From IMG/VR virus record IMGVR_UViG_3300032038_000051, positions 1 to 12,739 of that record: a stretch of 12,739 bases of DNA, one strand, 5' to 3'. The DNA comes from a virus (lineage: Duplodnaviria > Heunggongvirae > Uroviricota > Caudoviricetes). Made by a program: the position numbers and the translations under genes. Below, piece by piece: positions 1 through 12,739 of the stretch (positions within the stretch are counted from its first letter, which is position 1; each line of letters starts with the position of its first letter). Below the pieces are notes generated by a model, which was not told the DNA's origin, did not search any database, and saw nothing but the letters and a program-made list of their open reading frames with translations.

Positions 1-1
1 C

Positions 2-262
2 CCGCTCTACATAGGCTTCCACGGCGGGCTCATGTACGGCACCAACGTCGGCGGCTCCACCACCGCGGGCGCCTGCGACGGGCACTACACGAACAAGCTC
101 GCGACCACCGGGGACAGGGAATGGCTTTCCTCGGGCGTCCTGTGGGGCTCCCGCAACGCCGGCCCTGCCTACGTCTACGGCGACTACGGGCTGGGCTCGG
201 GGAACTGGAGCATCTGGTCGCGGCTCTCTGGGGCTGGTCGGGGATTCGGGGGTGAATCGTAG
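2..262 (+). CDS. DGR target protein, C-terminal part (5'-truncated by window); probable CLec-fold receptor-binding/tail protein
   Basis: Frame 2 is open from the window edge (PLYIGFHGGLMYGTNVGGSTTAGACDGHY...REWLSSGVLWGSRNAGPAYVYGDYGLGSGNWSIWSRLSG...ES*). The last ~45 codons hold the VR. Tail-protein function is inferred from its position upstream of the lysis genes. Confidence 0.85.
   Translation, partial: PLYIGFHGGLMYGTNVGGSTTAGACDGHYTNKLATTGDREWLSSGVLWGSRNAGPAYVYGDYGLGSGNWSIWSRLSGAGRGFGGES
121..231 (+). repeat. DGR variable repeat (VR)
   Basis: Ungapped 111-nt match to 354-464 (offset 233). 14 mismatches (126,127,137,138,143,146,147,176,182,185,197,210,225,226), every one opposite an A in TR. 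Confidence 0.97.
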
Positions 263-274
263 CGAAGCGGAGAG

Positions 275-292
275 AGGGGGCGTAAGCCCCCT
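275..292 (+). other. DGR target-recognition hairpin/cruciform downstream of VR
   Basis: AGGGGGC-GTAA-GCCCCCT: perfect 7-bp GC-rich stem with 4-nt loop, 12 nt after the target stop codon, where DGR cruciforms usually lie. Confidence 0.8.
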
Positions 293-353
293 TGGTCCTC
301 CAAGGAACATACAACCGACGAAACTATCACTTTGGGGATTCGTGACGAGACCG

Positions 354-464
354 ATGGCAATCCTCGGGCAACCTGAGGAACTCCCGCAACGCCGGCCCTG
401 CCTACGTCAACGGCAACAACGGGCTGGGCACGGGGAACTGGAACATCTGGTCGCGGCAATCTGG
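354..464 (+). ncRNA. DGR template repeat (TR), part of the DGR RNA
   Basis: AAC-rich copy of the VR with 25 adenines. In the target frame the A-containing codons are 8 AAC, 2 CAA, AGG, TAC, ACG and ATC. Lies between target gene and RT. Confidence 0.97.
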
Positions 465-623
465 TTTGGCAATCTCAAGAGCACGACCGTCACGACTACC
501 TCGCGCGCGCCAGAGCGCGACGGGGCATGCCCGCTTAACCAAGCGAAATGGCCTCAAGACCACCGGGCTAGTAAGCGCATGCGGAAAACTCGGAAGGCAA
601 ACCAGAGATTGGGTCCATGGTCA

Positions 624-1673
624 ATGAAAACCTACCTAAGGAACTACGAGGTGTCCCGCACGGACGTCTGGGCGGCGCTTGCCGCGTGGAGGTCCGGCGA
701 GTCGGGGCACAAGAACGGCCACAGGGTGGCCGAGGAGTACGGCACCGACGCCGCGCTCGTCGAGGAGATATACGAGGAGATGCGTGGCCGCAGGCTGACG
801 TTCAGGCCCATACGCCGCTACAGGCGCATGGAGCCGACCAACGGCAAGGTCCGCACCATAGGCGTCGAGTCGGTCAAGCAGCAGGTCTGCGACTACCTCG
901 TGACGACGCTGCTCGCCGACCTCTACGACGCGAGGCTCGGCTTCTACCAGGTGGCGTCCGTCAGGGACAAGGGGCAGCGCCTCTGTCGCGGGGCGCTCAG
1001 GAGGTGGGTGCGCGAGGGAGGCTACCACGTCAAGCTCGACGTGCGCAAGTGCTACCCGTCCACCCGCAAGGACGTCGCGATGGCCGTGTACACCAAGTAC
1101 GTGGGGAGCGAGGACGTCCTCTACGTCATATCCGCCATCCTCGGGACCTACGGTCGCGGGCTGGAGATAGGGAGCCTCTTCTCGCTGAGGACGATGCAGC
1201 TCGTCCTCTCCTTCGGCTACCACCACGTCGAGTCGCTCCACAAGGAGCGCCGCGGCAGGATGGTCCGCCTCGTGGCCCACCAGATATGGCACATGGACGA
1301 CGTGCTGCTCACCGGCCCGAGCAAGCGCGACCTGAAGATGGCCGTGCGCAGCCTCGAGCGCTACCTGTCGTCGGAGTTCGGGCTGACGCTCAAGCCGTGG
1401 AAGGTCGCCCGCACCTGCGACGCCGAGCCGCTGGACCTCGGCGGCTGGGTCGTGAGGGAGCGCCGGGCGACCATCAGGGGCGCGACGTTCCTGCGCGGCA
1501 TGAGGTCGTTCCGCGACTTCGAGAGGCGACCCACCGTCGGCAAGGCGAGGAGGTGCACGGCCTACTGGGGATGGTTCGCCAACGGCGACAACGGCGGGGT
1601 GATGCACCGCAACCACATGGGCAGCACGTTCGCGCACGCGAGGTCGCTCGTGTCGAGGGCCGAGAGGCCGTAG
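624..1673 (+). CDS. DGR reverse transcriptase (~349 aa)
   Basis: RT motifs GKVRTIGV, YHVKLDVRKCYPS, GLEIGSLFS, WHMDDVLL, GLTLK, LDLGGW. ATG 624 chosen because the extension to 252 runs over the TR. Adjacent to a TR/VR pair. Confidence 0.93.
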   Translation: MKTYLRNYEVSRTDVWAALAAWRSGESGHKNGHRVAEEYGTDAALVEEIYEEMRGRRLTFRPIRRYRRMEPTNGKVRTIGVESVKQQVCDYLVTTLLADLYDARLGFYQVASVRDKGQRLCRGALRRWVREGGYHVKLDVRKCYPSTRKDVAMAVYTKYVGSEDVLYVISAILGTYGRGLEIGSLFSLRTMQLVLSFGYHHVESLHKERRGRMVRLVAHQIWHMDDVLLTGPSKRDLKMAVRSLERYLSSEFGLTLKPWKVARTCDAEPLDLGGWVVRERRATIRGATFLRGMRSFRDFERRPTVGKARRCTAYWGWFANGDNGGVMHRNHMGSTFAHARSLVSRAERP

Positions 1674-1698
1674 CGAGGACAAAGAACAACAGCACCAC

Positions 1699-1737
1699 CG
1701 AAGGCCCGTCCCGTACGCCGCGCGGGGCGGGCCTTCG
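1699..1737 (+). terminator. Strong hairpin after RT (possible terminator lacking a U-tract)
   Basis: CGAAGGCCCGTCCCG (1699-1713) pairs with CGGGGCGGGCCTTCG (1723-1737): 15 bp with one G-U. Confidence 0.5.
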
Positions 1738-1791
1738 CATATCGAGAGCGCGGCGGATTGCGAGGCATCAGATGGTCAAGGGGGTCACCTA

Positions 1792-2205
1792 GTGAACGAG
1801 ATGGCTTTCCAGCTGCTGGCCGCCGGGGCGTTCGAGCTGGTCGCGATACCCGTGATCGTCTCCATCATCAAGCGCTTCATCGGCAAGCGCATGGACGAGA
1901 TGGACGAGAAGCGGGACGAGGCGCGCAAGGAGCGCAAGGAGCAGCACGAGGAGGACAGGGCGTGGCGCGAAGGCATGACGGCGGGCATGAGGTCGCTGCT
2001 TCGCGCCGAGATCATCGGCGAGCACCGCCGCGCGATGGAGCGCGGGGGAGTCTCGCTCGAGTCGAAGGAGTACCTGACGCGGGTGCACGCCGCCTACAAG
2101 GGCGTCGGGGGCAACGACATGGGGGACGCGCTGTACGAGGAGGTAATGAGCCTCCCGACGCGCTCGAGAGAGAGGAACACCAATGCTGAGCAGGGAGTGG
2201 CTTAG
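1792..2205 (+). CDS. Phage membrane protein of the lysis module (holin-associated hypothetical)
   Basis: N-terminal hydrophobic helix, charged coiled segment, C-terminal LLRAEI...AYKGVGGND...LYEEVMSLP pattern that I recall upstream of holins in Gram-positive phages. Confidence 0.7.
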   Translation: MNEMAFQLLAAGAFELVAIPVIVSIIKRFIGKRMDEMDEKRDEARKERKEQHEEDRAWREGMTAGMRSLLRAEIIGEHRRAMERGGVSLESKEYLTRVHAAYKGVGGNDMGDALYEEVMSLPTRSRERNTNAEQGVA

Positions 2206-2386
2206 GGCGGCGGGGATACGCGCCGTGAAGACGATGGCGCAGACCGCGGTCGCGCTCATCGGGACGAACGCCATCGGCATCACCGAGGTCAACTGGATAG
2301 GCGTGGCCTCGGGCGCCGCGCTGGCGGGGGTGGTGTCGATGCTCACGAGCGTCGCCGGCCTGCCGGAGGTGGGCGATGGCGAATAG
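2183..2386 (+). CDS. Holin (phage r1t holin-like)
   Basis: 67 aa, WLRAAGIRAVKTMAQTAVALIG...VNWIGVASGAALAGVVSMLTSVAGLPEV, two hydrophobic segments, overlaps the endolysin start. Confidence 0.9.
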   Translation: MLSREWLRAAGIRAVKTMAQTAVALIGTNAIGITEVNWIGVASGAALAGVVSMLTSVAGLPEVGDGE

Positions 2387-3977
2387 GAGGCTCGTCCTGG
2401 ACGTCTCGCACTGCGACAGGGGCATCGACCTCGCCAGGTGGCGCGACAGGCACGGCGTGTGGGGCGTCATCGTCAAGTGCGGCGGGTACGAGGTCCTGGA
2501 GGAGGGCGGCTACCCCGTCCAGTACAGGCACAGGGACTACGACACGCACTACGCCAACGCCAAGGCGGCGGGCCTGCACGTCGGCGTCTACTACTACTCG
2601 ATTGCCACGGACGTCGCCGCCGCGAGGCGCAACGCCGACCACTGCGCGTCGCTCCTCAAGGGCCGCGACCTCGACCTGCCCGTCTACCTCGACGTCGAGG
2701 ACAAGGGGCAGCTGAGGATCGGGAGGCGCGCCCTCACCGACGTCGTCGCGGCGTTCTGCGACCGCATGCGCGAGCTCGGCCACCTCGCGGGCGTCTACAC
2801 CTACCGCTCGATGTTCCACGGCTACATGCGCCCCACCGAGCTGCTGCGCTACCCGCTGTGGCTCGCGGAGTACAGCGACCGCTGCCGCACCGAGTACCCG
2901 CACGGCATGTGGCAGTTCGGCTGCATGAGGCTGTCAGACGGCGACGTGAGCTGGGACGACGTGGCGGGGTACGTCGACGCCAACTGGCTCTACACGGACT
3001 ACACGACCCAGAACAAGGGGGCTAACATGACCAAGAGGGAGGCGGTCCTCGCCAAGGTGAGGTCGCAGCTGGGGGTCAGGTACTACTCGATGCACGAGGG
3101 GCCGAGGGGGTCCGCCGTCGAGGGCTGGGGGTGCGCCATGCTGTGCGCGTGGTGCTACGACCAGGTCCTCGGCACGGCCTACTACGGCTCCTGCTACAAC
3201 TTCGCGGGCGACGCGCTCGGCCAGTCCGTCAACCACGGCGGGGGCCAGTGGCGCTTCGTGGACGACCCGCTGCCCGGCGACCTCGTGATCTACATAGCCG
3301 AGGGCTACAACGGCCTCGACTACGACGACTACGGGCACATCGCCATGTACGTCGGCGACGGCAAGGTCATCGGCGCGTGGGGCGTCGGCAAGCCGGGGCA
3401 GGCGGGGTACAAGCCGCTGCTGGGCGTCGCCGAGACCACGATAGCCTACCAGTCGCTCGGCAACGGCTGGCGCTTCCTGCGCAACACCCGCATCGACGAG
3501 CCCGACCCAGAGCCGGAGCCTGAGCCCAAGCCCGAGCCCAAGCCAAAGCAGAAGGTCCCCAAGGCCGCGAAGGGCGGGGTGTACCGCCTCTACGACGGCT
3601 CCACGGGCGACCACTTCTTCACCACCGGCAGGGGGGAGGCCCAGGCGGCGGCGGACGCGACGTACACATACGAGCAGGTCGCGTGGACGGCGCCCGACAA
3701 GGGCGACGCCGTGTACCGGCTCTACGATCCCAAGACGGGCGAGCACATCTACACGAGGAACGCCGTCGAGCGCGGCTCCCTGAAGGCGCACAAGTGGCGC
3801 GACGAGGGCGTGGCGTTCAGGTCCGGCGGCAAGGTGCCCGTGTACCGGCTGTTCCACGAGAGGGGCGACGGCCCGAGCGTGGGAAAGCACATCTTCACCA
3901 AGGACAAGGCGGAGCGCTCGGCGCTCCTCAAGTCCGGCTGGAAGGACGAGGGAGTGGCCTTCTACGCCACCAAGTAG
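2376..3977 (+). CDS. Modular endolysin: GH25 muramidase + NlpC/P60-like peptidase + Pro-Glu/Lys linker + DUF5648-like repeats
   Basis: LDVSH...GVIVKC...GVYYYS...PVYLDVED...LWLAEY...MWQF...VDAN (GH25); GWGCAMLC...GHIAMYVGDGKVIGA (Cys/His peptidase); EPDPEPEPEPKPEPKP linker; three VYRL(Y/F)...H(F/I)(F/Y)T repeats with W.DEGVAF. Confidence 0.92.
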   Translation: MANRRLVLDVSHCDRGIDLARWRDRHGVWGVIVKCGGYEVLEEGGYPVQYRHRDYDTHYANAKAAGLHVGVYYYSIATDVAAARRNADHCASLLKGRDLDLPVYLDVEDKGQLRIGRRALTDVVAAFCDRMRELGHLAGVYTYRSMFHGYMRPTELLRYPLWLAEYSDRCRTEYPHGMWQFGCMRLSDGDVSWDDVAGYVDANWLYTDYTTQNKGANMTKREAVLAKVRSQLGVRYYSMHEGPRGSAVEGWGCAMLCAWCYDQVLGTAYYGSCYNFAGDALGQSVNHGGGQWRFVDDPLPGDLVIYIAEGYNGLDYDDYGHIAMYVGDGKVIGAWGVGKPGQAGYKPLLGVAETTIAYQSLGNGWRFLRNTRIDEPDPEPEPEPKPEPKPKQKVPKAAKGGVYRLYDGSTGDHFFTTGRGEAQAAADATYTYEQVAWTAPDKGDAVYRLYDPKTGEHIYTRNAVERGSLKAHKWRDEGVAFRSGGKVPVYRLFHERGDGPSVGKHIFTKDKAERSALLKSGWKDEGVAFYATK

Positions 3978-3984
3978 CCACGAC

Positions 3985-4021
3985 GGCCCCATCCGCATCG
4001 CGCGGGTGGGGCCCTTTTTTC
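3985..4021 (+). terminator. Rho-independent terminator of the late/lysis transcript
   Basis: GGCCCCATCCGC-ATCGC-GCGGGTGGGGCC (12 bp, one G-U) followed by CTTTTTTT. Confidence 0.85.
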
Positions 4022-4036
4022 ATATGCCGGCCATCC

Positions 4037-5563
4037 TCACGCCGCGCGGGAGAACACGAGGTAGACGCACCCGTTCAAAAAGGCGAACCCGGACTCGCCG
4101 GGTTCGCACAACTTGAGTTTGGTAGGCCAAACCTTTTCTTGTGCGAACTCTCGGGACAGCTCGAACCGCGCCGGGTCCTCGAAACCCCCATAGTTGAGCA
4201 CGACCACGACCTCGTCGTCGCCGACCTGCACCTGCCACACGAAGGCGTCGAGCAGCTCCCTGTCGGACATCGACACGCCGGCGGAGAGGAAGTCCGCGAA
4301 CCCCTCGACGTCGAGCGCCGCCTCCTCGGATATGCGCGCCACCTCGTTCTCGGCGGTCGCCTTGGCGAGCCTGAGCTCGGCCAGCCGCCCCGACACCTCG
4401 GCGTAGGGCATGCCGTCCTCGACCGCCCGCATGACGTTCTCGATCCTCCTCTCCGCCTCCGACAGCCTCGACCTGGCCGCGGACAGCATCGCGTCGACGC
4501 GCTCGGTGGTCATCGACTCGGCGACGTCGCGCGCGATCTCCAGGGTGGTGGCCCTGCTCGACAGCATCCGCCTCAGCTCCGCGACCACCGCCGGCTCTAT
4601 CCAGTCCGCCCTGACCGGCTTGCACCCGCACCTCTTGGAGCACCGGTAGTACGAGTACTTCACGCCCCCGTGCCCCCTGCCGGAGACGCCCACGAGGTTG
4701 CTCCCGCACCCGAGGCACACGCCCTTGCCAGCGAAGGCGTAGTCGCCCCAGTCCTCCGTCTCCCTGCGCTTCCTCGCCGGCCTCCTCGAGCCCATCTCGA
4801 ACTCCTCCCTCGTGAGTATGGCGGGCATCCCGCCCTCGACCCTCGTGTCGCCGAAGCTGTAGACGCCGACGTACTTCTCGTTCCTCAGCATGCCGGCGAC
4901 CATCGAGTGGCTGCACGGCCTGTGGTGCGACGTCTCGACGCCGCGCCTCGCGAGGTCGGCGGCTATCGAGTTCGCCGACTCGCCCGCGGCCCTCCTGGCG
5001 AAGACCTCCCTCACGACCTCGGCCTCCTCCGGGTCGACCTCGTACGTGCCGTCCTCGGCGAAGCGGTAGCCGTACACCCGCACGCCGTTGTGCATGCACT
5101 TGAGCGCGTTGCCCCGCATCCCGCGCCTGACCCTCTGCGCTATGTGGGCGCTCTCGACCGCCGCGACGCCCTCGTAGACCTTCTCGAGCAGGATCGCCTC
5201 CGGGCCGTCCGGCATGGACTCCGTGGCCGACACGACCCTGCACCCGGCGTCGCGCAGCCGCTTCTTGTAGACCGGCGCGTCGTATGGGTCGCGGCTGAAC
5301 CGGTCCATCATGTAGACCACCGCGACCTCGGCCTCCCCGGCGTTGTCGACCATCCGCTGGAACTGCGGCCTGTCGTCGGACCTGCCCGACCTCGCGAAGT
5401 CGGAGTACGTCCCGACGACCCGGTAGCCGTTGGCCGTGCACCACTCCGTGCAGGCCCTGAGCTGGTCCTCTATCGACGCCTCGCGCTGCTTCGAGCAGCT
5501 GAACCTGGCGTATATCACGGCGGTCCCCGGCGGCGGCGACCCCCTCCTGGCCCTCCTTCTCAC
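4037..5563 (-). CDS. Large serine recombinase (phage integrase)
   Basis: VIYARFS (catalytic Ser), SGRSDDRPQF, DRFSR, recombinase domain YGYR, Zn ribbon CLGCG...YYRCSKRCG, coiled coil. GTG start with AGGGGG upstream. Confidence 0.95.
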   Translation of the reverse strand: MRRRARRGSPPPGTAVIYARFSCSKQREASIEDQLRACTEWCTANGYRVVGTYSDFARSGRSDDRPQFQRMVDNAGEAEVAVVYMMDRFSRDPYDAPVYKKRLRDAGCRVVSATESMPDGPEAILLEKVYEGVAAVESAHIAQRVRRGMRGNALKCMHNGVRVYGYRFAEDGTYEVDPEEAEVVREVFARRAAGESANSIAADLARRGVETSHHRPCSHSMVAGMLRNEKYVGVYSFGDTRVEGGMPAILTREEFEMGSRRPARKRRETEDWGDYAFAGKGVCLGCGSNLVGVSGRGHGGVKYSYYRCSKRCGCKPVRADWIEPAVVAELRRMLSSRATTLEIARDVAESMTTERVDAMLSAARSRLSEAERRIENVMRAVEDGMPYAEVSGRLAELRLAKATAENEVARISEEAALDVEGFADFLSAGVSMSDRELLDAFVWQVQVGDDEVVVVLNYGGFEDPARFELSREFAQEKVWPTKLKLCEPGESGFAFLNGCVYLVFSRAA

Positions 5564-5607
5564 GGCGTCCCCCTAACGGTTAGACAATTGATGTGACATG
5601 GTACGAA

Positions 5608-5877
5608 CTATGATGTCAGCTGGTTGACGTCCTTATCGTCCAGGAGCCTCACGGCGATGCCATAGGCGGACGAGACGAACATCCCCTCGCCGTCCCGCGA
5701 CGACCCGAGCCGTTCGTCGGGCATCGACGCGAGCCTCCTCGTCCTCTCGCCGAAGTCCGGGACCTCGAGGTACGTCGCGCTCCTCCTGACGCAGACGAAG
5801 CACGCCCAGCCGCCCCTGATCCTGCCGGGCTTGGCCTCCGGGGACCTCTTCCTCCCGCATATCGCGCATGTGTCCAT
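5608..5877 (-). CDS. Small hypothetical protein with CxxC...CxxC (possible Zn finger), 89 aa
   Basis: GAGAGGA RBS before ATG, high-GC3 codons, CAIC and CFVC motifs, co-oriented with the integrase. Confidence 0.65.
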   Translation of the reverse strand: MDTCAICGRKRSPEAKPGRIRGGWACFVCVRRSATYLEVPDFGERTRRLASMPDERLGSSRDGEGMFVSSAYGIAVRLLDDKDVNQLTS

Positions 5878-6092
5878 GTGACGTCCTCTCCACGATGCCC
5901 GCCAGAGCTACTGAGAGCGATTCTGACGGGACTTCTCGCCACCTCCGGTGCAGTTGGCCGTCCTGCGTTGGCGATGGCCGCAGAACGCCCGAGGGCCGCT
6001 TTCGGCGAAATCCGACGAAAGGGTTTTTTCTTGTCTTGGTCTTCTTTCCTTTGTTTTCTTCGCTTTGTCTTCTTCTCTTTTTATTCTTAGTT

Positions 6093-6222
6093 GCGGGTTT
6101 TCCGCTGCGGAAAACCCGCTGCGGAAAACCCGCTGCGGAAAACCCGCTGCGGAAAACCCGCTGCGGAAAACCCGCTGCGGAAAACCCGCTGCGGAAAACC
6201 CGCTGCGGAAAACCCGCTGCGG
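6093..6222. repeat. 14-bp tandem repeat (CCCGCTGCGGAAAA) x ~8.7, preceded by one inverted unit
   Basis: Units start at 6101 (C>T in first base), 6115, 6129, 6143, 6157, 6171, 6185, 6199, partial 6213-6222. 6093-6105 GCGGGTTTTCCGC is the reverse complement of 6107-6119. Confidence 0.95.
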
Positions 6223-6272
6223 TGACGGCGGTGTGGGGTGGGTATCGGAGCGGCGACGGCTGGGTATAAGCC

Positions 6273-6644
6273 CTATCCCGCCACCGACTCCGCGAGCGCC
6301 GTGACCATCACCAGGACGACGTCGCGGCGGACGGGGTCGAGCGATCGGTAGGACCGGAGCAGGGAGACCTCGTCGGAGGTCATCGCGCCAAGCTCGCACT
6401 CTTCGTCCGCGTCAAGCTCGGAGAAGGCGGTCCCGAGTATCGTGTCGGTAGACACACCGAGAATCCTGCTGAGGCGTACGACCTGCTGCGCCGATATCGA
6501 CCTGGCGCCCTGCTCCCACTTTTGATATGCAGAAAGTGAGATTCCGAGAGCTCCTGCAACGTCCGTCTGTGTCAGCTGGGTAAATGTCTCCCGAGCTCTT
6601 TTCAATGCGGAATCCATCATCACTCCGTTCGTCTCGTGCGTCAT
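6273..6644 (-). CDS. XRE-family HTH repressor (cI-like); start may be 6644, 6620 or 6617
   Basis: LKRARE...LTQTDVAGALGISLSAYQKWEQG.R.I...VVRLSRILGVSTDTILG, C-terminal DEVSLLRSYRSLD. Divergent from the Cro-like gene, co-oriented with the integrase. Confidence 0.9.
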   Translation of the reverse strand: MTHETNGVMMDSALKRARETFTQLTQTDVAGALGISLSAYQKWEQGARSISAQQVVRLSRILGVSTDTILGTAFSELDADEECELGAMTSDEVSLLRSYRSLDPVRRDVVLVMVTALAESVAG

Positions 6645-6653
6645 TGTGTGTAT

Positions 6654-6722
6654 ATAGTAGCACAATCTGTGCGAGATTTTTTGAAAATAGTTCTTGCAAA
6701 GTAGCACAGGGGGTGCTACATT
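6654..6722. promoter_or_regulatory. Divergent promoters and two operators of the lysis/lysogeny switch
   Basis: Rightward TTGCAA (6694-6699)-17 nt-TACATT (6717-6722) with extended TG. Leftward extended -10 TGcTACTAT (minus strand, TACTAT at 6659-6654). Operators GTAGCAC-N5-GTGCTAC (6701-6719, perfect) and GTAGCAC-N5-GTGCgag (6657-6675). Confidence 0.8.
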
Positions 6723-6764
6723 ATTCCCAGAGCGGTCACCCACAGGGTGCGAGTTGGAGGAAGA

Positions 6765-7001
6765 ATGAGTGCAGTGAATAACAACATCATAGCCGAGAGA
6801 AAGCGCCTTGGAATGTCGCAGGAGGAGCTCGGGAGGATCTTGGGGAGGGACCGTTCCGCCATCAGCAGGATGGAGCGTAACCCGATGTCGCTCACCGGCG
6901 ACATGATAGCGAGGCTATCAGACATCTTCTGCTGCTCGTCCGACTATCTGCTCGGTCTTACCGACGAGAGGGTCCCCAGACACTCGGTTGTGGCTACGTA
7001 A
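6765..7001 (+). CDS. Cro-like XRE-family HTH protein (78 aa)
   Basis: GGAGG RBS at 6756-6760; IIAERKRLGMSQEELGRILGRDRSAISRMERN...LSDIFCCSSDYLLGLTD. Confidence 0.9.
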   Translation: MSAVNNNIIAERKRLGMSQEELGRILGRDRSAISRMERNPMSLTGDMIARLSDIFCCSSDYLLGLTDERVPRHSVVAT

Positions 7002-7084
7002 TGACGCCAAACACCATACCGGGCCTCGCGATGCTCGCCCTAATAGCGATCATGGTCGCGAGCGACAGACACTTTAAGTTTTAG
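7001..7084 (+). CDS. 27-aa hydrophobic peptide MTPNTIPGLAMLALIAIMVASDRHFKF (not in the ORF track)
   Basis: TAATG overlap with the cro stop (translational coupling), one TM-like stretch. CRISPR spacer 8 encodes a near-synonymous homologous segment, supporting coding constraint. Confidence 0.65.
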   Translation: MTPNTIPGLAMLALIAIMVASDRHFKF

Positions 7085-7160
7085 ATTCACGCACGTTAAA
7101 CCAATCTTCAAAAGACCCCCGACGCGGGGTCCGGCGAAGCCTTGCAAAAAGGAGCCGAGC

Positions 7161-7286
7161 ATGGAAAAGGGAAAGCCTACAGCGGAGATTCCGCCCAAGG
7201 AAGTGCGCGTAAGAAAGATGGCCTCCGTCCTCCTGCCGCTCTATCGCGAGTGGCTCCGGCAGGGCAAGCCCAAGCGGGAGGGATAG
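7161..7286 (+). CDS. 41-aa hypothetical early protein MEKGKPTAEIPPKEVRVRKMASVLLPLYREWLRQGKPKREG (not in the ORF track)
   Basis: AAGGAG RBS 6 nt upstream of ATG 7161; in the early lytic direction. Confidence 0.55.
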   Translation: MEKGKPTAEIPPKEVRVRKMASVLLPLYREWLRQGKPKREG

Positions 7287-7887
7287 CGCGACCTGTGGGC
7301 GTGCCCCCTTGGCGGGACTGGCGGCTTTGGAACAGGACCAAGCCGATAGTGCGGACAGCCAGCCTCGCCAAAGGAGCGCACCTGCGTTCCACGCACCTTG
7401 AAAACCGAGAGCGGCGCTACGTTGTAGCCACACAAGGAACCGGCGTGATCCTGCGTCGGGTGGCGTGGTCGCTATACAAAAGCAACGGAGGGTCGCGGGC
7501 TGCCGAAAAGGCTGGCCTGCGGACCAGAGACGTAACTCCTCGGCACGGGGAGGACATGGAAGACGTGCTGCGCAGTCACATCCTGCGTCGAGTGACAGAT
7601 GTGCGGCCGGCTATGCGGGGATTCGAGACCGTAGGCCGGCGAGGTGGGCCTGGGACAAGGCGCACGGCGCTTCGAGCGCAACAAAGAAATCAAGCCCACC
7701 TGGCTCGCGAGCGAGGTGGCTGAGAGAGCCTCGCCCATCGAGTGCGCGGGGACGTGAACGGTTCCGAGGCCGCTCCCGAGGTGACGCTCGGGGGCGGCTT
7801 GCAGGCGGCAATCCTGACCGGACGCCGCCACATATGATACGCGAGCGGGAGGCCGCGAGACCTCCCGCCGACGTTCGAGGAGGACTA

Positions 7888-8133
7888 ATGGCCGAAGATA
7901 AGAACGCAGACGGACGCGAGAGCACTGACCGCGAGGCCCGCATAAGGGCGCTTGACTTGACGATCCTGGTCGTCTCCGAGACGGTGCGAGACGCCGCGGA
8001 GGCCGCGTCGAAGTTCGGATTCGCGCCGGACGCAATGGCAGCGCTCACGCAGTCGACCGACGCGCTGTGCAGGCTCGCGCACGAGGCGACCGCGATCGAG
8101 GTCGAGCTCGCTGACGTGCCCGAGAAAGCATAG
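7888..8133 (+). CDS. Hypothetical protein (81 aa, helical)
   Basis: GGAGGA RBS before ATG 7888, phage-like codon usage; real part of the 7465..8133 ORF. Confidence 0.7.
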   Translation: MAEDKNADGRESTDREARIRALDLTILVVSETVRDAAEAASKFGFAPDAMAALTQSTDALCRLAHEATAIEVELADVPEKA

Positions 8134-8145
8134 GCCACCATTAAC

Positions 8146-8217
8146 GCCCCGTTGGCCCAATGGACAAGGCGCTCGCCTCCTAAGCGAGAGCTCCGGGTTC
8201 GACTCCCGGACGGGGCA
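8146..8217 (+). tRNA. tRNA-Arg(CCU), CCA not fully encoded (ACCT)
   Basis: Acceptor GCCCCGT/ACGGGGC, D loop with TGG, anticodon stem CTCGC/GCGAG with loop CT-CCT-AA (anticodon 8179-8181), T arm CCGGG-TTCGACT-CCCGG. Confidence 0.93.
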
Positions 8218-8278
8218 CCTATGTATACACGGAGCGTCATGCGAGGCATCAGCGCGTCGCGCAAGCCGCTCCGTCATC

Positions 8279-8381
8279 TACCGTGTACCGCACGGGAAGT
8301 CACGCCTGTGGAGTGCTCTCAAGACCCTTCGGGGCAATGCACGACGAAGCAGGAACTCACGCCAGTCGTGGGTGGAGGTCC
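8279..8381 (+). ncRNA. Stand-alone TnpB omegaRNA (reRNA)-like scaffold 1
   Basis: TACCGTG-TACCG-CACGGGAA, ACGCCTGTGGAG (8302-8313), AAGAC, cTTCGg hairpin, GAAGCAGGAA (8346-8355), terminal stem CTCACG/CGTGGG, end GGAGGTCC. Same blocks and order as 10234-10364 and as IS605-group tnpB 3' ends (translated tail ACG...KQE). No tnpB ORF directly upstream. Confidence 0.8.
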
Positions 8382-8403
8382 GCGTATTCGCAGGTAGGGA
8401 AGT

Positions 8404-9036
8404 CTTTCACCCGCGCAAGCGTGGGAAGGTCCCATGTGCAAGCCTTTTTCCGTCACCTCTAGGCCTTTCACCCGCGCAAGCGTGGGAAGGTCCTACGTCG
8501 AAATCATCCACCGTGGCGCGCTGGACTTTCGCCCGCACGAGCGTGGGAAGGTCCGCTATAGCGAGGACGAGCTAAGCCCGGTCGAGCTTTCACCCGCGCA
8601 AGCGTGGGAAGGTCCGTGAGCCGAAAGCACGTCAACGACCTTCTAAGCTTTCACCCGCGCAAGCGTGGGAAGGTCTTAGCAATGGGCAACAACGCGAAAG
8701 AAAAGGCCCTTTCACCCGCGCAAGCGTGGGAAGGTCCACGTTAACGCGGAAGAAGGCCCGAGCCGCGTTCTTTCACCCGCGCAAGCGTGGGAAGGTCCGC
8801 TATAGCGAGGACGAGCTAAGCCCGGTCGAGCTTTCGCCCGCGCGAGCGTGGGAAGGTCCACGATCCACGGACTCGCGATGCTCGCCTTGGTCTTTCGCCC
8901 GCGTGAGTGAGGGAAGGTCCGCATGCCGTCGGCCAGGTCGATGAGGTCGAGCTTTCACCAGCGTGGGCGTGGGAAGGTCCGGGACAGCGTGAAGCGCGAT
9001 CCAAAGGCTTTCGCCCGCACGAGCGTGGGAAGGTCC
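8404..9036 (+). CRISPR. CRISPR array 1: 11 repeats (29 nt, CTTTCACCCGCGCAAGCGTGGGAAGGTCC), 10 spacers, type I-E-like repeat
   Basis: Repeats start at 8404, 8465, 8526, 8587, 8648, 8709, 8770, 8831, 8892, 8952, 9008. Spacers are 32 nt x8, then 31 and 27. 61-nt period. Degeneracy increases rightwards, so the leader is on the left. Confidence 0.97.
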
Positions 9037-9083
9037 TGGGCGTAGAGCGTGTCTACGACGACGACAACTAAAGAAGCGATAAT

Positions 9084-10214
9084 ATGATTAGTAGAGCATA
9101 TAAGTTCAGAATTTACCCGAACAAGACGCAGGCCGAACTCATCGAGGAGACGTTCAGGGCGTGCCGATACGTGTGGAACATCGCACTCGAATGCAAGAAG
9201 GTCGAATGGGATGACAGAGGAAAGAACGTTTCGGCGTACGAGCTGATGAAGCTCCTCACCGGCGTGAAGTCCGTATGCACATGGCTGTACGACGTGCCTA
9301 ACTCGGCCATGCAGCAGTCCATACGAGACCTCGACGTCGCGTTCAAGAACTTCTTCAGGCGAGTCAAGAACGGCGAGAAGCCCGGCTATCCGAAGTTCAA
9401 GAAGGCGGGATGCAGCTTCCAGAGCTACAGGACTCCTGCCGCCGGGAACGCGGTACGCGTCATCGACGACCGTCACGTCAAATTGCCGAAGCTCGGCAAG
9501 GTCAAGTGCCGCATCACGCAGACGCCGCAAGGACATCTGCTGAGCGCCACCGTCAGCAGGACTCCATCTGGAAAGTACTTCTGTTCGATAACGTGCGAGA
9601 ACGTGCCGGAGCCGTACATGGAAGACGGCACCCTCGACGTCATGGGCGTCCGTCTCGGCGTACGCGACCTCATCACGTGCTCGGACGGCGTGAGGGTCGA
9701 GAACCCGAGGGCGCTGTCGAAGTCCGAGAGGAAGCTCAGGCGCGAGCAGCGCAGGCTGAGCCGCAAAAAGAGGGGCTCGGCGAATTACAGGAAGCAGAAG
9801 CAGAAGGTCGCGCTGGTCCACGAGAGGGTCGCCAACCAGAGGAGAGACAACATCCACAAGGCGACCACGAGGATCGTCCGCGACAGCAAGGCGATCGCCG
9901 TGTCGTCCAACGACGTGGCTGGGATGATGCGCTCGAAGAAGTTCTCCAAGGCAGTCGCGGACGCGAGCATGTCGGAGGTCAAGCGGCAGCTGGCGTACAA
10001 GGCGCAGTGGTACGGGCGCGACCTCGTCGAGGTTGACGCGAGCACGGCGTTCGGCAGCACGTGCGGGCGATGCGGCGCGCAAGCGGAGCTCAAGGTCGGC
10101 ACGACTCGCTGGACGTGCCCGAAGTGCGGCGCCCACCACGACTACGCGCTGAACGCGGCAAGGAACATAGCGGCCATCGGCATGGCCGAGATCAGAAGGG
10201 GCGGGCGACCGTAA
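9084..10214 (+). CDS. tnpB: TnpB-family protein, predicted nuclease-dead (TldR-like)
   Basis: AYKFRIYPN HTH start, GYPKFK, LPKLG, ZnF CGRC/CPKC, NAARNI. RuvC-I GVRLG (D>R190), RuvC-II AVSSND (E>S274), RuvC-III HDYALN (D>A355). Confidence 0.92.
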   Translation: MISRAYKFRIYPNKTQAELIEETFRACRYVWNIALECKKVEWDDRGKNVSAYELMKLLTGVKSVCTWLYDVPNSAMQQSIRDLDVAFKNFFRRVKNGEKPGYPKFKKAGCSFQSYRTPAAGNAVRVIDDRHVKLPKLGKVKCRITQTPQGHLLSATVSRTPSGKYFCSITCENVPEPYMEDGTLDVMGVRLGVRDLITCSDGVRVENPRALSKSERKLRREQRRLSRKKRGSANYRKQKQKVALVHERVANQRRDNIHKATTRIVRDSKAIAVSSNDVAGMMRSKKFSKAVADASMSEVKRQLAYKAQWYGRDLVEVDASTAFGSTCGRCGAQAELKVGTTRWTCPKCGAHHDYALNAARNIAAIGMAEIRRGGRP

Positions 10215-10233
10215 GGCCGTCCGACGGCAGCGG

Positions 10234-10364
10234 TACCGCGTGTCACGCGGGAACCGGGAGAAATCCGAACGCCTGTGGAGACTGAGTAAGACCGGGCATC
10301 CCCGGCAATGGTCGCAGAAGCAGGAACCCGCATTCGTGGTGGCGAAAGCAAATGGGATTCGTCC
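10234..10364 (+). ncRNA. omegaRNA-like scaffold 2 downstream of tnpB
   Basis: TACCGCG-TGTCA-CGCGGGAA, ACGCCTGTGGAG (10269-10280), TAAGAC, hairpin CCGGG/CCCGG, GAAGCAGGAA (10317-10326), terminal stem CCCGCATT.../AATGGG, end ATTCGTCC. Usual position 3' of tnpB; out-of-frame NACGD and SQKQE tail remnants. Confidence 0.85.
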
Positions 10365-10395
10365 CGAGTCGACGCAAACGCGCAGGCAGCCTAGT

Positions 10396-10703
10396 GTGTC
10401 ACCCCCACGCATGTGGGATGGCCCCTCCGTGACGAATGCGGATCGCTTGTCCGCATGTGTCACCCCCACGCATGTGGGATGGCCCGCGCTAACGGCGGAG
10501 AGCTTGGAGAGATGTCGCCCGTACGCACGCGGGATGACCCGAGCAGATGAGGATTAACCGCGCGTCGCCCATACGTGTGTGGGATGACCCCAAGATCTGG
10601 AGGATTATGAGTCCTCTGTGCTGCGTCTCTCGTACGAGTGTTGGATGACCCGTCGTGAGTGACGAGGAGGAGAGGCGTCGCCTGCACGCATGTGAGATGA
10701 CCC
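10396..10703 (+). CRISPR. CRISPR-like array 2: 6 degenerate 29-nt repeats (GTGTCACCCCCACGCATGTGGGATGGCCC), 5 spacers
   Basis: Repeats at 10396 and 10457 are identical (61-nt period); degenerate copies at 10512, 10562, 10623 and 10675 all keep GTC at positions 3-5 and the GATGRCCC end. Spacers 32, 26, 21, 32, 23 nt. Confidence 0.85.
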
Positions 10704-10750
10704 CCCACGTCGCACGCCGCGCGCATGCGGCGTGCCCTAAGGAGTACGAA

Positions 10751-11530
10751 ATGTCAAACGAGACCAACCTCTCGACGGTCAACGGAGCGCTCGCCAACCT
10801 CGACGGGTTCCTCGCGTCCATCGACGACGCGAAGAGCGCCGACGACGCGCTGTGGCAGGCGAAGCTGATGGACGAGTTCCTGAGGAAGGCCGACGAGTGC
10901 GGCGAGTACGCGGCCGCCTTCTGCCTTCGCGAGGCCCAGATACTCGTGAGGGCCGCCTCCCTTCCCGACCACCTCGAGGTCAGGAGACGTAAGGGGATGA
11001 TAGCCTGGCTGCGGTCCAAGACGATCGAGCAGGTGCAGGAGATCCTCGACGAGTGCGCGACCGGCGTGCGCATAGGCGTGATAAAGGCGCGCGAGACCAG
11101 GGCGGCGAACGCGCAGGACTGCAGGGACCGCCAGATCGACGAGTTCAAGCGGATAAGCAGCAAGCTCATCGACGAGGTCGGCGCGACCGGACGAACCACG
11201 ATATCCGTCGAGCGCTTCTACGCCGAGTGGCGACTCGCCGAGACGCCTGACAGGCAGACGATGGCCGCGTTCAGGGAGAAGACCAAGAACGACGCGCTCG
11301 GGTTGGGCGCAGTGGGCCTCGGAGACGGCTCCGGCACGTACGCGATACCCGTGAAGTGCGACCGCGAGGACACGAGGCTCTACGTCGAGAACAGGCTGAG
11401 GTCGATGCACCATGACATCGTCTCGCTCACCAAGCATTGCAGGGCGTCGAACTTCGCCGTGGCCCACTGCGCGACCGACGCGCTCAGGGCGGACCTCGAC
11501 GAGCTGGAGGCGCTCAATGACCGAGATTGA
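10751..11530 (+). CDS. Hypothetical phage protein (259 aa)
   Basis: AAGGAG RBS before ATG 10751 (MSNETNLSTV...), strong GC3 bias; no family recognised. Confidence 0.75.
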   Translation: MSNETNLSTVNGALANLDGFLASIDDAKSADDALWQAKLMDEFLRKADECGEYAAAFCLREAQILVRAASLPDHLEVRRRKGMIAWLRSKTIEQVQEILDECATGVRIGVIKARETRAANAQDCRDRQIDEFKRISSKLIDEVGATGRTTISVERFYAEWRLAETPDRQTMAAFREKTKNDALGLGAVGLGDGSGTYAIPVKCDREDTRLYVENRLRSMHHDIVSLTKHCRASNFAVAHCATDALRADLDELEALNDRD

Positions 11531-11957
11531 CGTGAGGGACGTCTACGACGTCGCGCATGGCAGGCAGGTGGACATGGAGTCGCGTCGCGGGGACCCGTTC
11601 AGGTGCGTCGACACGACCGACATGGGGTTCGCCAAGGACGTGTCGCGCAAGCTCATGGACGTCGAGCACTCGCTCGAGAACCTCGTGCAGACGGTACGGT
11701 CAAGCGGCGACTGCGTGAGGTTCGCGTTCGGCGCCGGCAGGCGCACCAGCCACGGGGTCTCGTACGACCTGTGGTCGGTCGCGGCCCTCGTGGCGGCGAT
11801 ATACGACGGCATCGCGAACGGCGAGGACGACAGGTCCGTCTACCTCAAGTCTGACGCTCGCTGCAAGGGCGTCGCCGACGACGCGGTCGTCGCGTCGATG
11901 TCCGGGGCGTACGACGTCGACGCATATGCGCGCGAGTTCGCGCGCAACCTATCGTAG
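11517..11957 (+). CDS. Hypothetical phage protein (146 aa)
   Basis: GGAGG at 11506-11510, ATG 11517 (MTEIDVRDVY...), overlaps the upstream gene end; no family recognised. Confidence 0.7.
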   Translation: MTEIDVRDVYDVAHGRQVDMESRRGDPFRCVDTTDMGFAKDVSRKLMDVEHSLENLVQTVRSSGDCVRFAFGAGRRTSHGVSYDLWSVAALVAAIYDGIANGEDDRSVYLKSDARCKGVADDAVVASMSGAYDVDAYAREFARNLS

Positions 11958-11965
11958 CAACAACA

Positions 11966-12182
11966 CAGAGCCGTCGGCAGGGCCCACCCGACTTCGGGCC
12001 GGTCAGCTTCGCCGGACCCGTCGAAAGGGAGCACCATCTGCGTTCCTTTCCTGCGCAGGCAACCTGACGCGGGCGGGCCGTGCCGGCGGCTCTGGCACGA
12101 CCGAGCGTCACGTGGGGGCGCGCCGCGACCAGAAGGTTTCCCCACACCACAGAGCAACTGGCGCGCCCGCACGGGGCGCTCG
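11966..12182 (+). ncRNA. Putative structured RNA / leader of unknown class
   Basis: 20-bp closing stem 11966-11985/12075-12094 (1 mismatch, 1 G-U) enclosing several short hairpins; second long interrupted stem 12102-12124/12160-12182. Confidence 0.45.
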
Positions 12183-12196
12183 GAGGGGAGCGAGGA

Positions 12197-12739
12197 ATGA
12201 TAACGATGACGGTGGACCCGCGGTCCTACTACGGCGACGTCCTGTACGAGAACCCGACCTTCTCCTTCCGCGAGGGCGTGACGGTCCTCGTTGGATGCAA
12301 CGGCAGCGGCAAGACGACGTTGATGAGGAGGCTCGAGGCCGCGCTCGCCGGCGTCGAGGACGTGTCGACCCGCACGTTCGACCTACGCGACGTCGAGGGG
12401 TTCCTGAGCCGCGCGCTCGTTCAGCCCGACGGCGGGTCCGACATGGCCGCGATCCTCGGCTCGAGCGAGGGCGAGCGCGTCGTCGTCCTGCTCGGCAAGG
12501 CGCTCGGATGGGCGTGGGCGCAATGCGAGCGCGGCGTCCCGAGGGTCCTGCTGATGCTCGACTCGCTCGACTCGGGGGCCGACGTCCCCACGATCGACCG
12601 CGTCGTCGACGCACTCGAGACCACCGTATGCGAGGTCGCCGACGCTTACGGTACGAGGCTGCACGTGCTGGTCTCGGCCAACACCTACGAGCTCGCGAGG
12701 GGACGGCGCTGCGTCGACGTCTCGACCGGGATGGTCAGG
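12197..12739 (+). CDS. ABC-type/AAA ATPase (3'-truncated by window; not in the ORF track)
   Basis: MITMTVDPRSYYG...VTVLVGCNGSGKTTL (Walker A), SSEGE (signature-like), LLMLDSLDSGAD (Walker B/D-loop-like); open to the window end. Confidence 0.85.
   Translation, partial: MITMTVDPRSYYGDVLYENPTFSFREGVTVLVGCNGSGKTTLMRRLEAALAGVEDVSTRTFDLRDVEGFLSRALVQPDGGSDMAAILGSSEGERVVVLLGKALGWAWAQCERGVPRVLLMLDSLDSGADVPTIDRVVDALETTVCEVADAYGTRLHVLVSANTYELARGRRCVDVSTGMVR

Follow-up and report, generated by a model that had tools for sequence, protein, structure and literature searches.

A repeat-spacer array of a temperate phage carries a match to an early gene of heteroimmune relatives and may supply guides to a nuclease-dead TnpB

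Virus-borne arrays directed against kin, TldR repressors and array-linked dead Cas12f are already known. The portogloboviruses SPV1 and SPV2 carry mini-CRISPR arrays with spacers that match close relatives, and similar mini-arrays occur in phages and prophages (Medvedeva et al., 2019; PMC6858448). In the archaeal viruses, the targets are found in the vicinity of the array, and the carrier has a mutated version of the orthologous locus (PMC6858448). TldRs are TnpB-like, nuclease-dead repressors encoded by phages (Wiegand et al., bioRxiv 10.1101/2023.11.30.569447; PMC13418256). TranC/type V-U effectors and the CRISPR-linked dead-Cas12f cluster form a further group (LaTranC, PDB 9jfo; Hoffmann et al., 2026, PMC13472631). 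Natural targets of array-linked dead TnpB or Cas12f proteins are mostly unidentified, and those proposed are host genes. What is new in the phage locus analyzed here is that a dead TnpB of the ISDra2 type is combined with two arrays of type I-E-like units fused to omegaRNA; also new are natural targets identified in heteroimmune relatives and a natural allele series at one of them.

The window, i.e. the whole stretch of DNA analyzed, comprises the first 12.7 kb (12,739 nt) of a 78.6-kb IMG/VR virus record (IMGVR_UViG_3300032038_000051, hereafter G000) that is linear, 63% G+C and ~70% complete according to CheckV. Its carrier has been described as a rumen phage. Upstream of a cI-like gene, the window contains a reverse-transcriptase gene with a repeat pair and a GH25 endolysin. 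The cI-like gene and a cro-like gene are divergent and flank a 140-nt control region. The early side of the window has the following features:

6276–6626, minus strand: cI-like HTH repressor (Pfam HTH_3), with its true start at ~6626, after GGAG
6694–6722, plus strand: putative promoter TTGCAA-17 nt-TACATT with the palindrome GTAGCAC..GTGCTAC (6701–6719), from direct reading of the sequence
6765–7001, plus strand: cro-like HTH gene, 78 aa (Pfam HTH_3)
7001–7084, plus strand: 27-codon ORF for a hydrophobic peptide, its ATG overlapping the cro-like stop codon (TAATG)
7010–7012, plus strand: AAC 5' flank, a candidate PAM/TAM, present in G000 and in the related contigs L017, L018 and L053
7013–7044, plus strand: target site of spacer 8 as present, with mismatches, in G000 itself, 24/32
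7395–7755, no strand assigned: variable cassette with two unrelated alleles among relatives, from their alignment
8146–8219, plus strand: tRNA-Arg (CCT), from ARAGORN and Rfam

The segment 6694–6722 is the probable early rightward promoter with its operator, although a consensus promoter scan of the control region returned no promoter above threshold. Together with the divergent cI-like and cro-like genes, the TTGCAA-17-TACATT element and the palindromic operator bear out the original prediction, which had placed the 27-codon ORF (hereafter the small ORF) in an early operon. The small ORF is followed by a 41-codon ORF, ~600 nt without a convincing gene and an 81-codon ORF; none of the three ORFs matches a PHROG family. 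A search of 5.8 billion proteins with the cro-like protein returned itself as the only homologue, and a search of IMG/VR returned only distant HTH genes.

On the array side, the tRNA gene is followed by scaffold 1, array 1, a tnpB homologue, scaffold 2 and array 2:

8256–8403, plus strand: omegaRNA-like scaffold 1 (core 8305–8355), directly 5' of array 1
8404–9036, plus strand: array 1, with 11 repeats of 29 nt and 10 spacers, from repeat-spacer parsing
8860–8891, plus strand: spacer 8 of array 1, from the same parsing
8981–9007, plus strand: spacer 10 of array 1, 27 nt, its first 20 nt exact to L018:2430–2449 with a GAC flank
9084–10214, plus strand: TnpB homologue with replaced RuvC catalytic residues, from alignment to ISDra2 TnpB (8bf8)
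10215–10394, plus strand: omegaRNA-like scaffold 2, downstream of tnpB in the canonical position and starting at its stop codon
10397–10703, plus strand: array 2, with six eroded repeats and five spacers of 22–33 nt, from repeat-spacer parsing

The repeats contain a GC stem of 6–7 bp and a tetraloop. In array 1, spacers 1 through 8 are 32 nt long, and spacer 3 is identical to spacer 7. Thus, the 15 spacers counted in the original prediction are indeed present but only 14 are distinct.

When the arrays are excluded, the sequence in the 78.6-kb record that best matches spacer 8 is 7013–7044 on the plus strand (24/32); none of the remaining spacers exceeds 22/32 against the record. Mismatches fall at spacer positions 3, 6, 8, 9, 12, 28, 30 and 31, leaving an exact run of 15 nt at 7025–7039, and all coordinates of the match as first described were reproduced. 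Five of the mismatches lie within the first 12 nt, as stated in the earlier argument that this mismatched self allele speaks against self-targeting. Translated in frame, spacer 8 gives TIHGLAMLAL(V) where the locus gives TIPGLAMLAL(I), which confirmed that the differences are mostly synonymous. The AAC at 7010–7012 had been likened to a type I-E PAM. The triplet is present, and its C7012 is also the base in which repeat 8 ends; the PAM reading itself is interpretive, and a TnpB TAM would fit equally. AAC is kept in all alleles known to us, for which coding constraint may account (AAC is an Asn codon).

How often would such a match arise by chance? Of mononucleotide shuffles of spacer 8, 0.2% scored 24/32 somewhere in the genome, and 0.8% gave an exact run of 15 nt. 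For natural 32-mers taken from unrelated loci of high GC content, the rate of 24/32 matches to the G000 genome was higher, at 0.9–2%, so that with 14 distinct spacers the identity alone is not significant (chance ~1 in 6). This background is what favors a chance likeness between a GC-rich spacer and a GC-rich segment coding for a hydrophobic helix. The codon-consistent pattern, not the identity, makes the spacer-8 match rare. The check proposed for the match, a search for control spacers with equally good codon-consistent matches, was run with minimum thresholds of 24/32 for the nucleotides and 9/10 for the residues encoded in an open frame; only 3 of 36,484 controls reached this level in the genome and 1 of 36,484 in the window. 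Corrected for 14 spacers, the codon-consistent match has a probability of ~1e-3 or less.

Searches for the exact target covered several collections. Exact spacer 8 has no match in IMG/VR, and none of the searches of IMG/VR, the JGI metagenome contigs and the relatives that we fetched turned up a perfect protospacer. A degenerate pattern for the peptide T-I-x-G-L-A-M-L-A-L retrieved only five unrelated genes from IMG/VR. A core-exact pattern matched a single JGI metagenome contig, L006, at 25/32, in a gene for a small membrane protein of a high-GC bacterium. The L006 gene is unrelated and was set aside. Its 25/32 could again be taken to favor chance likeness, but L006 was drawn from 241 million metagenome records by a pattern that fixes 22 positions. 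The JGI contig collection is incomplete for the phage group of G000, as the core-exact search missed L018. BLAST searches of GenBank phages with 6200–8140 and with array 1 yielded only a match of spacer 9 to Curtobacterium phages (25/27), which was dismissed as chance (E = 0.7). A RecT search for relatives returned distant phages only, with no spacer matches, and spacers 1 and 3 had no match in IMG/VR even with every sixth base left free.

Relatives of the window were found by other routes. Parts of it occur at reduced identity in public sequencing runs, the named sources of which are gut, bovine-gut and dairy metagenomes. Comparison of run contigs with the window revealed a relative in which the cI/cro segment is replaced; a swapped tRNA and arrays with other spacers were seen as well. 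That relative, L017, a 24.7-kb Logan contig, was reached via the 90% identity cluster of the dead TnpB, L018 via the 41-codon ORF and L053 via the L018 repressor; the latter two are JGI metagenome contigs. The cro-like protein of G000 is 23% identical to that of L017 and 11% identical to that of L018. The HTH domains of the cI proteins are divergent among the three phages, and the C-terminal 35 residues are identical in G000 and L017. In L017, the tRNA-Arg is replaced by a different tRNA (joint at 8135–8213). These comparisons identify G000, L017 and L018 as heteroimmune mosaics within a group of temperate phages from metagenomes of the gut and rumen type.

The likeness of G000, L017 and L018 begins exactly at CGTAATG, the cro stop codon plus the start of the small ORF, so that the small ORF occupies the same TAATG junction behind three unrelated cro genes. 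In L018 it carries an in-frame CAG insertion, and the substitutions among relatives are conservative (I/V, M/I, V/I). The kept overlap, the reading frame of the insertion and the nature of the substitutions argue that the small ORF is a real gene and, from this alignment, the first gene of a block conserved among heteroimmune relatives.

Spacer 8 fits the relatives better than it fits its own carrier. The L017 allele matches at 27/32, with mismatches at 3, 12, 28, 30 and 31. In the L018 and L053 alleles (29/32), only positions 6, 12 and 28 differ, each synonymously, and their translation equals that of spacer 8, the partial Val codon included. This series refutes chance likeness in practice, and we give that reading hardly any credence. 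It also upholds the proposal that spacer 8 was acquired from a related phage and represents that phage's homologue of the carrier's early gene, the carrier's copy being at 24/32. Spacer 8 and L018 have G3, G30 and G31 in common, where G000 and L017 have C3, A30 and A31; C6 is common to spacer 8 and L017. This mixture of shared states identifies the source of spacer 8 as a fourth allele, unsampled so far and closest to the L018 lineage. The source had been described as a sister phage; related it is, but "sister" is too close a term, as the source groups with the more distant L018 lineage.

Alternatively, spacer 8 could be self-derived and the phage could have escaped by mutating its own copy. 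The changes specific to the carrier relative to L017 (7018, 7020 and 7021) all fall at spacer positions 6–9, as such an escape would have it. We rejected this seed clustering as a sign of selected escape; it is not significant, and three differences are ordinary for the region, where 11% of 9-nt windows have at least three. In addition, positions 3, 30 and 31 link spacer 8 to L018, not to G000 or L017. The allele comparison thus indicates that the source was not the carrier's own ancestor, and we consider a self-derived spacer very improbable.

Cross-matching of all readable spacers against all related loci revealed further targets among kin. L018:2456–2487 (minus strand) shares 31/32 positions with spacer 2 of L017 and is flanked by AAC. 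This target and that of G000 spacer 10 abut within the variable cassette (~360 nt; 7395–7755 in G000), of which L018 has one allele and G000 and L017 another, unrelated one. Because of this unrelated cassette allele, the carriers of both spacers lack the target. A spacer of the short contig L020 matches the scaffold of another relative, L019, at 29/30 with an AGC flank. The flanks at the four protospacers, three of which are imperfect matches, are thus AAC, GAC, AAC and AGC, with C always at -1; four cases are a small basis for defining a PAM. In a second array-bearing TnpB lineage with 36-nt repeats (L024, L025, L041 and L049), one spacer matches a sibling contig at 28/32. The matches point to kin as the aim of the arrays in these phages.

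The arrays also turn over. The only spacer common to G000 and L017 is spacer 9 of G000, which in both is flanked by the same unusual repeat. In the L017 counterpart of array 2, the leader-end spacers differ and are 32 nt long. A contig from run X1 has spacer 4 joined directly to repeat 8 and spacer 8, and runs X2 and X5 hold yet other spacers. Near-identical phages thus differ in spacer content, and in the second TnpB lineage the first spacers differ between near-identical contigs.

Spacer 8 sits close to the trailer end of array 1, before a repeat with a weakened hairpin. This position counts against its use by any effector, since the spacer could be an old, unused guide. A fossil of this kind, acquired from a relative long ago and now idle at a decaying trailer end, would agree with the erosion of repeats 9–11 (weakened hairpin in repeat 9) and of spacers 9 and 10 (31 and 27 nt), with the lack of a perfect match among the sampled alleles and with the absence of spacer 8 from L017. 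Against it, the repeat 3' end GGGAAGGTC is invariant in every repeat of array 1, including repeat 8 directly before spacer 8; the run X1 contig keeps spacer 8 while other spacers are lost; and the equally distal spacer 10 is exact to L018 over its first 20 nt. We therefore hold the fossil reading to be quite unlikely.

The protein encoded between the arrays aligns end to end with ISDra2 TnpB (E = 2e-72) and is otherwise intact, yet R190, S274 and A355 replace D191, E278 and D361 of ISDra2 TnpB. Four clade members, P0122, P0004 and P0020 among them, have the R/S/A triplet at identities of 60–99%; other homologues keep D/E/D. The R/S/A TnpBs of L017, L020 and L019 are 99%, 64% and 61% identical to the G000 protein, and together these proteins are predicted to form a conserved nuclease-dead clade. 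Every readable member of the clade adjoins arrays. A scaffold and array cassette lies on both sides of tnpB in G000, L017 and L019 (one L019 array has 36-nt repeats), and the short L020 contig shows upstream arrays only.

Scaffolds 1 and 2 (10215–10394) are 73% identical. Their core, CCUGUGGAG...GAAGCAGGAA, has a weak Rfam RAGATH-18 score; RAGATH-18 is the core of the guide RNA of IS607 TnpBs (PMC11061315). The 3' ends of a canonical Olsenella IS tnpB (L023) and of an active phage tnpB (L027) likewise carry this core with its flanking stem-loop. A strict core pattern retrieved 28 IMG/VR contigs, with tnpB detected in the same fetched locus in 15 of them. As judged from this homology, the scaffolds correspond to the 3' omegaRNA of canonical tnpB genes and are not plain CRISPR leaders. 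Members of this one TnpB family can be ordered in a series that runs from the canonical IS (L023) through an active TnpB that has a further scaffold upstream as well as a solo repeat (L027) and an active TnpB with two scaffold/array cassettes (L021) to the dead TnpB between cassettes (G000, L017, L019 and L020). By eye, and with no statistics attached, the repeat-like hairpin at 8355–8383 sits at the place of the terminal hairpin of canonical omegaRNAs, and repeats and omegaRNA look similar at their 3' ends.

We favor, at slightly better than even chances, a model in which spacer 8 is a genuine guide that derives from another allele of the small ORF and is used by the phage's own dead TnpB for silencing. 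The arrays would be transcribed behind their omegaRNA-type scaffolds, the scaffold-array transcript would be processed, and the repeat-spacer guides would be loaded into the dead TnpB. The complex would then recognize 5'-AAC, in its presumed role, plus the matching sequence in a rival phage. The target lies ~280 nt downstream of the probable early promoter, and spacer 8 has the sense of the coding strand; the guide would therefore pair with the template strand, its AAC side facing the polymerase. Bound to the template strand at the start of the rival small ORF, with the TAM-proximal side toward the oncoming polymerase, the complex would block early transcription of the rival, in the manner of the roadblock originally proposed, and possibly its replication. 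The mismatches at positions 3, 6, 8, 9 and 12 would spare the carrier's own allele. Since the target is the first sequence common to phages with different immunity modules, such a guide would reach rivals that the resident repressor cannot stop, extending exclusion to relatives beyond that repressor's range. The carrier phage probably uses RNA guides against close relatives that its own repressor cannot block.

Two observations bear on the dead TnpB as effector from the other side. Even in the best alleles, those of L018 and L053, two of the first 12 nt are mismatched. Since TnpBs of the RAGATH-18 class tolerate mismatches very poorly (PMC11061315), L017 and L018 themselves may escape binding. 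Moreover, the arrays show features that are typical of type I-E adaptation and not of TnpB, namely a strict 29+32 periodicity, a hairpin repeat rich in GC and a -1 base that equals the last repeat base.

These hallmarks suggest another effector for the same spacer origin and target. Type I-E Cascade-Cas3 of the host, for which Atopobiaceae/Olsenella-like bacteria of the same samples are candidates, would degrade the DNA of the rival after Cas6e processing of phage crRNAs, a route that has been suggested for virus-borne mini-arrays, and the dead TnpB would be unrelated to the guides or would only regulate the locus. In accordance with this, G000, L017 and L021 share 29-nt hairpin repeats and 32-nt leader-proximal spacers, and in 4/4 protospacers the C at -1 equals the last repeat base, with the four triplets given above at the type I-E PAM position. 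Cascade does not pair every sixth position, and the mismatches of L018 to spacer 8 (6, 12 and 28) and that of L017 spacer 2 (6) are mostly at such positions, but the pattern is confounded with codon wobble positions (p ~0.1). Spacer turnover also requires an integrase, and searches for Cas1, Cas6e and Cas7e (PF01867, PF08798 and PF09344) found none in the G000 record, which is ~70% complete. Several findings argue against Cascade. The repeat core is part of no array in 185,579 GTDB species representatives, which gave one chance single hit and did not identify a host; it occurs in no other IMG/VR contig, and no Rfam CRISPR-DR family matches the arrays. The sequence before each array is a homologue of TnpB omegaRNA and not a plain leader. 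Linkage to tnpB persists across lineages, including the L019 array with 36-nt repeats and the second TnpB lineage with repeats of that length, and short distal spacers of 22–27 nt are kept. On balance, we regard host Cascade as an unlikely effector, though the strongest of the alternatives.

Returning to the dead TnpB as effector, we tentatively put forward, at chances a little short of even, a wider proposal: temperate phages of the gut and rumen type may carry programmable, non-cutting exclusion, composed of a dead TnpB and multi-spacer arrays grown from an omegaRNA. These arrays would be renewed against the early operons, variable cassettes and even guide loci of heteroimmune relatives. Such RNA-guided superinfection exclusion would complement immunity by repressor. 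The system would also stand, as a living intermediate, between TnpB and type V CRISPR, with type I-E-like repeat units.

The targets that can be read here are the first conserved gene behind a swappable immunity module and a variable cassette, both in related phages, and the function they suggest is exclusion of heteroimmune relatives. The natural alleles (24, 27 and 29 of 32) constitute a set for measuring mismatch tolerance, and the locus offers a system for asking how spacers are renewed when the effector comes without adaptation genes. Should host Cascade be the effector, the locus would still be a clear bacterial-phage case of an interviral CRISPR conflict first shown in archaeal viruses.

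Compared with type I-E arrays, the G000 arrays have the same 29-nt hairpin repeats and 32-nt spacers and, as far as the four protospacers show, a 3-nt 5' flank and a -1 base equal to the last repeat base. In contrast, they lack nearby cas genes, the searches found no host array with their repeat, the "leader" is an omegaRNA homologue, and the flank is AAC/GAC instead of AAG. With TranC and type V-U systems they share a TnpB-like effector associated with CRISPR arrays and an omegaRNA-related scaffold; some members of that group are likewise without nuclease activity and adaptation genes. However, the G000 protein is close to ISDra2-type TnpB (E = 2e-72) and reaches only E ~1e-20 with Cas12f/TranC, its repeats are type I-E-like, each locus has two cassettes, and phage targets are identified.

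The TldRs resemble the G000 protein in being RuvC-inactivated TnpBs of temperate phages with an adjacent omegaRNA-type scaffold, for which RNA-guided DNA binding and repression of transcription are expected. Each TldR is directed by a single fixed guide to a host promoter (that of flagellin, among others), whereas G000 has multi-spacer arrays with turnover, and its targets are related phages, with the site inside the operon and not at the promoter.

The arrays of the SPV1/SPV2 type are the counterpart in viral conflict. They too reside in a viral genome without cas genes, hold spacers against close relatives with targets close to the array, leave the carrier with a point-mutated locus of its own, turn over between near-identical viruses and have been proposed to exclude heterotypic relatives. 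G000 differs in being a bacterial temperate phage with 10 + 5 spacers, as compared to 1–2 spacers in SPV-type arrays, and in having repeats that match no known host array. Finally, the G000 arrays are fused to omegaRNA-type scaffolds and flank a dead TnpB, which suggests that the phage may bring its own effector and silence its rivals rather than cut them.

A cassette of about 360 nt (window 7395-7755; L018:2290-2650) lies between conserved flanks and occurs as two unrelated alleles, one shared by the carrier phage G000 and L017, the other found in L018; both L contigs belong to related heteroimmune phages. The L018 allele is matched by two spacers that come from two different phages and match opposite strands at abutting target sites. 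Rfam gave no match for the cassette. The spacer at L020:150-179, in an array adjoining a dead TnpB, is the reverse complement, at 29 of 30 positions, of L019:135-164, the scaffold of another dead-TnpB locus, and rivals' guide loci may be further targets of the arrays. Within array 1 of G000, spacer 3 (8555-8586) is identical to spacer 7 (8799-8830), and the repeats downstream of each differ; this points to either a recombination duplication or repeated acquisition.

The C-terminal 35 residues of the cI-like repressor (gene at 6276-6626, minus strand) are identical in G000 and L017 (window 6276-6380 vs L017:83-190), but the HTH domains differ (overall identity 47%), which places the mosaic junction within the coding sequence of the repressor. 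Past the 3' end of this gene, window 6088-6227 holds some 9-10 copies of the 14-bp tandem repeat CCGCTGCGGAAAAC, which is kept in relatives with different repressors (L017:1-30; L018:1039-1134). Elsewhere in the window, a 111-nt repeat pair (121-231 and 354-464, 87% identity) adjoins a weak RVT_1 reverse-transcriptase match at 252-1673; this arrangement resembles a diversity-generating retroelement, with the pair as its template repeat and variable repeat.

The tRNA gene ahead of scaffold 1, the omegaRNA-like sequence directly before array 1, is swappable (window 8135-8213; L017:1907-1990), being tRNA-Arg in G000 and another tRNA in L017. In public sequencing run X5, which holds related contigs, one array spacer resembles the 5' half of a tRNA. 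Inside the scaffold, the 'anti-repeat' (8356-8362) forms the 5' arm of a hairpin that resembles the repeats (8355-8383) and occupies the position where an omegaRNA has its terminal hairpin; mere homology to the repeat could be a simple explanation for the complementarity of the 'anti-repeat' to the repeats. The last ~15-22 nt ahead of the first repeat (window 8384-8403; ..CGCAGGTAGGGAAGT) are conserved between cassettes that differ in phage and in repeat type, with equivalents in L019, L021 and L027; this stretch may serve as a fixed guide or an integration signal, or may belong to the fold of the RNA.

The sequences preceding both arrays (8256-8403 and 10215-10394) are homologues of the omegaRNA of the G000 TnpB family, comparable to L023:3606-3760 (a canonical Olsenella IS tnpB locus) and to the active-TnpB loci L027 and L021. 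A second TnpB lineage, 37% identical (L024, L025, L041 and L049; IMG/VR), shares this scaffold core, there fused to arrays with a 36-nt repeat; its near-identical contigs differ in their first spacers, one spacer matching a sibling contig at 28 of 32 positions. Within the G000 TnpB family, the loci form a graded series that runs from the canonical IS through active TnpB with arrays to dead TnpB with arrays.

Follow-up and report, generated by a model that had tools for sequence, protein, structure and literature searches.

The systems closest to the locus described here are TranC, TldR and the Cas12m and Cas12k effectors. TranCs are transposon-CRISPR intermediates (Jin et al. 2025 Cell, as cited in bioRxiv 10.64898/2026.03.27.714800 and 10.1101/2025.09.28.678669), and one of them, CauTranC9, is phage-borne and ISDra2-like. 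As summarized in these citing sources, a TranC has a compact TnpB-like effector beside short arrays and no cas1 or cas2, its guide is thought to be a split omegaRNA made of a tracr-like part and a repeat-derived part, and some members are phage-encoded with spacers against phages. There is precedent in ISDra2, whose omegaRNA PMC10097598 describes as a sgRNA made by nature that tolerates a split at stem 4. TldRs are TnpB-like nuclease-dead proteins that act by steric repression (Wiegand et al. 2024, bioRxiv 10.1101/2023.11.30.569447); they have a decayed RuvC, no transposase and an adjacent omegaRNA-like guide, and include phage-encoded examples, but each has a single fixed guide directed at a nearby host promoter, and that work reports no CRISPR arrays for them. 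Cas12m and Cas12k, in the account of PMC10691335, are TnpB-derived effectors with an array and no adaptation genes that bind DNA without cutting it. Last, Racr and virus-borne cas-less mini-arrays are phage repeats that mimic host CRISPR repeats without any cas genes (PMC10651486).

We analysed a window of 12,739 nt (the whole stretch of DNA considered) from the record of a gut phage, in which a dead tnpB lies between two cassettes, each consisting of an omegaRNA-like scaffold followed by a type I-E leader and an array. The split guide of TranC is also what we propose for this locus. Unlike the TranCs as they are summarized in the preprints above, the effector here is a dead nuclease, its arrays follow type I-E in the form and periodicity of the repeats and in the leader, and loci of the clade carry two to four cassettes per effector, with a separate scaffold for every cassette. 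The TranC protein comparison was made with LaTranC, the only solved TranC; LaTranC aligns only to the C-terminal 134 residues of the window protein (E 7e-21), whereas ISDra2 TnpB aligns over its full length. In contrast to TldR, both scaffolds are joined to a leader and an array of several spacers; the clade stands apart from TldR as the sister of array-linked active TnpBs. Cas12m and Cas12k are much larger and more diverged, with repeat types of their own, while the window protein has 376 aa, is close to ISDra2 TnpB and is accompanied by I-E-like arrays and a leader. Racr are solitary repeat units (PMC10651486) without functional spacers, whereas the two arrays of the window have 11 and 6 repeats, their spacers vary from relative to relative, and they come with a leader, a conserved upstream scaffold and a dedicated dead TnpB. 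An earlier note on this DNA knew of no description of this exact dual-cassette layout; it had missed that array-linked TnpB-like effectors (TranC, some of them phage-borne) and dead type V effectors have already been described.

Anatomy of the locus

All the elements lie at or near the coordinates at which the earlier note had placed them, every one on the + strand. Cassette 1 opens with the tracr-like scaffold 1 (8278..8382), which aligns with scaffold 2 and scores 50 bits (E 2.9e-11) with CM R1, a covariance model built from 12 active omegaRNAs only. It runs into a 22-nt truncated end of a type I-E leader (8382..8403), with GCAGGT at -14..-9 and AGT at -3..-1 relative to repeat 1, and then into array 1 (8404..9036), with 11 I-E-like repeats of 29 nt and 10 spacers at a period of 61. 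The nuclease-dead tnpB (P0001, 9084..10214) follows, and scaffold 2 (10233..10352; CM R1 59.6 bits, E 1.1e-13) starts 19 nt after its stop codon, the canonical position of an omegaRNA. A full leader-proximal module (10341..10395; GAAAGC-AAATG from -46, GCAGGC at -14..-9, AGT at -3..-1) then leads into array 2 (10396..10703), with six degenerate I-E-like repeats and spacers of 32, 26, 21, 32 and 23 nt. A tRNA-Arg gene (anticodon CCT; 8146..8219, + strand; ARAGORN, Rfam tRNA 61.5 bits) is found directly 5' of cassette 1 and is a possible source of its transcription.

The layout claimed in the earlier note, a scaffold and an array on both sides of an intact dead tnpB on one strand, is therefore present. 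Its observation that cas genes and a Y1 transposase are lacking extends from the window to the whole 78.6-kb virus record (CheckV, about 70% complete) for Cas1, Cas6e, Cas7e and TnpA, none of which we were able to find there. The record thus shows no linked I-E cas operon (cas3, Cascade genes, cas1, cas2). Nor does the locus have the form of a mobile IS, with no Y1 TnpA and with scaffolds that run into an I-E leader and array, in contrast to genomic ISs, in which the scaffold ends in GTCAA.

The dead TnpB and its clade

P0001 carries the full TnpB domain set of HTH, RuvC and Zn-ribbon TNB (Pfam HTH_OrfB_IS605, OrfB_IS605 and Cas12f1-like_TNB; E 1e-24, 2e-15 and 3e-15) and aligns with ISDra2 TnpB over residues 3-364 (E 2e-72). 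The ORF is intact and the HTH, WED/REC, RuvC fold and Zn-ribbon are all retained, while the catalytic D-E-D is gone: D191, E278 and D361 of ISDra2 correspond in the alignment to R190, S274 and A355 (D to R, E to S, D to A). The protein has therefore lost the triad required for the RuvC cleavage of TranC and type V effectors, a triad that is intact in its sister clade. Eleven dead TnpBs form a single monophyletic clade (support 1.0) with intact ORFs and Zn-finger, and all of them show the pattern R / S or G / A or S at the three positions at identities of 42-64%. As the same substitutions persist in 11 diverged relatives, sequence comparison indicates that the dead state has been maintained for a long time and is not a recent decay. 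This is what is seen in TldR, where a dead TnpB homologue stays intact over evolutionary time, and it bears out the claim that the protein is a dead TnpB.

The link between scaffold and array is a property of the clade. Wherever the contig is long enough, the dead loci that we fetched (eight of eight) have two to four scaffold-array cassettes, and every array in them lies directly 3' of a scaffold and on the tnpB strand, with at least 18 scaffolds recovered by the model of active omegaRNAs at E values from 1e-17 to 4e-8. Active (DED) phage-borne relatives form the sister clade (support 0.93), and an upstream scaffold-array cassette was present in all five that we examined, which brings the architecture to 13 loci. 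As a control, general metagenomes yielded 63 omegaRNA scaffolds that share the core motif, and none had an array downstream, so the pairing is above chance, and the effector is consistently array-linked, as in TranC and type V. A scaffold of their own and the ATGRCC-type tail are likewise found in cassettes whose 36-37-nt repeats do not have I-E-like form, and the repeats of L090 end in GGGGAGTGTCCC, the canonical omegaRNA end being GGGGAGTGTCAA; both observations favour the split guide proposed below. Against it, in L087 and L088 the same protein occurs with the canonical omegaRNA tail AGTGTCAA, unlike the repeat tails of the upstream array. A search of IMG/VR with the strict cassette pattern returned one match, L116, which was rejected as a chance hit with neither scaffold, array nor TnpB.

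Since all five active sister loci carry the upstream cassette, array linkage is, judging from the phylogeny, older than the loss of nuclease activity, and silencing would be the derived state. Close homologs without arrays had been named beforehand as an observation that would speak against the proposal, and the homologs examined prove to be array-linked in both clades. The idea of a TnpB-to-CRISPR intermediate gains from this conserved tie. The earlier note had missed the active relatives with the same cassettes.

The locus could also be a decaying relic, in which IS605-type elements once inserted beside phage arrays and left a dead tnpB and scaffolds that now have no function. Array 2 is degenerate, with repeats that are 70-100% alike (the 3' tail GATGRCCC is their best-conserved part) and spacers shortened to 21-32 nt, there is no tnpA, and stem 4 and the tail of the scaffolds are poorly conserved across cassettes. 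We consider this explanation very improbable, as a relic would hardly show 11 intact dead ORFs with the same substitutions, the same architecture in all 13 loci, compensatory changes in the scaffold helices (CCTG/CAGG, CTCG/CGAG, CTCC/GGAG), or a locus that is 90-99% conserved among close relatives of the phage from several metagenome studies while its spacers differ.

Arrays, leaders and spacers

Both arrays fit the type I-E form, which is defined by 28-29-nt hairpin repeats (GTGT..CCCC..GGGG-ATG..CC), 32-33-nt spacers and a period of 61. In array 1, eight spacers of 32 nt are followed by one of 31 and one of 27 nt, and spacers 3 and 7 are identical. The approximately 50 nt between scaffold and first repeat (22 nt in cassette 1) are a type I-E leader in register with those of native Coriobacteriia systems: GCNGGT at -14..-9, AGT at -3..-1 and GA at -46 are common to native leaders and phage cassettes, and the motif at -14..-9 and -3..-1 keeps the same register in 7/7 native Coriobacteriia I-E leaders and 10/10 phage class-1 cassettes. 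The module of cassette 2 is in register with the native leaders L108, L111, L113 and L115 and with other phage cassettes. An nhmmer profile of the seven native leaders gave weak matches (E 0.23 and 1.5; control 2), and the two stop precisely where repeat 1 starts. In close relatives array 1 has a different spacer content, and contigs of relatives that join across array 2 carry other spacers there. Given this genuine leader module and the spacer turnover, both read from sequence, the arrays appear to be made for the host I-E adaptation machine. The earlier description of the arrays as type I-E-like was right about the form and period of the repeats, and had overlooked the leader module and the turnover.

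The same data suit the main alternative, that these are ordinary virus-borne I-E arrays, used by host Cas6e, Cascade and Cas3 against competing phages and refilled by Cas1-Cas2, with the scaffold and dead TnpB as an accessory (for example, to drive, stabilise or regulate pre-crRNA expression) that does not use the spacers. The arrays hold all that a plain I-E array needs (leader, 29+32 periodicity, hairpin repeats), and the data do not require their use by TnpB. The in-register leaders, the hairpin repeats at period 61, the turnover among close relatives and a phage without cas genes are all as expected, and two candidate protospacers have A-N-C 5' flanks that resemble a 3-nt I-E PAM. The fit to Cascade is poorer on other points. 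About one-fifth of the class-1 spacers are shorter than 32 nt and some inter-repeat gaps have just 12-15 nt, so that many spacers are too short for Cascade, while the seven native arrays are uniform with a period of 61-62. The ATGATCC handle of all seven native arrays occurs in none of about 20 phage arrays, and both window repeats, at up to three mismatches, are absent from 401 Coriobacteriia genomes; likewise, BLAST with the L104 leader and repeat gave no match in 301 genomes. Native I-E systems are rare in the class, with 7 of 151 sampled genomes and 1 of 26 in the family. Finally, use by Cascade leaves unexplained why no array, not even a 36-37-nt non-I-E one, lacks a repeat-matched and structurally conserved scaffold of its own, and why a dead TnpB stays intact in 11 lineages. 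We therefore regard this alternative as unlikely, though it is the strongest of the rivals.

Spacer targets are few. One spacer, from L006, agrees at 30 of 32 positions with scaffold DNA in the cassette of a related phage, and as this is the only strong protospacer, no PAM can be derived. Three window spacers had no match in IMG/VR, either exact or with every sixth base left free. Array 1 gave only chance-level 27-nt matches against 50,697 phage records, and against 401 Coriobacteriia genomes it gave weak matches centred on the GC-rich spacer 9, at about the chance expectation. Within the phage's own genome, no window spacer exceeded 24/32; the borderline match of spacer 8 to 7013-7044 (24/32) was set aside, as shuffled spacers reach 24 too.

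The scaffold as part of a proposed split guide

Scaffold 1 contains the conserved blocks CGCCTGTGGAG, AAGAC and GAAGCAGGAA (8346-8355). Next come a stem-4-like hairpin (8356-8372) and a tail, TGGAGGTCC (8373-8381), that resembles the end of the array-1 repeat on its 3' side. In scaffold 2, GAAGCAGGAA is found at 10317-10326 and is followed by an anti-repeat-like CCCGCAT (10327-10333). The Rfam family RAGATH-18 gave only a weak, sub-threshold match to scaffold 1 (8305-8355).

The tie between scaffold and array is specific to each cassette and lies in the 12 nt after GAAGCAGGAA, which pair with the 3' half of the cognate repeats at -12.4 kcal/mol, compared with -9.4 +/- 0.5 for other arrays (z = -6; none of 20,000 permutations as good). 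Within loci, the cognate array wins 22 of 26 comparisons, and other scaffold segments have no such preference. Complementarity is modest, with 7-9 bp in the best cassettes and about 3-5 bp in several. Duplex energies of whole scaffolds against repeats were significant in two of five cassettes with no cognate pattern, so only the position-specific test is informative. Checked by eye, the repeat tail and the AAGAC block gave no consistent pseudoknot pairing and no covariation. There is a second match, of the following 12 nt of the scaffold to the repeat's 5' half (z = -4.9). Stem 4 may therefore simply be a repeat-like hairpin in cis, whose similarity is maintained by gene conversion and not by pairing in trans.

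We give about an even chance to the explanation that the locus is a phage-borne, TranC-like split-guide RNA-guided system in which the effector is dead and host I-E adaptation proteins refill the arrays. Each cassette would provide a tracr-like omegaRNA scaffold, with stems 1-3 and the long-range helix conserved, and the captured type I-E leader and array would supply the crRNAs. The 3' half of the repeat (the 3' arm of the hairpin and a tail of about 7 nt) would take the place of stem 4 and the tail of an omegaRNA, immediately 5' of the guide, and would find its match in the stem-4 region of the scaffold just before the array; a stem-4 region that matches its own repeats would explain why there is one scaffold per array. 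Host I-E Cas1-Cas2 would add spacers in trans through the retained leader. We infer that the dead TnpB binds array-derived RNAs and that these are processed, with a PAM or TAM and a target class inferred in the same way. The complex of dead TnpB, scaffold and crRNA would then bind matching DNA without cutting it and block its transcription or replication; competing phages are the most likely targets. The idea that the arrays are a guide library for the dead TnpB, already put forward in the earlier note, is strengthened in part by the dead protein, the conserved cassette-specific tie between scaffold and array and the 30/32 spacer match.

A different use of the same parts can be imagined, in which the dead TnpB is a TldR whose fixed cis guide is the I-E leader itself. 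The RNP would bind host CRISPR leaders, where a TAM is present that the phage copy lacks, and block transcription or spacer uptake as an RNA-guided anti-CRISPR, with the phage arrays as decoys or taking over Cascade. The guide is expected to lie on the best-conserved motif of the leader, AAAC(C/T)GAATG, which is identical over 10 nt between cassette A of L005 and the native leader L108, and integration signals account equally well for this shared motif. TldR guides have 9-11 nt and some TldRs are phage-encoded (bioRxiv 10.1101/2023.11.30.569447). From what is known of IS605 biology, an insertion into a leader would be expected to yield just this junction of scaffold and leader, and a T-rich, TTGAT-like sequence lies 5' of the motif in four of the seven native leaders. 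Against this, P0001 has A, M, N, S, A and G in place of the ISDra2 TAM-contact residues Y52, S56, K76, F77, T123 and N124 and keeps only Q80 of the seven. With six of seven contacts replaced, its TAM is probably not TTGAT, and TTGAT is rejected as an assumption. Most class-1 cassettes lack the canonical tail AGTGTCAA and a stable stem 4 or have degenerate forms of them, and a fixed leader guide leaves the multi-spacer arrays, their turnover and the scaffold-repeat match unexplained. We consider it improbable.

Returning to the split-guide system, the type I-E form, period and leader of the arrays point to capture of an array rather than de novo duplication. The locus touches two open questions, how the arrays of Cas12 arose from a single-guide TnpB and where type V and TranC systems without Cas1 and Cas2 obtain their spacers. 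For the first, insertion of tnpB near a pre-existing array is an origin that "cannot be ruled out" (Altae-Tran et al. 2023, PMC10691335), and the clade appears to show this route directly, with scaffolds joined to an intact I-E leader and array. The relatives form a graded series, from mobile IS through active array-linked phage TnpB to dead array-linked TnpB, in which spacers are still turning over.

A wider reading, which we hold tentatively and as somewhat less probable than the split guide itself, is that these are chimeras of class 1 and class 2. Phage TnpBs, first active and then dead, would have captured I-E leaders and arrays fused to their own scaffolds, so that host Cas1-Cas2 writes what a TnpB-family effector reads; this would be a type V-like origin by capture and not by duplication of the omegaRNA, and the dead branch would silence rival phages, including their cassettes. 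A 376-aa protein close to the well-studied ISDra2 TnpB makes it testable whether a class 2 effector reads arrays written by a class 1 integrase, which minimal change to the RNA allows a TnpB to work with crRNAs, and how a phage benefits from a version that does not cut. If true, the phage would carry a natural, very compact and multiplexed CRISPRi-like module.

Organization of the locus in the phage genome

The window is the initial 12.7 kb of a 78.6-kb virus record (IMG/VR), and parts of the locus were found in animal-gut DNA metagenomes of several studies, mostly bovine. All the elements that the earlier note described were recovered in the order scaffold, array, tnpB, scaffold, array on the plus strand. 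Behind a tRNA-Arg gene on the same strand, the first cassette comprises an omegaRNA-like scaffold (8278 to 8382, by covariance model), a leader end of 22 nt, and an array of 11 repeats of 29 nt with a period of 61 (8404 to 9036). It is followed by tnpB (9084 to 10214, 376 amino acids), a second scaffold (10233 to 10352, same model), a leader module of ca. 55 nt, and an array of six degenerate repeats (10396 to 10703). The window repeats are absent from the rest of the phage genome, and the reported lack of cas genes and transposase extends to the whole 78.6-kb record, in which no Cas1, Cas6e, Cas7e, or TnpA was found. Upstream, the plus strand codes for a homolog of phage reverse transcriptase family phrog_1423 (252 to 1673, E 8e-36), which could come from a diversity-generating retroelement or some other RT system, and an endolysin-like gene (2376 to 3977, phrog_291, E 5e-39) whose C-terminal part matches an uncharacterized phrog. 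The window also contains a perfect tandem array (6102 to 6222), in which the 14-nt unit CCGCTGCGGAAAAC recurs 8.6 times at 100% identity, beside a looser 14/28-nt repeat (6026 to 6088).

A clade of nuclease-dead TnpBs and its active relatives

The window protein (P0001) shows every domain expected of a TnpB, and its alignment with ISDra2 TnpB (E 2e-72) runs from end to end. In this alignment D191, E278, and D361 of the RuvC triad correspond to R, S, and A, which bears out the dead RuvC claimed for an intact tnpB. The ISDra2 residues that read the TTGAT TAM include Y52, S56, K76, F77, T123, and N124 (PMC10097598); these six of the seven TAM-reading residues are replaced in P0001, and Q80 alone is kept. 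Among the relatives gathered by database and profile searches, 11 protein clusters, with identities to the window protein down to 42%, have R at the first RuvC site, S, R, or G at the second, and A or S at the third, all with an intact ORF and the zinc-finger cysteines. In a 143-sequence tree the dead TnpBs are monophyletic (support 1.0), and their sister group (support 0.93) is a clade of 57 members whose D-E-D triad is intact; copies named Olsenella or Atopobium are ordinary ISs placed further out. From these sequences, the dead TnpBs are a clade and not an accident, and we consider it very improbable that the locus is a relic without function. A separate group of homologs (P0149, P0151, P0167, P0220, P0222, and P0265), with T/R/K at the three sites and longer N-termini (408 to 589 amino acids), is a candidate for another dead, TldR-like clade.

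We fetched eight dead loci (the window, L004, L005, L006, L103, L104, L105, and L106). A covariance model trained solely on 12 active omegaRNAs detected 18 scaffolds at these loci (E 1e-17 to 4e-8), each on the same strand as tnpB, with a scaffold directly 5' of every array; loci with enough sequence have a single dead TnpB with two to four cassettes around it. Scaffold stems 1 to 3 and the long-range helix are conserved, with compensatory changes; the alignment is poor at stem 4 and in the tail. All five active sister proteins placed on contigs (P0004, P0007, P0010, P0017, and P0030, all phage-borne) have an upstream scaffold-array cassette, and at three of these loci a canonical single-guide omegaRNA lies downstream as well. 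As active sister loci carry cassettes too, the array link arose before the nuclease was lost. The earlier note had asked for homologous loci and counted array-free close homologs against its proposal; dead and active relatives alike proved to be array linked. An array followed none of 63 control scaffolds sharing the core motif in unrelated metagenomes, and genomic IS copies have tnpA and lack arrays. The P0007 locus (L088) contains an extra omegaRNA scaffold (653 to 761, 91 bits) ca. 1.7 kb upstream of tnpB, separate from its cassette scaffold (2176 to 2280).

Leaders, repeats, and spacers

Seven native I-E arrays from Coriobacteriia genomes served for comparison. Toward the first repeat, the native leaders share GCNGG(T/A) at -14 to -9 and AG(T/A) at -3 to -1, and five have AAA(C/G)(C/T)GA, with GA at -46. 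The I-E-like phage cassettes have GC(A/T)GG(T/C) at exactly -14 to -9 (10/10), AGT at -3 to -1 (9/10), and, where the leader module is full, GAATG at -46. A profile HMM of the native leaders was too weak for significance; its two best matches stop exactly at a first repeat. Since these motifs keep the native register, the stretch between scaffold and first repeat is a leader of type I-E, which is what an integrase of that type requires, and these phage arrays are real type I-E arrays. In line with this, metagenome contigs 90 to 99% identical in flanks, scaffolds, and tnpB have different 30- to 38-nt spacers across both arrays. The main rival explanation is that the arrays do no more than supply host Cascade, and we regard it as possible but rather unlikely; that the leader itself is a cis guide with which the dead TnpB represses host CRISPR arrays seems doubtful.

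A second cassette class has its own scaffold and 36- to 37-nt repeats of another form, regularly or irregularly spaced. ATGRCC-type repeat tails are common to both classes, whereas all seven native arrays have ATGATCC, and the repeats of L090 end nearly exactly as a canonical omegaRNA. Upstream of active TnpBs (L089, 2104 to 2403; L237, 2799 to 2974), arrays of strongly palindromic 36- to 37-nt repeats with a period of 66 (36+30) differ in geometry from the I-E-like arrays, yet share the ATGACCC tail.

Only 1 of 84 spacers from all loci had a strong match, L006 (151 to 182) against the antisense strand of the L004 scaffold (132 to 163; 30/32 positions, E 1e-8), so no PAM could be derived. The match points to conflict between related phages; the L006 crRNA would be complementary to the scaffold RNA of the rival as well. 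Spacer 8 of the window has a borderline similarity to a small gene in its own phage (24/32 positions). In array 1, spacers 3 and 7 have the same sequence (8555 to 8586 and 8799 to 8830), and their last 7 nt reappear ahead of repeat 10, which suggests internal duplication or recombination in this array.

A putative split guide

The ISDra2 omegaRNA has been called a natural single-guide RNA in which stem 4 links the tracr-like half to a crRNA-like half made of the stem-4 3' strand, the pseudoknot strand, and the guide (PMC10097598). In the 18 cassettes, the 12 nt after the conserved GAAGCAGGAA block hold the position of the stem-4 5' strand. They pair with the repeat 3' half of their own array at -12.4 kcal/mol versus -9.4 ± 0.5 for other arrays; none of 20,000 permutations reached -12.4, and within loci the own array was best in 22 of 26 comparisons. 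The following 12 nt match the repeat 5' half (z = -4.9); the remaining scaffold segments show no preference for their own array's repeats. As the cognate matches lie at stem 4, this stem is probably a copy or partner of its own repeat hairpin, which fits trans pairing and concerted evolution alike.

We give about an even chance to the best-supported reading, in which the dead effector belongs to a TranC-like split-guide system. The scaffold would act as the tracr-like half and the array would supply the crRNA-like half, from captured I-E arrays whose spacers the host would refill. This reading accounts for the presence of a scaffold with each array, the match between scaffold and repeat, the cassettes that are not of I-E type, and the fact that short spacers are tolerated.

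TranC systems, one of them phage-borne and ISDra2-like, are already described in two preprints (bioRxiv 10.64898/2026.03.27.714800 and 10.1101/2025.09.28.678669), as are TldR repressors (bioRxiv 10.1101/2023.11.30.569447) and dead type V effectors (PMC10691335) elsewhere. Our literature search found no description of any TnpB, dead or otherwise, whose scaffold is joined to a leader and array of type I-E, nor of multicassette TnpB loci. This dead TnpB-array locus bears on the origin of type V arrays.

What the first reader, a model, noticed from the sequence alone, without database searches (positions are those of the whole stretch)
8356..10424. Each omegaRNA scaffold carries an anti-repeat that co-varies with its own array's repeat (tracrRNA-like pairing)
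Scaffold 1 arm CTCACGC (8356-8362, right after GAAGCAGGAA) pairs 7/7 (one G-U) with GCGTGGG at repeat positions 16-22, present in 10 of 11 array-1 repeats. Scaffold 2 arm CCCGCAT (10327-10333, same position) pairs 7/7 (one G-U) with ATGTGGG of array-2 repeats 1-2. Swapped pairings are weaker (6 and about 5 contiguous bp). The repeat-1 end GCGTGGG-AA-GGTCC mimics the scaffold-1 end CGTGGG-TGGA-GGTCC, and its GGTC could pair with scaffold GACC (8323-8326) as the pseudoknot expected in omegaRNAs. A repeat could therefore replace the scaffold's own 3' strand and place the next spacer in the guide position, in trans or by alternative folding in one transcript.
Basis: partly seen in the sequence, partly recalled or inferred. 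Interest (0 to 1): 0.93.

Follow-up and report, generated by a model that had tools for sequence, protein, structure and literature searches.

The report
Guide scaffolds keyed to their own arrays
A cattle-gut phage carries a cutting-dead TnpB protein flanked by two guide-RNA scaffolds, each followed by a CRISPR-like array whose repeats are base-pair matched to that scaffold. This is a natural case of a transposon guide RNA split into a tracrRNA-like part and crRNA-like parts.

Summary
Both 7-bp arm/repeat matches sit at the stated coordinates, and the swapped pairs are weaker.

- **Architecture:** 19 scaffold-plus-array cassettes were compared, from this phage, five loci of its nuclease-dead TnpB clade and three active relatives. 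All share one layout, that of the ISDra2 omegaRNA.
- **Strongest match, and a new one:** a 3-5 bp pseudoknot joins the 5-nt loop of the first scaffold hairpin (TACCG 8286-8290; TGTCA 10241-10245) to the last bases of that cassette's own repeat. It covaries cassette by cassette. At the central pair there are four pair types and no unpaired cell in 14 cassettes. The same loop-tail rule holds in 69 active omegaRNAs.
GACC 8323-8326 shows no covariation.
this is the 5' strand of omegaRNA stem 4. Support is moderate: 75% of cells pair and 4 of 6 pairs covary. Each repeat also forms a stable hairpin of its own, which competes with it.

Spacers differ between cattle-gut samples while scaffolds stay conserved. 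The phage record holds no cas1, cas6e or tnpA.

The closest known kind is TranC (split omegaRNA, Cell 2025); here the effector is dead, as in TldR. This scan has noted scaffold-plus-mini-array cassettes on other DNA before. It is a new variant of a known kind.

The parts
8146..8219 (+). tRNA-Arg(CCT) directly upstream of scaffold 1; a possible processing handle for the 5' end of the scaffold
   Evidence: ARAGORN; Rfam tRNA 61.5 bits. The processing role is inference.
8281..8295 (+). Scaffold 1, first hairpin (stems 8281-8285 and 8291-8295; loop TACCG 8286-8290). ACC 8287-8289 is the proposed pseudoknot 5' strand, pairing with GGT of the repeat tail.
   Evidence: Stem 100% paired with 5 of 5 pairs covarying in 14 cassettes; loop/tail covariation; table of 19 cassettes; same rule in 69 active omegaRNAs.
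8305..8355 (+). Scaffold 1 core, RAGATH-18-like (stem 2: 8305-8309 with 8349-8353)
   Evidence: Rfam RF03064 30.4 bits, E 0.02, below the gathering score. Stem 2 is 96% paired with 4 covarying pairs. Paired change 8305 C>T with 8353 G>A in other samples.
8323..8326 (+).
   Evidence: No covariation with repeat tails: 66% paired, equal to shuffles, no double changes.
8356..8362 (+). Scaffold 1 arm CTCACGC: 5' strand of the stem-4 equivalent and candidate anti-repeat
   Evidence: Pairs 7/7 with GCGTGGG of the repeats; arm helix 75% paired with 4 of 6 pairs covarying; permutations.
8367..8381 (+). Scaffold 1's own stem-4 3' strand CGTGGG, linker TGGA and tail GGTCC. This scaffold keeps a complete omegaRNA 3' end.
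   Evidence: Direct reading; own hairpin -5.1 kcal/mol; compared with the active omegaRNA end in L028.
8382..8403 (+). 22 nt between scaffold 1 and repeat 1. It lies in the guide position of scaffold 1 and holds the conserved leader-end motif GCAGGTAGGGAAGT (8390-8403).
   Evidence: The motif GCAGGTnnnnnAGT stands before the first repeat in most I-E-like cassettes.
8404..9036 (+). Array 1: 11 repeats of 29 nt, period mostly 61, with tail AAGGTCC
   Evidence: Spacers are replaced between conserved repeats in other samples.
9084..10214 (+). TnpB homologue, 376 aa, with the RuvC triad replaced (R190, S274, A355)
   Evidence: Pfam HTH_OrfB_IS605, OrfB_IS605 and Cas12f1-like_TNB; alignment to ISDra2 TnpB 8EXA, E 2e-72; triad in 137 homologues; dead clade is one branch, support 100.
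10236..10250 (+). Scaffold 2, first hairpin (loop TGTCA 10241-10245). GTCA pairs with TGGC or TGAC of the array-2 repeat tails.
10272..10326 (+). Scaffold 2 core (stem 2 and inner stem), just downstream of the tnpB stop codon (gene ends 10214)
   Evidence: Alignment to scaffold 1 and to 12 other cassettes.
10327..10333 (+). Scaffold 2 arm CCCGCAT, candidate anti-repeat
   Evidence: Pairs 7/7 with ATGTGGG of repeats 1-2 and with GTGTGGG of repeat 4; fewer pairs in the eroded repeats.
10334..10395 (+). Scaffold 2 extension: weak own stem 4, conserved GCGAAAnCnAATG module, and leader-end motif GCAGGCAGCCTAGT (10382-10395). It has no pseudoknot-competent tail of its own.
10396..10703 (+). Array 2: 6 repeats of 29 nt, progressively eroded, with tail ATGGCCC or ATGACCC
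   Evidence: Spacer replacement in other samples.

Best explanation
The window holds two guide cassettes that serve one nuclease-dead TnpB. Each cassette is an omegaRNA-derived scaffold (first hairpin, stems 2-3, then the 5' strand of stem 4) followed by an array. The 3' part of every repeat reproduces the crRNA-like half of the omegaRNA: the stem-4 3' strand, then a 5-7 nt tail that lies just before the guide. A repeat-spacer unit docks on its own scaffold through two contacts. (i) A pseudoknot forms between the repeat tail and the loop of the scaffold's first hairpin. This contact covaries cassette by cassette and is shown by comparison. (ii) A stem-4-like duplex forms between the arm after GGAA and the repeat's 3' arm. 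Docking puts the spacer where the omegaRNA guide sits, so the dead TnpB would bind matching DNA without cutting it. That gives a multiplexed, renewable version of TldR-type silencing. Binding and silencing are inferred, not shown. Scaffold 1 also keeps a full omegaRNA 3' end, so it could act alone. The layout predates the loss of the nuclease, because active sister TnpBs in related phages carry the same cassettes.
For: The anatomy maps onto the solved ISDra2 omegaRNA: stem 2, stem 4 joined by a loop, a pseudoknot strand at -6 to -2, then the guide; its authors call it a natural sgRNA. On 14 cassettes the pseudoknot pairs are 87% paired. The central pair reads CG 6, GC 5, UA 2, UG 1, with none unpaired. 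The whole structure scores 0 of 500 shuffles and collapses when partners are slid by 1-3 columns. All 19 cassettes have 3-5 contiguous loop/tail pairs, with nine different loops each matched to its tail. Own-versus-swapped permutation gives 0 of 20000. Inside single phages the cassettes carry different matched codes: L003 has TGCCG/TGGCC and TGGCG/TGCCC; L024 has GGTCA/TGACC and GGCCA/TGGCC; this window has TACCG/GGT and TGTCA/TGRC. The loop/tail rule is independently seen in 69 active omegaRNAs (64% full pairing against 32 +/- 4% in shuffles, 0 of 2000). Arm helix: 75% paired, double changes in 4 of 6 pairs, own beats swapped, and up to 11 contiguous pairs in L267-b. Two scaffolds (L024-2, L003-4) lack a stem-4 3' strand of their own yet keep an arm complementary to their repeats. 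G-U pairs make the structures specific to the + strand. Scaffold changes in other samples are compensatory or neutral. All eight dead-clade proteins form one branch, and every member with flanking sequence has cassettes.
Against: There are no RNA data: no run on record as RNA was listed, so expression, processing sites and loading are all inferred. Each repeat's own hairpin (-11.4 and -10.7 kcal/mol) is more stable than the arm duplex (-9.6 and -9.7), and scaffold 1 closes its arm with its own 3' strand. Trans pairing of the arm would therefore need processing or protein help. The arm CCCATACG is kept in four cassettes whose repeats differ, and pair 4 is often A-C or A-G. The window's own W-1 pseudoknot is only 3 bp. 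Cassettes are related, so the permutation p-values overstate independence. No target of any spacer was found.
Confidence: 0.55

Rival explanations
1. The pseudoknot is the only trans contact. Each repeat's own hairpin serves as stem 4 in cis, as in a Cas12a-like self-folded handle. Alternatively the transcript is cut at the hairpin base, leaving only the tail plus spacer. Either way, only the tail pairs with the scaffold's first-hairpin loop. The arm/repeat complementarity is then inherited, because the repeat and the scaffold end share the same stem-4 3' strand.
For: The repeat self-hairpins are more stable than the arm duplexes. The scaffold-1 end and the repeat end are near-identical. The arm CCCATACG does not track repeat differences in L004-1/2/3 and L024-2. 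Contiguous arm pairing within the I-E-like type is not significant (p 0.085). The 7-8 nt tail equals the length of a type I-E 5' handle.
Against: Arms covary with repeats between repeat types: CAGGCT/AGTCTG, TCCT/AGGA, GCA/TGC, and an 11-bp match in L267-b. Scaffolds without their own stem-4 3' strand still keep complementary arms. The first two L003-1 repeats have poor self-hairpins but pair 5 bp with the arm.
Confidence: 0.28
2. The arrays are phage-borne type I-E-like mini-arrays used by the host's Cascade and Cas6e. The scaffolds are unrelated omegaRNA relics that merely lie beside them.
For: Array 1 has 29-nt repeats and 32-nt spacers (period 61), and the repeats have I-E-like hairpins. 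The phage has no cas1, yet spacers turn over between samples, which suggests that host adaptation proteins are used.
Against: Repeat tails differ between arrays of the same phage and covary with the loop of the adjacent scaffold. A single host Cascade would not require that. Some cassettes have 36-37 nt repeats of quite different sequence but obey the same tail rule. A scan of one genome for each of 185,579 species found no host array with GTGGGATGSCC repeat ends. The scaffold-array-tnpB layout is conserved in eight further loci, five of the dead clade and three active.
Confidence: 0.07
3. Chance or decay: the 7-bp GC-rich matches are coincidental, and the cassettes are non-functional remains of insertion sequences.
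For: Array 2 is eroded and spacer lengths are irregular. No targets were found.
Against: Covariation is present in stem 1, stem 2, the pseudoknot and the arm helix. Scaffolds and repeats are conserved at 90-99% across samples while spacers are exchanged. The dead clade persists over about 50% protein divergence with its cassettes intact.
Confidence: 0.03

Closest known systems
TranC (transposon-CRISPR intermediate) systems; Jin et al., Cell 2025, 188:6283. Known here only through citing papers (PMC13565253; bioRxiv 10.64898/2026.03.27.714800).
   Same: A TnpB-sized effector of IS605 descent sits next to CRISPR arrays without adaptation genes. The guide is understood as an omegaRNA functionally split into a tracrRNA and a crRNA. 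Some members are phage-borne. The active sisters of this clade (L267, L268, L269) fit this description.
   Different: The effector here has lost all three RuvC catalytic residues. Full scaffolds stand directly in front of each array, with two to four cassettes per phage. Repeats are 28-29 nt (I-E-like) or 36-37 nt. By sequence the protein is far closer to ISDra2 TnpB (E 2e-72) than to LaTranC (E 7e-21, C-terminal part only). Which TranC clade, if any, includes this lineage could not be checked because the paper is not held.
TldR, TnpB-like nuclease-dead repressors (Wiegand et al.; 10.1101/2023.11.30.569447; PMC13622181)
   Same: A TnpB homologue with an inactivated RuvC site, no transposon context, and an omegaRNA-like guide scaffold retained. 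One clade is phage-encoded. The expected action is RNA-guided binding and repression.
   Different: Described TldRs use one adjacent guide RNA with a fixed guide against a host promoter, and they travel with fliC or oppF. Here there are arrays with many exchangeable spacers and several scaffolds. The TldR paper's only mention of a CRISPR array is in its background section, not about TldR loci.
ISDra2 TnpB omegaRNA (PDB 8H1J, 8EXA; PMC10097598)
   Same: The protein is its best natural match in the PDB (E 2e-72). The RNA plan is the same: stem 1 with the pseudoknot strand in its loop, stem 2, stem 4, a pseudoknot 3' strand just before the guide.
   Different: ISDra2 has a single contiguous RNA with one guide set by the flank of the transposon. 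Here the 3' half is reiterated as array repeats, and the tail ends in CC instead of CAA.
Cas12f tracrRNA:crRNA (type V-F)
   Same: There are two repeat:anti-repeat contacts, one forming the pseudoknot and one forming the stem next to it. This is the correspondence drawn in PMC10097598.
   Different: Cas12f is an active nuclease that works as a dimer, has a separate tracrRNA gene, and belongs to a different protein lineage.

Membership tests
TranC (transposon-CRISPR intermediate) | TnpB-derived compact effector of IS605/IS607 descent | tested here: met
   Three Pfam TnpB domains; E 2e-72 to ISDra2 TnpB.
TranC (transposon-CRISPR intermediate) | CRISPR array adjacent to the effector | tested here: met
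   Arrays of 11 and 6 repeats flank the gene. The same holds in five dead-clade loci and three active relatives.
TranC (transposon-CRISPR intermediate) | Guide made of a tracrRNA and a crRNA that together reproduce the omegaRNA | tested here: inconclusive
   Loop/tail and arm/repeat covariation fit this, but no RNA data exist.
TranC (transposon-CRISPR intermediate) | RNA-guided DNA cleavage by an intact RuvC site | tested here: not met
   D191, E278 and D361 of ISDra2 align to R190, S274 and A355. Active sisters keep DED.
TldR (TnpB-like nuclease-dead repressor) | TnpB homologue with an inactivated RuvC triad and an otherwise kept fold | tested here: met
   The zinc-finger cysteines are invariant in the dead clade.
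TldR (TnpB-like nuclease-dead repressor) | Loss of transposon context (no tnpA) | tested here: met
   No Y1 transposase in the 78.6-kb record. Synteny with a phage gene is conserved. Transposon ends were not mapped.
TldR (TnpB-like nuclease-dead repressor) | A single adjacent guide RNA with a fixed guide to a host promoter, and linkage to fliC or oppF | tested here: not met
   There are multi-spacer arrays instead. No such neighbour genes were found.
Type I-E CRISPR array | 29-nt hairpin repeat and 32-33 nt spacers | tested here: met
   Array 1 has period 61.
Type I-E CRISPR array | One conserved 5' handle, and cas genes of the type (cas1, cas6e) in the element | tested here: not met
   Tails differ between arrays and track scaffold loops. 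No Cas1 or Cas6e in the record. The host genome is not known.
Rfam RAGATH-18 (RF03064) | Score at or above the gathering threshold | tested here: not met
   30.4 bits against 44.9, E 0.02, for 8305-8355. The outer and inner stems are nevertheless present.

The most novel reading that the evidence does not exclude
A phage-borne, nuclease-dead TnpB is programmed by several tracrRNA-like scaffolds. Each is addressed to its own renewable spacer array by a short pseudoknot code (first-hairpin loop against repeat tail). This would give the phage a multiplexed CRISPRi-like silencer aimed at rival phages or host genes. New spacers would be supplied by host adaptation proteins, because the phage has none. 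The different codes within one phage would keep the cassettes from cross-loading.
Probability: 0.3. Interest if true: 0.85.

Novelty: new variant of a known kind. Interest (0 to 1): 0.66.

Why it matters
If right, this lineage shows in natural sequence how a one-piece transposon guide RNA becomes a tracrRNA plus CRISPR repeats. One locus keeps a still-complete omegaRNA end (scaffold 1) beside scaffolds that have lost theirs. It also gives a simple, testable pairing rule: first-hairpin loop against repeat tail, 4-5 bp. That rule could be used to build orthogonal guide sets for miniature TnpB tools. The dead effector with exchangeable spacers would add a programmable, array-fed form to the known TldR-type repressors, carried by phages.

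Tried and rejected
Rejected: no covariation.
- **Viral-contig scan for arrays with GTGGGATGNCCC ends.** Only chance hits, tandem repeats or coding repeats, none with a TnpB.
- **Genome-contig scan with a similar two-repeat pattern.** 32 hits. None was a host I-E array or a prophage copy; the only real array was a three-repeat mini-array in Bifidobacterium cuniculi, L258.
- **Protein-pattern scan of metagenome contigs.** It added one dead-clade locus, L155.
- **Spacer targets.**
  - Nothing credible in GenBank phages.
  - Nothing credible in the loci held or in the phage's own genome beyond the known partial match of spacer 8 to 7025-7039.
  - No exact 20-mer of the duplicated spacer 3/7 in IMG/VR.
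- **A loop-versus-anywhere-downstream complementarity test on active omegaRNAs.** Uninformative (own 4.09 against shuffled 4.03). It was replaced by a position-specific test.
- **RNA evidence.** No RNA holder was listed among the public runs. Only DNA contigs could be laid.
- **Thermodynamic cofolding of scaffold plus repeat-spacer.** It gave spacer-dependent artefactual pairings and cannot model pseudoknots. Only the local energies were used.
- **The TranC paper itself** is not held.
Full report
**1. What is there**

The window is the first 12.7 kb of a 78.6-kb IMG/VR phage record. Recognisable genes include:
- a reverse-transcriptase-like ORF and a GH25/NlpC-P60 endolysin;
- an Xre-type repressor;
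- a tRNA-Arg(CCT) at 8146-8219.

Downstream of the tRNA the order is as follows:
- **Scaffold 1 (8281-8381).** It resembles an omegaRNA; its core gives a weak RAGATH-18 match. No tnpB gene precedes it.
- **A 22-nt spacer-like stretch (8382-8403).**
- **Array 1 (8404-9036).** Eleven 29-nt repeats.
- **A 376-aa TnpB gene (9084-10214).**
- **Scaffold 2 (10236 to about 10395).**
- **Array 2 (10396-10703).** Six eroding repeats.

The TnpB is most like ISDra2 TnpB (E 2e-72). The three RuvC catalytic residues D191, E278 and D361 are replaced by R190, S274 and A355. The phage record holds no cas1, cas6e or tnpA, and no further cassette.

**2. The observation**

Every sequence statement in the finding is correct:
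- The arms CTCACGC (8356-8362) and CCCGCAT (10327-10333) follow GAAGCAGGAA.
- Each pairs 7/7, with one G-U, with the 3' arm of its own array's repeat.
- Swapped pairs give 6 and 5 contiguous pairs. Their energies are weaker: -9.6 and -9.7 kcal/mol for own pairs against -6.4 and -7.9 for swapped pairs.
- The scaffold-1 end mirrors the repeat end.

**3. Mapping onto a solved omegaRNA**

In ISDra2 the guide is preceded by -1A, then a pseudoknot 3' strand (-6 to -2). Before that comes stem 4, whose loop joins a tracrRNA-like 5' part to a crRNA-like 3' part. The pseudoknot 5' strand lies inside the loop closed by stem 1 (PMC10097598).

- In scaffold 1, stem 2 is 8305-8309 with 8349-8353.
- Stem 4 is CTCACG/CGTGGG (8356-8372).
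- The tail is GGTCC (8377-8381).

The 3' part of each repeat (CGTGGG, AA, GGTCC) copies the stem-4 3' strand plus the pseudoknot strand. An active relative shows the same terminal hairpin plus tail as one continuous RNA (L028).

**4. Relatives**

Two searches of the 5.8-billion-protein library found eight proteins with a replaced triad, all with VMGVR at the first catalytic site. They stand among hundreds of DED-intact TnpBs. The eight form one branch with support 100, nested in active TnpBs.

Every dead-clade contig with flanking sequence carries scaffold-plus-array cassettes:
- L003 has four.
- L004 has three.
- L024 has three.
- L155 has three.
- L005, L025, L026 and L027 have partial ones.

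Three active close relatives carry the same cassettes upstream of the gene: P0014 in L267, P0017 in L268 and P0032 in L269. The array association is therefore older than the loss of the nuclease. The lineage as a whole looks like a TranC-type system.

**5. The pseudoknot code**

In all 19 cassettes the 5-nt loop of the first scaffold hairpin is complementary to the last bases of that cassette's repeats.

| Loop | Repeat tail |
|---|---|
| GGTCA | TGACC |
| GGCCA | TGGCC |
| GGGTA | TGCCC |
| TGCCG | TGGC |
| TGGCG | TGCC |
| TGGCA | TGCC |
| AAGTC | GACT |
| AAGAT | ATCT or GTCT |
| TGTCA (scaffold 2, this window) | TGGC or TGAC |
| TACCG (scaffold 1, this window) | GGT (pairs with ACC of the loop) |

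An alignment of 14 cassettes (A4) was scored with a fixed structure.

| Element | Cells paired | Covariation |
|---|---|---|
| Stem 1 | 100% | 5 of 5 pairs |
| Pseudoknot | 87% | central pair CG 6, GC 5, UA 2, UG 1, none unpaired |
| Stem 2 | 96% | 4 pairs |

The whole structure beats all 500 shuffles and collapses when partners are slid. Own-versus-swapped permutation gives 0 of 20000.

The same rule holds in 69 distinct active omegaRNAs. There, loop positions 2-5 pair with the four bases before the terminal A. Examples are GGAAC/GTTC, GGACG/CGTC, GGACA/TGTC and GGGCT/AGTC. Full pairing is seen in 64%, against 32 +/- 4% in shuffles.

GACC 8323-8326 is part of a nearly invariant AAGAC motif.

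**6. The arm (anti-repeat)**

On A4 the arm helix is 75% paired, with double changes in 4 of 6 pairs.

Points in favour:
- Between repeat types the arm changes with the repeat: CAGGCT with AGTCTG, GCA with TGC, TCCT with AGGA.
- L267-b shows 11 contiguous pairs, L004-1 eight, and the two window cassettes seven each.
- Within the I-E-like type alone, own pairing beats swapped pairing for pairs in register (p 5e-5) and for energy (p 3.5e-4).

Points against:
- Contiguous length within that type is not significant (p 0.085).
- The arm CCCATACG is shared by four cassettes with differing repeats.
- The fourth pair is often A-C or A-G.
- Every repeat can fold on itself more stably than it can pair with the arm.

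The arm contact is therefore plausible but not settled. The alternative is that the repeat hairpin itself plays stem 4.

**7. Dynamics**

Contigs from four cattle-gut metagenomes were laid on 8000-10800.
- Scaffolds, repeats and tnpB are conserved at about 90-99%.
- Different spacers sit between the same repeats. Examples are a joint 8494 to 8951 with 30 other letters, and a joint 10424 to 10681 with 38 other letters.
- Scaffold changes are compensatory (8305 C>T with 8353 G>A in stem 2) or neutral (8360 C>T keeps a G-U in stem 4).

So the arrays turn over spacers although the phage has no adaptation genes.

**8. What it most likely does**

Shown by comparison:
- The scaffold fold.
- The cassette-specific loop/tail pairing.
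- The repeat as a copy of the omegaRNA 3' half.
- The dead RuvC site.
- Spacer turnover.

Inferred:
- The units are transcribed (perhaps from the tRNA onward) and processed.
- They load onto the dead TnpB with the spacer in the guide position.
- The complex binds DNA without cutting it.

Targets and TAM are unknown. The only lead is the 24/32 match of spacer 8 to the phage's own 7013-7044. Its seed-proximal mismatches fit targeting of relatives rather than self.

**9. Comparison with what is known**

- **Closest kind: TranC.** It is an omegaRNA functionally split into tracrRNA and crRNA, with TnpB-sized effectors beside arrays, some of them in phages.
- **Dead effector: like TldR.** Described TldRs, however, use single fixed guides.
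- **RNA plan:** that of ISDra2, and it parallels the two repeat:anti-repeat contacts of Cas12f.
- **Earlier notes of this scan:** scaffold-plus-mini-array cassettes were noted on other DNA, including dead effectors. Those notes were not rechecked here.

What appears new is threefold: the loop/tail code shown by covariation, its use to key several cassettes to one dead TnpB within a phage, and the co-existence of complete and truncated scaffold ends.

**Verdict.** This is a new variant of a known kind.

Noticed in passing
window 8390-8403 and 10382-10395; L003, L004, L024, L155, L267, L268: A conserved motif GCAGGTnnnnnAGT stands immediately before the first repeat of almost every I-E-like cassette. 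In scaffold 1 it lies in the guide position. It could be a leader-repeat junction signal for spacer integration, or a relic of the ancestral insertion site.
   Followed up: partly
window 8555-8586 and 8799-8830: Spacers 3 and 7 of array 1 are identical over 32 nt. The repeat before spacer 3 (8526-8554) and the repeat after spacer 7 (8831-8859) are both the CTTTCG variant. This suggests a duplication within the array.
   Followed up: no
window 8860-8891 against 7013-7044: Spacer 8 matches a small early-region ORF of the same phage at 24/32 (15 contiguous). The mismatches cluster at the repeat-proximal end, as expected if the true target is a related phage.
   Followed up: partly
L003 1650-2270 and 3572-3965; L155 3900-4520; L024 5393-5775; L269 1190-1460: A second cassette type has 36-37 nt repeats of unrelated sequence. 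In three of them (L003-2, L003-3, L155-2) the scaffold keeps the canonical omegaRNA end GTCAA just before the array. All obey the same loop/tail rule.
   Followed up: partly
L076 3330-3700 (the same element in L099); L116 540-1140: Two other phage TnpB lineages (34% and 27% identical to this one) are also followed by an omegaRNA-like scaffold and a short array: three 29-nt repeats in one and five 37-nt repeats in the other.
   Followed up: no
window 252-1673: An ORF matching phage reverse transcriptases (PHROG 1423, E 8e-36; Pfam RVT_1 below threshold). It may belong to a diversity-generating or defence-type retroelement.
   Followed up: no
window 6074-6241: About nine tandem copies of a 14-nt unit (CCGCTGCGGAAAAC) lie next to the Xre-type repressor gene.
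   Followed up: no
window 10751-11530; L155 4588 onward; L003 2287 onward: A conserved gene with no Pfam or PHROG match always follows the last array. The cassette block therefore holds a fixed place in this phage group.
   Followed up: partly
L258 5170-5330 (Bifidobacterium cuniculi): An isolated three-repeat mini-array with repeat end GTGTGGGATGCCC and period 61, with a distant TnpB homologue (28% identical) about 400 bp away on the other strand.
   Followed up: no

Follow-up and report, generated by a model that had tools for sequence, protein, structure and literature searches.

How might a phage-encoded TnpB that has lost its nuclease residues be supplied with guides from CRISPR arrays, and what would match a given guide-RNA scaffold to a given array? 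Both questions are raised by a 12,739-nt stretch of a Caudoviricetes genome (positions 1 to 12,739 of IMG/VR record IMGVR_UViG_3300032038_000051, hereafter the window), in which a TnpB gene is flanked by two omegaRNA scaffolds, each joined to a CRISPR array. An earlier note, made from sequence alone, had proposed that each scaffold carries a 7-nt anti-repeat arm that co-varies with the repeat of its own array, that a GACC:GGTC pairing could form the expected pseudoknot, and that a repeat could replace the scaffold's own 3' strand, in trans or by refolding, and so place a spacer in the guide position. The observation behind that proposal was confirmed in every letter and coordinate. The interpretation was only partly supported, since the pairing that co-varies is at a different site.

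We first examined the protein. The tnpB gene (9084-10214; all features described here are on the plus strand) encodes 376 aa with the expected OrfB_IS605 RuvC-like core, N-terminal HTH and C-terminal zinc-ribbon (TNB) domains (Pfam PF01385, 1e-24; PF12323, 2e-15; PF07282, 3e-15). Its closest solved structure is ISDra2 TnpB (E 2e-72 over the full length). The zinc-finger cysteines are kept, but all three residues of the RuvC triad are replaced (D190R, E274S, D355A), where 36 of 38 close homologues have D, E and D and 162 of the 172 TnpB matches typed in the loci read D-E-D. RNA-guided cleavage of the kind TranC proteins carry out is therefore not expected. Three relatives with the same scaffold-array layout (L004, L005 and L006 in our numbering of related loci) share the dead triad. 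The dead clade has 100/100 support and is nested among active array-bearing phage TnpBs, with the sister loci L008, L009 and L275 retaining D-E-D. No member of the dead clade was found in the genome collection; the best match was from Olsenella at 52%. No transposon context was detected, as no Y1 TnpA was found in the 78.6-kb phage record, in a search that covered neither serine recombinases nor element ends.

It is possible that the locus is simply a decaying relic, with complementarities left over from common descent and no present function. The loss of the triad, the irregular spacers and diverged repeats of the second array, and the absence of identified targets all fit this view. However, four dead homologues at 57-64% identity keep a full-length reading frame, the zinc finger, most invariant TnpB positions and the same R/S/A replacements, the first array is regular, and loop and handle changes compensate each other (see below). 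We consider this explanation very unlikely.

Both scaffolds are real omegaRNA scaffolds. Our model R1 found exactly two in the window, at 87 and 74 bits, while ordinary relatives have one, directly after tnpB. Scaffold 1 (8266-8381) is an extra copy with no tnpB upstream and with a complete stem 4 and tail; we aligned it with 17 relatives. Scaffold 2 (10221-10352) is in the normal place, starting 7 nt after the tnpB stop codon. Against Rfam RAGATH-18, the core of scaffold 1 (8305-8355) scored 30.4 bits (E 0.02), below the gathering score of 44.9, and scaffold 2 was not reported, so the resemblance covers the core only. A promoter/terminator scan gave nothing usable for the scaffolds.

Within scaffold 1, the stem-1 hairpin (8281-8295; CCGTG/CACGG) has the loop TACCG at 8286-8290, and two of its pairs are supported by 10-12 double changes. 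The terminal hairpin, stem 4 (8356-8372), consists of the 5' arm CTCACG(C), which is the proposed anti-repeat, the loop CCAGT and the 3' arm CGTGGG. It is followed by the tail TGGAGGTCC (8373-8381). This end is homologous to the canonical end of array-less relatives, (C/T)CCCGCGAC-TTTA-GTCGTGGG-AGGTTCA followed by a variable flank, which in turn matches the stem 4, UUUA tetraloop and pseudoknot strand of ISDra2 omegaRNA (Nakagawa 2023, PMC10097598); the tail is the counterpart of AGGTTCA. In scaffold 2, the stem-1 hairpin is at 10236-10250 with the loop TGTCA at 10241-10245, and the arm CCCGCAT at 10327-10333 belongs to a weak stem 4 followed by TGGC.

Array 1 (8404-9036) comprises 11 type I-E-like repeats of 29 nt with the handle AAGGTCC and mostly 32-nt spacers; spacer 3 equals spacer 7. 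Array 2 (10396-10703) comprises six I-E-like repeats, two identical and four decayed, with irregular spacers and the handle ATGGCCC or ATGACCC. The arm CTCACGC (8356-8362) lies directly after GAAGCAGGAA, with CCCGCAT in the same position of scaffold 2. GCGTGGG occupies repeat positions 16-22 in 10 of 11 array-1 repeats (repeat 9 has GTGAGGG), and ATGTGGG is present in array-2 repeats 1-2. Each arm pairs 7/7 with the repeat of its own array, with one G-U. When the arms were swapped, arm 1 with array 2 gave 6 contiguous pairs and arm 2 with array 1 gave 6 pairs, 5 of them contiguous, so the cognate advantage is one base pair each.

A 7/7 match in any register arose in 0.6% of shuffled repeats and 3-4% of shuffled arms, and thus exceeds chance. 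It is not independent evidence, though, because the arm is one half of the scaffold's own hairpin, whose other half (CGTGGG) equals the 3' arm of the repeat. Six or seven other 7-mers in each scaffold also pair 7/7 with the repeat. Covariation across homologous loci had been set beforehand as a test of the arm, and it came out against array specificity: across seven I-E-class modules, cognate arms pair 5.7/7 against 5.3/7 for non-cognate arms (permutation p 0.16). Two modules pair only 5/7 with their own repeat and one pairs 3/7 in the fixed register used (about 5 bp if the register is freed), and in the class with 36-nt repeats the arms pair only 3-4 bp by eye. The repeats are palindromic and carry their own 5' arm, which competes with arm pairing. 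This repeat hairpin is supported by compensatory G-C/A-T changes and wins the cofold for module 1, although cofolding of module 2 prefers arm 2 with repeat 2. In scaffold 4 of the related contig L004, the scaffold's own 3' arm is lost, yet its 5' arm still pairs 7/7 with several repeats. The arm also has a precedent, as Nakagawa 2023 equates stem 4 with repeat:anti-repeat 2 of the Cas12f sgRNA. On balance, we consider it unlikely that the arm is the array-specific element, though its pairing with the repeat may add to the interaction.

The proposed pseudoknot partner is also not supported. GACC (8323-8326) sits in a local helix (8323-8335; a G-C pair, a bulged A, then CCC/GGG with a TTCG loop), the pairs of which carry 4-8 both-side changes across 18 scaffolds in an RNAalifold analysis. 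We therefore rejected the GACC:GGTC pairing. The resemblance between the scaffold-1 end, CGTGGG-TGGA-GGTCC (8367-8381), and the repeat end, GCGTGGG-AA-GGTCC, does hold. The 3' part of the repeat is a look-alike of the crRNA-like 3' part of the omegaRNA (the stem-4 3' strand plus the pseudoknot strand), and could therefore place a spacer in the guide position. This is the split that Nakagawa 2023 drew for ISDra2 omegaRNA and that TranC systems use, as summarized in reviews (PMC13565253, PMC13639567).

What does co-vary is the apical loop of stem 1 with the 3' handle of the repeat, which is the known ISDra2 omegaRNA pseudoknot (-5U to -3C with -103A to -105G; PK2 of the ISFba1 reRNA is a second precedent). 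In module 1, ACC (8287-8289) is complementary to GGT of the repeat handle and also of the scaffold's own tail (8377-8379). In module 2, the loop GTCA pairs with TGGC/TGAC. Predicted loop-handle pairing is 4/4 in 9 of 10 array-linked modules and 3/4 in window module 1, while non-cognate pairs average 3.25. Only 39 of 200,000 shuffles reached the observed total. Pair types at one position are C-G, G-C and U-A, and at another A-U and G-C; both states occur within one contig (L004) and across both repeat classes. The more distant array-linked loci L058, L073 and L130, which were left out of this test, showed no loop complement within the scaffold tail and none in their repeats by eye.

This signal should be read with some caution. 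The pseudoknot is only 3-4 bp and handles are similar across modules, so the evidence rests on two columns and about five independent lineages. In about half the modules, including both in the window, the scaffold's own tail carries a complement to the loop, and loop co-variation there could reflect the scaffold's own fold, with repeats similar only by descent. Several of those tail sites are not clearly at the guide-adjacent position. However, in scaffold 1 of L006, scaffold 1 of L008 and both scaffolds 1 and 2 of L009, the scaffold's own tail lacks the exact 4-nt complement (and, by eye, G-U-tolerant variants), while the repeats carry it. Among array-less relatives, 14 of 34 have an exact 4-mer complement of the loop in their tail, against 9.7% for non-cognate combinations.

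We next asked where the arrays came from. The repeats match type I-E repeats of Coriobacteriales (GTGCTCCCCGC...GCGGGGATGATCC) with the same 61-nt period; long arrays of this repeat type were seen in 13 of the 151 sampled Coriobacteriales genomes, and 16 had any match to the pattern. The repeat of array 2 of L009 is about 25/28 identical to a host repeat by eye. Two pattern searches of genomes for the leader motif returned mostly coding-sequence noise, so leaders were read directly at array ends. The motif GCAGGT-N5-AAGT, abutting the first repeat at the same spacing, ends the leaders of I-E arrays in 4 of 5 Coriobacteriales genomes read and occurs in all I-E-class phage modules. In the window, it lies in the 22 nt after scaffold 1 (8382-8403), a remnant of a type I-E leader end, and, as GCGCAGGCAGCCTAGT, at 10380-10395. 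We considered that the repeats arose by duplication of the omegaRNA tail, but the match of repeat, period and leader end to host arrays makes capture of an I-E array the better reading.

The 22 nt after scaffold 1 occupy its guide position, but need not be a free guide given the leader motif. One possibility is that each scaffold is a self-contained omegaRNA whose fixed guide is the I-E leader end, so that the dead TnpB would sit on leader-repeat junctions of host arrays and block their transcription or spacer uptake (an anti-CRISPR role), with the phage arrays as passengers. The intact stem 4 and tail of scaffold 1 and the conservation of the motif in hosts are consistent with this. However, the first 8 nt of that guide (the TAM-proximal seed, although no TAM is known) are not conserved between modules or host leaders, and only 14 of 22 nt match the best host leader read, by eye. 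Other modules have decayed tails or different spacing (69, 60 and 70 nt), and the 36-nt modules lack the motif. We regard this reading as very unlikely.

It is also possible, though we think unlikely, that these are orphan phage-borne I-E arrays feeding the host's Cascade, that the scaffolds adjoin them only because a TnpB element once landed in a CRISPR leader, and that the dead TnpB does not use the spacers. The I-E character of repeats, spacers and leader end favors this, and scaffold 1 is complete and abuts leader sequence, as expected after an insertion. Neither Cas1 nor Cas6e was matched in the record, which is about 70% complete; the Cas6e profile also failed to detect its E. coli control, so its sensitivity is doubtful. 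Against this explanation, the scaffold-array junction recurs in 12 or more modules on 6 contigs, some far from any tnpB and some with 36-nt repeats and no I-E leader motif. Four modules keep exactly 48 nt from core to first repeat, and repeat handles depart from the host consensus ATGATCC in step with each scaffold's loop. An IMG/VR pattern scan for scaffold plus leader motif found one further true module, L275, among 25 hits.

Taken together, we favor, with moderate confidence, a TranC-like split guide system feeding a TldR-like dead TnpB from I-E-derived arrays. In this view, each of two composite loci is an ISDra2-type scaffold (stem-1 hairpin, RAGATH-18-like core and stem-4 hairpin) joined through the last 14-22 nt of a type I-E leader to an I-E-derived array. 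Because an I-E repeat (hairpin plus 7-nt handle) resembles the 3' module of the omegaRNA, the scaffold would act as a tracrRNA-like part and each repeat-spacer unit would supply the crRNA-like part. The tie between scaffold and array would be the pseudoknot (ACC:GGU for module 1, GUCA:UGGC/UGAC for module 2). The complex should bind DNA rather than cut it (TldR-like or CRISPRi-like), with rival phages or host genes as likely targets, and new spacers could come from the host's I-E Cas1-Cas2. The anatomy, the I-E identity of repeats and leader end, the dead triad and its conservation, and the loop-handle co-variation are shown by our analysis; transcription, processing, loading in trans, DNA binding and spacer uptake are inferred from sequence alone, and the repeats could still serve host Cascade.

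TranC systems (Jin et al., Cell 2025, as described in PMC13565253, PMC13639567 and bioRxiv 10.64898/2026.03.27.714800) likewise involve a TnpB-sized protein, nested among TnpBs and next to a CRISPR array, with an omegaRNA/reRNA-derived scaffold as the tracrRNA-like part and the repeat as the crRNA-like part, roles that are inferred here; the loop-handle co-variation supports scaffold-repeat pairing, but both window scaffolds keep a loop-complementary tail of their own. Some TranC are phage-borne and lack adaptation genes. A TnpB-lineage protein adjacent to an array is present here and in 6 related contigs. However, the triad is destroyed here, and the repeats (29 nt) and leader end are of type I-E rather than the 32-38 nt repeats, mostly of unknown subtype, reported for the four TranC clades described in one preprint. 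There are several scaffold-array modules per phage, some with no tnpB beside them, and the protein is far from LaTranC (E 7e-21, C-terminal part only).

TldRs (Wiegand et al.; bioRxiv 10.1101/2023.11.30.569447; 10.64898/2026.09.22.753285) are TnpB homologues with a ruined RuvC site kept with an adjacent omegaRNA-like guide RNA, often prophage-encoded and not in a transposon. Our locus has both the clade-wide inactivating changes and the adjacent scaffolds. The TldRs in those two papers, searched by keyword, use one fixed guide against a promoter of a linked gene; the 2026 paper never uses the word "array" and the 2023 paper has one unrelated mention of a CRISPR array. Here, the guide position is followed by arrays of up to 11 repeats, and no linked target gene was identified.

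In ISDra2 omegaRNA and the Cas12f sgRNA (PMC10097598), as is predicted here, the loop of stem 1 forms the pseudoknot with the 3 nt next to the guide, with the pseudoknot corresponding to repeat:anti-repeat 1; the UUUA closure of stem 4 is shared by array-less relatives. Here, the 3' module is present many times over as palindromic repeats that carry both strands of the stem, and in several modules the scaffold's own 3' module has decayed. Compared with type I-E arrays of Coriobacteriales and with virus-borne orphan arrays, the 29-nt repeat with a CCC...GGG hairpin and 7-8-nt handle, the 32-nt spacers, the period and the leader-end motif are shared, but I-E cas genes were not detected in the record, an omegaRNA scaffold replaces the rest of the leader, and the handle has drifted to match the scaffold loop. 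Cas12m and Cas12c (cited in PMC13565253) bind DNA from a CRISPR array without cutting it, which is the expected mode of action here, but those are larger Cas12 proteins with their own repeat types, while this is a 376-aa TnpB with a full omegaRNA scaffold.

TranC work showed that splitting the omegaRNA can turn a TnpB into a CRISPR effector, and TldR work showed that dead TnpBs act as single-guide repressors. This locus joins the two and adds a source for the array, a ready-made type I-E array with its leader junction. It offers a concrete, testable route for how type V systems acquired arrays and access to adaptation, and points to a natural compact multi-guide DNA binder. The loop-handle pairing gives a simple rule for which scaffold serves which array. 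For annotation, it shows that CRISPR arrays in phage genomes may belong to a TnpB rather than to the CRISPR type their repeats suggest. More tentatively, since the I-E leader-repeat junction is kept, the host's own Cas1-Cas2 could add spacers and the phage would gain an adaptive, multi-guide, DNA-binding (CRISPRi-like) system, with the scaffold as tracrRNA held to each repeat by the ancestral pseudoknot. If so, this is a living example of a class 2 effector being born by capture of a class 1 array, made possible because the I-E repeat already resembles stem 4 plus the pseudoknot strand.

Finally, we searched for targets of the spacers. No protospacer was found in IMG/VR, where exact scans with spacers 3/7 and 8 gave nothing, or in GenBank phages, which gave only weak chance hits. 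Most hits of spacer 9 in Coriobacteriales genomes are a common GC-rich coding motif in unrelated genes. With no TAM known, we retained as leads only a partial match of spacer 8 to 7012-7039, the phage's own genome giving just a 15-nt exact core for this spacer, and a 30/31 match of spacer 9 to an LCP-family gene of one Coriobacteriales genome.

The first 12,739 nt of the 78.6-kb IMG/VR virus record carry, in order along the + strand, a divergent XRE repressor/Cro-like pair (6273-7001), a tRNA-Arg(CCT) gene (8146-8219), scaffold 1 (8266-8381), a 22-nt junction (8382-8403), array 1 (8404-9036, 11 repeats), a tnpB gene encoding 376 aa (9084-10214; Pfam OrfB_IS605, HTH and TNB), scaffold 2 (10221-10352), a longer junction and array 2 (10396-10703, 6 repeats, four of them decayed). 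A covariance model built from 18 related scaffolds found exactly these two scaffolds in the window, at 87 and 74 bits, whereas ordinary TnpB relatives have a single scaffold right after the gene. The XRE-family genes (156 aa on the minus strand, 84 aa on the plus strand) are arranged like a cI/Cro switch, which suggests a temperate phage, and a GH25/NlpC lysin lies at 2376-3977. A long inverted repeat (ACGGAGCG ... CGCTCCGT) at 8220-8276, between the tRNA-Arg gene and scaffold 1, may be a terminator or a processing element.

An earlier note had proposed that each scaffold carries an anti-repeat arm that co-varies with the repeat of its own array. Every coordinate and pairing count in that observation proved to be right. 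CTCACGC of scaffold 1 pairs 7/7 with GCGTGGG, which is present in 10 of 11 array-1 repeats, and CCCGCAT of scaffold 2 pairs 7/7 with ATGTGGG of array-2 repeats 1-2. The swapped combinations give 6 contiguous pairs, and 6 paired with 5 contiguous, respectively. A 7/7 match arises in 0.6% of shuffled repeats, so it is not chance. However, it is also not independent evidence, because the arm is the 5' strand of the scaffold's own terminal hairpin (8356-8372), and the 3' strand of that hairpin, CGTGGG, is the same as the repeat's 3' arm. The interpretation built on the arm was supported only in part, as described below.

Array-less relatives of this TnpB end their scaffold with GAAGCAGGAA, then a hairpin closed by TTTA, then AGGTTCA, after which conservation stops. 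That is the layout of ISDra2, and the closest solved structure to the window protein is ISDra2 TnpB (E 2e-72). Nakagawa et al. (PMC10097598) describe the ISDra2 omegaRNA as a natural single guide in which a tracrRNA-like part and a crRNA-like part are joined by the UUUA tetraloop of stem 4. Stem 4 is equivalent to Cas12f repeat:anti-repeat 2. The pseudoknot is formed by -5U to -3C, next to the guide, with -103A to -105G, which by their numbering lies between the two strands of stem 1. The proposed anti-repeat is thus the stem-4 5' strand, and the idea of splitting the RNA there has a structural precedent.

To investigate whether the arm co-varies with its array, we collected relatives. Three further proteins, from loci L004 (the same contig as L007), L005 and L006, share the R/S/A replacement of the RuvC triad seen in the window protein, and all have scaffold-array modules on both sides of the gene. 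L004 has four modules and L006 three, some with no tnpB beside them. Three relatives with active TnpBs (L008, L009 and L275) also carry such modules. Across the seven modules with 29-nt repeats, cognate arm-repeat pairs scored 5.7 of 7 and non-cognate pairs 5.3 of 7 (permutation p 0.16). Two modules pair only 5/7 with their own repeat, one pairs 3/7 in the fixed register (about 5 bp by eye if the register is freed), and arm 1 of the window pairs 7/7 with the L006 repeat as well. Each repeat also has its own 5' arm, and that internal hairpin shows compensatory G-C/A-T changes between repeats of one array (L004 array 4 and window array 2). Folding gave similar energies for the repeat hairpin and the arm-repeat duplex, with the hairpin winning for module 1 and the duplex for module 2. 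The arm pairing is therefore possible, but it is not shown to be array-specific.

The pseudoknot partner suggested in the note, GACC (8323-8326), lies in a local helix (G-C, CCC/GGG, TTCG loop) that carries 4-8 both-side changes per pair across 18 scaffolds, and is not free to pair. What does co-vary with the repeat handle is the loop of the 5' hairpin. Giving the loop core first and the handle core second, with S denoting a numbered scaffold, the combinations are ACC with GGU in window module 1; GUCA with UGGC or UGAC in window module 2; GCC with GGC in L004 S1 and S3; GGC with GCC in L004 S2 and S4; GUCA with UGAC in L008 S1 and L009 S1; GGUC with GACC in L009 S2; GGCA with UGCC in the upstream module of L275; and GAAC with GUUC in array-less relatives. 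Cognate pairing is 4/4 in nine of ten modules and 3/4 in window module 1, and only 39 of 200,000 shuffles reached the observed total. Both states occur within one contig and across both repeat classes. Window scaffold 1 and L004 S3 have very similar cores by eye, yet they differ at loop position 2 (A versus G) in step with U versus C in the handle. In about half of the modules, including both window scaffolds, the scaffold's own tail also pairs with the loop, and it is possible that part of the signal belongs to the scaffold's own fold. In four modules the scaffold's own tail lacks the exact complement while the repeats have it. Among array-less relatives, 14 of 34 have the exact 4-mer complement in their tail, against 9.7% for non-cognate combinations.

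TnpB relatives point to Atopobiaceae/Olsenella hosts. Of 151 sampled genomes of that order (Coriobacteriales), 16 had any match to the repeat pattern and 13 hold long arrays with repeat GTGCTCCCCGC...GCGGGGATGATCC or CTGTTCCCCGC...GCGGGGATGATCC and a 61-nt period, which are type I-E. Four of the five leaders that we read end with GCAGGT-N5-AAGT directly before the first repeat. The phage modules have the same 29-nt layout, 32-nt spacers and the same motif at the same spacing (8390-8403 in module 1, 10382-10395 in module 2, and likewise in L004, L006, L009 and L275). The stretch 8382-8403 is thus a leader remnant rather than necessarily a free guide, and each module is a scaffold fused to an I-E leader end and array. 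Six same-strand copies of CGCAGGTA, the core of the leader-end motif, cluster in an AT-rich non-coding stretch at the other end of the phage record (77734-78554), and only two other forward copies exist in the 78.6 kb, one of them in the scaffold-1 junction. No Cas1, Cas6e or Y1 TnpA was found in the record, which is about 70% complete, and the sensitivity of the Cas6e profile is doubtful. The hairpin plus handle of the I-E repeat resembles the canonical stem 4 plus AGGTTCA, which may be what allowed the capture.

A second class of module, with 36-nt repeats of a different family, was found in the related dead-TnpB phages (L004 1779-2260 and 3689-4020; L006 4009-4530). These scaffold-linked arrays resemble arrays next to more distant active TnpBs (L058 and L130), and scaffold cores and array types appear to have been shuffled. 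Within window array 1, spacers 3 (8555-8586) and 7 (8799-8830) are identical and lie in a duplicated repeat-spacer-repeat block (8526-8622 versus 8770-8866, 92% identical).

In the window protein, D190R, E274S and D355A replace the catalytic triad, while the zinc-finger cysteines and most invariant positions remain. The dead clade has 100/100 support and is sister to the active, array-bearing L008 and L275, then L009. Together they are sister to transposon-type Olsenella TnpBs, although the seven-member node has only moderate support (82/85). Array association therefore came first and loss of the nuclease second. LaTranC is only distantly similar.

The arrangement of the locus, the I-E character of its arrays and leader ends, the replaced triad and the loop-handle co-variation were all read from sequence, whereas how the system works is inferred at every functional step. 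Most likely, the scaffold and array would be transcribed and the scaffold would serve as the tracrRNA-like part. A repeat would supply stem 4 (or its 3' strand) and the pseudoknot strand, the spacer would become the guide, and the dead TnpB would bind DNA without cutting it. A TnpB with an array and a split guide is already covered by TranC (PMC13565253, PMC13639567 and bioRxiv 10.64898/2026.03.27.714800), and dead TnpB repressors with a single guide are covered by TldR; a keyword search of two TldR papers found no description of TldR-linked arrays. The present locus combines the two and differs in showing arrays and a leader junction of type I-E.

No protospacers were found in IMG/VR, in exact scans with spacers 3/7 and 8, or in GenBank phages, which gave only weak chance hits, but two leads on targets emerged. 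Spacer 9, with the two repeat bases before it (8921-8951), matches an LCP (LytR-CpsA-Psr) family cell-envelope gene of one Coriobacteriales genome at 30/31 positions, on the antisense strand (L299 1501-1531, from genome G387). Other genomes gave only weaker hits to a common GC-rich coding motif. The second lead is a spacer in L005 (151-182) that is the reverse complement, at 28/29 positions, of the scaffold core of L004 module 1 (135-163). This suggests conflict between related phages, with spacers that seem to be taken from rival copies of the same locus. In addition, spacer 8 (8860-8891) matches the phage's own sequence just after the Cro-like gene (7012-7039) at 23 of 28 positions (15 exact). 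The mismatches are in the 5' (seed) part, and the true target may be the same region of a related phage.

Elsewhere in the window, nine to ten tandem copies of the 14-nt unit CCGCTGCGGAAAAC lie at 6088-6227, just downstream of the 3' end of the minus-strand XRE repressor gene, and may be a binding-site array or an origin. The window also contains a diversity-generating retroelement, with two 111-nt copies at 121-231 and 354-464 and an RVT_1-like reverse-transcriptase ORF beside them (around 252-1792). The two copies differ at 14 positions, and all 14 are A in the second copy (template repeat) and another base in the first (variable repeat).

Follow-up and report, generated by a model that had tools for sequence, protein, structure and literature searches.

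A nuclease-dead TnpB homolog joined to omegaRNA-like scaffolds and repeat-spacer arrays in a gut or rumen phage, a candidate array-guided repressor

Natural nuclease-dead RNA-guided binders are known as single-guide TldR proteins and as larger CRISPR effectors (Cas12m, Cas12k and dCas12f); Cas12c is another natural binder. The TldRs are TnpB-like nuclease-dead repressors that include fliC-, csrA- and oppF-associated clades (Wiegand et al. 2024, PMC10705468; PMC13622181), and the word “array” is absent from the account in PMC13622181. Cas12m (type V-M) is carried on mobile elements, where it serves in competition between elements (PMC11656645); it is a protein of ~600 aa in which two RuvC residues are still acidic (HDD or NDD; bioRxiv 10.64898/2026.03.26.714355). 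TranC systems are transposon-CRISPR intermediates, with CauTranC9 as a phage example (bioRxiv 10.64898/2026.03.27.714800). Guide arrays have also been described in viruses in two other settings: Thermus Lalka phages encode Cas12r-CRISPR, whose nuclease is active in interference (bioRxiv 10.64898/2026.04.20.719267), and the mini-CRISPR arrays carried by some viruses depend on Cas effectors of the host and have no omegaRNA scaffold attached (PMC6858448).

Here, we analyze a locus from a rumen or gut phage that encodes a TnpB homolog, P0001, whose system works, in prediction, like TldR and Cas12m and is built like TranC, and which misses defining features of each. The stretch of DNA analyzed, 12,739 nucleotides and hereafter the window, opens a 78.6-kb IMG/VR virus record of ~70% completeness and makes up its first 12.7 kb. 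The P0001 gene is flanked on both sides by cassettes, each consisting of a scaffold and a repeat-spacer array; this context is decisive and was absent from the original prediction, which concerned the gene itself. The gene and its diagnostic positions are the following.

9084..10214, plus strand: nuclease-dead TnpB homolog P0001, 376 aa, no stop in the ORF
9651..9653, plus strand: R190 codon CGT, at the RuvC-I Asp column; Arg in 9/9 dead-clade members
9903..9905, plus strand: S274 codon TCG, at the RuvC-II Glu column; S, G or R across the dead clade
10146..10148, plus strand: A355 codon GCG, at the RuvC-III Asp column; Ala in 9/9 dead-clade members
10062..10127, plus strand: zinc-finger (TNB) region, with C327, C330, C345 and C348 all kept

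HMMER aligns P0001 with ISDra2 TnpB (PDB 8bf8/8exa) at an E-value of 1.9e-72 and ~40% identity, with R190 falling on D191 (GVRLG vs GVDVG), S274 on E278 (IAVSSND vs IGTEHLK) and A355 on D361 (HDYALNAA vs HDRDENAA); by sequence, the RuvC D-E-D catalytic triad is absent from P0001. At the same columns of a MAFFT alignment, 116 of the 120 best homologs carry D/E/D, and the remaining four carry R/S(R)/A. The architecture and fold of TnpB (N-terminal HTH/WED-REC, RuvC and zinc-finger TNB) are nevertheless present in this catalytically depleted protein: Pfam identifies HTH_OrfB_IS605 (1.8e-15), OrfB_IS605 (1.4e-24) and Cas12f1-like_TNB (2.7e-15), the protein passes the NCBIfam guided_TnpB cut-off of 100 with 299.7 bits and scores 364.7 bits for IS200_TnpB, under the cut-off of 425, and its AlphaFold2 model (mean pLDDT 89) is matched best in Foldseek by the TnpB ternary complexes 8h1j and 8exa (TM 0.83-0.91). 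The original prediction had assigned R190, S274 and A355 to the D/E/D columns; its positions and codons are exact, and the alignment against ISDra2 TnpB that it proposed as a check agrees with it. Its further statements, that CGT and TCG are two substitutions away from the nearest acidic codon and that the open frame, the HTH region and the four zinc cysteines are intact, are likewise borne out.

A profile search of 1.8 billion representatives and a second, word-index search yielded nine dead proteins (P0001, P0003, P0019, P0087, P0121 and P0270-P0273), all of which carry R-[S/G/R]-A at the catalytic columns. The nine form a single clade with 100/100 support inside active D/E/D TnpBs in a maximum-likelihood tree of 94 proteins, which suggests that inactivation happened once and that the clade then diversified to identities as low as 39% (range within the clade, 39-74%, with all frames open). 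Pairwise NG86 dN/dS values inside the clade are 0.19-0.49, and are rough because dS is near saturation for most pairs. Active relatives conserve 113 positions at 90% or more, of which the dead clade keeps 73 (that is, in at least eight of its nine members); only 11 are systematically replaced, and 10 of these fall within RuvC/TNB, from residue 190 to residue 355. Strains in contigs of four gut or bovine-gut runs are 90-99% identical over the gene, and the five strain variants listed within tnpB are all at third positions and synonymous. Megablast of the locus against phages gave no match, and the relatives in viral_contigs had an identity of 45% or less.

The history that would best account for this pattern begins with an ancestor in which the RuvC triad was lost once (D to R, E to S/G/R, D to A), after which the rest of the protein remained under purifying selection for a long time. 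Given that TnpB copies frequently decay, and that D353 and D185 remain close to the former active site, P0001 could instead be a decaying pseudogene or a nuclease still active through other residues. We give this reading the least credence of all those considered, because nine diverged members share the same replacements while their frames stay open and dN/dS stays below 0.5, two of the catalytic positions are always Arg and Ala, and no acidic residue has become newly fixed throughout the clade in the RuvC core; replacement acidic residues had been named in the original prediction as a sign against inactivation. Its preference for domestication as a binding-only protein is strengthened by the single clade, the open frames, the dN/dS values (a comparison it had itself suggested, and which is not neutral), the synonymous variants and the covarying scaffolds described below, and, judged at the level of sequence, decay is refuted by the conservation across the clade.

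Among the representatives of the profile search, we also saw a second, more distant lineage with T/R/K at the RuvC positions (P0149, P0151, P0167, P0215, P0224 and P0265; 408-589 aa). The public gene calls of two dead-clade members, P0087 (L003 3687-3860) and P0271 (L092 33-160), begin within upstream arrays, and the N-terminal extensions of ~58 residues or more that result are therefore false.

The neighborhood of the cassettes comprises a GH25-DUF5648 lysin, a large serine recombinase, a cI-like HTH repressor on the opposite strand and a tRNA-Arg, after which the cassettes follow, and this region is the early region of a temperate phage.

252-1673, plus strand: reverse-transcriptase gene, upstream of the lysin (PHROG 1423, E 8e-36; Pfam RVT_1 below cut-off)
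8146-8219, plus strand: tRNA-Arg(CCT) gene, ~50 nt upstream of scaffold 1

The reverse-transcriptase gene may be part of a diversity-generating retroelement or of a defence element, and the tRNA gene might provide a promoter or a processing site for cassette 1. A promoter and terminator scan of the locus gave nothing informative, and the locus is not listed in any of the public RNA runs searched.

P0001 is the one TnpB homolog in the 78.6-kb record, in which no Cas1, CasE or Y1 transposase was found; as the record is incomplete, cas genes may lie in the part that it does not cover. A single copy, no Y1 transposase and an array at the position expected for the right end and single guide set the locus apart from a mobile insertion sequence. 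In this it resembles TldR, with which it shares an origin from IS200/IS605-type TnpB, the loss of RuvC residues, the lack of mobility and a guide-RNA scaffold beside the gene; one TldR clade is likewise prophage-borne. P0001 is, as in TldR, a TnpB homolog with inactivated RuvC that is under selection as a single, non-mobile copy, and by analogy its likely action would be guide-dependent steric repression. TldR, however, has a single, fixed guide that is directed at the conserved promoter of a host gene linked to it, whereas in the P0001 locus scaffolds are joined to strain-variable multi-spacer arrays, and P0001 keeps its zinc finger and full length and belongs to a separate lineage among active phage TnpBs. 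No linked copy of fliC, csrA or oppF was found near P0001. The two cassettes are composed as follows.

8272..8403, plus strand: omegaRNA-like scaffold 1, ~130 nt, with a P1 hairpin, a core at 8302-8355, its own terminal hairpin and tail, and a GCAGGTAGGGAAGT linker
8404..9068, plus strand: array 1, 11 repeats of 29 nt with the consensus CTTTCACCCGCGCAAGCGTGGGAAGGTCC, 61-nt period, spacers of 27-32 nt
10215..10395, plus strand: omegaRNA-like scaffold 2, ~180 nt, beginning at the tnpB stop codon, with a core at 10269-10326
10396..10736, plus strand: array 2, six degenerating repeats, the first two GTGTCACCCCCACGCATGTGGGATGGCCC, with periods of 61, 55, 50, 61 and 52 nt

Scaffolds 1 and 2 are homologous to each other and share a core of the form ACGCCTGTGGAG...GAAGCAGGAA. 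The same core lies directly 3' of the stop codon in many distant active phage tnpB genes, and the flanking elements are therefore omegaRNA scaffolds; an omegaRNA scaffold is thus present at the 3' end of the tnpB gene itself (scaffold 2, supported by covariation). Across 30 aligned sequences (scaffold 1 and 29 others), compensatory changes occur at 18/18 consensus pairs, and Rfam RAGATH-18 matches weakly at 8305-8355 (30.4 bits, under the gathering score). The omegaRNA of canonical relatives terminates in GGGGAGTGTCAAC, followed by a single guide, whereas the array-linked scaffolds run on into repeats. A near-identical strain in run X1 has, at window position 8313, a different apical hairpin in scaffold 1 that is closely like the scaffold sequence of the P0019 phage contig, L002, that is hit by a spacer of the contig L004 (see below), so that scaffold variants appear to circulate among these phages.

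The last unit of array 1 (9037-9068) extends into the tnpB ribosome-binding region, and the gene after array 2 begins at 10751. In array-linked scaffolds, pairing is possible between the segment immediately 3' of GAAGCAGGAA and the 3' half of the repeat. The resulting predicted helix is the counterpart of the terminal stem in a canonical omegaRNA, the repeat taking the place of its 3' strand and tail. This helix is 90% paired, against 18-63% of cells in slid controls, the prediction and the pair count being drawn from one and the same alignment. The scaffold-repeat covariation score is 0.441, compared with 0.324 +/- 0.042 for shuffles, 0/500 of which scored as high; as the scaffolds keep a repeat-like terminal hairpin of their own, part of this co-variation may reflect common descent. 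We used the specific 6-pair helix in place of whole-scaffold duplex energies because the latter separated cognate from non-cognate repeats poorly (mean -29.7 vs -26.6 kcal/mol). Thus, the effector adjoins a CRISPR-like array whose repeat is predicted to pair with an omegaRNA-like scaffold. Scaffolds are found at 9/9 dead loci and repeats were seen at 7/9 on the available, short contigs; all arrays examined begin directly behind an omegaRNA scaffold, in the orientation that TnpB requires.

Two observations concern the internal make-up of the arrays. Spacers 3 (8555-8586) and 7 (8799-8830) of array 1 are identical, which suggests internal duplication of array units. The 5-kb contig L002 (1-5106) contains four scaffold-array modules, whose repeats fall into three families (27-29, 36 and 35 nt), and spacers 2 and 3 of its module b are variants of each other (25/29).

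With its TnpB-sized effector and an omegaRNA split or extended into a scaffold and a CRISPR array, the locus resembles TranC, some of which are phage-encoded and carry phage-targeting spacers. Active sisters of the dead clade (P0004, P0007 and P0014) have a scaffold-array module upstream, in two cases together with a canonical single-guide omegaRNA downstream, and show exactly the published TranC layout. The TranC systems in the papers covered, however, were assayed as nucleases, whereas the dead clade is without all three catalytic residues, and the similarity of LaTranC (PDB 9jfo/9jfq) to P0001 is distant (E 7e-21) and confined to the C-terminal part.

The likeness to Cas12m lies in a type V-like, array-guided effector that, as predicted for P0001, binds and silences without cutting. 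The two differ in size (376 aa in P0001), the best Cas12m chain in PDB matches with an E-value of 1.4e-05 over the C-terminal 115 residues, and a Foldseek TM of 0.43 normalized to the target, together with the nesting of P0001 among IS605-type TnpBs, places the protein outside Cas12m. With Cas12r and the viral mini-arrays, the locus has in common phage guide arrays in mobile-element conflicts and no adaptation genes. The Cas12 hacker (Cas12p) was considered as a relative and set aside as unrelated, being of 500-700 aa and TrxA-dependent. In the literature searched, with the original TranC paper outside it, we came across no account of an effector of TnpB size that is nuclease-dead and has arrays in phages.

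From the two scaffold-array cassettes around a dead TnpB, we conclude that the most likely function of P0001 is to bind the DNA of rival phages and leave it uncut, and we consider it probable that the protein is an array-guided, binding-only repressor for phage-phage competition. The main rival to this explanation is that the arrays are a virus-borne mini-CRISPR for a host type I-E Cascade and Cas3, with the dead TnpB employed elsewhere, for example, using the first guide in cis or helping as an RNA-binder. In favor of this rival, the repeats of many arrays are 28-30 nt long, carry a GC stem-loop and a GGGATGNCC tail and recur with a 61-nt period, the spacers between them being uniform at 32-33 nt; Cas1 was not found in the phage record; and a similar repeat occurs on a Bifidobacterium chromosome. 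The I-E-like repeats and the 61-nt period count against the repressor explanation, because arrays of this kind could serve host Cascade rather than the dead TnpB. We nonetheless regard service to host Cascade as unlikely. Each array examined sits directly behind an omegaRNA scaffold in the TnpB-suited orientation, an association seen at all nine dead loci and in active relatives; repeats of 35-37 nt that are unlike type I-E (two of the three repeat families of L002, in modules b and c, and that of L089) keep the scaffold linkage within the same clade; the 3' half of the repeat co-varies with the 5' strand of the scaffold; and the 5' flank of the lone protospacer is AGC, not AAG.

This protospacer came from a relative's array rather than from the window, and it is the single convincing one in all searches, a scarcity that counts against the repressor explanation: spacer 3 of the array upstream of P0003 (L004) matches scaffold DNA of the P0019 phage (L002) at 30/32 positions, antisense, the 5' side of the protospacer reading ...TTCAGC. 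The spacers of the window itself have no exact target in viral, metagenome or GenBank phage collections. Degenerate and exact patterns of spacers 8, 3/7 and 1, like the array-1 repeat pattern, found nothing in viral_contigs or metagenome_contigs, and array 1, compared with GenBank phages by distant blastn, had no match beyond 27-nt ones at chance level. Within the phage, one site resembles a spacer.

7013..7044, plus strand: site like array-1 spacer 8, in the phage's own 27-aa early ORF (7001-7084); 24/32 identical, 15 contiguous

The two encoded peptides, one from spacer 8 and one from this ORF, are TIPGLAMLAL and TIHGLAMLAL in the order compared, and the nucleotide differences are mostly synonymous, which suggests that spacer 8 was taken from a relative's copy of the 27-aa gene. 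A match of the window's “spacer” 11 to 67903-67934 (24/32) was also considered as a target and set aside as ambiguous.

Spacer content varies by strain, while the flanks and the gene are 90-99% identical. The interior of array 1 is not common to related strains, and one contig joins position 8494 to 8951 via a different 30-nt spacer; in a strain variant of array 2, 10424 is joined to 10681 via 38 other letters. The new spacers of these strain variants had no match among the sequences compared here. Such turnover bears on a further reading, in which the dead protein and scaffold, or the repeat RNAs, would act as an anti-CRISPR decoy that sequesters host crRNAs or Cas proteins. The similarity of the repeats to those of type I-E would fit a decoy, which would resemble phage dead Cas9 with tracrRNA, or RNA anti-CRISPRs; a phage-encoded RuvC-dead Cas9 has been proposed to sequester crRNAs (PMC11656645). 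Real, changing spacers, one of them with a near-perfect target in a rival phage, are however not needed by a decoy, and the repeat type varies widely inside one phage, so that we hold this reading to be very improbable.

Two genes downstream of array 2 are relevant to yet another possibility.

10751-11530, plus strand: downstream gene 1, with homologs at L002 2404-3057 (59%) and L003 6390-6986 (42%)
11412-11957, plus strand: downstream gene 2, with homologs at L002 3053-3556 and L089 2241-2654

Dead Cas12k and dCas12f recruit partners, and the dead TnpB could in a similar manner recruit a nuclease, recombination or replication factor to the guided site, one candidate partner being a product of these two conserved genes. 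Their homologs lie directly 3' of dead-TnpB cassettes (the first in L002 and L003, the second in L002 and L089), and this conservation could reflect a functional partnership or merely a common phage gene order, which is expected in any case because the phages are related. Neither protein matches a Pfam or PHROG family, and the first is without an Atlas look-alike; overall, recruitment seems to us a rather remote prospect.

Returning to the binding-only repressor that we favor, P0001 would probably be loaded with guides transcribed from the two cassettes. If the 3' half and tail of the repeat act as the 3' strand and tail of the canonical omegaRNA terminal stem, each repeat could offer the spacer behind it as a guide, the first unit possibly in cis, and later units either in trans with the scaffold 5' strand or by means of the repeat's own hairpin. 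On related phages that superinfect, the loaded protein would bind DNA that matches its guide and stop transcription or replication with no cleavage, so that prophage immunity would be extended in a programmable way. A uniform spacer length of 32-33 nt and a period of 61 nt suggest that the spacers are acquired by host type I-E Cas1-Cas2. We infer each of these functional steps, from RNA loading, DNA binding and repression to spacer acquisition and a processing of the array that would be free of RuvC. TnpB normally trims its own omegaRNA with RuvC; the dead locus is therefore left without an evident array-processing enzyme, which counts against the repressor explanation.

More tentatively, and with somewhat less than even confidence, we propose that temperate gut and rumen phages run a multiplexed “CRISPR interference”, in which a once-inactivated TnpB and omegaRNA-grafted arrays loaded by host type I-E machinery silence, rather than cut, related superinfecting phages, including the scaffold genes of rivals, and which would be an intermediate between TldR and Cas12m. 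The dead clade would unite both forms of natural binder in a protein of 376 aa with zero catalytic residues and real, changing phage arrays. It suggests a new form of prophage immunity, with rivals silenced via a guide instead of a fixed repressor, and puts a very small natural scaffold on offer for multiplexed gene repression. As active and dead sister lineages exist side by side, the proposed route from TldR to Cas12m and the transition from omegaRNA to CRISPR would become directly testable.

A locus of related appearance was found in a cellular genome. The Bifidobacterium cuniculi chromosome (L098 5170-6679) encodes a 358-aa TnpB-like protein with 28% identity to P0001, which has V and Q at RuvC-I and RuvC-II and is without the zinc finger and RuvC-III. 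In the one genome scan made, its gene adjoins a three-repeat array with a 61-nt period and the repeat end CGTGTGGGATGCCC, and the locus has the look of a truncated dead TnpB of independent origin next to an array of the I-E-like kind.
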